Assembly: GCF_006345805.1 (NCBI RefSeq)
Contig: NC_043006.1
Location: forward strand, 36,146,001 to 36,210,000
Reading direction: 5' to 3'
Source: Octopus sinensis
Lineage: Eukaryota
Length of the DNA stretch: 64,000 nucleotides
The translations under genes were made by a program, and so were the position numbers. This document shows, one piece after another, positions 1-64,000 of the stretch (position 1 is its first letter; every line of letters starts with the position of its first letter). The notes beneath the pieces were generated by a model. That model saw only the letters and a program-made list of their open reading frames with translations, had not been told where the DNA came from and ran no database searches.

Positions 1-1375
1 ATACTGCTTAGATTATAATTTTATTAATATATAATTAGCATGTTCTTTTACTTCGGTACTCCTTTATTAAATACCAGTAAATACCAATTGATCAATCTTC
101 ACAGATACCATCTAATAAGTTAGTATTTAAGTGTACAATATGTATAAATATTAAACCATTATGGATAATTTCTTTTCCTCCCTCTATTGGGGTAAAAGTT
201 TGGTATATACTCAAAAGTATTCATATATTTCTATCCTTTTGTTATAATATTCTTCTTAATAACCCTTTGAAAAACCTTAAACTTTAACTGTATACAATAT
301 AGCAATAGTGTTTAAAATATTTAACTATAGTACTACATGATAAGTCTTCCCCTGTTTCATTATCAATGGCCTGCTAGTGGTCGACCCCCTTAATTATCAG
401 TTAACATCTTTTTTAAGTTTTATTTTACCAAACCTCATGATATATTGCTTCTAATAAATCTTGATTTTTATGAATATACCAACTATGATGTCTGTCTGCT
501 CCCTCAGCCCTTACAAATACTGCCCTCTGTTCTCTCAGCCTTAGATATACAAGAGGCTTGATAAACTAGTCTATAAATTAAAACTGACCCTATAAAAACA
601 AAAAATCAGTGACAGGCAGAGTCTGTAACAATGTACATCTTCTTGGAAAATTCAGTAACTTCTAAACTGCAGTAAGACATGTTCTTCGTCTATCTCCTTA
701 ACTTCTTGGAGATTTTAGATATAATTATGCTAATATGCCCATCTGTTCTAATTTAATTAACTTTTATGTCTTTGTGCAGCTGAAAATTGCTCTTCATTTT
801 AAATTGATGTAAGGATTGCATTGTTCAATTAAACGGAGTTGTATGAAACGATTGTACTGCATTACCTGTGAATATCCTTGTTGCTTATTTTGATATATAT
901 ATATATATATACAAAATTAGGGAGTAGAGTTGATAAAATCCAAGCTATATATGTTTCATAGCTAGCAGAACCTCAGAAGTAGTAATTTTCCAAATGGGCT
1001 GGGGGTAGTCTGCTAACTGCTTGTCGGGCCAAAGATACATTAATCAAAACAAGTTAACATTTTCATCAAGGAATTCCCATATTGGAAAGCATAGAAATTG
1101 AGAAGAAAAGGGAAAGGAGATGGGGCGAAGAGGAGGAAAATTTAGTATTATCGAAGCTATCTAGGGAAATATCTTTGTAAATTTAGGCTGGGGTCTACTA
1201 TAGAATAAATAAGTAAATATATTGTGGCACCCTTTAAATACATTTAAGGAGTCAAAGAGTTGAGTCATATACATGTACACGCTTATACAAATGCATATGT
1301 TATACACACACAAAAAGCACACCCACACAAACAAACACATATACATACATATATGTGTGTCTACGTGTGTATGCA

Positions 1376-1413
<38 letters not shown>

Positions 1414-2300
1414 ATGGACTTCCGTGTTGTTCGTTTATGTGTGTTCATACCTAAAATGCAACGAAGTGTGTTTGACGAAACAATCAATATATTTAAAAAT
1501 CGGTTGAAAAATACTTTTAATTTGCTTCCCTGTCTTTCGTACTATTGGGTCAGCCGAAATTGCGAGGATGATCCAGTTCTTGACTGAGGATAAAAGGCTT
1601 CGAATGACCCGTCCTTGTTTTTTTGTATCGTCTATCTGGATGTTTGTTGTCCCTTTTTGTATCACCTAGTTGTCCGGATGTTTTGCGTTTTTGTCCCATT
1701 TTGTATTTTATTATACATATATATATATATATACATATACTATCCAGAGATCGAGGTGTAGGAAGAAAGTTAGCTTCAAGAAATCCGTAGTAAATATAAA
1801 AAAACAACTTTCAAGGTCAATAGTGGTTTATTGAGACAGAAGATTGTGGATTTTGTTTTCTTTTGTATCTTTTCAACTCTAGGTTATTAATCAGGCGATG
1901 CTATTCTTTTCTACACTAGGCGCAAGGTCTGGGGGGGGGTCTTTTTTTGTGGTGGTGATGGTGAGGTAGGAAGCTACTGGCACTTCATTAATCAACCCCG
2001 AAAAGAACAAGAAAGCCTCCTCAAAGTCAGATCTTTTTTTCAGATTACTGCACGAAACTTGGCAAGAAATTCCGCCAGAGAATATTCGTCATCTGATCAG
2101 TACTATACCTTATAGGATTCTTGCATTGAAAAATGCAAAAGGCATGTCTACTAAATATTAGATATTCACATTATAATAATAAATAAACAATCTGAATGTC
2201 TAATTTCAGATTTAAATAAATTTAATGATTACTGGAGTTATTTACTTCTGTTGTCTGTGTGTATGTGTGTAGAGTCCTATGTATACATTAGTAAATATAT

Positions 2301-2527
2301 ATTTCTTTACTACTCACAAGGGGCTAAACATAGAGGGGACAAACAAGGACAGACGAAGGGATTGAGTCGATTATATCGCCCCCAGTGCGAAACTGGTACT
2401 TAATTTATCGACCCCGAAAGGATGAAAGGCAAAGTCGACCTCGGCGGAATTTGAACTCAGAACGTAACGGCAGACGAAATACCGCTAAGCATTTCGCCCG
2501 GCGCGCTAACGTTTCTGCCACATCGTC
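2301..2527 (-). mobile_element. tRNA-derived SINE, family A (tail ...GTAGTAAAGAAAT)
   Basis: A/B-box-like head (GGCAGAA..GTTAGC; GAGTTCAAATTCC). Matches more than 10 other copies in the window; abuts (TA)n. Confidence 0.85.
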
Positions 2528-2545
2528 TTTATATTTGCCTCTATA

Positions 2546-3316
2546 TCTCTTATTATAAAAGGCAGATTTTATCTGCCTCCCTTTGTCAGTTATAGAAATC
2601 TACAATATAGGATTTCTTCAATTACAATTTACCTAACATTTTTAAGAGTAGAATGCATCGGGTCATGCCAGGTCCAGTTTTTAAAATTTAAACTCCAATT
2701 AAGCAAAATTTACAGAAAACTCACATTCTGGTGTGTATGTCAAATGCTTTTCTTAATGTGGTTTACACCACACACACACGCACACACACAGTGTGCAACG
2801 AATAAAGTGAAAGTAATTCACTGTGTGTGTGTTGACAGGTAGACAATAGAATGCGATGGCGATGGCGATGGCGATGTAATATTTGTTTCTGTCTATCACG
2901 CTGATAGATACATGAGTAAAATGTATGGCAAGCTAAGAGATAAGAGTGAGTGAAAATGTTCTTGGAAGAGAGTAAATAGCGACAGAGTGATTTGAGGAAG
3001 ACTAAACTGAAAGTATTTCTATAAAACGGATCACTCATGCTATCAACATAATTTCTCCCACTTTCTCTTTGCAAGTGTACCTTAAACCACTACTCAAAAA
3101 ATAAAAAAACACAGCAAACAGAAACAAATAAATACATAACGATTTACTCCTCACACAATTTCTTCAATTAGAGTTTACCTAAGATTTTTCAAAGTACTCC
3201 ATTCGGTCATGCCATAACAAATTTCTTTCAATTTCACCCCCAATTAAGACAAAATTCGAGAAAACTCAATATTTTAACATTTCACTCCGAAAGCATTGCT
3301 GTACATGTGTGCGTGC

Positions 3317-3407
<91 letters not shown>

Positions 3408-4200
3408 ATGGGTTGTGCGACACAGAAAGTGTGGTGTGTAAGTGAAGTGCTTTTGTTAGTGTGTGTAAAGAGATAGAGAGAGTGAAAGACAGAAATAACT
3501 GAACTTTTTTATTCACTTTTTGTAGTGAGTGACTGAGAGAGAAAAGAGAGAGAGAGGTTATGTATGTATATATGTATGTATGGCTTCAGTGACACACACA
3601 CACAAAAACACATACCTACGTACACCTAAAGCACGCACACACACACACACACACAAGCGGAGCGCGAACTTCAAAATTTTGGTAGTATTAATTTGCGAGC
3701 GTACTTCTAAGCGCGCGTAATTGAAAGTTTTCACTATAATATCATCACGTGCGAAAAAATTCGAAGGGTTTTGAACAATTGAGATACAGATGTCATGCCT
3801 GTATTGAAACCATTGCTAAGCTCCGTAATTGCTTAATTAAGACTTTGTTTAAATTGAAAGGGGCGAATATGTGACGAGGTTGAAAAAAATACCCCAGAAA
3901 AAAAATCTACTGCTGGTATTTATATAATTCACTACTATTTTGCTACAATGTCATGAAAAAGAAAAAATTTAGGTATGTACAACATATATTATACATTTTT
4001 TCTATTCATTCAACGAAAATAAAAAAATTGAATTCGCCACCCCCTTTTCCCCGTTCGCGTTTGTGTAAAAAAAATTATTATTTAAGTTTTAAAAATTATT
4101 TACTTTGTTCAAAAAATATTAATATTAATTAATTTTCAAGAATTATTTAATTTTATTCTGTAAAATAGTAATTAATTCATTTATCTATAAATCCGCGAGG
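2546..4200 (+). mobile_element. Stack of Helitron-like fragments with internal (TG)n/(CA)n
   Basis: A|TCTCTTATTATAAAA 5' end at 2546. Segments 2590-2720 and 3140-3270 are homologous to each other. The 3' end is not identified. Confidence 0.4.
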
Positions 4201-4518
4201 TTGTTACTCAGGCACCTAGAAATAGCAGCCAGATTTTTATATTCTAAATAATTTGCAATTTCAAAAAATATATTAATTTTGCGTTATTTAATTTGATAAA
4301 TTCTACGGAATAATTTTGCGCGTTATATACGTTCGCGTTTCTGTAAAAAAAAGTAATTATTTAAGGGCGATCGAGTATCGAGTACCTACGTCTGGCTCGC
4401 ACGCGCGAATCCACGTGTGCGCAACCGGGACCACTCTGCGATACAAGTACCCATATATACATCCATACATACATGTGTGTGTGTGTGTCTATGTATGTGT
4501 ATTAATGTGTGTGTGTTA

Positions 4519-4876
4519 TCTCTATATAAAGCTAAAGTTGTCTGTGTGCGCCACGTTTGGTAACCTTCAACTAACACTATCTCCTCCGAGACCCTGCAGC
4601 ACAAGTTGACCAAAATTGAGAGTATGATAGAAGAAGGGTTGCTCTTCCTTCCGTAGAACATAAAATTCAAATCGGACCATGTTAACACCAAAAATTATTT
4701 ACATCAAAAAGATGCTTTTTTCTATGAAAATCCCGATTTTTTACGATTTTTTCACTGCTGTGTCGCCACTTTTCGGTGTATTTCGACCAGAAAAATGTTA
4801 ACAAAATTTTTACTTTTCAAAATTACAATTCCAGCGGGTCGAAACAAACCCGAGCAACGCCGGGCGATACTGCTAG
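4519..4876 (+). mobile_element. Complete non-autonomous Helitron
   Basis: A|TCTCTATATAAAG 5' end; 3' hairpin CCCGAGCAACGCCGGG (4849-4864) then CTAG|T. This is the canonical A/T insertion site. Confidence 0.75.
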
Positions 4877-5226
4877 TGTTTTATAAATGCATGTATGTAT
4901 CAATTTTTGAACATATACATATGTGTATGTTTTTAGTGTGCGCATGTATAAGTGAATGATTGTATGCATTTGTGTGTGAATAATGTGTGTCTATGTATTT
5001 TATGCTTTTAGAATTATGTAAGTGAATATTTTATAAACAAACTAATATCTGTTTTTATTAAACTTATTTTTTTCCATTTATTAATTTACTCAGGGTATGT
5101 TTTTCCTTCTAAACTAAAAGATTCTTTTTAAGGTTTTCTTCGATTTTACACAATACGAATTTTAAACCTTTTAATTTTTAATGTATATCACCGTTTCCTA
5201 AAAAACCGTTAGCTGAAACGACCAAT

Positions 5227-5409
5227 GGAGGCGCAGGAGTGGCTGTGTGGTAAGTAGCTTGCTAACCAGCCACATGGTTCCGGGTTCAGTCCCACTGCGT
5301 GGCATCTTGTGCAAGTGTCTTCTGCTATAGCCCCGGGCCGACCAATGCCTTGTGAGTGGATTTGGTAGACGGAAACTGAAAGAAGCCTGTCGTATATATG
5401 TATATATAT

Positions 5410-5472
<63 letters not shown>

Positions 5473-5695
5473 ATGTGTTTGTGTGTCTGTGTTTGTCCCC
5501 CTAGCATTGCTTGACAACCGATGCTGGTGTGTTTACGTCCTCGTCACTTAGCGGTTCAGCAAAAGAGATCGATGGAATAAGTACTGGGCTTACAAAGAAT
5601 AAGTCCCGGGGTGGATTTGCTCGACTAAAGGCGGTGCTCCAGCATGGCCGCAGTCAAATGACTGAAACAAGTAAAAGAGTAAAAGAGAGAGAGTA
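5227..5695 (+). mobile_element. Full-length tRNA-derived SINE, family B (central TA/TG microsatellite)
   Basis: GGAGGCGCAGGAGTGGCTGTGTGGTAAG..GGTTCCGGGTTCAGTCCC head; tail ..GAAACAAGTAAAAGAG. Many homologues in the window. Confidence 0.9.
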
Positions 5696-5699
5696 ATGG

Positions 5700-6330
5700 A
5701 ATGAAACCAATTTCAGATGTGTATCTGTCAATGTAGATTGTATATTTATACATATAATCTTAATTCTTGTTCCATTCTCAATCAAAACTGTCCGACGAAC
5801 GGGAAGCGCAATTTCTTTTCCTACGAGAGTTCCGGACCCCAGTTATGAACTCATTTGCATACAGCCAATCAGAATTCAACTATCAAACTAATTTATGAAC
5901 GCATAACAATTGATGGGGTGAGCAAGTACATAAATATAAAACAAGGTGGGGGAAAATAGTACTCAAATACCGGAGGTAGAGTAATATGCTTTATTATTAA
6001 AGCTGCAAAAACATCACAAAAACTGCTGCTCAGAGTTTCACGTTCCCATTCGTCGGACAGTTTTGACTGAGAACGGAACAAGAATTAAGGTTATATGTAT
6101 AAATATACAATTTACATTGACAGATGCACATTTGAAATTGGTATAATTTCATTAGTCGTTTCAACTAACGGTTCTTTTTAAGAAACGGTAATATGCATTA
6201 GAAATTAAAAGGTTTAAAAATCGTATTGTGTAAAATCAAAGAAAACTTTAAATCAAAAAACAACTTTTAGTTTAGAAGGAAAGACAGATATACTCTGAGT
6301 AAATAAAGAAATGGTTAAATAAATTTAATA
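5700..6330. mobile_element. PLE-like terminal remnant with ~105-bp inverted repeat
   Basis: 5700-5806 is the reverse complement (~90%) of 6045-6152; carries a decayed hammerhead motif. Confidence 0.55.
6021..6063 (-). ncRNA. Degenerate type I hammerhead motif in a PLE-like terminal repeat
   Basis: Minus strand: AACUGU-CCGACGA-AUG(GGAA)CGU-GAAA-CUC-U-GAG-CA-GCAGUU. Stems I-III pair, but the core has U4>C and U16.1>C. Confidence 0.6.
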
Positions 6331-6332
6331 AA

Positions 6333-6680
6333 AACAAGAGCACCGAGAGAGCGCAAACCTCTGCCAAGGCAACACCAACGTCCTCTCAACAATCAGTAAG
6401 AGATGAATTTTAAAATGAGAATATCTGAAATAAACTCGATTGCTCTCACAAACGAAAATACTAAAAATGAATCCGACCGCTTTCAAAAATTAAGTAAAGA
6501 AAAAACGGAAAAATAATCCTGAATCCTTGTCCAGTACCGGATCAATCCCAAAATCTAATCAGTTCGCACCATCCCTGAAAGTTTCCTCTGAATCCATCCG
6601 GCGGTTCTTAAGATATCTTGTCCACGGAGAAACAAACAAACACGATTGAAAACCATATCTCCGCCTTGTCGAAAGTGGAC
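6333..6680 (+). mobile_element. Non-autonomous Helitron/HINE-like element
   Basis: Internal (CAAA)n and a decayed terminal GC hairpin TCTCCGCCTTGTCGAAAGTGGA; no ORF. Confidence 0.35.
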
Positions 6681-7707
6681 TCCATTTAATTGAACAATGT
6701 GCAATCATTACATCAATTTAAATGCAGAACAATCCTCAGCTGCATAAGGCATAAAATTAATTAAATTAAAACAGATGGACGCATTAGTATAAGTTTACCT
6801 AAAACCTCCAAGAAGGGAAGGAGATAGACAAAGAACATGCTGTCTACTCTTCAGCTTAGACGCTACTTAGGTATCAGGAAAAATAACTTGTTACAGATCT
6901 AGCTTGTCATTGTTTTATGGGGTCAGTTTTAATTTATAGTCTAGTTTATGAAATCTTTGTATATCTAAAGCTAAAAGAACAAGGAGCAGTGTCTGTTAGG
7001 AACGGTGCTGAGGGTGTCCACAGAAATTATAGTGGGTATAGTCATAAAAACTACTAAGATTAATTTGAAGCAATATAATGAGATTTGGTAAAGGAAATCT
7101 TAAATCAAGATATTAGCTGACAATTAAAGGGATAAGCAATTTGTAGACCATTGATAATGAAACAGGAAATTTTATCATGAGATACTAAAGTTAAATATTT
7201 TAAACAATATTGTCATATTGTATAAAGCTAAAATTTAGGATTATTCAGAAGATTATTAAAATAATATTATAACAAAAGGATAAAAAGTTTTTTGAATACT
7301 TTTGAGGATATACCAAACTTTTACCACAATAGAGGGAGGAAAAGAAATTACCTAGAAATAGCTTAATATCTATACATATTATATACTTAAATACTAACTT
7401 ATTAGATGGTATCTGTGAAGATTGATCAATTGGTATTTACTGGTATTTAATAAAGGAGTACCGAAGTAAAAGAACATGCTAACTATATATTAATTAAATT
7501 ATAATCTAAGCAGTTTATTTTAAGTAGTGAATATACCAGTATTGTTTTATATAAGCTAAGTATGAATTTATAGAGATACAAAAATTAGATTTATTTTGTA
7601 AATAAAGGCTATTATAAAATAATAAAATAATAAAATAATCAGGTAGGGCAGAACACCATAGAAAAGGAATAAAATAGCTTAAAACTAAAAACCATGAATA
7701 TATATAT

Positions 7708-8222
7708 GTTTCTTTATTACCCATAAGGGGCTAAACATAGAGAGGACAAACAAGGACAGACAAAGGGATCAAGTCGATTACATCGACCCCAATGCGTAAC
7801 TGGTACTTAATTTATCGACCCCATTAGGATGAAAGGCAAAGTCGACCTCGGCAGGGTTTGAACTCGGAACGTAACGACAGACGAAATACGGCTACACGTG
7901 CTAACGTTTCGCCCAGCTCGCCGCCTAGCCTCAGGCCGACCAAAGCCTTGTGAGTGGATTTCGTACACGGAAACCGAAAGAATACTGTCGTATATATGTG
8001 TATATTTGTGTATGTGTATGTGTCTGTCTTTCTGTGTTTGTACCCCCACCAATGCTTGACAACCGATGTTACTGTGTTTACATTCCCATAACTTAGCGGT
8101 TCGGCAGATGACACTGATAGAATAAGTACTAGGCTTACAAAGAATAAATCCTGTCGTCAATTTCTGCGACCAACGGCGGTGCTCCAACATGGCCGCAGTC
8201 ACATAACTGAAACAAGTAAGAC
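7708..8222. mobile_element. SINE A (minus, 7708-7926) abutting SINE B body and tail (plus, 7927-8222)
   Basis: Direct similarity to the copies at 2301 and 5227. Confidence 0.8.
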
Positions 8223-8247
8223 AATAATAAAATTATGCCATTTTAAT

Positions 8248-8276
8248 CCCGAGCAAAGCCGAGTATCTCTGCTAGT
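8248..8276 (+). mobile_element. Isolated Helitron-type 3' terminus
   Basis: CCCGAGCAAAGCCGAG followed by TATCTCTG-CTAG|T; same design as 4849-4877. Confidence 0.55.
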
Positions 8277-9684
8277 TTATTATAAAACTTGTAGTGAAGT
8301 AGGTGCTACTTCACTACAATATTTGAGGCCATTTACAGACTAACACAAATTTTAGAGAGACATACGCAGAAATACAGTTGTGGGGATGGCGAACTAACTG
8401 TAGTAGCTGCTAAGAGAATCTAAACAAACTTACTAAGTGACAACAGGAGAGAAAGAAGCGAGAAGTAGTCAGACGGAGAAAGATAATGTTGCCGAATCGC
8501 TTATGTAACGTGACAGCCTGTTTATCAGTACGATCGCCAAAACATTCCTTCGTACCGTTCAAACACATTTTGTAAGCCTGGTACCTTGCGTAAGTTTCAT
8601 ACGATTTTTTGGGGGTGGAAATGTTCTTGTTTATTGTTTTAACTCTTCCGTGCTCAGACTTAACTAGAACAAGTTAACATTGCCACCGCCATTTTACAGT
8701 GGGCGTTTTCGTTCTGAAGAATCAATTCACACAATGTTACAGTAAGAATAAGAACTACCTGTCATAAATCGAAAAATCCAGTCATTTTCTCAGGTAAAAA
8801 CATTATAAGAAAATTGGGATCTTTTCCTTTTGATAGCCAGATTTCAACACAATTTCTAGTTAACTAAACACTTTAAAACTTCGTATACTGGTAGAATGTG
8901 CTTCTAAAACATCATTTTTTCTTGGCTTTATTGAGAAAATTCTATATGTTGAGAGATATTTCGTCTGAAAATCCGAGTATTTTGGCAATTTTAACTAATC
9001 GATTACCTCCATTTAGGTAAACAACATTTGCTGCGTCTAAAACTGAGACAACATCTTGTAACTAACCCTAACCCTAATTTTTTTTTCTTAATTTTTAAAT
9101 TAATTTAATTGTTACGCGTGTAAAAAAAACTCGAAAGCAATGAAAAGTGATTTAAACAATTAACAATCAAAATTATAGAATTATTTTGATTGTTGATTGT
9201 TTAAATCACTTTAAAATTGCCAAAATACTCGGATTTTCAGACGAAATATCTTACAACATATTTGATGTTTTATAAACACATTCTACCAGTATACGAGGTT
9301 TTAAAGTGTTTAGTTAACTAGAAATTGTGTTGAAATCTGGAAAAGATCCGAAAATTTAAATTAATATAATATAATTGAATGTATAATATAATTAAATGTA
9401 ATATGAATATATAAATTTTTTAAATACATAAACTTGAAATAATAATTTAAAATTTAAATATGAAAATGAGTAAAATGAATAAAAATTTAACTTTGGCAAA
9501 ATTTAAAGCCGAAGGCTTTCTTATAAGTCGAATGTAAAATATGAAGGCGAAATACATATTTAAACTATAAATTATAATTTCAATTTTATATATTTTTAAA
9601 TTTATATATTTATATTACTTTTAATTATATTATATTAGTTTATTACACAATTTTGAGCGTTACTACATGTTTGTGTGTGTGTGT

Positions 9685-9720
<36 letters not shown>

Positions 9721-9729
9721 ACACACATA

Positions 9730-10260
9730 CCTCTATCGTTTGATATCTCCGTAACTTCTGCAAAACAGACCGATAGAATAAGTACCAGATCTTCAAAAAA
9801 TGTCCTGGGGCATTTGCTTCGACTGACACTCTTCAAATTTTAATTTTAATTTTCACTTCAAAGAGTCTTCTATCTTGAACTGCTTCCATTCATTGGGAAG
9901 TGGCCATGCTGGGGCACTGCCTTGAAGTGTTTCGTCGAACATATCGCCTCCAGTACTTATCTTTTAGGTTCTGGTACTTATTCTTTCAGTCTCTTTTGCT
10001 GAACCGGTAAGTTACAGACGTAGATAAAACAACACCCTTGTGAAGCGGTGGTGGAGACGAACACGAACACAATCACACACACATACACACACACATATAA
10101 CATATGTATATATGTATGTATTTATGTATATATGCATGCATTTATCTATGTATAAACGACAGACTTTTACTCAGTGTCCGTCTACCAAATTCCCGTACAT
10201 GGCATTGGGTGTCCAGGGCTATAACATTAGGTTATCTGGGGCTATAACATTAGGTTGTCG
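9730..10260. mobile_element. Diverged SINE B fragments on both strands
   Basis: GACCGATAGAATAAGTACC; GGCCATGCTGGGGCACTGCC; CCGTCTACCAAATTC motifs. Confidence 0.6.
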
Positions 10261-10261
10261 G

Positions 10262-10685
10262 GAAAGTTCGGAGCGTTTTTTAATATGCAAAAAGAGATAT
10301 CCTTCATGAACCGTACTTTTAGAAACTTCCAACGCCTCTGCAAGTTCTCTAGTCGTGATATTTAAATTTTCTTAGATTTTTGCCTTCAAAATATCTTCAT
10401 CCAAATTTGAAGGTCTTCCACTGTGATTGTCATCTTCCAAGCTAAACTCTCCAGCTTTAAATTTTGCAAACCACCTTCGAACAGCATCATCGCCATAGAT
10501 TTCACAAATGTTTTTGAAAGTCTTTGCAGCATTTTCTCCTTTTAAAAAAAAGAAAAGCATTATAACACGAATATGAAACTTTTGGTTATCCATTTCAAAT
10601 GTCAATAAAAGGTAAGCGGACTGGAAGATAAATCTATTTTTAGTCAAGAACAAAGAAGAGATGCAATTTCACTTCAAGCAACGTT
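10262..10685 (-). mobile_element. Mariner transposase 5' fragment (paired-like HTH domain)
   Basis: MDNQKFHIRVIMLFFFLKGENAAKTFKNICEIYGDDAVRRWFAKFKAGEFSLEDDNHSGRPS, the classic mariner N-terminus; ATG at 10593. Confidence 0.85.
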
Positions 10686-10759
10686 ACGTTTCAAGTGTGT
10701 GTGTGTGGTGTTATGTGTACACCTGCGTTACTGCCGATACACGTGTTTGTATTTGTGAG

Positions 10760-10894
10760 TGCATTTGCATTAGCTACCCGTGACTTCTTCAAGGTGACCG
10801 CGGTCTCAGATCTACTGAGATTCGCTTGCATTTGCATTAGCTACCCGTGACTTCTTTAAGGTGACCGCGGTCTCAGATCTACTGAGATTCGCTT
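10760..10894. repeat. 67-bp tandem duplication
   Basis: GCATTTGCATTAGCTACCCGTGAC... starts at 10761 and 10828. Confidence 0.9.
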
Positions 10895-11082
10895 ATCATC
10901 ACGTTGACGTTTATGGGTCTAGCTCTTTGTGTGGGAAAGCGGGAGGGGAGAACAAGATAAGTCTGTGCCTGAGCAACTGCATGCGCGTTCGTGTGGGTGC
11001 GCGCGCGCGTGTGGTCTAGTTGGTGTGTGTGCCTATGGGTATGTCTGTTTGAACGAGTGTTTGCCAATTAGAGTGCCTTCCA

Positions 11083-11114
<32 letters not shown>

Positions 11115-11120
<6 letters not shown>

Positions 11121-11504
11121 TATGAACATAATTATAATTAGGAGTCATCTAATTGCGTTACCACATACCGAATTTAGAAATTGCAGTTAAAAATTCCTTT
11201 TCTACTACTATAAGAACCTCCACGACTGTAACACACTTTTTTACGTAGGCAAAGAGAAAAACAATGAATCAACACGAATCCGATTAGTAGTTATAGTAGT
11301 AGAAAATAAATATTTTAAACTCCTATTTCTAAATTCGGTATGTGGTGAAGCAATTAGCTGACCCCTAATTATAATTATGCTTATAATTGTAGAATATTTG
11401 TATAATTTTACCTATAAAGATTATTTTAACGTACCGAGCTACTTGGTAAAATTATTAATTAATTGATAGATTAATTAATTTTAGCCTTTTATTATTAATT
11501 TGAA

Positions 11505-11546
<42 letters not shown>

Positions 11547-11930
11547 TATGAACATAATTATAATTAGGAGTCATCTAATTGCGTTACCACATACCGAATT
11601 TAGAAATTGCAGTTAAAAATTCCTTTTCTACTACTATAAGAACCTCCACGACTGTAACACACTTTTTTACGTAGGCAAAGAGAAAAACAATGAATCAACA
11701 CGAATCCGATTAGTAGTTATAGTAGTAGAAAATAAATATTTTAAACTCCTATTTCTAAATTCGGTATGTGGTGAAGCAATTAGCTGACCCCTAATTATAA
11801 TTATGCTTATAATTGTAGAATATTTGTATAATTTTACCTATAAAGATTATTTTAACGTACCGAGCTACTTGGTAAAATTATTAATTAATTGATAGATTAA
11901 TTAATTTTAGCCTTTTATTATTAATTTGAA

Positions 11931-11968
<38 letters not shown>
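11115..11968. repeat. Two apparently identical tandem 426-bp foldback units separated and flanked by (TA)n
   Basis: Units start at 11115 and 11541; each has ~65-bp inverted repeats (e.g. 11128-11195 vs 11310-11375). Confidence 0.9.
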
Positions 11969-11970
<2 letters not shown>

Positions 11971-12053
11971 CAAAGTGAAGTTGTAAGGTACCGCACGAGT
12001 GGAATTATATATGAAAGAAGGTTTGAAAATGCAATTTTAAAAGCTATTTATTT

Positions 12054-12094
12054 ACTTTACCGGTTTCACTTTTTAGAAAAAGATCGTCAAAAAT
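12054..12094 (-). ncRNA. Degenerate type I hammerhead motif
   Basis: Minus strand: AUUU-UUGACGA-U-CUUUU(UCU)AAAAG-U-GAAAC-CG-GUA-AAGU. Palindromic helix III ACCGGU; C3>U. Confidence 0.5.
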
Positions 12095-12459
12095 AACATG
12101 TAAAAGTTTGGTTATGTTAATTATTGGTTGTCACAAAATACTACAATACATATATACATTCTTTGGTAACAAGAACATGTTAAGAACACTTTACAAGGGA
12201 AAATCTTGGGAAAATATAAAAAAGTTTAACAAGTTCACTAAAATATTGGGCACAAAAGATTACAACATATATATACATATTCTCAAGAAAAGGTTAAAGA
12301 TAGTTTCCAGAAGGAATCATTAAAAAGTTCAGTGGAATATTGGTATTGTATCTCTATATATATACACACACAGAATATTATAAGTTCAAAAAAGTTTACA
12401 TTATAGTAGTAGGATAGCTTAAACTGGCCTGGTCCACCATGTTGTCGCAAAAGACTAAT

Positions 12460-12512
<53 letters not shown>

Positions 12513-12821
12513 AAAGGAATTCCAACTGTGTCTGTTTTTTTATGTTTTATTTATATTCTTTATAATATTAATGTAGAATATAAAATATATTGTATAAATA
12601 GTATATATAGTAAAATGAAATGACGTATTGATTGTATTATTGAATAGATGAAATACTGAATATCAAATATTAAGGGACTAGTATACTTTCTTGCATTAAA
12701 GCAGTCTTCAAGGTCCCCAGAAAATGGAGAAAACCTCAGATGAACAAACACATGAATTAGATTACATTTATAGCTTATTATTTAATACAAAACATGACAT
12801 AACATTTATGTGACATAACAA

Positions 12822-12929
12822 ATCTTACGGCCGTTTCCGCATCTGTTGTCAGTCAATGCCTACAAATAATTGCGAAAATAAAATTCTTCATCCTCATAGG
12901 ACATTTGAATCAGGTGTTTCATCAGAGTA
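12822..12929 (-). ncRNA. Hammerhead motif with intact core but eroded stems and very long helix II
   Basis: Minus strand: CUGAUGA (plus-strand tcatcag 12919-25) ...~80 nt partly self-complementary (UCAAAUGUCCUAU/GUAGGCAUUGA)... GAAAC-GGCC-GUA-AGAU. Stem I has only 2 pairs. Confidence 0.5.
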
Positions 12930-14234
12930 AACAAAAGCATCCAAAATAAACAAATAAAGTAGGAATAGGAAAGAAAACATGGCCTAGGAAAGAAATCTCG
13001 AAGCCCAAGATATTAAAAGCATATAATCTACCCTCTTGGGGTTACGAGGTCCGTAGGTAAGAGAGTGAACAAGTGCTGGTCTAGGGAGGAAAAAAATTTT
13101 ACGGGTAATTCCAATATAAAGGTGGAACCAAATTGTTTCAAAGGTTATGAAAAGAAATTATTAAAAGTAAATAATAATACGAGGAAACTTACTAACATGG
13201 CAAAAAGGGCGTTGCCTATGCTAACGGGAAAAGTCAAGTTAAAATGTAACCAAAACATTACCGTAGGGTGCTTAAGCTAGGGTACTTATAGAAATATTAC
13301 AGAGAACCCCACCTGTTGTCCGCAATAGGACAGGTCTAAGTCCAGCGATCTCTACAATTGGTCAATTATATTTGAACCGAGGGCATAAGTTAAAACCGGT
13401 TCAATGGATATATAAATAAAGATAAAAATAAATAAGAGAATAAGTAAATGATACGGGAGAGAAGGCAATGATATAAGTGGTACGGAACCGCATGTGTTCT
13501 TCTGCGGCTTATTGACATAACATACATGAGAAAAACGGTCAAATGGGCACTAGACTATACTTCTAGTTAAGGGGGGGCAACTAGTACAGGTATTACGGAG
13601 AATCTATATAGGAAAAATACTAAAAGATAATATTGGAATTAACATTATATATAGCAAATTGTGGTAATAATTAGATGAAAACAGGTACCAAAGACAATTC
13701 TATCTTATAGGTACACTACAATGCACAATCATAAAACCACTAACATTTAAGTGGTTAATATTTAAGAGCAAATCGCCTGTTAATTATTCTCGACGTTCCA
13801 TAAGAAATTTAAAAATAAAAATTGCAATAAAAGTTAGAGGTAATAATAACAATTGAATTAAATATAGTAAATATAGTAAGTAGTAATTAAATATATTTTA
13901 TTTTATTAAAATGGTAATTAAATCGTTATATAACAATTAAAAGAAAAAATAGCAATTAGTATAAAATGTATCAAGGACTTGAACTCGAATATGTGGCTTT
14001 GCATGAATGGGAGAAATTAAAAGATGAAAAATTTAATTGAGTGCAGAAATTAATTAGTCCAGATGGAGATGTGCTCATACCATTTACTATAGCTGCTAGA
14101 CTGAATTATATGCTTATAAAGTAGCATTCAGTATCTAAGAGAATTTTTGGGAGTACGTAATGTCTGGTTTTTCGCATGTAGCAGGTATGTAATTGTGCAT
14201 TTGTTTCCGTGTACTATGTGTTGTGTGTAAAAAA

Positions 14235-14316
14235 CATCCTGACGAGGGGAGTGTCAATTTTAAATATATAATATGTTTCATATTAATTGATATATCTCCG
14301 AAACAGCCTGTAGATG
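14235..14316 (+). ncRNA. Type I hammerhead ribozyme motif (PLE-type, minimal helix III, long helix II)
   Basis: CAUC(14235-38)-CUGACGA(14239-45)-helix II (GGGGA/UCUCC, UGUCAAUU/AAUUGAUA)-GAAA(14300-03)-CAG-C-CUG-UA|GAUG(14313-16). All core nucleotides are present and stem I CAUC/GAUG pairs. Predicted cleavage is 3' of GUA at 14312. Confidence 0.8.
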
Positions 14317-14486
14317 AACTTTTATGTATTTTTGTAAATTTGTATATTTATCTTCTATGTATTTTTCTCTGGAATTTTAATTCGTCTTTTTAATATGTTA
14401 TTGTATGTTTTATTACCCCAAATTTTTAATTTAACAAATTTATACCAAACTAGCACTATGACCCGGCAACGCCGGGTCATAATGCT

Positions 14487-14524
<38 letters not shown>

Positions 14525-15610
14525 CGTAAATATTTATAAAAAAGAAATTTGAGAACGCCACTATATAAGATAAATTTTAATTTTGTTAGATATTTTACAT
14601 GTTTCGGTTCTTCTTGTAAAAAACGAACCTTATCAAAAATATTTTTAAAAGTTAAGTGTAATAAAAAAGTTCATAATTGTTTCTTACTAGTCTCAATAGA
14701 GTCCACGTGGTGGTGTTTTGTGGAGGGGGAGCATAATGGATGCCTTGTGCATTGACTAGAATCGTTGGCTGTAATCGTGAAAGTGACCGTTTGCCGTAAT
14801 AGCAGTAGTAGCAGAGACCGTACGTGTATGTGTGTGTGTATAATTAAGTATCTACGTCTTCTCCTGTGTATAACTGCAACAAAAAATATATAAACAATTA
14901 CGTCTTCAATACAACAACTCTTCTATTTATTTAAATTAATTGATATTAAAAATATTATTGTTTAAATTAACTAATAATAATCGTCTACATTTATTGTTTT
15001 CTCGGAGGAATAATTCTGTAGTAGATATGAATAAAATCAAAAAAAATATTTTCCTTGTTTACTTAATTTATCGTAGCGAGAATTCCGTAATAAACATTAA
15101 TATAAACTTAAGGCTGTAAATACGATAACCAAAGTACCCCATAGATATATATTTAGGCTATAGTAATGGAAATGAAATTTACTATTTTTTTAGGGGTAAC
15201 CAGATTTGAAGTTACTTAAATAATGATTGTTATTCGTATATTATGAAAGAGAGAATTTAGTGAATCGATCGAAATCATTAATATAAACCAATCAAGTGAT
15301 AAGAACTGTTCTCGATGAACTAATCAATATTATTATTTACAAATTGAGGGACCATACATAGTGCATATCTAAACTCTATCAATACTTTCGGAAGTAACAA
15401 ACAACATTATTGGAATAAGAATACAATTTATAAACTATACAATACTATAATAATTATTATTTTGGTTATTAAATTTATTTAGTAAGTGAAATGCAACTAT
15501 TTATTATTATCACTGTTACTATTATTATCATCAATTAATTAATATATTAAATAAGTGTATATACACACCCATTCATTTAGTATAATGAAGACCTCTTATT
15601 TGTAATATGT

Positions 15611-16375
15611 AATTCATTCATTCATTCATTACATACGAAGAAACATTCATTCATTCATTACATACAAACAAACATTCATTCATTCATTACATACAAAAAA
15701 GCGTTCATTCATTCATTGCAAACAAACATTCATTCATTCACTGCATGCAAACATTCATTCATTACATGCAAACATTCACTCATTTATTCATTATATACAA
15801 ACATTCATTCATTCATTACATTCACTCATTTGTTTATTCATTATATACATTCACTCATTCATTCATTCCTTCATTACATGCAAACATTCATTTATTCATT
15901 CATTACATTCACTCATTCATTCATTATATACATTCATTCATTCATTCATTACATTCACTCATTCATTCATTCCTTCATTACATGCAAACATTCACTCATT
16001 CATTCATTACATTCACTCATTCATTCATTATATACATTCATTCATTACATTCACTCATTCATTCCTTCATTACATGCAAACATTCACTCATTCATTCATT
16101 ACATTCACTCATTCATTCATTATATACATTCATTCATTCATTCATTACATTCACTCATTCATTCATTCATTCCTTCATTACATTGAAACATTCATTTATT
16201 CATTACATGCCAACATTCATTTATTTATTCTTTACATTCATTCATTCATTCATTCATTCATTCATTACATACCAACATTCATTCATTCATTCATTCATTA
16301 CATACCAACATTCATTCATTCATTCATTCATTACATACCAACATTCATTCATTCATTCATTGATTACATACAAAC
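15611..16375. repeat. (CATT)n-derived complex satellite with higher-order periodicity
   Basis: CCTTCATTACAT motif at 15868, 15972, 16064 and 16172. Confidence 0.9.
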
Positions 16376-17216
16376 ACTACGGAGTAGAATTAGCGAATAC
16401 TAAACAAAAAAGAAATACGAATCGACAGAATTTTGCAGCAACAGGAAGAACCATAACTCTTTCCGTACTAATAATTTACGAGTGAAATCGAAAAGTAATC
16501 TAAGGGCAACAACTCCTATTTCTCCATGTTAATTCGTCCAACTAGAACAAATGACACCCAAATAATAACATTGGGAAAATAAACTAAAATAAACCACGAA
16601 CAAGCCAACATACCAAATGGTAAAACAATTCTTTCTACAGAACGGCGGAATCTTAAGAACATACCAAAATACCAGGGTGGGCGGTATAAGAACTGGACAA
16701 ATTCCTTCCAATACAATAGAATAACTGAAAGACAGGATAGCAACGAATCGCTAAAAAATAAGCCTATTTTTAGAGAACAGGATCTCGAATCAGAAGCGAA
16801 AGAAGACCTTAATTAGAAAATATTGAACCAACTGACCCCAAGAAAACTCTCACAACGAAATTTCAGAGAAATAGAAATGGAACTTCTGCAATGTGGACAG
16901 AAATTCACGCCAACTCTCAAACCTGACACGACAGATCTTGTAACGAAATACTGAAGAGTGTTGTAGAAAACTTCATCCGTGGAAATTCTTCTAAAATAAA
17001 CACGACGAAGATCCATCAATCGTGAAAAAAAAATGCAGGATTTAAACCACCGATAAACAGGAATAAATACTTAGAAGAATGTATAACGGGGCTGAAAATA
17101 TCTGCAAACTTAAACATTCCAACAAGCCATAAAAATCATTACAAATCAAGAACAAGAAGCTTTCGAATGTCTTCAGAAATATTCGCCCCATAATCATTAC
17201 CTACCTACCTAGCAAC

Positions 17217-17296
<80 letters not shown>

Positions 17297-17796
17297 TTAA
17301 ATGACCGACCTTTCTTCAAAAACAATAGAAACCAATGAAGATAAACGAACAATGATTTAAAGTGGTAAGTTAACGGACAAATTCAAGAATGTGGAATACC
17401 TCACTAACTTTGTAGCAAAATCAAGTAACTTTTAGGGACTTCCAAGGATCTAGAAATCTAAAGAAACCAATATTAGCTTAAAGAACCGCCATACACTATA
17501 TGTAATGATTCCCGAACCATCTGATTTAAAATTTCGTCTAATTGATCCAGGACCAGCATCTAGCACCTAATCATTGAGCACTTTGTTTGCTATAATTTTC
17601 AAACCGCGGTGCAAACTGGTTCCTACCTTCATCTAGAAAGAGTAGATAAAGTGACGATCCCAGCTAGCTTTGGTGTAATCAGTCTCCACACAAATATCCC
17701 CCACGGATTAGGATTAAAACCAATAGAATCCTGGATAGGCAAATTCCCACAAAGAATTCAGGAGATTTTCAAAGGAGTCATACTTGAAGGATTTTA
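16376..17796 (+). mobile_element. Degenerate Penelope-like retroelement fragment (N-terminus and RT), truncated by a SINE
   Basis: CGQKFTPTLKPD; RLIDPGP; SFGVISLHTNIPHGLGLKPIESWIGKFP, resembling the PLE RT SFDVxSLYTNIPH motif. Contains a (TCTA)n insertion at ~17217-17296. Confidence 0.7.
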
Positions 17797-18335
17797 TCTC
17801 ATGGTTCCGGGTTCAGTCCCACTGCGTGGCACTTTGGGCAAGTGTCTTCTACTATAAGCTTGTGAGTGGATTTGGTAGACATAAACTGAAAGAAACCCGT
17901 TGTGTATGTATTGTGGTAGGGGGGTTGTCCCCTACCACCGCTTGACAACCGGTGTTGGTGTATTTATTTCCCTATAACTTAACGGTTCGGCAAAAGCAAC
18001 CGATAGAATTAGTACCAGGTTTCAAAAAAGAAAATAAGTCCTGGGTTTGATTCATTCAACCAAAAATTCTGCAAGGCGATGCCCCAGCATGGCCGCGGTC
18101 TGATAGCTAAAACAAGTAAAAGGTAAGAGATAATGATTATTCTAGTGAAAATAGTTTGAACAAGGCGACGAGCTGGCAGAAGCATTAGCACGTTCTGAGT
18201 TCAAATTCCGCCGACGTTGACTTTGCCTTTCATCCTTTCGGAGTCGATAATTGAAGTACCAATTGCGTACTGGAGTCGATCTAATCGACTGGCCCCTTCC
18301 CCCAAAATTTCGGGCCTTGCGAGCATAAAAGAATA
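17797..18335 (+). mobile_element. SINE B (17797-18130) followed by SINE A, older-tail type (18162-18335)
   Basis: ATGGTTCCGGGTTCAGTCCCACTGCGTGGCAC...; AAGGCGACGAGCTGGCAGAA...CCCCAAAATTTCGGGCCTTG. Confidence 0.8.
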
Positions 18336-19182
18336 GTGGTTTGAATGCAACTCATATCTAATAAAAAAACAACTTCCTTATGTCTAATGCCTTTAGAGAA
18401 AAGCAAATATTTTCCTTGCTTATTATTTTTTTTTCCTTTTGCTGTTTTGTTGGAGGAGGTGGCTGTATATTATTTTCAAACAATGTTTTGAAAGCCTAAT
18501 ATCTATTTTCACAGAACTAAATTTATTTTGTTTTATTTTAATTTCATTTTAGATTCAATATGAAATTGCCTGGAAGAAAACTGCCAAAAGTGGAAACGGT
18601 TTATTCGATGAAATATGAGTAAAATTTCATATTTTATTCTATGTTGGTAACTTGTGAAGTAAACCTAAGCTTCTTTCTAAAGCCAAAAACAGGAAACCAA
18701 GAAAAAAAACCCAACATTCATTGCATATACCATAGGATAGACATCTTTCACTTGATTTACTGGTGTTGTTTAATGAAAATAACTTTTAGAGATGTCTACC
18801 TTCAATAATCAGCATTCAGGATGTTTTAGTTTCCATCAAAACGAAAATTCTTAACTTCGTTGTTTTAGTGATGTCCATATGAACAATAGATAATTTAATT
18901 TTTCACTTAAATTTGATAGAATCAAATATTTGAGTTTTCCTGATTGCAAAAAAGGCTATCAGTAATCGTTCAGCCCAACTGACTTCTATCTAAGCAGCAA
19001 TTTGATGTTTTGATATTAATGCCATTCTCAAATACAATTTGCATCATTATGTGAAGTGGAAATATATACAGGAAAGAGAAAAAATTGCATCTCAACTTAT
19101 ACTCACTGAAATCATACAGCATACTCTGTAGAAAACAATCGTTATACACATATAGCATAGATAATTATTAAATACTGAGAAA

Positions 19183-22100
19183 ATGCCAAAGTCTAAAGTA
19201 AAAAGAAAAATATTGGCGACCAAATTGACCGAAGATCTTGAAGAAATGCGTAAGAAAATTAAAGCAAAAAAGCAAATGACTATTTCCATCAAAGACATAT
19301 ATTATCCAAGGATAAAAGAATATAAGGACAATATTGAGATGATGATAAACAATATAGATAGAAAATGTATTTACTTGGAAAGTATCGGATTAGATAAATT
19401 TCGTTTTCTACAAGATGTCAAAAGTAGATTAGATATTCTGGAGGGGGATATTAACAATCATGAATTTATTGTTTTCCCAAAACTGAATTGGTTTCTCGAA
19501 CGACTTTTTGAAATCTATGTAAGCGACAATCATTCAACGTACAAGAACATAGCAATGCCAACGCCATACAGTAAATTTCGTCATCCCTCTTCAGTTGTCT
19601 CTACAACACCAGAGTTTCATGCTTCTGGTGAAGATTCCCAGAACTTAATTACAAACATTGTCGCAATTTACAATGGAATAGTAACCTATTCACCGCATTT
19701 AATGACATTACGCTGTACTACAACGAACCATGACGAACACGTGCTTCACTGTCCTTCCCAAGTCACTGATATTGCTAAAATTTGTAAAGACACGGTTATG
19801 GTAACAATTCCGTTTCGGAAAAAAATTCTATTCTTCAGTCCTTCTTCTTGCACAATGAAAACTTTTCCGTACGGTTTTAAGAAGATTTCCCATGTAAAAG
19901 ATTATGAATTTGTGGGTGTGAAACTCTTTAGCAAAATAATATATCTCGTAGACTGGTATAATGATACAATCGAAAGCAAATTTAGCCTAAAAGATGAACC
20001 TACAAACATTGCAATAGCAGAATACCGCCTCTTAGTCACATTTACTAATTTCAATCATATTTCTTGCTACAACCTCAATGGTCATCAATTATTTCAATTA
20101 TACGGCCATTCTTTAGATTCTTCACCAGCTATCACCGTTTATCATAACTATTTTTATGTCCTCCAAGGTAATATTATTCATAGAATTTCTCCTACTGGTG
20201 GTGTATCACAAAGAGAAATTGGAATAAAAGCCCGGCATCTTACTCTTGGTAAAAATATTATTGTCTTGTCCGACTATTTAGGTTTTGTGCACATTATTAG
20301 AACAAACGAAGACTTTTGGCCAAGGACAAGCTATTTGCAGAAGTTTCAAACTCCAGTTTTAAATAATCAAATTTATATAGACGATCCAGGCTATGTTCAA
20401 TGGATTTTGCCTATATCAAGAAATTCTACATTATTTATCTATTCACGTCCGAAAGCTGTATTATTCACAGATAATGGAAAAGAAATCCTCGAAAAGGCTT
20501 GTAAATTTCATTTCCAACCTGATGTCTTTTGTAAATTCAACTCAAACACTTTTCTTATTCTGTTCAGGGAACAGAAAAAGATTCAATTCATTTCGTACTC
20601 CGTTCACTACCCAATACTAAAACAAGGTCACATCATAGACGTCCACTTTGATTACATTCGAATGTGTCATATGATATTAGATAAGGTTTTGGCTGTGACC
20701 ACAAGTGAAAGTAAAGAGGTACACATCCTTTCTATTAAAAATGACAACGTCATAATCGAAAACAAAATTTCATTGGAACATGTTGATGTCACCATTGCTG
20801 CGACTCCACTCAATTTCATAGTAGGAGATTTGAAGGAAAACAAACTGCTTTTTTATTCAAGTTTTGGGGAAAGGCTTTTTGAAAAACAACTGGATTTTGA
20901 CTTCCATCACATCTACTCCGATAATTTATACTTTTATATTGTGCACAATAAAGGTTACTTTCTCAAGTGTTACAATATATATGGAGAAGTCGAATGGCGA
21001 TTACAATTTCCTTGCGCTGTTCACTCTCAAATCGGTGTTTTCCAAGGAACTTTTTCTGTGCTAGACATTAAGCTCAATAGAGTTCTTTTTTACAAGTATA
21101 AAGAATGGTCCAGTTGTCATTTAGATTTGGTAAATCCTTACATTCAAAATATAGATTTACGAGATTCCTATAAGAATAAGAAAATTCTCATCGCAGATGT
21201 ATGTCATCTACCAAATGGACAGCTGGTCGTATCAGACATGAATACATCTTGCTTGTTATACATTTCCAAAGATGGACGTGTAATGTCTACATTATTTCTG
21301 CCGTCCTTAGCTACAGATATATGCCGATGGGATAGTAGCCAAATAGGAATAACATTACCATTGGAGAAAGAATTAAGGGTAATCGGAAATCTATCGAAAC
21401 GAGTTCGAAGTATATCGTTAAGTAAACCTTATGTATGTGTACGCAAATTCAGTAATGGTCGAATTCTTTGCTTTTGTGATAAGCCATGCAATTTAGATAT
21501 TGTATCGATTCAAAAACACAACCAAGGGGAAATCATTTCTACAATCAGTGTCCCTTTCGTAATAAAGTCATTAGCAATTGACGATGAAACATTCAATGTG
21601 CTGATTGTTACTAAGAAGAAAGTATTTGAGTGTAAAATCTCATCAAAAGCTGACTCCACTCTTTTACCCACCAACTTCAAACCTCAGTGTTTTCTGCATG
21701 GCGGATGCATTGATAAAACTTGTGTTTATCTGATAGACGAAAGTCGACTGTTTGCTTTAAGTAACCATAATTTGGAGATGAAGGATCCTCTGACCAGGAA
21801 TCAGCTTAACATGTTCATTGATCACGTCGATGTATTTTCAAGAAACATTTGTGTAACTGAAATGCTGTCTTCGAAATTATATCTGCAGGATTTATCAGTT
21901 TCTGATAAATCTCGAGAATGCTTGGTCCCTCAGTGTTTAGGAGATGAAAAAACAGTGAACGTTCTTTGTTCAGTTATTACTGAAAACAACTTGATTGCAA
22001 TATGCGATCAAAATAATAAGAACATTAAGGTATTAACTTTTGATGGAAAACTTCTGGACTCAATCAAACTGGATGTTTTACCCATTCGAATGTGTCGATG

Positions 22101-24207
22101 GAGGCCAAACACATTGGCTATGACAGTTACTGCAAATCAATTGTTATCATTAGCAGTTGAATTTCCATTGTCCTTCACCACATACGAGGTAGAAAGAAAA
22201 TATAAGTGTATCGCTTCTTTTTCAGATAATCAATTAGTTTGTAGTATTCGTCAACGGATTCAGACTAACAAAGGTCCCACAAGAATAACAATGGGAACGA
22301 ATTTTTCGGACGATAAAACAAAAGTGCCTGCCCTTCATATCATTGAACTACTTCCGACAATCCGTGTAATAAAAGAAATAGACTTAGAAAGGAACGAAGT
22401 GAATAATGGCCTATATGATATCGCAGTTAATGCTGATGATGTCATTATCGTCTACGCTGCAGGGTTTCGTTTAATCAAGAAATTTATCATTTTTATGAAC
22501 CGCAATGGTGAACGTTTGCATACTTTTTGTCCCTTGGTGTCTATGAGAAGTGGGTGTTTAACAATCGACGACGCTTATGTCTACGCTTCTCTACAGAATT
22601 CTCACGATGAAAATACTCGCATTGTTTGTTTGACACACACTGGCAAATACAAGAAAATATTTTTTAATTCAGAACATTGTACGCGTCCATTTAATTTCAC
22701 CAGCATTAGCTGCAAAGGTCCAAAGTTTGTTGGATTTGACAAAAAGTATTTATATGCTGAAGGCATGCTTAAATTAAATCGGGAAAGTTTCCACGTTTGT
22801 CAGCTAGTGACTGACCGATATTCTGTTCAAATAAAAGATATCGATATTTCTGTGGATGGGAAGACAGTTGTGATTGAAAAGGGCAATACTGGAAATGTTA
22901 AACTGTATCAGAGAAATGGGAAGCTGCTATATCACACGGATCTTGAAACTTTAGTTGGTGGTGTGTGCTTTTCAGACAAAAACTACATAATGGTCACAGT
23001 TCCTGATAGACAAGAAATATTTCAACTGAGCCAAGAAGATTTGAGAAGGTGTAAAGTCTGGCAAACTTCAGTATCTTATGGATTAATACGGAAAAAAATA
23101 AGAAATACTTACTATTGTGTACTTACTAATTTGGCTGAATATCATATCATACAGATTGATGGCGACCAGTTGAAAGTTCTGAAATGTACGTCAATAAAGC
23201 TTGGTTCTGTTCTTCATTTCTCTTCCAGTTCGGATATTATAACTCAGATAACTAATAAGAAAGTGGTAGTTAACCAATCGAGAAGTAGATCAAGTGAAAT
23301 TGTTGAAAGAGGCCTAAAAGTGAGACGTGGTAATTACATAGCAAATTGTACATTGAAGAACGATCAAATAACAATCAGGAGGTTACCTCATAGAACCAAG
23401 ATGTTTCCAATTTCAACTACAGTTTTTGGGGATCCAAATAGGGGCTGCGACTTTGGAATCTACAAAAACATACATCTAATTAAGCTACAAGAGGATATAG
23501 TTGTACTGCTATACCAGCTTACTCTTATTGTGGCCACAACAGAAGGTCACATACTTCAGCAGAGAGCATTTGAAAGAATGCCACTTGACATATGCTACTG
23601 GACGGAAAGGTGTTTCGTTGCCGTCTTCTCTGATGTTAAAGGGCTGATGTTCTTCAACAGTGATCTGACACTTTTAAAAACCATCAACACGGAAAAAACA
23701 TACACCATGATTCATAAAAAAAATACTGGTCGATTGGTCTGTGCATATGAAGGTGATCCAAATCGGATATATCGTCCACATCTGCCATCCTCATATGTAG
23801 ATGTACTTCACATTGACGGTGCAACGTTTGAATACAGTTGTCAAATGGATTTTGGGATGGACACAGTCACAGCAATTGGTGTCACATCGAGCGAAGACAT
23901 CGTTATCCTGAAGAAAAGCGAATCAAGTGAAAGTCTTTGTTGGTATAGAGATGGATTGGTTAGGCTTCTCGACATACCGTTAAGGTGGTTTCCCAGACGA
24001 ATAGCAATACACGGGGAAAAGGTGTACATAACGGAAAGAGAGAGCGATATTTTACAAGTAACATTGGATACTTCAATGGAAACTTACATCAGTCTTGCTG
24101 ATATCGAAGTCTACCTCATCTACGATATCCATGTTACAGAGGGTTCTTTGATTCTTCTAGGAGGCTTAGACAGCTATTCTTGTGCCGTTTTTTGTTACGA
24201 AACATGA
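19183..24207 (+). CDS. 1674-aa uninterrupted ORF: N-terminal coiled coil (aa ~1-105), S/T/P-rich linker, then ~6 tandem NHL-like beta-propeller modules (TRIM-NHL-like C-terminal domain type, expanded in molluscs)
   Basis: 5-kb ORF with no stops or microsatellites in a repeat-saturated window. There is an in-frame TAA at 19162-19164 just upstream. A recurring module signature appears six times: VTDIAKICKDTVMVTIPFRKKILFF / PDVFCKFNSNTFLILFREQKKIQFI / ATDICRWDSSQIGITLPLEKELRVI / PIRMCRWRPNTLAMTVTANQLLSL / VGGVCFSDKNYIMVTVPDRQEIFQL / PLDICYWTERCFVAVFSDVKGLMFF. Domain call is by motif recognition, not a database search. Confidence 0.88.
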   Translation: MPKSKVKRKILATKLTEDLEEMRKKIKAKKQMTISIKDIYYPRIKEYKDNIEMMINNIDRKCIYLESIGLDKFRFLQDVKSRLDILEGDINNHEFIVFPKLNWFLERLFEIYVSDNHSTYKNIAMPTPYSKFRHPSSVVSTTPEFHASGEDSQNLITNIVAIYNGIVTYSPHLMTLRCTTTNHDEHVLHCPSQVTDIAKICKDTVMVTIPFRKKILFFSPSSCTMKTFPYGFKKISHVKDYEFVGVKLFSKIIYLVDWYNDTIESKFSLKDEPTNIAIAEYRLLVTFTNFNHISCYNLNGHQLFQLYGHSLDSSPAITVYHNYFYVLQGNIIHRISPTGGVSQREIGIKARHLTLGKNIIVLSDYLGFVHIIRTNEDFWPRTSYLQKFQTPVLNNQIYIDDPGYVQWILPISRNSTLFIYSRPKAVLFTDNGKEILEKACKFHFQPDVFCKFNSNTFLILFREQKKIQFISYSVHYPILKQGHIIDVHFDYIRMCHMILDKVLAVTTSESKEVHILSIKNDNVIIENKISLEHVDVTIAATPLNFIVGDLKENKLLFYSSFGERLFEKQLDFDFHHIYSDNLYFYIVHNKGYFLKCYNIYGEVEWRLQFPCAVHSQIGVFQGTFSVLDIKLNRVLFYKYKEWSSCHLDLVNPYIQNIDLRDSYKNKKILIADVCHLPNGQLVVSDMNTSCLLYISKDGRVMSTLFLPSLATDICRWDSSQIGITLPLEKELRVIGNLSKRVRSISLSKPYVCVRKFSNGRILCFCDKPCNLDIVSIQKHNQGEIISTISVPFVIKSLAIDDETFNVLIVTKKKVFECKISSKADSTLLPTNFKPQCFLHGGCIDKTCVYLIDESRLFALSNHNLEMKDPLTRNQLNMFIDHVDVFSRNICVTEMLSSKLYLQDLSVSDKSRECLVPQCLGDEKTVNVLCSVITENNLIAICDQNNKNIKVLTFDGKLLDSIKLDVLPIRMCRWRPNTLAMTVTANQLLSLAVEFPLSFTTYEVERKYKCIASFSDNQLVCSIRQRIQTNKGPTRITMGTNFSDDKTKVPALHIIELLPTIRVIKEIDLERNEVNNGLYDIAVNADDVIIVYAAGFRLIKKFIIFMNRNGERLHTFCPLVSMRSGCLTIDDAYVYASLQNSHDENTRIVCLTHTGKYKKIFFNSEHCTRPFNFTSISCKGPKFVGFDKKYLYAEGMLKLNRESFHVCQLVTDRYSVQIKDIDISVDGKTVVIEKGNTGNVKLYQRNGKLLYHTDLETLVGGVCFSDKNYIMVTVPDRQEIFQLSQEDLRRCKVWQTSVSYGLIRKKIRNTYYCVLTNLAEYHIIQIDGDQLKVLKCTSIKLGSVLHFSSSSDIITQITNKKVVVNQSRSRSSEIVERGLKVRRGNYIANCTLKNDQITIRRLPHRTKMFPISTTVFGDPNRGCDFGIYKNIHLIKLQEDIVVLLYQLTLIVATTEGHILQQRAFERMPLDICYWTERCFVAVFSDVKGLMFFNSDLTLLKTINTEKTYTMIHKKNTGRLVCAYEGDPNRIYRPHLPSSYVDVLHIDGATFEYSCQMDFGMDTVTAIGVTSSEDIVILKKSESSESLCWYRDGLVRLLDIPLRWFPRRIAIHGEKVYITERESDILQVTLDTSMETYISLADIEVYLIYDIHVTEGSLILLGGLDSYSCAVFCYET

Positions 24208-24489
24208 ATACTTTCATACTTTCTGATGTGGATTTTTTTTTTATTATCGATTATCTTTCTTTGCAAACGTTACTTATAGAGAGTAAGGAAAATGGCTTCA
24301 CTTTCAATCAGCATAACATCATATGCAATATTTTCCTGCATGCCGTTGCTCTCTGGCGTGTGTGTGTGTGTGTGTATGTGCGTGCATGCGTGTATGTGTG
24401 CGTGTGCATATATGTGTGCGTGTGCATATATGTGTGTGAGAGAGAGAGACAGTGACAGACAGACAGAAACGAGTTAAATTAGAGTAACT

Positions 24490-24745
24490 CTCCTAGATAT
24501 AATGGCCTCAAGTCCCGGATTTCCAAGGGCCGGTTACTCGGTTTCCGTGAAGGATGGGTAACCGAGATCTGAATGGGACAGCAGTACATCGCAAAGTTAC
24601 TCATTCTGAAGCTGAATGAACTGGAGTAACATAAGATGAAGTGTTTTGCTCTCGAGAACACAACGTACCACCCGACCCGGGACTTGAAACCATAACCTTG
24701 CATTTTGAGTGCAACAGTTTAACCACTAGTCCACAGTCTTTCAAA
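24490..24745 (-). mobile_element. Diverged tRNA-derived SINE, family E
   Basis: Reverse-complement tRNA-like head (GGACTTGAAACC..TAACCACTA) and GAACACAAC/GGTTTCCGTG motifs shared with 57500-57912. Confidence 0.55.
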
Positions 24746-24889
24746 TGAAGTGAACGATTGGATATGACCTGGATTTTGAGCATTAAGCTAAGTTGATGCA
24801 GTTTATTTTGCGTTTTCATCATAGAATTTCCTATGAGAATGGCTCCAGAATAGTCTCCAGCTGAGACATAAAACACAGCTTCCTTGGAA

Positions 24890-25200
24890 AATACATAGCA
24901 AAGGAATTTTAATCCTAAGCTATTTCAGAAATTTCACACACACGCACATGCCGTATCACAGCACTATAACAGAACTATTTCACCTCAACTGGCCCGGCTC
25001 TCTTCAACATCGTGCCAGCCCACATAAAGGAGGAAATACCAGACAAACCGCCACACCAGGATATATCTCTGAAAACAATAACTCTATGCTCGAATGGGCT
25101 ACGATGTCCAAGAGCAGACTGTGTATCTCTTCCATTAAATTAGACATGGGCTGAGCCAGCTTCGGCCGAAACTTACATAAGTAATCTAAGAACAGTTATG
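24890..25200 (+). mobile_element. CR1/L2-type LINE 3' end remnant
   Basis: GPALFNIVPAHIKEE..PDKP..PGYISENNNSMLEW resembles the CR1-group ORF2 C-terminus. Confidence 0.5.
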
Positions 25201-25868
25201 GAAAAAATAGCCGTACCCAAGATTCGAATCATATTTAATTGATAGTGCCATATCCTCTCCATTTGTGTTATAAACCCAAAAGGATTCTAGTGTTAACAAA
25301 TGTATAAGGTAAAAATACATATTCTTCTGTAGAATTAATTCATATCAGCTGAACCCGTGAATGTTTCACGCAGAAGGTAGCCTCTATAATATTCTTGTTT
25401 ATATCAAAAATAGTGTCCCATTCAGTGTGAATGTTGTGATCTCGGTTACTCGTCTTTCACAGTAACTGAATAATCGGTCCTAGAAGTCTTGGGATTTGAA
25501 ACAGTTATATTTAGGAGAGTTACTTTACTTTTACTCATATGCAAAAATACTTTCTGGTATGGACATAAGAGTAAGATAAACTTTTTTTTGTGAAATTTCA
25601 TTGTAACCAGATCAATTACTCTTCAAAGATCATGCTTGTCGTCAATGGCTGTTTATGATTGGAGTGGATCAAATGAAAGGCAACATTTGAGGTGATTTGA
25701 TTAATATGAATGCAATAATTTGATATTAATATATGTAAATGATTTTCTTATATAAACAAATGTATACATTCTCTGAAAGACAGTACTTCTATATAATCGT
25801 AAACTGAATATAAATGTATGGTACAGAGAAGCTAAAATAGATATATAGTACGGACATGGGACCATATA

Positions 25869-26387
25869 CCGTGAATCCTCGAGTATAGTCCGCCCTTGAG
25901 TATAATACGCAGGGGATTTTTAGGGGGCTATACTTCTGAAAAACCTAAGTCTTGTGTATGATACGCACTCTTTCTCTACCTTGAGTCGTGCGTAATTAAG
26001 CCAGCAGCACATAGTCGAACAAACACTTCCGCGCGTGCGTAATACAATAATGGTGATGTTCTTAACTGTTATATGGGAATGTAAATATGTTTGCAAATTG
26101 TTGTTTTTTTTTACATGTTATTCTGTGTTCTGAATATTTTAATTTTAATAAATGTTGCTTACTGCAAGTTATGGATGATTCTTTTATGACTTCATTGCTT
26201 TCAGGCTTAGCTTAAGGTATTTTCGCGCCCGACATCACAAAATACGTCTGAATAAACATTGCCGGACAACAAATAGAGACTCGGACATTGCTTAGAAAAT
26301 ATTTTTAATCTCGTATATAGTACGCACCAGGGATTTTGACCTTTAAATTTTGGGGGGGAAATGCGGATTATACTCGAGGATTTACGG
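25869..26387. mobile_element. pogo/Tc2-like MITE with ~25-bp TIRs and TA TSD
   Basis: TA-CCGTGAATCCTCGAGTATAGTCCGC ... GCGGATTATACTCGAGGATTTACGG-TA. Confidence 0.85.
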
Positions 26388-26389
26388 TA

Positions 26390-26916
26390 TTTACGGTTAG
26401 GGATTATGTGGTCGCAGAAATTGTCTGACAGCCTGCTTGTATGGTATGGTGCAGAGCCCTGTTACAAGAATAGGGTCTTCCAGCAGCCACCCTCTTGACC
26501 TAGGGCAGCACTACCTCCTCCAGGAACTTGATGTAGACCTCCGTGGTGAGTCTGAGGCCGTGTGGAAAAATGAATGAGGGCACAACGTTGCCATGACTAG
26601 TGATCACTCCAAACACCATGATGTTGACTGGATGTTTGATTTTTATCACTCTTGGTACATATCCTCAGATTGCATTGTCTTCAGATTGACACCCAAACAC
26701 TCTGAAATGTTAGTATTGGAAATTCTAGTGCCAATGCCAAGCAGTGCAGCATATCGTTTCCAAGTATCTGGCGGAGTGAATGGCGTCATGGTGCTGTTTG
26801 TCTCACAGACGGTGCCCAACTGACCCTACTATATTGTGTAGTCGACAAAATCAAAAACAATGAACATACATGAAATTAAAAATATAAAATGGCAACACTT
26901 TACCCATCGCACCCTG
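26390..26916 (-). mobile_element. maT/DD37D-type Tc1/mariner remnant with one terminal repeat
   Basis: Minus strand: KHPVNIMVFGVITSHGNVVPSFIFPHGLRLTTEVYIKFLEEVVLP*VKRVAAGRPY. End reads TA|CAGGGTG on the minus strand at 26916-26918. Confidence 0.75.
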
Positions 26917-27619
26917 TATATATTTCTGCCTTTAGGTTGTAGAATTGCGAATTAGCCATACAGTCTCTACATTTACCGTACCATTTGTAAATGCTCTCCT
27001 AGTATGTATACAAGTGTGTTGTCTACTCGTACTTTGTTATTCAGATTTCAGCTCATAAGTTGAATATAATTTTCTTCTCAAAAGCTGTTCACTCTACGGT
27101 TTGTTTCATTAGTGTACCGTTCGTATGTATTCTCTCAGCACGCGTGTGTAGTATGTTTGTAGATTGTTGATGTAATTTCATCTCGTTATGCGATTTTAGT
27201 TTTCTTCAGAAAAACTATTCGTTATTCAATTTATTCACTTAAGAACCGTGTGTGTATGGGTACCCATTACACATTACTCATTGTGCAAAGTATGCTTTGC
27301 TGTAAAAAAAATTATTATACCGTAACATTTCTATTGCTTTCATTAATTGACTTTAAAGATAATTTTCTGTACTATGCATTTTATCCAACAATTTCTGTCA
27401 AATGATCTTATTGTAGTTATTCCCCTTACTAAGAGATTTAAGCACTCCTAGATGTAGTTTTGTCTACTAATTATTTGAACATGCTCAATTCATCAAAGTT
27501 TTCTTTTTTTCTTTGTTCATTTCCCCTTATTTCATGAATAATTTATAACTAAAACGTAATATTTGTTAGTAAACTATTGAAATGTTCAATAATTATGCTG
27601 TTGGAATTGGTACAAATAA

Positions 27620-27830
27620 TTATTTCTAAAGTTTTGGCACAAGGCTAACAGTTTGAGTGGAGAATCGATTACGTTGACCTCAGAAGTCCACTCGTACTTA
27701 TTTTATCGATCTCGAAAGAATGGAAGACAAAGTTCTCCACAGCATTTGAACTCAAAATGTTAAGACGGAAGAAATTCTGCTAGGCGTTTTGTCTCGCGTG
27801 CTAATGATTCTGCCAGCTCGCCGCCCCTAA
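27620..27830 (-). mobile_element. Diverged SINE A
   Basis: ..TTTGAACTCAAAATG..GATTCTGCCAGCTCGCCGCC. Confidence 0.65.
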
Positions 27831-28185
27831 TATCAATAAGAAACTTCTATGATCCCTCAAAATCTCTTTTTTTCTTTCGCATGGTCCCTAAAAGTGTGCC
27901 ATGTCAAAATTACAAATTTCTGTTTTCGAGAAGAAATTACTCATAGAAACTTCTTACTAGATCTTCATGAAGACAATTATTAAATCAATGTTGGCATATT
28001 TAATATAGAGTGCAAACACATGGTCTAGTGTTTGCAATCAAAAGTCGAGTGGTGTTGTGGCCTTGAGCAAAGTACCTCATTTCAGTTTATCAGCTCAAAA
28101 TGAATACCAACCACGTACTTGTGCAACTAGCTCTCTCTCTCTCTCTCTCTCACCCCTCTCTCTCTCTCTCCTCCTCTCTCTCTCC

Positions 28186-28222
<37 letters not shown>

Positions 28223-28650
28223 TCTCTCTGGCTCTCATATCTTAAGTCAAGATATGAGCAATTACTGCTCTACTCTCTTATAGTAATTGTGATCTTGCTC
28301 TTCTCAGAATTCCCTCATTTGAGCCACCGATCCCGTCAGTTGAGCCTCGGGATTCTTATGAGGTACTTTTGATGGAATACATTTACTTTTGAATCTGTCT
28401 TTTGAGACACCTTAAACAATTTGTAAAAGTATGAGTTATGCTGCCAAGCCAAGCTGTAATGCGCATCCATACTCACAAGCACACACATATACATACTCAC
28501 ACCACATGGTTCACCAAAATCTAAGTTCTGATAGTAAGGAGAACTTGAAAACATATGACTCTTTTTACATTGATTCTTTGTCAAGATGGAGTTACAACTG
28601 GCATTTTAACTAATCGTGCAAAAGAAACATTCATTTTATTCGTTTTAAAT

Positions 28651-29090
28651 CAGAGATCTCCAAAGCGGTCGATATCGACCTCTGGGGATCGATGTGACTA
28701 TTCAAGGGGTCGATAAATGTACATCTAGTTTGTTATTATTATTTATTTAAAGATAAGGAAATAATTTTATTCTCAAACGCAGGATTACGCGTAATCACAG
28801 GGATGTGATTTCGAAGCTCATGGTTGGCTGCCGACAGATTTTTCTGCAAAATATGGATAGTTCATCCTGTTCATCTTATATTATTAGCATTATCCTGCGT
28901 TTGGGAATAAAATTATTTCCTTGTCTGTATATTTCAATACTTCTCAACACTTCTAAGGCAAACTTTGTTTGTTTACTTTCATCGTAATTTGAATTATTAT
29001 TTATTTATTTTCTTGTACATGCCTGGGAATCGATGAGAAGTCAAGAAGTCTATGAAGAGATCGATGGTCTAGAAAGTTTGGGGACCCCTG
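28651..29090. mobile_element. hAT-type MITE with 8-bp TSD
   Basis: Ends CAGAGATCTCCAAA ... TTTGGGGACCCCTG. Identical flanks TTTTAAAT at 28643-28650 and 29091-29098. Confidence 0.85.
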
Positions 29091-29639
29091 TTTTAAATGC
29101 AATCAATGATTTTTTTTTTAACACGGAGCGGTTTCATGCAAAACTGTTTCTCTATCACACGTATAACAACACAATAAAGTGCGTAATATATAATTTATTT
29201 ATCACATACATAATATACATATATATTACATCTATGATACATATACAACACAGGGTTAACAATTTTGAATATAATTTCTGTTGAGTTTGCTTTTTCGCTT
29301 GGTTTAGACTAAAATTGGCTGATTTCAAAACTAGTCATTTTCCTTCAATCACGTAATTCTTTTCTGCAGTTTACTCTCAGAATAAACACAGAAGCATTGT
29401 TCGTCCGAAAGTAATAGAGCTGGTCATCTGCTTTCATTATTTTATTGATAACACTAGGAAACATTTTCGAAAAAAAATTTAGTTGTCTTGCTTTTTACAA
29501 TTAGTCCTACCTAATTTGATGGTGCTGGGTTCAGAAATAGCCTCAAAACCTTATTATCACGTTAAGTGATTTTTTTTTTTACCCAAAAATGTTAATTTTA
29601 CCATTAAATACAATACTGGAATAAGAAACTAACACAAGC

Positions 29640-30578
29640 CAAATAGCATTTTTTATTTGTTTACAAATATATTACACAAAATGTTTCGTTACACATCTAT
29701 AGATATTTCTCTTTAACTGGAGTGAACTTTCTCTCTGCTGCTTTACGTAAATAACAGTATCTTTGCAAAGACCAATAATAGTCAGCCATCATGCTTGCCT
29801 TCCATCTGTCTCGATGTCTTCGTGGAGTCTTTCTCATCGTTCATCATTCATTGTACTATGATTTTCAGGCAAGTAGTCCAGATAACAGGACAGGAAACGT
29901 ACTTTTACACTCATAATGTAGCTCAGTCTTCGAAAACTGGTTAACAGGGTCTGCATAAGTCCATAATTTGATGACTTCCTGTTTCCCAGGAAATCAGACA
30001 CAGCTGCAGCAAAAACATTTTCAATGCCAGACATGGTATCCAAAAACTACACGTTGTGCAATAGTTACCTGGTCTGTCGCCCGTCAAACACTCCAGCCTT
30101 ATGTTTTTTCATAAGAAGAAGCTGGGAACTTTCTGCTTAAGTGTTTCAACATGTTTTACACACTATATGGGGATGCCCCGACTTTGTCTTCATCGTCCAG
30201 TTTCTTGCCAAAGTAAGGTAAGTTTTCTTCGCAAGCAAAAAAATGAGCTATTTTTGTATGTTCTCTCACAACTGGCCTTATTTCTGAAATACAAAACATA
30301 TATTCGAACCAGCTGTCACTTAGGAAAAGCATTTTCAGAATTGCCAAGTTATAAAGTAAGCAAATGTAGATTTGTGATGACAACATTTCCACAAAAAGTG
30401 CATACATACCATGAAGTTCCTCCTAGAGTTCTTTCACAAAAAGATGGCCTTGACCCATGTGGCCTCAAAACATTAAGGGCGCATTCAAGATGCCACTTTT
30501 CATAAGAAATAGTTAAAGGTACAACAAAATATGTCTCACCTAGTTTGCAATGATAGTCACACTAAGTCAAGCACAGTG
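29640..30578 (-). mobile_element. Internally deleted Chapaev3-like (CMC) transposon remnant
   Basis: Minus-strand motifs: YFG..DxDK..PxxV, KAGVFDGRQ, FLGNRKSSNY, MSVKVRFLSCYLDYLPEN, ERLHEDI, RWKASMMADYYWSL. Terminal CACTGTG on the minus strand ends at 30578. Confidence 0.65.
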
Positions 30579-30875
30579 TGGGCATATCTGCAAACAAATT
30601 CCATAAATATGAGACATGTATGATGTCAAGGAGCACAGAAATATGATATTTAATTGTATGGATGACATTTCTGTCATTATCATGACATTTAAAACTGGTT
30701 AGATTGAAAATAGGAAAAGTTGCTCAAGGCTAATGCATTTAAATACAGAAAGATACTTAAATCATAAAAGCGACTCGCCGGCAGAATCGTTAACACATTG
30801 GTCAATAATGCTTAGCGACATTTCGTCTGTCTTCACGTTCTGATTTCAAATTCTGCTGAGGTTGATTTTTCCTTA

Positions 30876-31182
30876 GTGGAGGTACATGGCCTAGTGATTA
30901 GAGCAGCGGACTCGCGGTCGAGGGAAATTCAGGTTCGAATCTCAGACCGGGCGACATGTGTGTTTATGAGCGAAACACCTAAGCTCCACGCGGATCCGGC
31001 AGAAGGTAATGGCGAACTTCTGCTGACTCTTTCGCCACAACTTTCTCTCACTCTTTCCTCCTGCATCTTGCAGCTCACCTGCGATGGACCGGCGTCCCAT
31101 CCAGGTGGGGAACCTATACGCCAATGAAACCGGGAAACCAGCCCTTATGAGCCAAGCATGGCTCGAGAAGGAACAAACAAAC
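30876..31182 (+). mobile_element. Full-length tRNA-derived SINE, family D
   Basis: GTGGAGGTACATGGCCTAGTGATTAGAGCAGCGGACTCG..GGTTCGAATCTCAG head; close homologue at 48113-48420. A SINE A head lies at 30768-30875. Confidence 0.85.
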
Positions 31183-32249
31183 TTGAATCATGACTTTTGT
31201 TTTCATTTTTGTGGTTGTATTAACTTTAACTGATATTGAAAACTATGTTTTCAAAGTTGTGTCCAGCTCCATACATGAGTCTGCATTTGATGAAGCCAAA
31301 TCTATCCTTAGAAATGGCGACAATACTGTAAATGTTGAAAAAGTTACATTTGAGTTTGTGAAAAATCTTGACGTGATAGAACAAAATGGATTTCAATTCT
31401 TGAAATCAACAGAACTCAAAATTACTAGGAAATTACTCCAACACCAAACAACTAAAGCCATGTTTCCCAGTGTAACACAAAAACACTGTATACGCTGCAA
31501 TAGAAGAGAAATAAAATTTATTAATTTATTCTGCCTATGCAGCCTGGGATTGGCCCACGGTCAAATGCTTAGGGACACCTTGTTTGGACAATATTACCCT
31601 GTTTTTTTCTTCTTTTTTTTTACTCAAGCTCCGTAAAGAAAATGCTTTTAAACGAAATTGATGTTATTTGTTTGGGTGTGTGGTTAAGAAGCTCATTTTC
31701 AACCACATGATTTTGAGTTCGGTCCCACTTAGCGAACCTTGGGAAAATATCTTCTACGATAGCCTCAGGTTAACTAATACCTTATGAGTGTCTTTGGAAG
31801 ACGGAAACTATGTGGAAGCCCGTTGTGTATGTGTGTAGGTGTGTGTGGTATGTGTAAGTTTGTGAGTAAGTTTGTGTGGAGGTGTAGATGTGTTTGTGCG
31901 TGTATGTGAGCGTGTGTGTTTGTGTGTGTGCATACGTGCCTACGTGTGTGTGCGCACGTGTATGTGCGTGTGTATTTGGTAAGAGATTTCTGTGCTGCAT
32001 CTGACGACCATAACTGCAGAAGTAACGCGAGCCGAACGAACAAAGCAGTTGGTTTGTGTGAAAAACGCATTGTTACGAAGGGCTCGTGTTAGTGAGCAAT
32101 TAACACAATCAAATCTGATGAGTCATCTACTCTGGTACACATCTTCTAGACTTTATAATCGTCATTTCTACTGCTGTTCTACTGAAACTGAATTAAGAAC
32201 CTTAAAAAATAAAAAGAACAGTATTATTAAAACTTTTTTTAAAGTCAGT

Positions 32250-32568
32250 GTATTGGCAGAATGATTAGCACGCCGGGCGAAGTGCTTAGCGGTATTTCGT
32301 CTGCCGGTACGTTCTGAACGACAGGCGAAATACCTATTTCTATACTACCCACAAGGGGCTAAACACAGAGAGGACAGACAAGGACAGACAAACGGATTAA
32401 GTCGATTATATCGACCCCAGTGCGTAGCTGGTACTTATTTAATCGACCCCGAAGGGATGAAAGGCAAAGTCGACCTCGGCGGAATTTGAACTCAGACCGT
32501 AACGGCAGACGAAATACCGCTAGGCATTTCGCCCGGCGTGCTAACGATTCTGCCAGCTCGCCGCCTTA
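32250..32568. mobile_element. SINE A head (plus) joined to full SINE A (minus, 32334-32568)
   Basis: Junction GAAATAC|CTATTTC at 32333/32334. Confidence 0.85.
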
Positions 32569-32844
32569 CGCAAGCATTATAATATTCTCTACTTGGAGAT
32601 GAATTTCTTTGAATTTTTTTTTCTAGTTTTCTAGTTTCAAGTCATTAGCCTTCAACCATACTGACGCATCGGCTTCATAAGTTTGTTCGATGATATCGAC
32701 TCGAGTGATTACTTCAGTTCTCATTCACGGAATTTATTTTACCGATCATTATTTGTCGAACTGCTAAGGTACAGAGCATAAAAGATGACAATAGAAAAAA
32801 GACATATACATATATATGCATGCATACATACACACAAGTACATA

Positions 32845-32886
<42 letters not shown>

Positions 32887-32990
32887 AGAAATAAATGTAT
32901 ACATACGTATATGCATGCAAATACATACACGGAATACACAAAGGGATGCATACACTTATACATAAAAATGTACACACACACATACATATA

Positions 32991-33023
<33 letters not shown>

Positions 33024-33246
33024 TACGGAGATGTACTTGCATAGCAAGTGACTTGATCTGAGATGGTGTGCTGAAAGAAAAACAATTGCAACGTGGAAGG
33101 TGTTTGTAAGCCATTCAAGGAAACACAAAAACCGTCAGTTTAAATTCAACATTTAAATTTCATTTGTATCAAAATATTTTCGTCGCTTTGAAACCATGAC
33201 TTGTTCACTGATAAAACCTCATGCTGCATATATACATGTGTGTGTA

Positions 33247-33323
<77 letters not shown>

Positions 33324-34261
33324 GTTTGTATGTATGTATACGAATGACTTTTGCTCCCCCCCCCACACACACACGCATACGTGAGTGAACAAAAGCTGTT
33401 TCTGCCTGACTATGTCCAACATTTATGTACATAAACCCCCGTACGATAAGAAATTTAAAAAATATTTGGTAATACGAAGACAATTATTTGTAGTGTTGTC
33501 AGTTTGAGGACCACAAATTTGTTCGGTGGAGGAGAATTAAGTTGATTTATCGACCCTAGTATGCCAGTAGAATTTAGTTTATGCACCGGAATGAGATATA
33601 ATTAAATCAGATGCTCAACAGATTTTGACATCCTAGCCATAAATGAAAATATAATAAATGATGTCTTTTTTTTTTTTTTTTTTTTTGTAATTTTGGTGCA
33701 AGGTCTAAAACCTAAAAGGCGAGAGATCATTAATTATATTAACACTGAAAGGATCGTAGAATGCTAGAAGAAATGCCACTTAGCATTTTGTGCGACACGT
33801 TACAATTCTGCCAATACTTCTCCTTAAATGTACTAATAGTAACAGTATGTTACAGAGAATCGACTACAGTACATGCTTGCTGCTTAATTTAATGAGTCGA
33901 AAACAGACAAAAAGAAATAGCCTTCGTCATCAGGATTCGCTATGCGAAATATAATTCAAGGGACATAACTAAATAGCTCCCTACAGTGTTTTAGTTAACT
34001 CCCTTGCATGCAAGTGTTTCCTCCCCACTAAATTTATACCGTAGCTTCTAAGAGTCATATCTGAACTAAACGCTGCTTAAGATGATTTATATATTTAAAC
34101 GAAACTTACCTGTCATTGATAAAATTTACAATTCTAGTTTCGATCGTTGAGTTGGTAATAAAATACGCCGAGTTTCCAAATAACGGTGCAAGGTTTAACC
34201 TTCAAGTTGATGTTCAATCATGAAGGTTTGATGTAAATAAATATTAATCCTTTGCATTATA

Positions 34262-34853
34262 GGCATCAGGGCTGACATTTTGGGTAAGAGGGCGAGTCGA
34301 TTACATCTGGTACTTATTTAATCGACATCGAAAGGATGAAAAGCAAAGTCGACCTCAGCGGAATTTGAACTCAGAACGTAGCGGCAGACGAAATACCTAT
34401 TTCTTTACTACCCACAAGGGGTTAAACACAGAGAGGACAAACAAGGACAGACAAACGGATTAAGTCGATTATATCGACCCCAGTTACGCACTGGTACTTA
34501 TTTAATCGACCCCGAAAGGATGAAAGGCAAAGTCGACCTCGGCGGAACTTGAACTCAGAACGTAACGGCAGACGAAATACCGCTGAGCATTTCGCTAACT
34601 ATTCTGCCAGCTCGCTGCCTTCAACAACAACAACCACAACAACAACAACAATAATAATAATGATAATAATGGATTCGAATTTTGGCACAAGGGCAGCAAT
34701 TTGGGGGAAAGGATTAAGTCGATTACATGGCACTTATTTTATCGACCCCGAAAGGATGAAAGGCAAAGTCAACCTCGGCGGAATTTGAACTCGGAACGTA
34801 GCTTCAGGCGAAATACCACTAAACATTTCGTCCAGCGTGCTAACGATTCTGCC
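34262..34853 (-). mobile_element. SINE A composite (34262-34622) and a further SINE A (34680-34853)
   Basis: Repeated TCGACCCCGAAAGGATGAAAGGCAAAGTCGACCTCGGCGGAA core; junction at 34396/34397. Confidence 0.85.
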
Positions 34854-34890
34854 TATAATAATAATGATGATAATAATGATGATGATGATG

Positions 34891-34935
<45 letters not shown>

Positions 34936-35039
34936 TAATAATAATAACAATTGCATCCAACTTTAGACCAGTAATGTCAGGTACTTTGGCCGGTGAACTA
35001 TATAGATACTTGGAAAAAAGTTAGCTGCTACCTATTGAA

Positions 35040-37065
<2,026 letters not shown>

Positions 37066-37108
37066 ATAAACAGAAATAATAATTACAATAATAATAATAA
37101 TGAGAATA

Positions 37109-37171
<63 letters not shown>

Positions 37172-37189
37172 TAATAATGGCAGAAATTC

Positions 37190-37434
37190 AAAAGATAGTG
37201 CTCATGGGAACTGCTCATATCCTACGCAAAATACTTTCTATGTAATCTCAAGGTTTAAAACAAACATAATTTTCGGGGGGTTTTTTCGACATTCACTAGT
37301 GCAACACCAAAAAAAAACAAATATATGGCACACTAGGCATAACAACAACATGAACTTCCAACCTGTTGTCTCTTGAGGTCTCTGGGTGAGACTTGGAGCC
37401 AACTTGTACAAATATAAAGCAAAAGTCAAACATA

Positions 37435-37440
<6 letters not shown>
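37190..37440 (+). mobile_element. 3' end of a second, different R4/Dong-like element ending in (AAT)n
   Basis: EIQKIVLMGTAHILRKILSM* followed by a distinct 3' UTR and an (AAT)n tract at ~37435-37490. Confidence 0.7.
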
Positions 37441-37491
<51 letters not shown>

Positions 37492-37907
37492 GTACCAGTA
37501 ATATTTAGAGACTGCTTGCATCAGTTATACACTGTCCTTCCTAAAAAGAAGTGTATCTTTCAGTCTTAGAAAAACATTGTCATTACCATAGAAAGTAGTA
37601 TGAATTGCTGTGACGATGAAGTCCCTTGGCGTAAAAGGCATTGTGGTATTACTTGTGTATATTTTATGGAGTTCAAATCCCGGCGGTTTCAACTTCTTTT
37701 ATCCATCTGAAGACAAAGAAAGAAAAAAAACACAACAGTGATGTAAGTAGCCATTTTTTCGGTTTTGTTTTTGTTTGTTTTTTTGTTGTTTTTATTGCGG
37801 TGGAGCGAGCGGTTAATACTTTCCCCAACAAAGAAAAATTTGCTCGTTTGCATAAACTAGGAGTGTGTGTGATGTTTTGCAAACAACTTGCTGATGCGAA
37901 TGCTACC

Positions 37908-38086
37908 TGTTGGAAGCTTTCGCCTTTCGTTATATACCAAATGGAAGCTCTCGCCTTTCGTTTATATACCAAATGGAAGCTCTCGCCTTTCGTTTATATA
38001 CCAGTTGGAAGCTCTCGCCTTTCGTTATATACCAAATGGAAGCTCTCGCCTTTCGTTTATATACCAGTTGGAAGCTCTCGCCTTTC
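37908..38086. repeat. 31-32-bp minisatellite, ~5.5 copies
   Basis: GGAAGCTCTCGCCTTTCGTTTATATACCAAAT and its ..CCAGTT variant. Confidence 0.95.
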
Positions 38087-38666
38087 AATGTTCGCAGTTT
38101 AAGTTTCATCGGCAACCGTCTTTTCTCCTTTGCAACCTTCCATAAAATACAACACCGTCTAATGAAATTTCTTACAGTTTTGTATCACATCCATTGAAGC
38201 TCTGGGTAATCTCGGGTGCTGGTCTGAAATCTTGTCAAGGAACAAGCTTCAGTTTTTTGTCACAACGATCCGTCACCAAGTGATATTTTCTGTACAATAA
38301 ATAGCAGGATATAACTACAGTTCCTGTATAAAGTTGGTTGGAATCTGGAACACATTTGGCTTAGAGTATATAAAACGGAGAATTTTCTGCTGAGAAGTTC
38401 ATATCTTATCCATACATCCATCACTGGTTCTGCGTTGAGTAGCTTGGAATGAAATGCTCCGCACTTAACACCCAGCTTGCATCATAAGAGAGAGAAAGAG
38501 AATGGAAGAGGGGGGTGAAGCACAGAGAGAGAGTAGGGAGAGAGAGTGAAGAAGTAGCCACCAATCGGAAGCGAAACATCAAACTGACTGAGACTTAGCG
38601 AAGTGATTTGGCGGGGGCTACGTGGAAGTTGATGTCTGATACAAGAATGGATGATTGGCTTTGTGA

Positions 38667-39385
38667 AGGAAGGAAGGAAGGAAGGAAGGAAGGAAGGAAG
38701 GAAGGAAGGAAGGAAGGAAGGAAGGAAGGAAGGAAGGAAGGAAGGAAGGAAGGAAGGAAGGGTGCTAAGAATAAATGAACGTTCGTCGCAGTTTGACCAG
38801 AGAACGATTTCTTGCGTTGAGGATGAAACAAAAGATAGAGGCTGCACATTACAAATGGCTTTCAGAAAAGCTGTCATTCTGGATTTATTTATGCGATGTA
38901 TATCTGATGGTGTAATAGGGGTGGCGTGCAGAGTAACTGTGATTTTGGACTGTAGTTGTATAGCAATAAATAACCTTTCTACACCCTTCTATCTGCCACC
39001 ACCACCACCACCACCACCACCCCATTTCCTTCAACCAGCATCCACACCAAATGGGGTGGTTACATTGTCTTCTAACAGAACTTTTGGTAGCGACGGGAAC
39101 CAAACCAAAAGTAATAATGATTATGGTGGTGGTGGTGATGGTGGTGGCGGTGGTGCTGGTGCTGGTGCTGGTGCTGGTGCTGGTACTGGTGCTGGTAGTG
39201 CTGGTGATGGTGGTGGTGCTGGTGGTGGTGCTGGTGGTGGTGCTGGTGGTGCTGGTGGTGGTGGTGGTGGTGCTGGTGGTGCTGGTGGTGCTGGTGGTGA
39301 TGATGGTGGTGCTGGTGGTGCTGGTGGTGCTGGTAGTGGTAGTGGTGGTGCTGGTGCTGGTGCTGGTGCTGGTGAACGTGGTGGT
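38667..39385. repeat. (GAAG)n, (CCA)n and (GGT/GCT)n low-complexity tracts
   Basis: Seen directly. Confidence 0.95.
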
Positions 39386-40227
39386 TATTTAGCCCTCGGT
39401 CAACCTTCGTCGTACTGACTTTTATTTTTTTATCTTTTACTGGTTTCAGTCACTGAAGTGCGGCCATGATGGAGCATTGCCTTGAGGGAGTTTAGTCTAG
39501 ACATGCAATACCTGTTTCGAGAAGCGGGCCGCATGAGACATGGCTCATCACCTCTCGTGTGGCCGCACCACTAAGAATTTTAATAAATGGATTTTTCCTT
39601 GTGAAATGAGGTATGTTTTCAGAAGGTCTCGCGGGTCGCAGTTTTCCCACAGCAGGTTTAGTAGAACAAATCGAAACAAATGCTCAATTTTTAAATCTAG
39701 AGTTTATTTTATCTGTCTTCTTTGCCGAACTGTTCTTTGCCAAACATATTGATCCTCTCATCTTGGTTCCAGCTGGAACCGAGAAAAGAGAGTCAACATG
39801 CATTATATAATATTTCTGTGAAAAATTCTAAGTGTTGAATTTTGCTCTGAATTCACCCGAAGAAAACAGATATAATTGATTTGTTCATCAATAAAAAGAA
39901 AACTACGTCTGAAACAGCTGTAGTGAAACTCGGCATATCTATATTGTTATTTATATTTCACGACACTCGTAACCCTCTCTGCGTTGGATCTTGAGCCTAC
40001 AGTGGTCTGTAGAGCGCATGCCGAAGTGTACTCATGTGTAGCTATACTTATACGTTGTATATTTGGTCCATACTTGTGAATCCATGCGTAGCGGAAAGGA
40101 CAAATCCGTATTTATTTTGTAAGTACGTGAGTGTCCGTATGCACTGTTCGTACACAGGTACATTATCCCCGACTTTACCTTAATGCCTTTGTTATTTAAA
40201 TACTTTGATTCCATTGGATCTTGAAAG

Positions 40228-40285
<58 letters not shown>

Positions 40286-40559
40286 TGTGTGTGTGTGTGT
40301 GTGTCTGTATTTTTTTCACTGTGTACGAATAACAAGAAAAAAACAGATAAATAGTTACCAGGGTAGCAAAAATTCACATAAGCGCCAAAGATATTACATA
40401 CTACCTATAAAGGTAGGAATTCCAGAGTTAAGCGAAATGTTTTTGTATAACATGGATATAAATTAAGAAATAGTCAAACGCAGGTGTTATTCAGACCATT
40501 TTATACTTCCAACATATGTTTCGGAAAAAGCATTGAGATTATTCCGGAGGAAACAAAAA

Positions 40560-42480
40560 TGATGTAAAACAATGCATTCATGTTGTCTACTACAAATGCA
40601 GTTACTTAATATAAACGCATCTCTTAAGGATATACCTATTCCCCCAAGAAAGGTTTTCCTTAAACAACTCCTTTATTAACCGTATTAGATGGCTTGCTTT
40701 CTTCTTCGACAATAAAGAAATTAATAAAGCTGCTAACAAATAAACTTCTGAATTCAGCAAATTGTTTAAATCTAAAAACAATCCTCCACTTAACACCAGA
40801 TTGAAACATTTTGAAGAAGATCTCTGGAATATCGTGAAGAATGGGAAATTCCATCGTTCACCCTTATGGAATAAACATCTGATTTATCTTCACAATATCA
40901 TCAAAGAAATTTACAACATTAATGGGACACTGGTTCACTCTGATAAAACGGGAAACATATACAGATTTACCAAGGATTACTACCTAGAATTGCTTAGGAA
41001 AGAAACGCAAAAGAATTATAGGATTACTGGTAAAAGTGCTAACAAGAAAGTCAACCTTAAGGCGAAGAAAATTATGGATAAATGGCTTACAGATGAAGAC
41101 TGAACCTCTTGATCCCAAACAACTGCGTTTTATTTTAAAAGACCACAAACCACATTTTCTTAATAACCCAACCTTACGATTTATTTGTCCTTCTAGCTTT
41201 GACATCGATGTATTTTGTAAAAATATTCTAGATAAATATATTCCTGCTTTAGTGTTTAAAAAAATAATACTTAATTTATGATCTAATTCGTTCCAAGTGG
41301 TCAAATGGCTTAATTCGGTTAGTAACAAGAAGTGCACCAAGTTTATCCAGTTCGACATTTCTAGTTACAATTCTTCTATTAATCTAACTGTACTTAACAA
41401 AGCGCTCTGGTTTGCACACAACAAAGCCGGTCTCACCCGGGATGAAATTAATGTAGTGTTAGGTGCCAGAAAATCATTCATTAAATTTGAAAATAAGCTC
41501 TGGCTCCGTAAAGATAGGCCTGGTGGTTTTGATGTTACGTTGGGAAGTTCAGACTCCACACAAATTTCTGATTTGGTTGGTATCTATAACATTTCTGAGA
41601 TGACTTACCAATTCCCAAACATCAAGGGAGGTCTATATCGTGATGATTGTTTACTCTACCTTCAAACTTTTTCAAACCAAAAATTTCAAAGGGCTTAAAA
41701 TAGATTGGTGAAAATTTTTCGGAAATATGGGCTTAAACATTATTTTCGATAAATAATATAACTAAAGCCAATTTTTTTAGATATTACTCTTAACTTATAT
41801 AATGATTCGTATTTCCCATAACATAAGCTCTCAACTTATTTAAAATATATTTGCTTTTTTAGTAATCATCCGAAGACTATAACAAGAAACTTTAAAATAT
41901 TTCACTTAGACTTTTTTCAGACTATCTGCTAATGTTGATATCTTTAATGAAAAAGCTGCATCTTATAACTCTGCCTTACTTAAAGCAGGCTATAAAGAAA
42001 AAAATACGTATCTTAACCCTACTGACATTAATTCTACCTCTATTAATCAAGACAAGAAAACATATCCTAATGGTAATAACAATATAAATTTTAGTTCGAA
42101 TAATAACAATAAATCAAAAAATTTAATTTTGCCGCATAAGGGAGATGACCGTTCTTTATTTTTACAAAATACAAAGAAGTCTTGGAATTTTAAAGATTGA
42201 TTCTAATTGGATGATCATTCCATTTGGTAAGCATATCAAATCCAACCTCCCTTATCAGCTTCCCAAAAATTCCAGTTACCATTCAATTATCACACCGAAT
42301 TAGGATTTTCAAACACCAAAAACATTTCACAAATCATTTCTTCACATGACCATAAGTTATTAGATACAAATCCTCCTAATGAAAATAATAACTATGATAC
42401 CCTGAATGAAATTGATCAATAGTAACATTTTCCTTTTATGGCAAAATATGTTCCTAATTCAATAAAATTATGAAGGTTAC
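40560..42480 (+). mobile_element. Degenerate Penelope-like retroelement (RT region with frameshifts and stops, decayed C-terminus)
   Basis: Conceptual translation gives SLKDIPIP..RIRWLAFFF, SDKTGNIY, LKDHKPHF.NNPTLRFICPS, FIQFDISSYNSSI, FDVTLGSSDSTQISDLVG, GLYRDDCL, FLDITLNL, SNHP. These are typical PLE RT motifs. Confidence 0.85.
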
Positions 42481-42633
42481 TTTGATTACTCTGCATAAAA
42501 TACAAAATATTGTATTTTTTGTTGTGTGTTTTACTACAAAACGTCACCAACTGCCTACCCTGTGTAATTACTGACGGCACGTGCCTGATATACAGTATAT
42601 ATACACACACACATACATACATACAAACATACT

Positions 42634-42687
<54 letters not shown>

Positions 42688-42689
42688 AT

Positions 42690-43110
42690 ATAAAAGGGCT
42701 TAGTAAAATAAATTACTTTGCCGCATACTGAACTCATTAGAAATAGCAGCTAAAAAAAAACTTTTTTAAAACTATTTCTAATACTTAAAGAAAACCTCTC
42801 TCATATAGTGTTTGCTCAATTCAACTCACGAAAGTATGGGGGTAGAGACATTAAAAAATCAAATGCAAAGGTTATTTGAGAACGTACGTTTCAAGATTAG
42901 TCAAACTCGACATTTCTATCATCAGCTCAGAACTCCCTGGTTTGGATTTGAAAACACTGAAAGTGGGAGCATACCCTTTCGGCTTCTTATCGCTTCTAAA
43001 GATATATAATGTAATAATTTGAATTCGCCTTAAATGGTCCCTTTGCATACTGAATACTTGGTGAAATTGATTAATTAATTAATTTTACCCTCAATTGTTG
43101 ATATATATAT
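42690..43110. repeat. (TA)n-flanked element of the same family
   Basis: Shares TTTGCCGCATACTGAAC..TAGAAATAGCAGC and AATTAATTAATTTTACC termini with the 11.1-kb and 55.8-kb copies. Confidence 0.65.
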
Positions 43111-43724
43111 ATATATATATATATGCATAAATACATATATGTACATACATTTTCAAACTCCAGTTTCGTACAGGACGATTCCTAACATATCTAGTGAACA
43201 CGCACGTAATCTCTTGTTGATTTGTCGATTTCCTCAACAACAAGAAGGTAAAATCCACAGCTGTTTGAATATTGTATTCCAAATATCTATCCTTGAAGGC
43301 CATATTAATAGAAACACAGCCCATCAACCAGTATGCAATCTTATCAACTGCACGTTCTTTCCACTTAGTAGAAATTCATTACAAAAGCGTTCATGTTTTG
43401 AGTTAAGAAAACACTGCAGGTGGTACCGAAAAGTGAATCAGGATTGACGGCAAATCTATTTAAAATTAGATACAAGTAGCACACTAACACCTTCACAATC
43501 AGAAAAATTATCCACTTCATCTACGTACACATAAAAATACTGAACTATATTATAATTAACAATACTCCTATAAATTGGAGGGTGAATATAAGTGATTGGC
43601 ACGTCTGACGAATCCTTGTACTTTTGAATATTTTCATCCTTTATTACTTTTTTTAATGAATGTTTTTAATATTTCTGTCATTAAATACCTTCGTTCTTTA
43701 GTATCGCAGAAAAAAGTATTATAG

Positions 43725-44364
43725 GCGCAGGTATGGCTGTGTGGGTAAATACTTCGCTATGCAACCACGAGGTTTTGCCTTCGGTTTCACTGTGCAACAC
43801 TTTGGGCAAGTCTCTTCTACTGTAGCTGATAGCCGAACAATGCTTTATGAGTGAATTTGCTAGGCGAACACTCAGTGGAAACCCGTCCTATGTGTGTGAG
43901 TGGGTGTGTTTGTGCACGTGTGTGCGTGTCTGTGTGTGAGTGTGTGCGTGCGTGTGTGTTGTCTTTGTGTTCGCATTTGCTACTCCACCACTTAAAACTC
44001 AGTGTTGGTTTGTTTACATCACCGTAATTTAACGATCCGACAAAATACACTGATAGAAAAAGTACCAGGTTTAGAAAATAAGTACTGGGATCAATCTGTT
44101 CGACTAAAACCCTTGAAAGTTGTGCCCCAGCATGGCCGTCGTTCAATGACTGAAAACAAGTCGAACGTTACAAAAAGAAATAGGCGCATGTGTGGCTGTG
44201 CGGTAAGAAGCTTCCTTCCCAACCACATGGTTCCGGGTTCAGTCCCACTGCGTGGCACCTTGGTCAAGTATCTTCTACTAAAGCTTCGGGCCGACCAAAG
44301 CCTTGTGAGTGGATGTGGTTGACGGAAACTGAAAGAAGCTCGTCGTATACATACATACAAACAT

Positions 44365-44423
<59 letters not shown>

Positions 44424-44650
44424 CATACGTATGTATGTATTTGTGTGTCTGTGTTTGACCTCCCACCATCGCTTGGCAACCGATGTTGGTGTGTTTATGT
44501 CCCTGTTACTTAGCGGCTCGGTAAAAGATACCGACAGAATACCAGGCTTACTAAGAATTAGTCCTGGGAGGGGGTGACTTGTTCGACTAAAAGGCAGTGC
44601 TCCAGCATGGCTGCAGTCAAATGACTGATACAAGCAAAAGAATAAAAGAA
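43725..44650 (+). mobile_element. Two adjacent SINE B copies (43725-44165, 44183-44650)
   Basis: Two AGGCGCA..GGCTGTG heads and two CAGCATGGC..CAAATGACTGA tails. Confidence 0.85.
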
Positions 44651-44914
44651 TACACGAAACGTCATAGCTTACGCCGAGGATTGAACCTACATTCATAGAA
44701 ACACTTCTCTCGCCAGGAACCTTGGACAACAGTTTACAGACGACCACTGAAAGTGAAATGTGAGAGGCACCGAATGATATACAATGTCTTTCAAACGTCA
44801 AAATCCCTATCGCCTTCATCTTCGTCGTCTTTTATCATTCTTTCCTGTTAATATCTTATACTGAATCGTGAAAACTAAGCTTTCGTAGGAGGTATTGGTT
44901 GATGGTTAGGATAA

Positions 44915-45038
44915 TGGTTGGTGGTGGTGGTAATGGTGGTGGTGGTGGTGGTGGTGGTGGTGGTGGTGGTGGTGGTGGTGATGGTGATGTTGGTAGTAAC
45001 TGTGATGGTGGCGGTAAAAATGGTGGTGGTGGTGGTGG

Positions 45039-45085
<47 letters not shown>

Positions 45086-45285
45086 GTAGTAACTGTGATG
45101 GGGGAGGCGGTAAAAAGGATGGCGGTGGTGGTGATGCTGTGATACTGATAACTGTGATGGTGGCGGTAAAAATGGTGGTGGTGGTGGTGGTGGCCGCGGC
45201 GGCGGAGGCGGCGGCGGCAGCGGCGATGATGATAGGGGGGTTGTGGGGATGTTGATCGTGATGGTAATGATGATGATGATGATGA

Positions 45286-45321
<36 letters not shown>

Positions 45322-45499
45322 AATGAAGTTCTAGGTTGTGCTTATGGTGGTGGTGATGGTGACGTTGGTGTGGGTAGTAGCTGTAGCGTTGGTGAATAAT
45401 TAACACCAGCGTGTTTCATAATTGATAAAACTGTCGCTCAAATATGAGTATGAATAAGTATGTATACATGTGAGTACGTAGATACATTTATGCTTGTGT

Positions 45500-45542
<43 letters not shown>

Positions 45543-45580
45543 GTATTTGTCTGTGTGTGTGAGTGTGTGTGTGTGTGTGT

Positions 45581-45645
<65 letters not shown>
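44915..45645. repeat. (GGT)n/(GAT)n and (TG)n microsatellite complex
   Basis: Seen directly. Confidence 0.95.
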
Positions 45646-45646
<1 letters not shown>

Positions 45647-46659
45647 CATGTAAACAATTTACAAACGTCTATACCCATTACCCTATTCCTGAAATGAAAA
45701 AAAGAGCGGATTTGCTAGACTTGAAAAGCTATAAATTTCATTAAAAATGACAAGCTTATCAGTGATTCTTTAATATCTCGTCCATAAGTTATCCTTTTAA
45801 GTTGATACAGCATTGTTGATGTAGCATCTGATTATAACAGGATACGTATGATCTCACATATGACCTTATATAGATTCATGGGTGCCTGCATGGCTGTATA
45901 GTCAAGAGATTTGCTTCGCGCTACATGTTTCAAGTGCTTTCTGTTATAGTCTCAGCTCCATCATGTAAGCATTGTGGATACAATTCGGCACATGGAATCT
46001 GTGCAAAAGTCCTTTGCATTTATATGGTGTGGGATACAAAAAAAATTGATGTGCGAAACCTACTTTGTGATATTACAATTCGCTCCAGTTACGTTTCCTT
46101 GATGTTATTGTTTTCTGTATGTCATAGTTTACATCTTTATGATCCATTTAAACATGAAATTACACATTCAGCGATGTTCCACCCATCGGGCGTTAACAAG
46201 CGACACATCAGAAAAATAGTCTCCTTATTTTCATTACATTTTGCCTGCTACTTGTTCTAGTTACGCGCGTAAAAATACACATATACAGATTGAGAGAGTG
46301 AGAGAATTGAACTGGGTTAAACGCTTTCCCTTTCTTCATACGCATAAAGATAAATATACTCCCACGCATTTGCAGAGAGAGAACGGGAGAGCGAAGAGGA
46401 GGGAAAGAAACATTAAAAACGTCCGATCTCAAATAAATCTGAAATAAGACCTGAAATTTGAGGGGAGGGAGTGAGACGATTACATTGACACCGGTACTTG
46501 ACTAGTATTCATTTTATTGACCCCGAAGGGATGAAAGGCGAAGAGTCGACATCGGCAGAATTTGGATGTAAAGACGGACGAAATGCATTTTGTTCAGCAT
46601 GCTAACAGTTCTGCTAACTTACCGTCTTCCGATGTGAAATAAATCAGAGACGAACCAGC

Positions 46660-46807
46660 AACGCCAAACAGGCAGCGCCAAACGGCTGTCTCCAAACGTT
46701 TCGTGCCCATATATCAGAGTTCTTTTAAAACTCTTAAGAACATCGGTGAATACAATATTCTCATCACTGCTTTCGGCAAAACCTTCCACCGTGTCTGACA
46801 TGAGCTT

Positions 46808-46871
<64 letters not shown>

Positions 46872-47060
46872 CCCCCTCTCTCTCTCTTTCTCTCTTATAA
46901 AACAATCCCGTTGCATTGTACACAGACAAGGCTATCTCGTGTCGGCATTCTGTCGACTCTGTAAGACCCACGATCACTTTATATCTCCCACACTCATCCT
47001 TCTGTACATTAATGATCTGCTCATGTTATTTCTAATTATAAACCTAAGTAGAAGATATGA
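46660..47060 (+). mobile_element. Degenerate LINE RT fragment interrupted by (TC)n
   Basis: LLSAKPSTVS (decayed SKAFDxV) and SPTLILLYINDLL (LSPxLFxxYINDL-like). Confidence 0.45.
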
Positions 47061-48112
47061 CTCTTCAATCCCTCTTAACATTCCGCATACATGCGTCATC
47101 TACACACACACACACAACCATATATGTATGCATATATACAGGTACATACATACATATGTACGTACGTACGTACATATATACATACACGTAGAGATAGATG
47201 CGCTCCCTCGTGCTTATCGACATTTCAGTTAAAGCCTTGTGGTGTACAATCACGGCTGAAAGGTGTCACGTTGATTCTCCTCTGTCTTTCACGTGATTCT
47301 GATTCAGTTGCCATGCTTAATAATTGAGGCATTTCCGCAAGGAACGGAGTAAATTTTGAATTCAGTTAACAAAAATAAGTAAATGGATAACAAGCACGTC
47401 TGAGTCATCATTGCACCGTAGTGGCACCAGTGAAAATTTCGACAGTGGAAACAGGTGACCCCATTTGGGACGGGGAATTTGCCACGTTCATGCTTTAAAG
47501 ATATAATGAGAGTAACAGAGGCAACAAGAAAGTTTATATTTAATCGATCCAGCTGCTAGAATTAGTAGCTAAATCTGGTTCGAATTAACGATGGATAAAG
47601 CAGTTCAAGTACACAATCTGAGAAGAAACAAAAGATTGTTATTCATAAAACGCCTTCGCTCATAGCCCAGTCCAGTTAACGCTAACCTGGGGCTAAAACC
47701 ACAGCAATAATAACAGTAACAACCACGGCATTGTCATCATCATCATCAGCAGCAGCAACAACCTCTGAACATTATTGTCTTGTGTCTTAGGCTCGGTTAC
47801 CCGATTTCCATGGAATATAAATGATCGGTATCGCAACAATATCCACAACATACCCAAGGAGGGGGACGCCAGTCTATTTCAGGGTTATTGATTCACAGGT
47901 AAGCAGACTGCGGCAACGTGAGATTAAGTACTTTTGCTCAATAACACAACGCACTGTCCGCTCCTGGAATGGAAACCACATTCTCGCGATCGTGAATGCA
48001 ACACTGCAACCACTAGGCCACACGTCACAGCAAACCATTGCCAGCATACCTCTAGTGGTTAGAAGCGTCCATATCCGTGTTAGACAATTTCAGCTTGCTA
48101 CCAGAGTCAGGC

Positions 48113-48420
48113 GTGGAGGTACATAGCCCAGTGGTTAGAGCAGTGGATTCGCAATCAAGGGATTGCGGGTTCGAATCTCAGACCGGGCGATATGTGTGTT
48201 TATGAGCGAAACACCTAAGCTCCACGCGGCTCCGGCAGAAGGTAATGGTGAAACTTCTGTTGACTCTTTCTTCACAACTTTCTCTCACTCTGTCCTTCTG
48301 CATCTAGCAGCTCACCTGCAACGGACCGGCGTCCCATCCAGGTGGGGAACCTATACGCCAATGAAACCGAGAAACCGGCCCTAATGAACAAGGCATGGCT
48401 CGAGAAGGAACAAACAACAA
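48113..48420 (+). mobile_element. Full-length SINE D
   Basis: Collinear with 30876-31182. Confidence 0.85.
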
Positions 48421-48509
48421 CCACAGTCAGATAATTAACCTTGGCTGTTAAAATTTCTCATTAACAAAATAAAAACAATAGCAAACAGTTTCATAGTATT
48501 TGAATTATC

Positions 48510-49130
48510 TTCTATCTTTTACTTGTTTCAATCGTTAGACTGTGGCCATACTGGAGCACCGCCTTGAGGAATTTTAGTCGAACGAATCAATCTCAGTACC
48601 TGTTTTTGCTTTTTCGTTTTTTTAAGCCTGGTACTTTTTTTTTTTTTGGTTTCTTTTGCCGAACCACTTTATTACGGGGACGTAAACGAACAAACACCGG
48701 TTGTCGAGGGTGGTGAGGGACAAGCACACACACACATGCACATGCACACATACATATATATATATATGGCGGGCTTCTTTCAGTTTCCCTCTACCAAATC
48801 CACTAACAAGTCTTCAATCAGCTCAAGGCTATAGTAGAAGATATTTACCGAAGGTGCCACGCAGCGGGACTGAACCTGGTTCCATGTAGTCGGGAAATAA
48901 ACTTCTTACTACACAGCCAAAACTTATATTATTATCAATTTTTCACAAGCACAAGCCCTGAAATTTGGCGGGAAATGGTTAGTTGATTACATCAACCTCA
49001 GTACTTGACTGGTACTTACTTTATCGACACCGAAAGGAATGAAACGCAAAGTCGATCTCGACGATATTTGAACTCAGAACGTAATAACACTAAGCATACT
49101 CCCCGGTCTGCTAACGATTCTGCCAGCACG
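48510..49130 (-). mobile_element. SINE B (48510-48920) and diverged SINE A (48945-49130)
   Basis: Reverse-complement family motifs. Confidence 0.75.
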
Positions 49131-49547
49131 CTGCTGTATTTCGTAACACAACAATGGCAAGGAATAAATTTCCTTTCTTTCTTTTCTTTTTTTACTTTAT
49201 ATTTATCTTATTTTGTATATTTATTTATTTATTTGGCGAGATAACACACGAACGTTAGTGGAAGTCAATTGATAAATATTAATTAGTAAAACAAGTGCGT
49301 GACACTGATTTAAGGTTTATTTAAGGTGAAAGAAGATTATTTTCAGCCGAAGATAATATACAACTTTAGTAACAGTCACAGGTGAGATTGGCTCTTTTTC
49401 TGAGTAATTTGAATTTCTATTTCCCACAAACACTTTCGTTGAAGACACTTTGCCGAAGTTACTCTGCTGCCATTCGATCTGCTAGTAATAGCAGCCAAAA
49501 ATCCCTCAAACGACATAGACAGTAGACGGTCTTGAAACGTTGAGGAC

Positions 49548-50115
49548 ACGGTGGAGAATGGCTGTGTGGTTAGAAGTTTACTTCCCAATCACATGGTTCC
49601 GGGTTTAATCTCACTGCGTGGTACCATGGGCGAGTATCTTTTGCTCTAGCTCCGGGCCAACCTTAACCTTGTGAGTGGATTTAGTAGACAGAAACAGAAT
49701 GGGAACCCAGGCTAACCAAAGCCTCGTGAGTGTATTCGATAGGTGGAAACTGTAGAAGCCCATATATGTGTGTGTGTGTGCGTGTGTTTGATCCCACCAT
49801 CGCTTGACAACTAGTGTTGGTCTGTTTATGTAACCTAGCGCTTCGGCGAAAGAGACCGATAGCTTACGTACCAGACTTATTTCCCTTTTAACTAACTAAA
49901 TGACCTTCAAATGTTTGAACTAGTATCAAGTTAGTATTTATCATCGTATATACGTGACGGTCTTCCACACAGTCTCCATCTACCAAATTCACTCACAAGG
50001 CATTGATCAGTCCGAGGCTAGAGAAGGAGACACGTGTCCAAAGTGCCGGACCTTGAGACAGAACCCGAAATCCCGTGGGCCTCAAAGTGAGCGTTTTAAC
50101 CACACAACCATGCCT
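49548..50115. mobile_element. Diverged SINE B copies (plus 49548-49880; minus 49955-50115)
   Basis: ATGGCTGTGTGGTTAGAAG..CACATGGTTCCGGG; GTCTACCAAATTCACTCACAAGGC. Confidence 0.7.
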
Positions 50116-50409
50116 GTCTTTGTGATGTGTGCGTGCAAAGGCGGCGGACGTGAATATCTAAAATATCAACGTTTCAAGATGACAATCTGGTTTATGAAGA
50201 CAAAAGACATTGGAGGTGTCCATTACCCTGGTTGGGGTGGTGGGGACAGAAGGGGGTTAAGTGGGTGGGTTAGAGATAAACGAAGATCAGACTTAGAGGG
50301 TAAGTAAACTGTGTCAAGGATGTATGAAATGTCAAATGTTTCCGATAGACTCGTATGACAACGACGACGACGAAGAAGAAGACGGCCAACCGTCATGTTG
50401 TTCGTGATG

Positions 50410-50560
50410 ATGATGGCGGCGGTGGCGGCGGTGGCGGCGGCGGCGGAGGTAGCGGTGGAGGCGGCGGTGGAGGCGGCGGTGGAGGCGGCGGTGGAGGCGG
50501 CGGTGGAGGCGGCGGTGGAGGCGGCGGTGGAGGCGGCGGTGGAGGCGGCGGTGGCGGTGC
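50410..50560. repeat. GC-rich (GAGGCGGCGGTG)n 12-mer array
   Basis: About 8 units, ~50451-50550. Confidence 0.9.
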
Positions 50561-50705
50561 TTGCAACTGTGTTAATGGTGATGATTTTGAAGAAGAAGAA
50601 GAACAACAACAACAACGAGGAAGCGGTGGAGAAGGAAGGGATGAAGGATGGAAGGAAGGAAGGGATATGTATTACCATTAAGTTATGTTTGTATGTGTAA
50701 TGTCT

Positions 50706-50748
<43 letters not shown>

Positions 50749-50860
50749 CTCTCTATCTTTCTATCTATCTATCTATCTTTCTATCTATCTATCTATTTAC
50801 CTCACCCTATACTTGAATGAGTACATTTCTACGCGCGAGGGCACACGCATGTGTTTGTGC

Positions 50861-50899
<39 letters not shown>

Positions 50900-51799
50900 C
50901 GTATGTTTACCTCTAGTGCCAAAGAGTTATTGTCTCCAACACAGACTGACTGTCCACTCAGCCATGCCGAATCGTCGGCGACCAAACAGCCGCGCCCAGT
51001 TGTCCCTTTCCGAGATTCTGTGTACTAATTGCATGAAAAATCTCTATTAATTAAACGTTGTTTTTCTTTTTAATTTAGAAAGGACAACTGAACTGTGTAG
51101 TCCAAGATATACAGCGTCTAGTGAAATATAAGATGGATGATCATGGTTAGAATGTCTGTCTTTATGAATCTAATGGTACATAGTTTACTTACCTTGTGTT
51201 AAACAACAATAACTAGGAAGAACACATTGGATAATGTAGTCAGGGTGGTCATCGCTGGAATGTCTTTGATCATAGACCTGTAGTTGTTGTTTAACATCTG
51301 GTTAGTCATGATTGGGCAAACTTGTCAAAAACTCTCCAACTGTCTCTACTACACATTCGACGATTTACTCTGAGGGAAAAAAAAGACATGATGGTCACGG
51401 CTGGAAACTAGATCAGCTATAGAGTTGTACACAACATTAACAATGATAACAACCAGATATTATGCTTAATTTCCAAGGAAGCAAAATACGAAGATAGTTA
51501 AGTGTGCCCCAGTATGGGCGTAGCTCACTGACTGAAATTACGAGGATAGGAAAAGTGTACAGATGTAAATAATTAAATGATAGTAATAAATAATTAATGA
51601 GCAGAAATAAATAGTTAATAGGGCGAAATATATATATATATATATCGTACTTTATATATAAGTAGTATTCAAGTATACGTCGCACCCCCAGTTTTTTGGG
51701 GGTTTTTTTCAATTAAAATGAAGCAAAAAGTAGTGCGACTTATACACGAATGAATACGGCGTTTAATTATTTCCAGGATTGAGTTCGTAAATATTCTTT

Positions 51800-52425
51800 T
51801 CTACTCGAGGCACAACGCCCGGAATTTTGAGGGAGGAGGCCAGTCGATTAGATCGACCCCAGTGCGCAACTGGTGCTTAATTTATTGACCCCGAAACGAT
51901 GAAAGGCAAAGTCGACCCCGGCGGAATCTAAACTCAGAACATAAAGACAGACGAAATACCTATCTCTTTACTACCCACAAGGGGCTAAACACAGAGAGGA
52001 CAAACAAGGACAGACAAACGGATTAAGTCGATTATATCGACCCCAGTGTGTAACTGGTACTTAATTTATCGACCCCGAAAGGATGAAAGGCAAAGTCGAC
52101 CTCGGCGGAATTTGAACTCGGAACGTAACGGCAGACGAAATACAGCTACGCATTTCGCCCGGCGTGCTAACCTTTCTGCCAGCTCACCGCCCAATGAGTT
52201 TGTCAATATTATTGACTCCAGTAGTACGCCGGGCGAAAAGCTTAGCGGTATTTTTTTGTCTGCCGCTACGTTCTGAGTTCAAATTCCACCGTGGTCGACT
52301 TTACCTTTCATCCAATCGGGTTCGATAAATTAAGTACCAGTTGCGTACTGAGGTCGTACTGGGGTCGATCTGATCGACTGGCCCCCACCCTCGAAATTTC
52401 AGGTATTGTGCTTATAATAGAAAGG
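51800..52425. mobile_element. SINE A composite (minus, 51800-52192) back-to-back with SINE A (plus, 52225-52425)
   Basis: Junction at 51959/51960; inverted copies about 30 nt apart. Confidence 0.85.
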
Positions 52426-52673
52426 AATATTATTGACTCCAGTATGTGACACTTATTTTTATCGACTCTGAAAGACAATGTTGATCTCGGTGGGAGTTGA
52501 ACTTAAAACTTAAAGAGCTGGAGCAAACAAAACAAAAAGAGCTCCACCCGCAAGGAATTTAATTCAATGGTTTAACGATATAAGCCAACCTACAACAATG
52601 CAAGCCACAGCGGCAAACGAAAGCTCAAATAATTAGAAGTCTTAATTTTTTGATAAACGAAACAATATTCGCA

Positions 52674-52725
<52 letters not shown>

Positions 52726-52734
52726 TATTGTCGC

Positions 52735-53105
52735 TGTTGTTGCTGCTGTTGCTGTTGAGCGAAGCGGTCTTCGTCCTCTTGGGAGAAGTCCGAAACGTGG
52801 TCCTTTGCTATTCGTAAGACCCGCAGAAGAGAAAGCAGGTCAAAGCAGGACACCGAGAGTATCGACGGGTGGGTGAATGCGCATCCAGGCTCAGTGGTTG
52901 CGTAGGAAGTCGGGGACAAGAAACAGAAAGAAAGAGTGAGAGAAAGTTGTAGCAAAAGAGTACAACAGGGGTCGCCACCACACCCTGCCGGAGCCTCTTG
53001 GAGTTTTAGCTCAATAAACACACACAACGCCCGGTCTGAGAATCGAAACCGCGATCCTCCGACCGCGAGTCCGCTGCTCTAACCATTGGGCCATTGCGCC
53101 TCCGC
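52735..53105 (-). mobile_element. tRNA-derived SINE, family C variant
   Basis: Reverse complement of GGAGGCGCAATGGCCCAATGGTTAGAGCAGCGGACTCGCGGTCGGAGGATCGCGGTTTCGATTC. Confidence 0.8.
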
Positions 53106-53209
53106 TTGTTGCTGCTGTTCTGCAAGATTTGAGAGAATTTAACTACGATTTCTAGCAGGCTGGTTGTCCGCGTAGAGACCCTCTCATATACCATTTTCTA
53201 ATTGTTGAG

Positions 53210-53248
<39 letters not shown>

Positions 53249-53929
53249 TTCTTCTTTTCTTCTTCCTTTTCTTCTCCTTCAGATTCTTCTTCTTCTTGCC
53301 TAACCGGCCCCCGTCCCCACCAGGTCTATCCTTATCGAGGAGAATTATTAATCTAGCCAGGTGGCGTAACCGCATCGAAATCCCCTCGTTTACCTGTGGT
53401 CGGTAAAGTATGATTTGTAGGGTCAAAACCGACCAGCGACCTCATTTCAACCGGCACGTCTTGTCTACTGAATATGTGACGTTGCATATAAAAATTCCGT
53501 TTTCTTTATCTGTCTTACGTTAGCCAACAATAGAATTCAGTATAAAAAATAGAACAAAATTTTCATTTTTACATTGGCCTCAAATGCATCAATATTTTAT
53601 ACAAAATACATAAAGACACTTGGTGAAGGATGAAAGGTTCTCCAGGTGTGATAGTTTAAGCAGTAAATCTTTTCACTTGTGTAAATGGAACCACAGAGAC
53701 TTAACAGCGTCACGTAATCGATTCTAAGAAACAATGCAGTTACAAAGATATAATAAGATAAAATGTCTGCTGGTCCGCTAAGGAAAGCGGGAAGATATTT
53801 ACCGCTAAGCCACGATTGACCCTATTCAGGTCTAACTAAAAGGGGCCTGAACGCTTCCCTCTATACCAATTATTTTCATCTCATTATACCGTTAGCATTC
53901 CTTCATTACAAAAGGAGACATGTTGCTTT

Positions 53930-54945
53930 TGTCAGCTTGTTTCGTTCACTGGACTCTCGGCCATGCTGGAGCACCGCCTTCAAGGATTTAGTCGAATAAA
54001 TCGATGCTGATCTTTATTATTTTCTTTTTTTTTCTCTCTTTCTTTTTCTTTTTGACAGTCTGGTACTTATTCAATCGATCTGTTTCGCTCTACGGGGACG
54101 CAAACACACCAACACTGGTTGTTAATCGGTGGTGGTGAACAAAATGCAAACACAAACACAAACACACTCACACAAACATAATTACATACATACATACACA
54201 TAAATACTCTCTTTTACTTGTTTCAGTCATTTGACTGCGGCCATGCTGGAGCACCGCCTTTAGTCGAGCAAATCGACACCAGGACTTATTCTTTTGTAAG
54301 CCTAGTACTTATTCTATCGGTCTCTTTTGCCGAACCGCTAAGTTACGGGGACGTAAACACTCCACCATCGGTTGTCAGGCGATGTTGGGTGGGGGACAAA
54401 CACAGACACACAAACATATACACAGACATACATATATACATATATACATATATACGACAGGCTTCTTACAATTTCCGTCTACCAAATCCACTCACAAGGC
54501 TTTGGTCGGCCCGAGGCTATAGTAGAAGACACTTGCCCAAGGTGCCACTCAGTGGGAATGAACCCGGAACCATGTGGTTGGTAAGCAAGCTACTTACCAC
54601 ACAGCCACTCCTGCTTTAGGAGCATTCCGTCGGTTACGACGACGAATGTCCCAGCTGATACGATCAATGGAAGAGCAAGAGCTTGCTCATGAAATTATGT
54701 GCAAGTGGCTGAGTACTCCACAGACACGTGTACCTTTAACGTAGTTTCAAGGAGATTCAGGGTGACACAAAGTGTGACATGGTTGGCCCTTTGAAATACA
54801 AGTACTACTTATTTTTGCCAGCTGAGTGGACTGGAGCATCGTTAAATAAAGTGTCTTGCTTAAGGACACAACGCGTCGCGGGGAATTGAACTCTCGACCT
54901 TACGATCATAAGCAGAATGCCCTAACCACTAAGCCACGCGTCTTC
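53930..54945 (-). mobile_element. SINE cluster: B tail (53930-54160), full-length B (54205-54613), C-tail/E-head copy (54620-54945)
   Basis: Direct similarity to 5227-5695 and 60385-60762. Confidence 0.85.
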
Positions 54946-54982
54946 ACACACACACATATACATACACACATACATACTCATA

Positions 54983-55003
54983 TAGATAGATAGATAGATA
55001 GAT

Positions 55004-55065
<62 letters not shown>

Positions 55066-55077
55066 GGATGGATGGAC

Positions 55078-55170
<93 letters not shown>
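54983..55170. repeat. (GATA)n microsatellite
   Basis: Seen directly. Other SSRs include (TG)n 3318-3404 and 33250-33320, (TAG)n 52675-52725, (CAGA)n 62553-62690, (TC)n 28130-28235. Confidence 0.95.
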
Positions 55171-55639
55171 TTTAACGGTTGAATGTGGATTCATCCTTTG
55201 ATTTGGAGGTTTCCAAAAAAGATTTCTAATATTGATTCTTCATACTTTGCTGGGAGTTTACAGGCGTAAATTTGCGAAGATATGAAAGTAGTACCTGTAT
55301 GGAATGAAGTTCCATAAAACTCATCGATTTAGTTAACAATGGGGGAGACAAGTTGTTAAAATGTATAAGAAGTTTAATTCTTGCAGACGATCGTTTTGTA
55401 CAGAGATATAACAATAATGCAAATTCATGATTGAATTAAATTAAATTAATGAAATATTAACGTACATGAAGTGCATGAAGTAAAAAACCATAATACAAAG
55501 AACTCGAGAAGAAACATAGCAGAAAAATTGAATCTAGGAGATTCATATTTTTATCCGTGCGAGAAAGAGATGTGAGTCATGTCGGATCTATAACCATCTA
55601 TTATATATATATGTGTGTGTGGTGTGGTGTGTGTGTGTG

Positions 55640-55715
<76 letters not shown>

Positions 55716-55749
55716 GTCTATATATATATGTGTGTGTATATATATTGTC

Positions 55750-56176
55750 AATAATAAAAGGGTAAAATTAATTAATTATTAATTAATTTTACCAAGTAGT
55801 GTTCAGTATGTAAAAAGACCATTTACGGTATATTTAAAACATTACGTTATATAATTAGGGTTCAGTAAAAAAATTTTACTTTACCACACACCGAACTTTT
55901 AGAAATAGCAGCCAAAATATTTTAGCCATTTCTTCTACTATAAGAAAAGTTTCCCAGACAATGTATACTCAAACATAATTCACGTAGGTATAGAGGGAAA
56001 AATAACGAAAGATCACACGTACATCGATTACTTGAGAACAAGTAATCGGTGTACGTGGGATCTTTCGTTATTTTTGAGTATACATTGTCTGGGAGACTTT
56101 TCTTATAGTAGAAGAAATAGCTAAACTTTTTTGGCTGCTATTTCTAAAAGTTCGGTGTGTGGTAAAGTAATTTTTT

Positions 56177-56185
<9 letters not shown>
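55750..56185. repeat. (TA)n-flanked foldback element containing a ~310-bp palindrome
   Basis: Arms 55866-56032 and 56037-56178 around loop AGAA in GATTACTTG-AGAA-CAAGTAATC. Confidence 0.9.
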
Positions 56186-56230
<45 letters not shown>

Positions 56231-56324
56231 TATATAAGGATAAAATCTATATAAGATTTATCAAGTAACCAGCTTGGAAAACCAGTTGAGGAAAAAATTA
56301 ATACAAATTAATACACATATACAC

Positions 56325-56640
56325 GCACGACGGGCTTCCATACAGTTTCCGTCTACTAAATTCACTCACAAAGCGTTGGTCGATTCGGTACTACAGTTGA
56401 AGACACCTGCCCAGAGTGCCCTACAGGGGGAGTGAACCCAGAACTTATTTCTTTACTGCCCACATGGGGCCACACACAGAGGGGACAAACAAGAACAGAC
56501 AGAGGGATTAAGTCGGTTACATCGACCCCAGTGCGTAACTGGTACTTATTTAATCGACCCTGAAAGGATGAAAGGTAAAGTCGACCTCGGCGGAATTTGA
56601 ACTCAGAACGTAGCGGCAAACGAGATCCTAACTGGCAACA
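56325..56640 (-). mobile_element. Chimeric SINE A/B
   Basis: SINE A tail fused to a B-like head at GAACCCAGAAC|TTATTTC; inverted twin at 59446-59780. Confidence 0.8.
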
Positions 56641-56884
56641 CATCAGCTTTTTACCTCTGTCAATGATACAGTGTAAAGGTCTGTGGTTCTCGGCAGAACA
56701 CAACAGGCAGTTAAATCCTGCTTACTCCTCGGTACACTTTGCACTTTGTTGATATTCTTATACCAAGTTGTTTCAACAATCTATCTCTGAGCTTCTAAAA
56801 AGCCTCCACAACTGCCTCTATGCAGTGACCACCACCACTGTAAGTTGTTGTCATCGAAAATTGTACTGCACAAACATCTTTTAC

Positions 56885-57290
56885 CCTTTATCATTTACTT
56901 GTTTTAGTCATGTGACTGTGGCCATGCCGGAGCAAAGCTTTGAGGGGTTTAGTCAAACAAATCGCCCCCAGTACTGAATCTTATTTTTAAAGTCTGGTAC
57001 TTATTCTATCGGTCTATTTTGGCGATGTAAACAAACCAGCACTGGCTGACAAGTGTTGGGAAGACAAACAAGCACACACACATTTACGTGCCTATGTATA
57101 CATGTCTGTATGTATGCATGCATGTAAATGTGTATACACGACGTGTATCAAATTCACTTAGATTCCACACAGTTTCCGTCTACCAAATCCACTCACAAGG
57201 CTTTGGTCGGCCCGGGGCTATAGTTGAGGACACTTACAAAAGGTGCTGCGCAGTGGGACTGAACTCAAAACTACGTGATTACAAAGCGAA
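56885..57290 (-). mobile_element. Diverged SINE B
   Basis: GTTTCCGTCTACCAAATCCACTCACAAGGCTTTGGTCGGCCCGGGGCTATAG. Confidence 0.75.
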
Positions 57291-57499
57291 TTCAAAGGCC
57301 GATTCGCAATCATGACAGTCGGAGGCTTGTGTTCTGAAGGTTGGTACCTAAACCAACCTTACCACATAAAACCCAACCGCAAACACAAGCAGCTGATATT
57401 TATTTCACATTAATAGTTTCACATTTATTTCACATTAATAATTTCACATTACTAGTTTCCCAGTATCAGTTTGGTTGGTGATTGGGGGGGGGGAGAAGA

Positions 57500-57912
57500 A
57501 ATATAGTAAGTAAAAAAGTAAAGTTATTTCCTGAGTCATAAACTCATAAGAGGTCGGTTTCCGTGGAGTATACATTCTCTACCTGGACGGGGCGCCGGTC
57601 CGTCGCAGGATTACTCATTTCTGCCAGCTGAGTAGACTGGAGCAACGTGAAATGAAATGTCTTGCTCAAGAATACAAAGCATCATCCAGTCCAGGAATCG
57701 AAACCTCAATCTTACGCTCATGAGTCGAACACCCTAACCACTAAGCCATGCACCTCTACAGCAATGTGAAATGAAGTGTCTTGCTCAAGAACACAATGCA
57801 TTGCCCAGTCCAGGAATTGAAACCACAATCTTACAATCATGAGTCCAACACCCTAACCACTAAGCCATGCACCTCTACAGCAATGTGAAATGAAATCTTT
57901 TGCTCAAGAACA
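57500..57912 (-). mobile_element. SINE E with tandemly repeated tRNA-like head (119-bp period)
   Basis: Units start at 57642, 57761 and 57880. Confidence 0.8.
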
Positions 57913-59445
57913 TGTCATTGACGAGGACACAGATGGCGACAAAAGTTCTTAGACAATCTGATTGACTGGTTAATTGAAGGATTAATCAAACAATTAGTTA
58001 ATAGGTTAAACAGCTATCCAACCGACGAATAATAAAAAAGTAAACTGTAACCAGTGCGTATGTTTATTATTGACATGATGACCCACCCATGATACAACAA
58101 AATGTGTGTCAACATCTGAGTTTGCAAAAAGAATCTCACAAATTGAAATATCTGATTAGTCCATTATATTTCTTATCCAAGACAGCAATTTATAATTTGA
58201 GAGTTATTTAGCTACTATTTCTAGCTAGTGTACTCACCATAAACTATGTTACAAACATTTGTACGGTGGCATTTTGTGGTGAAATCCAATTAGTATAGTA
58301 AGTTAACCATTGCTTCATAGAGTTAAAGAGAAAATATTGTCTGTTTTATTTCATTTCGCTAACAGATGTGACAAACAGACATATAGACTATCGGTTTTTT
58401 ATTGTTTCCTAAGGGGATGAAGACGCAATAAACATAATAACTCATAAACCATTCAAGAAACACTGGTGGTGCCACTGTCTTTTGGTTTGGTTAAGCTTTT
58501 CGTTTTGTTTTATTGTTTTTTGTTTTTTTTTTGTGGTGGGCTTGTAATTGTATTTTGTTTTTACGAGAAATCGTAGCTGTTAAGTAAGAAATTAACGTGG
58601 AAATGTTTAAGTACAGTGCAAACCGCCATATACTATCTGTAAAATAGAAGGGTCAAATAGAGAGACAGACTAAGACGATTGTCTAAGATAGCAACTGCCC
58701 ATCTTGGAGTCCGCGGACCCAAGGATGTTCACGAAAGTAGTACATCGATCTTCGTTTTTCATGAACCTTAAGTTTCAAAGCCTTTCCAGATTACTGAATT
58801 TTCCGAACCAGGTGTGGTGGTGGTGGTCACCTTGGATAACACACTCTAAATTAAACAAATGTTAAATTTACTTAACACTGTCTAACAAGATTTTAGCAAT
58901 TGTTATTTCCTATTTGCTGACCCTCAAAAGTATGAAAAATTGTAAATATTTCCTTCAAACTTTGCTTTTGTCATATCTATTCAAAACCCAAATAGTCCCT
59001 CTCAACACATAGCTATGATGCTCCCCCACTGCTTCTGCTCGTGGTCAGCGATGCACATATTGTCAGCCACCAAGAGACATGCTCTAGTAGTTAAGGTCAA
59101 GCAACGGACAAGCAAATCTGTGGAATTGAGCAGAATATTTACTACAATATTTCTGCTTCAGCAACTCAGCGCTAGTTCTGTCTGAAATGTAATGGAAAAT
59201 AAGTCAGTTCCAAAATATTGATGTCCAGATCAAAAAAGCTAAGTTTGAAGGGAATAGCTGTCATTTCCTTTGATTTCTAGATAGAAGCAAATAGGAAATT
59301 ACACTTACTGACTATCGACAAAAAAAAAATTTTAATTTTGTTACACATTGTAACTAAATGAAACATAGGTACCTGTATGTCAGTATAAATTAATGAAGAT
59401 TGTAAAAGACTCCGGACCACCGGAAAGTCAGGGTTATACTTGTAC

Positions 59446-59885
59446 TAAGGCGGCGAGCTAGCAGAACCGTTAGCACGCTGGGCGAAATGCGTAGCCGTAT
59501 TTCGTCTGCCATTACGTTCTGAGTTCAAATTCCGCCGAGGTCAACTTTGCCTTTCATCCTTTCGGGGTCGATTAAATAAGTACCAGTTACGCACTTGGGT
59601 CGATGTAATCGACTTAATCCCTCTGTCTGTTCTTGTTTGTCCCCTCTGTGTGTGGCCCCATGTGGGCAATAAAGAAATAAGTTCTGGGTTCACTCCTCCT
59701 GTAGGGCACCCTGGGCAGGTGTCTTCAACTGTAGTACCGAATCGACCAACGCTTTGTGAGTGAATTTAGTAGACGGAAACATGTCTGTGGAGTGCTCAGC
59801 CACTTGCAAGTGAATTTCACGTGCAGGCCGTTCCATTCATCGGATCAACTGGAACCCTCTTCGTTAGCACCGACGGTGTGCCCCA
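59446..59885 (+). mobile_element. Chimeric SINE A/B followed by SINE C tail
   Basis: AAGGCGGCGAGCTAGCAGAACC head; GAAATAA|GTTCTGGGTTCAC junction; TGTCTGTGGAGTGCTCAGCCAC tail. Confidence 0.8.
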
Positions 59886-60044
59886 GCCATCGGGTCACAG
59901 ACAAGTACCAGACTGGGGATCATTCGGTACCTGACAACATAGAAAGAAAACATTCTTAAAGTTTACTTCTATTTTAATGACTATCGCAGCCTATACAGTT
60001 TTTTTTTTACGTTATGCATGAATTAAATATGCAATATGGTTTCA

Positions 60045-60762
60045 AATTTTGGCACAGGGCCAGCTGTTCTGAGGGGACGGATGAAGTCGATTATATCTAC
60101 TTCAGTGTTCAACTGGTACTTATTTTATCGATCACAGAAAGGATGAAAGGTAAGGTCGACCCCCGCAGAAATTAAGCCAAGCATTTTAGAGGGAGATGGT
60201 AAGTCGACTGGTATTTATTTTATCGACCCCGAAAAATCGACCCCCAAAGATCGACCTCGGCGGAAATTAAGATCAAAACATAAAGACGGACGAAATGCCG
60301 CAAAGCATTTTTGTCCGGCGTGCTAACGATTAAGCCATCTGGCTGCCTTGTATGATGTATATAATACATATGCATTATATATCGTGGCACTCCGTCGGTT
60401 ACGACGACGAGGGTTCCAGTTGATCGAATCAACGGAACAGCCTGCTCGTGAAATTAACGTGCAAGTGGTTGAGCACTCCACAGACACGTGTACCCTTAAC
60501 GTAGTTCTCGAGTAGATTCAGCATGACACAGTGTATGACAAGGCTGGCCCCTTTGAAATACAGGTACAACAGAAAACAGGAAGAAAGAGTGAGAGAAAGT
60601 TGTGGTGAAAGAGTACAGCAGGTTCACCAACACTTCCTGCCGGAGCATCGTGGTACTTTAGGTGTTTTCGCTCAACAAACACAACGTCCGGTCTGGGAAT
60701 CGAAATCGCGATCCTACGACCTCAAGTCCGCTGCCCTAACCAGTGGGCCATTGCGTCTCCAC
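60045..60762 (-). mobile_element. Diverged SINE A copies (60045-60335) and full-length SINE C (60385-60762)
   Basis: Family motifs in reverse complement. Confidence 0.8.
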
Positions 60763-61569
60763 ATATGCATTTTATATATATATATATTAATTAAATTATA
60801 TATTATGCACTTTTATTGTTTTGTTATGAGCCTCATCCCCGGCTATATGGAAAAATTGTCTTGCATGAAACTGCTCCATAGTGTAAAGAAAGACCACTAC
60901 TTTATTGGAAACAGAAACAGCAAAACGGAATGTGTTTTGTTTTTTCGTTAAAGGCTTCAGTTGGAAATGTCAGGACTCTCGTCTCTCCGCGGTATTGAAT
61001 TTTATTCATATATACAAACTTTACTGATTTTCACCGATGCTGAGTTACTATTAATATCATTTTCTGAGGGTGGGGTGGGGTTCTGTTTTAGTTTCTAGGT
61101 AGCTTGCTCACCAATGCTGTTGCGCTCGATCAAAATTTAAATAATCTAAACCTTTCATAAACAACGGCCACCCAACAGAATAGCTTGTCGGTTGCAAAAC
61201 GTTCGTCTTCTATCAAGTCATTCTTTAAGTAACTTCGATTTACTTGTTGGTTTGGTGACAGCTGTCGCCATGAAAGAAGAAGTAAAAAAAAAAAAATATG
61301 GGAAAAGAAAAAGAAAAAGTAAAAGAAAAGGCTTCAAAAACAAAACAACTATCACAAAACCAAAATCACCACCACTACCACTTCTGCCAACAACTTCGAT
61401 GACAAAAACGTCACAACAACCTCAAACAGCCATTACTAGTCTCAACAGCAGCTGATGTGTTACTGTTGCCGACCTTAATAATTTGGTCCAGTGATGATAT
61501 ATTTGATTGCCGTTAGCAGTGACGAAGAAAGAAGCTTTATTTATACAGCTTTAGTTTATGTCAATGCAT

Positions 61570-61880
61570 TATGAAGGCGAATGGCCTTGTGGTTAACGTA
61601 TTGTGATCGCTAGACCATGGGTTCGATTCTCAGACCAAGCAGCGCATTGTGCCCTCTCTCTCTCTCTCTCTCTCTCGTGAATAAAACACTTCAATTTAGC
61701 TGTTCCAGTTCATTCGGCTGTGATAGGGTAATCCTGTGGCAGAATTCGCCTTGAGAGGTCCTCTCGCTTAGGCGTACGATGCTAAGAGCGTCCCGTCCAC
61801 GTAGAGAATGTATACTCCACGGAAACCAGGATACCGGCCCCTTATGAGTTTATGACTCAGGAAAGAACTTTACTTTTTTA
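61570..61880 (+). mobile_element. SINE E
   Basis: GGCGAATGGCCTTGTGGTTAAC..GGGTTCGATTC head; CGTCCCGTCC..GGAAACC..TTATGAGTTTATGACTCAGG tail. Confidence 0.7.
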
Positions 61881-62196
61881 CTTACTATATTTCTTACAAC
61901 CCACCCCCATCACCAACCAAACTGATAATATGAAACTAGAAATGTGAAGTTATTAATGTGAAGTAAATGTGAAAACTATTAATGTGAAATAAATATCAGC
62001 TGCTTGTGTTTGCGGTTGGGTTTTATGTGGTAAGGTTGGTTTAGGTACCAACACATACGCTACAGAAACCGGGAAACCGGGCTCATGAGTCTGTCTAGAC
62101 TTGAAAAGGGCGCATAAATAAATAAAAAAATTAGTATCACTATACATAAACGAAATAATAATAATAATTATTTATTATTATTATCCTTTCTATTAA

Positions 62197-62550
62197 AGGC
62201 ACAAGGCCTGAAATTTTGGGGGAGGCGGTAAATCGATTACATTGACTCCAGTACTTGACTGGTACTTGATCAATCGACCCCGAAAAGCTGAAAGGCAAAG
62301 ACGACCTCGGTGGAATTTGAACTCAGAACGTAGCAACGGGCGAAATACCTATTTCTTTACTACGCACAAGGGGCTAAACACAGAGGGGACAAACGGATTA
62401 AGTCGATTATATCGACCCCAGTGCGTAACTGGTACTTACTTAATCGACCCCGAAAGGATGAAAGGCAAAGTCGGTTCGGCGGAATTTGAACTCAGAACGT
62501 AACGGCAGACGAAATACCGCTAAACATTTCGTCCAGCGTGCTAACGATTC

Positions 62551-62551
<1 letters not shown>
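62197..62551 (-). mobile_element. SINE A composite
   Basis: Junction at 62348/62349. Confidence 0.85.
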
Positions 62552-62588
<37 letters not shown>

Positions 62589-62598
62589 GGCAGGCAGG

Positions 62599-62646
<48 letters not shown>

Positions 62647-63374
62647 AGGACAGACAGACGGGCGGATGGCTGGATAGATAGATAGATATCCATGTGTACT
62701 TCCAGGTATGAGATAGTGGAGTGTGATTTTAGGGGACTTTGACTGCCATTTTTAGCACATCCAGTGACCATGTAGAGGATCGATTATAAGTTCGAGGTTT
62801 TGACATATACCGCCCAAGACTGATATTCAATGTGTGAAAAATCCAGGTGTGTGAAACGGTTGAAAAGCCATCAGGTGAGAAGAAACATCAGCTTGTAATC
62901 TAGGGGCCGCCCTAACAGCTTTTATAAATCCCCCACCACACCACCCTACCGCATTTCCCTCCCCTCTCCTCTACCAATGTGTCTCACGATCGTGTTGGTG
63001 GTGATGGTGGTGTGGTGGTTGGTGAAATAGGGCCGGCTGTCAGTTATACATATAGTATAGTCGTTAGAGTAGTATGTACGAAGAAAGCTAGGGAGAGAGA
63101 AAGGGACAGAGAGAGAGAGAGAGGGAGAGAGAGGGGGAGAGACAGGGAAGAGACAGGGAGAGAGAGAGAGAGAAAAGGAAAATGACAAGCGTATAAAGGG
63201 ATGTGGTGCGAGGAGTTGATCCTATCTATTAAACCTGTTTTTTCTATATTCATTCACACACCCGCCCGCCCGCCCGCCAGCACACGCACACTCACTCTCA
63301 CACAAACACAAACACGCACACACACGTGCCCACATACGTTTTTATGTGTATGTATGTATGTATGTATGTATGTG

Positions 63375-63474
63375 NNNNNNNNNNNNNNNNNNNNNNNNNN
63401 NNNNNNNNNNNNNNNNNNNNNNNNNNNNNNNNNNNNNNNNNNNNNNNNNNNNNNNNNNNNNNNNNNNNNNNNNN
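63375..63474. other. Assembly gap (100 N)
   Basis: Run of N. Confidence 1.
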
Positions 63475-63605
63475 CTGAGTGAACTGGAGCAACGTGAAAT
63501 AAAGTGTCTTGCTCAAGAACACAACACGCAGCCCGGTCCGGGATTCGAGCTCACAACCTCACGATCGTAAGCTCGACGCTCTAACCACTGAGCCACGCGC
63601 CTTCA
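63475..63605 (-). mobile_element. SINE E head, cut by the assembly gap
   Basis: Reverse complement of GGCGCGTGGCTCAGTGGTTAGAGCGTCGAGCTTACGATCGTGAGGTTGTGAGCTCGAATCCC. Confidence 0.8.
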
Positions 63606-63608
63606 CAA

Positions 63609-63639
<31 letters not shown>

Positions 63640-64000
63640 GGATATATGTGTATATATACCCATATATTTACACGACCACAGAAGCCCATCCCTACCTGCT
63701 TCTTGTCTCTCTCCATCTCTACTATCTTCCTCTTTCTTCTTTCCTCACTCTTTCTTTCACCCTCACCATCCTTCTCACTGTCACCCTCTGTCTCACCCTC
63801 ACCCTCTTTTCATATCCATATACTCCTCGAATACTCAAGTGCAGGACAATGGCTGAGCGACCTATCTAAGGGACGTAACTCTGATGGGCTTACGGGCTGG
63901 CTTTGATTTGTTCTATTTTGGCCGTGAATTTCGTTCGTTTTTTTTTATTCTTTTCCTTTTTTTTTATACAATCTTTACGAGATTCATACACCGGATGTAA

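What the first reader, a model, noticed from the sequence alone, without database searches (positions are those of the whole stretch)
19183..24207. Giant uninterrupted ORF built from about six tandem NHL-like beta-propellers behind a TRIM-like coiled coil
Seen: one 1674-aa ORF in which a ~210-290-aa module recurs at about aa 155, 405, 669, 925, 1216 and 1421 (nt ~19645, 20395, 21187, 21955, 22828, 23443). Aligned blade signatures include DIC.W...xxVTxP..K.I in blade 2 and Y..I....GRxxC in blade 3. Established: TRIM-NHL proteins carry RING/B-box/coiled coil plus a single six-bladed propeller, and molluscs have large, fast-evolving expansions of this type. Inference: a six-propeller array with highly diverged modules and no B-box or RING would be an unusual multivalent receptor or scaffold, possibly for immune or RNA recognition. 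The intact frame in a decayed, repeat-filled neighbourhood implies purifying selection.
Basis: partly seen in the sequence, partly recalled or inferred. Interest (0 to 1): 0.75.

Follow-up and report, generated by a model that had tools for sequence, protein, structure and literature searches.

The report
Octopus protein with six NHL propellers
This is a real, selectively maintained, single-exon octopus gene for a 1674-residue protein built from a short helical head and six diverged NHL-type beta-propellers in a row, an undescribed architecture found so far only in octopods, whose function is unknown but is most likely multivalent binding.

Summary
Window 19183-24207 (+) is one 1674-codon ORF (chance about 1e-52) in Octopus sinensis chromosome CM016868.1. 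Self-BLAST finds no repeats. Against an NHL-domain profile from cephalopod/bivalve TRIM-NHL-like proteins, M4, M6, M3 and M2 score 99/98/97/92% and M5/M1 68/62%. AlphaFold2 gives 23-24 strands (six four-stranded blades) for M1, M2, M4 and M6. Foldseek returns only multi-propeller proteins. No RING or B-box is present. The N-terminal head is helical but shows no homology to a TRIM coiled coil.

The gene has 1:1:1 orthologues in O. vulgaris and O. bimaculoides (dN/dS 0.39, p about 1e-12; flanks neutral). About 25 uncharacterised paralogues exist, many on one small chromosome, and colinear six-module homologues occur in Argonauta. None was found outside Octopoda.

Among paralogues, predicted top-face loops vary more than bottom loops or strands. 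My best reading is a RING-less, intracellular, multivalent NHL binding scaffold derived from a TRIM-NHL-type propeller. Ligand, expression and immune or RNA role remain untested. It is a new variant of a known kind, of moderate interest.

The parts
19183..24207 (+). Complete single-exon coding sequence, 1674 codons plus stop
   Evidence: The same uninterrupted CDS is found in the O. vulgaris and O. bimaculoides orthologues and in paralogue P0002.
19183..19527 (+). N-terminal head, aa 1-115: a K/R-rich variable tail followed by predicted helices 3-28, 36-60, 69-92 and 100-115
   Evidence: AF2 model, (low pLDDT; this part had no alignment). Variable among paralogues. dN/dS about 1.1 on few sites. 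aa 50-137 are conserved to Argonauta (97%). No homology to a TRIM coiled coil.
19528..19653 (+). Predicted disordered linker, aa 116-157
   Evidence: pLDDT <50 and no secondary structure.
19654..20352 (+). Propeller M1, aa 158-390
   Evidence: 23 strands, consistent with six blades, pLDDT about 80. NHL profile 62%. dN/dS 0.42.
20353..21102 (+). Propeller M2, aa 391-640
   Evidence: 24 strands, consistent with six blades, pLDDT 80-89. NHL profile 91.9%. dN/dS 0.29.
21184..21954 (+). Propeller M3, aa 668-924. It is the most conserved module. Some paralogues carry an S/R-rich insertion near aa 820-835.
   Evidence: Blades 1-4 are modelled (pLDDT 65-83); aa 820-924 are poorly modelled, though this stretch is highly conserved among paralogues (many invariant columns). 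NHL profile 96.9%. dN/dS 0.23.
21955..22767 (+). Propeller M4, aa 925-1195. It is the most NHL-like module and the fastest-evolving propeller.
   Evidence: 23 strands, consistent with six blades. NHL profile 99.1%, 211 columns. Cuttlefish RING-B-box-NHL protein hit at E=1.5e-6. TRIM71 blade motif match. dN/dS 0.52.
22768..23466 (+). Module M5, aa 1196-1428: a probable but degenerate propeller with net charge +13
   Evidence: AF2 pLDDT mostly <50, with about 16 strands. NHL profile 67.8%. Blade-like WD/NHL motif. Conserved positionally in Argonauta and P0027 (99.5-99.9%).
23467..24204 (+). Propeller M6, aa 1429-1674, net charge -13
   Evidence: 23 strands, consistent with six blades, pLDDT 80-93. 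NHL profile 97.9%. dN/dS 0.36.

Best explanation
Window 19183-24207 is a functional, intronless, protein-coding gene of Octopus sinensis. It belongs to a family seen so far only in octopods. The protein has no signal peptide or membrane segment, so it is probably intracellular. It consists of a variable basic tail, a conserved helical head of about 90 aa, and six tandem six-bladed NHL-type beta-propellers. Four of these are firmly supported and two are probable.

The propellers most likely arose by internal duplication of the NHL domain of a cephalopod TRIM-NHL-like gene that lost, or never carried, the RING and B-box. With no E3 ligase module and no sign of an enzymatic centre, the inferred mechanism is non-catalytic. 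Each propeller would offer its top face (B-C and D-A loops) as a binding site, so that one chain holds up to six ligands, or six sites on one polymeric ligand such as RNA or an oligomeric protein. The helical head may mediate self-association or localisation.

Paralogues made by tandem duplication differ mainly in the top-face loops of M2, M4 and M6, which suggests diversified ligand specificity. M3 is conserved on all faces, which suggests a shared partner or a structural core.

Shown: ORF, family, repeat, NHL relationship, blade counts, selection, taxonomic range. Inferred: origin, intracellular location, binding mode, multivalency, ligand class.
For: - ORF and chance estimate.
- Family of about 25 long, uncharacterised Octopus proteins with no Pfam domain.
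- Six in-register modules.
- NHL relationship.
- Blade counts and all-beta models.
- Foldseek returns only multi-propeller proteins (IFT-A, Utp21, DDB1, LRP4/megalin) at E 1e-14 to 1e-23.
- No RING or B-box in any member.
- No hydrophobic segment outside a beta-strand, and a non-signal-like N-terminus.
- Purifying selection: dS 0.0975 matches flank divergence of about 10%, dN 0.038, omega 0.39, chi-square p=9e-13, and about 24 stop-gains would be expected under neutrality.
- Colinear six-module architecture in Argonauta (36% identity) and in the deep P0027/P0054 lineage (30% identity).
- Top-face loops are more variable among paralogues (1.30 vs 0.93 vs 0.96 bits, p=8e-6).
Against: - No expression data were available.
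- No ligand, localisation or oligomeric-state evidence exists.
- Single-sequence Pfam NHL is not significant (E=2.5).
- M1 and M5 are only weakly NHL-like (62-68%).
- M5 and the C-terminal third of M3 are poorly modelled.
- Ring closure of each propeller could not be checked from coordinates, and Foldseek TM-scores were uninformative because alignments ran across modules.
- Top and bottom faces were assigned from strand order, not from coordinates. Top loops also contain the longest insertions, which inflates their variability.
- The top-face bias is absent in M1 and M3 and absent between orthologues.
- An unannotated upstream exon encoding a signal peptide cannot be excluded.
Confidence: 0.6

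Rival explanations
1. It is an innate-immune or antiviral pattern receptor. The six propellers would recognise pathogen molecules, and the tandemly duplicated paralogues would form a fast-evolving recognition repertoire.
For: The family is lineage-restricted and tandemly expanded, largely on one small chromosome. Paralogues vary most on the predicted ligand face. M4 and the head evolve faster than the rest. The nearest outside relatives are TRIM-NHL-like proteins, a class often linked to immunity; that link is general knowledge and was not tested here.
Against: Overall omega is 0.39, and there is no excess of orthologue replacements on the top face. The window gene is a stable 1:1:1 orthologue, not a copy-number-variable locus. 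No signalling or effector domain (RING, death-fold, TIR, CARD) is present. No expression or induction data exist.
Confidence: 0.15
2. It is a post-transcriptional regulator. One or more propellers would bind RNA on a basic top surface, as Brat, LIN-41/TRIM71 and NHL-2 do, and the array would bind several motifs on one mRNA.
For: M4 carries the TRIM71/Brat-type blade motif and is the module closest to TRIM-NHL propellers. M5 (+13), M4 (+7) and M1 (+6) are net basic. Some paralogues carry R/S-rich insertions in M3 (weak SR-25 hits). The N-terminal KVKRK motif could be a nuclear localisation signal; this is inference.
Against: Surface electrostatics could not be computed. M6 is strongly acidic (-13). 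RNA-contacting residues of Brat and LIN-41 were not mapped. Many NHL domains bind proteins instead.
Confidence: 0.15
3. It is cargo or a domesticated gene of a transposon or virus. That would explain why it is intronless and multi-copy.
For: The CDS is intronless in all copies examined. There are many copies. The neighbourhood is repeat-rich. A 29-nt inverted repeat pair brackets the gene, 9.6 kb apart.
Against: The inverted arms belong to a dispersed SINE-like repeat with more than 20 copies in the window, and the downstream arm is missing in O. bimaculoides. No transposase, integrase, reverse transcriptase or capsid domain was found in the ORFs of at least 150 aa tested in the window. tblastn of this protein finds no second copy of it in the window. 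Flanks are syntenic and diverge at the neutral rate between species. The nearest relatives are host TRIM-NHL-like proteins.
Confidence: 0.04
4. It is an enzyme array. Some six-bladed NHL-related propellers (peptidyl-alpha-hydroxyglycine lyase, SMP-30/gluconolactonase, strictosidine-synthase-like) are catalytic through metal sites in the central channel.
For: The fold class is shared. The remote relative P0048 also matches SGL weakly. A few paralogues give sub-threshold hits to other six-bladed families.
Against: No significant hit to any enzymatic propeller family was found. The residues conserved across modules look structural (Cys/Trp/Val/Thr/Pro/Tyr of strands A-B) rather than a recurring His/Asp/Glu metal triad.
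Confidence: 0.04
5. It is a non-functional ORF or an annotation artefact.
For: No expression evidence was available. Every database entry is 'hypothetical' or 'uncharacterized'.
Against: The frame is intact in three species where about 24 stop-gains would be expected, omega is 0.39 with p=9e-13, and the coding sequence is 95% identical against about 90% for the flanks. The architecture is conserved to Argonauta at 36% identity.
Confidence: 0.02

Closest known systems
TRIM-NHL proteins (TRIM71/LIN-41, Brat, TRIM2/3/32, NHL-2, Thin) and the cephalopod RING-B-box-NHL protein P0042 of Acanthosepion pharaonis
   Same: The same propeller type: six-bladed NHL with the blade motif 'hhVxD..N..IxhF..dGxhh'. 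These are the best and only whole-module remote sequence relatives. Both have a helical region N-terminal to the propeller.
   Different: This protein has no RING and no B-box. Its helical head shows no detectable homology to the TRIM coiled coil. It has six propellers instead of one and cannot itself be an E3 ligase. It is about 1700 aa against about 650-900 aa.
LRP4/5/6, LRP1/2 (megalin) YWTD propeller arrays
   Same: Arrays of four to eight six-bladed propellers of the same structural clan in one chain, used as multivalent ligand-binding platforms. They are among the Foldseek hits.
   Different: Those proteins are extracellular type-I membrane receptors with EGF spacers, LDL-A repeats, a signal peptide and a transmembrane segment. 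Here the propellers abut directly, with no spacer domains, no signal peptide and no transmembrane segment. The sequence signature is NHL, not YWTD.
Intracellular multi-propeller scaffolds (DDB1 with three propellers, Utp21/WDR36 and IFT122/140 tandem WD40, EML TAPE domain)
   Same: Tandem propellers in a cytoplasmic or nuclear scaffold, sometimes with an N-terminal oligomerising helix (EML). They are the top Foldseek matches.
   Different: Those are seven-bladed WD40-type propellers, with two or three per chain, and they are ancient and universally conserved. This protein has six NHL-type propellers and is lineage-restricted.

Membership tests
NHL-repeat beta-propeller domain (Pfam PF01436, clan Beta_propeller) | Significant sequence or profile similarity to bona fide NHL domains | tested here: met
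   hhalign of family-profile modules against an NHL-domain profile: M4 99.1%, M6 97.9%, M3 96.9%, M2 91.9%. hmmsearch hits to RING-B-box-NHL and NHL proteins at E=1.5e-6 to 1e-4 in 1.84 billion sequences. M1 (62%) and M5 (68%) are inconclusive.
NHL-repeat beta-propeller domain (Pfam PF01436, clan Beta_propeller) | Single sequence passes the Pfam NHL gathering threshold | tested here: not met
   NHL E=2.5, 8.7 bits against a cut-off of 20. None of the 11 paralogues reaches E<=1. The repeats are too diverged for the 28-residue model.
NHL-repeat beta-propeller domain (Pfam PF01436, clan Beta_propeller) | Six blades of four antiparallel strands forming a closed ring | tested here: inconclusive
   AF2 gives 23-24 strands in four-strand groups for M1, M2, M4 and M6 at pLDDT about 75-90, and Foldseek gives propeller hits only. 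Ring closure could not be verified from coordinates. M5 and the end of M3 are poorly modelled.
TRIM-NHL (RING, B-box, coiled coil, NHL) | N-terminal RING finger | tested here: not met
   No zinc-finger hit in the window protein or in 11 paralogues. The N-terminal 155 aa contain one Cys.
TRIM-NHL (RING, B-box, coiled coil, NHL) | B-box zinc finger | tested here: not met
   no B-box hit. Relatives P0042 and P0044 do have one.
TRIM-NHL (RING, B-box, coiled coil, NHL) | Long antiparallel dimeric coiled coil preceding the C-terminal domain | tested here: inconclusive
   aa 3-115 are predicted as four short helices at low confidence. hhalign against the pre-NHL region of P0042/P0044 gives 0.8%. No dedicated coiled-coil predictor was available.
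TRIM-NHL (RING, B-box, coiled coil, NHL) | A single C-terminal NHL propeller | tested here: not met
   Six modules.
LDL-receptor-related YWTD propeller arrays | Signal peptide, EGF-like spacers and a membrane anchor | tested here: not met
   No EGF or LDL domains. The N-terminus MPKSKVKRK is not signal-like. The maximum 19-residue hydropathy is 1.82, inside a beta-strand.
Octopod six-propeller family (this family; unnamed) | Colinear head plus M1-M6, about 1650-1925 aa, single coding exon | tested here: met
   Full-length colinear alignments to P0002-P0011, P0027/P0054 and Argonauta P0026. Single-exon CDS in four loci.

The most novel reading that the evidence does not exclude
Octopods evolved a previously unknown class of intracellular receptor or scaffold: a RING-less chain of six NHL propellers, born from a TRIM-NHL propeller by six-fold internal duplication before the Argonauta-Octopus split. 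Tandem gene duplication then produced a repertoire whose members differ on the ligand faces of propellers 2, 4 and 6. Each paralogue would read a different combination of RNA or protein ligands, for example in RNA regulation of the nervous system or in antiviral and transposon surveillance.
Probability: 0.2. Interest if true: 0.75.

Novelty: new variant of a known kind. Interest (0 to 1): 0.5.

Why it matters
NHL propellers are well-studied RNA- and protein-binding modules, but they are known as single C-terminal domains of E3 ligases. A chain of six of them without a ligase, conserved in module number for the whole history of incirrate octopods and then multiplied into a chromosome-level cluster, is a new way of using this fold. 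It is also a clean example of lineage-specific gene birth by internal domain amplification.

Cephalopod novelties have mostly been linked to protocadherin, C2H2 zinc-finger and GPCR expansions. This would add an uncharacterised, structurally tractable family to that list.

The family is currently invisible to Pfam and carries no precomputed Pfam domain. Defining it would therefore improve the annotation of every octopus genome.

Tried and rejected
1. Self-BLASTP of the protein found no internal repeat at E<=10. The repeat appears only with family profiles.
2. Pfam and PDB sequence searches with the single protein found nothing significant. Profile searches against PDB sequences stayed sub-threshold, although all whole-blade hits were NHL proteins.
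3. Foldseek on the two half-protein models confirmed the propeller class. It could not classify individual modules or show ring closure, because alignments ran across modules and gave low TM-scores.
4. The head was tested against the TRIM RING/B-box/coiled-coil region, with no similarity.
5. The transposon-cargo idea was rejected. The flanking 29-nt inverted repeat is part of a dispersed repeat, and no mobile-element domains were found in the larger ORFs tested in the window.
6. A second large database search with the full family profile added no taxa.
7. Literature searches for the family, its locus IDs, NHL in cephalopods and multi-NHL architectures found nothing relevant.
8. Orthologue replacements show no top-face bias, so positive selection on the binding face is not supported at that timescale.
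Full report
**1. What is in the sequence**

Window 19183-24207 (+) is a single ATG-initiated ORF of 1674 codons. The next longest ORF anywhere in the 64-kb window is 255 aa. The window is AT-rich, with GC about 0.33-0.37 around the gene. At this composition the chance of 1674 stop-free codons is about 1e-52.

The exact protein is encoded on Octopus sinensis chromosome CM016868.1 (GCA_006345805.1) at 36.16 Mb. The surrounding DNA is typical octopus intergenic sequence:
- microsatellites, an (ATTC)n-derived satellite and a 426-bp tandem duplication;
- many copies of a dispersed SINE-like repeat.

tblastn of the ORF protein found no second copy of it in the window, and the other ORFs of at least 150 aa that I tested have no Pfam domain.

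**2. The repeat claim**

Self-BLASTP finds no internal similarity, even at E<=10.

The results were: M3-M6 95%, M4-M6 95%, M3-M4 86%, M2-M6 71%, M4-M5 37% and M1-M2 30%. Every alignment is in register. The N-terminal 154 aa match nothing.

AlphaFold2 domain starts are 158, 392, 670, 927, about 1207 and 1431.

**3. What the modules are**

Pfam does not recognise the protein (NHL E=2.5) or any paralogue. Single-sequence PDB search is empty.

A profile of the C-terminal half was searched against 1.84 billion representative proteins. It found only 35 hits at E<=1e-3, of which 24 at E<=1e-10 are family members. Every remote hit that covers a whole module is an NHL protein:
- P0042, a RING-B-box-NHL protein of the cuttlefish Acanthosepion pharaonis (E=1.5e-6, aligned to M4);
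- P0044, with B-box and NHL;
- P0046, with NHL;
- P0048, with NHL, from a freshwater mussel.

The WD40-rich hits match only one blade-sized stretch of M5.

Profile searches of PDB sequences stay below significance. Apart from two designed or natural WD40-repeat entries that match a blade-sized stretch of M5, the listed entries are TRIM71, Brat, TRIM2 and Thin. The match falls on the canonical blade motif: family 'liavyDennknikiltfDGqLl' against TRIM71 '[22 protein letters not shown]'.

I then built an NHL-domain profile from the remote hits and compared each module profile with it:

| Module | Probability | Note |
|---|---|---|
| M4 | 99.1% | 211 columns |
| M6 | 97.9% | |
| M3 | 96.9% | |
| M2 | 91.9% | |
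| M5 | 67.8% | |
| M1 | 62% | |
| Head | 0.1% | |

**4. Predicted structure**

I modelled two halves with the family alignment, each reaching mean pLDDT 62.7. They are all-beta after residue 158.
- M1, M2, M4 and M6 are modelled at pLDDT about 75-90. Each has 23-24 short strands falling into six groups of four, the six-bladed pattern expected of NHL.
- M3 is modelled for its first four blades. Its last 100 residues are among the most conserved in the family and read as two more blades, but they are poorly modelled.
- M5 is poorly modelled and shorter, so it is a probable but degenerate propeller.

Foldseek against the PDB gives only multi-propeller proteins: IFT-A subunits, Utp21, DDB1 and LRP4/megalin, at E 2e-14 and 8e-23. 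Against BFVD it gives only propeller proteins. The alignments span several modules, so TM-scores are low. I could not verify ring closure module by module.

**5. The head**

Residues 3-115 are predicted as four helices of about 16-26 residues at low confidence (this part had no alignment), followed by a disordered linker. Among paralogues the first 60-100 residues are highly variable, charged and of different lengths. aa 50-137 are conserved as far as Argonauta.

There is no RING, B-box or other zinc-finger signal. There is no detectable homology to the pre-NHL part of the nearest TRIM-NHL relatives (0.8%). 'TRIM-like coiled coil' is therefore not supported; 'helical head' is all that can be said.

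The N-terminus (MPKSKVKRK...) is not signal-like, and no hydrophobic segment exists outside a beta-strand. I infer an intracellular protein.

**6. Is it a living gene?**

The gene has 1:1:1 orthologues: O. vulgaris P0001 (99.5% aa identity) and O. bimaculoides P0066 (XP_014786156.1, 91.8%). Both are uninterrupted single exons in syntenic positions.

Nei-Gojobori estimates against O. bimaculoides give dS=0.0975, dN=0.038 and omega=0.39, from 97 synonymous and 147 non-synonymous differences (chi-square against neutrality p=9e-13). Flanking DNA aligns at 84-94% identity, so dS equals the neutral rate. Roughly 24 stop-gain substitutions would have been expected in a neutral sequence of this length.

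Omega by region:

| Region | omega |
|---|---|
| Head | about 1.1 (17 changes only) |
| M1 | 0.42 |
| M2 | 0.29 |
| M3 | 0.23 |
| M4 | 0.52 |
| M5 | 0.42 |
| M6 | 0.36 |

Purifying selection is thus demonstrated. Its strength is moderate, and the head is relaxed or fast-evolving. Expression could not be tested.

**7. The family**

All strong hits come from Octopus sinensis, O. vulgaris, O. bimaculoides and Argonauta hians. All are 'hypothetical' or 'uncharacterized' and none carries a Pfam domain. Paralogue P0002 is also a single exon.

Many members sit on one small chromosome or scaffold in each species: 29.2 Mb in O. vulgaris, 15.1 Mb in O. sinensis and 18.6 Mb in O. bimaculoides.

A neighbour-joining tree shows a deep single-copy lineage (P0027/P0054), the Argonauta pair, and an Octopus radiation. 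Within that radiation the window gene, with its two orthologues, is sister to P0002.

The head-plus-six-module layout is colinear, and each module matches its positional counterpart, both in Argonauta (36% identity) and in P0027 (30% identity). The six-fold internal duplication therefore predates the family's radiation, and module number has stayed fixed since. No member or intermediate was found outside Octopoda; the nearest outside proteins are ordinary TRIM-NHL-like proteins. This rests on protein databases only, because cephalopod genomes could not be searched at the DNA level.

**8. How it may work**

There is no ligase module and no recurring metal-binding triad. The residues conserved across modules look structural.

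I took the strand phase from the NHL motif (A 'DICxW', B 'xxVTxP', C 'K.I..h') and the AF2 strand order, and classified loops by face. Top-face loops are B-C and D-A, the usual ligand face of NHL and WD40 propellers. Bottom-face loops are A-B and C-D.

Among 11 paralogues the top loops are more variable than the bottom loops or the strands (1.30 vs 0.93 vs 0.96 bits, Mann-Whitney p=8e-6). The effect comes from M2, M4 and M6. M3 is conserved everywhere. Orthologue differences show no face bias.

Two caveats apply. Faces were not checked on coordinates. Top loops also hold the largest insertions.

Net charge differs sharply between modules: M5 is +13 and M6 is -13.

My best-supported mechanism is a non-catalytic, multivalent binding platform whose paralogues differ in ligand specificity. 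Whether the ligands are RNA (as for Brat, LIN-41 and NHL-2) or proteins, and whether the biology is immunity, RNA regulation or something else, is open.

**9. Rivals**

- Transposon or viral cargo is unlikely. The bracketing 29-nt inverted repeat is a dispersed repeat, and one arm is absent in O. bimaculoides. There are no mobile-element domains. The flanks are syntenic and evolve at the neutral rate.
- A dead ORF is excluded by the selection test.
- An enzymatic propeller is not supported by any hit.
- Immune-receptor and RNA-regulator readings are specialisations of the main explanation. They remain possible but untested.

**10. Novelty and verdict**

No paper in the searchable library mentions these loci or a multi-NHL-propeller architecture.

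The fold and the repeat type are known. The architecture is not: six NHL propellers in one RING-less intracellular chain, fixed in module number and expanded only in octopods. I rate it a new variant of a known kind.

It is of moderate interest (0.5). It is solid and undescribed, and it is attractive for structural and cephalopod-evolution work. It currently has no functional or expression evidence.

Noticed in passing
window 32020-32093 (-): A mir-375 precursor (Rfam RF00700, 56.3 bits against a gathering score of 46.7) lies about 7.8 kb downstream of the ORF on the opposite strand. A 133-134-nt stretch around it is 99.2% identical in the syntenic O. bimaculoides flank and 100% identical in O. 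vulgaris. The surrounding flank is about 90% identical, so the hairpin is a conserved, probably functional miRNA gene.
   Followed up: partly
window 15612-16365: An (ATTC)n-derived satellite of about 750 bp with higher-order periods of 21, 25 and 29 nt. It produces the spurious 156-aa and 246-aa ORFs at 15716-16485.
   Followed up: no
window 11087-11970: A 426-bp unit in 2.1 tandem copies at 99% identity, bounded by (AT)n tracts. This looks like a very recent local duplication.
   Followed up: no
window 18190-18335 and more than 20 other sites (e.g. 2365-2465, 32400-32500, 51792-51940, 62202-62331): A dispersed SINE-like repeat of about 100-150 nt at 75-90% identity is scattered through the window in both orientations. 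The adjacent stretch contains the 29-nt sequence at 18164-18192 that forms an apparent inverted repeat with 27797-27825 around the gene. ARAGORN finds no tRNA-like gene in the window.
   Followed up: partly
paralogue loci outside the window (O. vulgaris 29.2-Mb, O. sinensis 15.1-Mb, O. bimaculoides 18.6-Mb CM046628.1 records): Most paralogues of the family, including several truncated gene models, sit on one small chromosome or scaffold in each species, which suggests a large tandem cluster. The window gene and the deep P0027/P0054 lineage lie on other, large chromosomes.
   Followed up: partly
paralogues P0003, P0004, P0005 (insertion aligned to window aa ~820-835, nt ~21640-21690) and P0005, P0006 (C-terminal half): Some paralogues carry long low-complexity insertions in propeller loops that the window protein lacks. 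These are R/S-rich runs in M3, a D/N/G-rich acidic run in M4 (P0006) and a run of about 150 aa of 'SEDQISEE' repeats in M6 (P0005).
   Followed up: no
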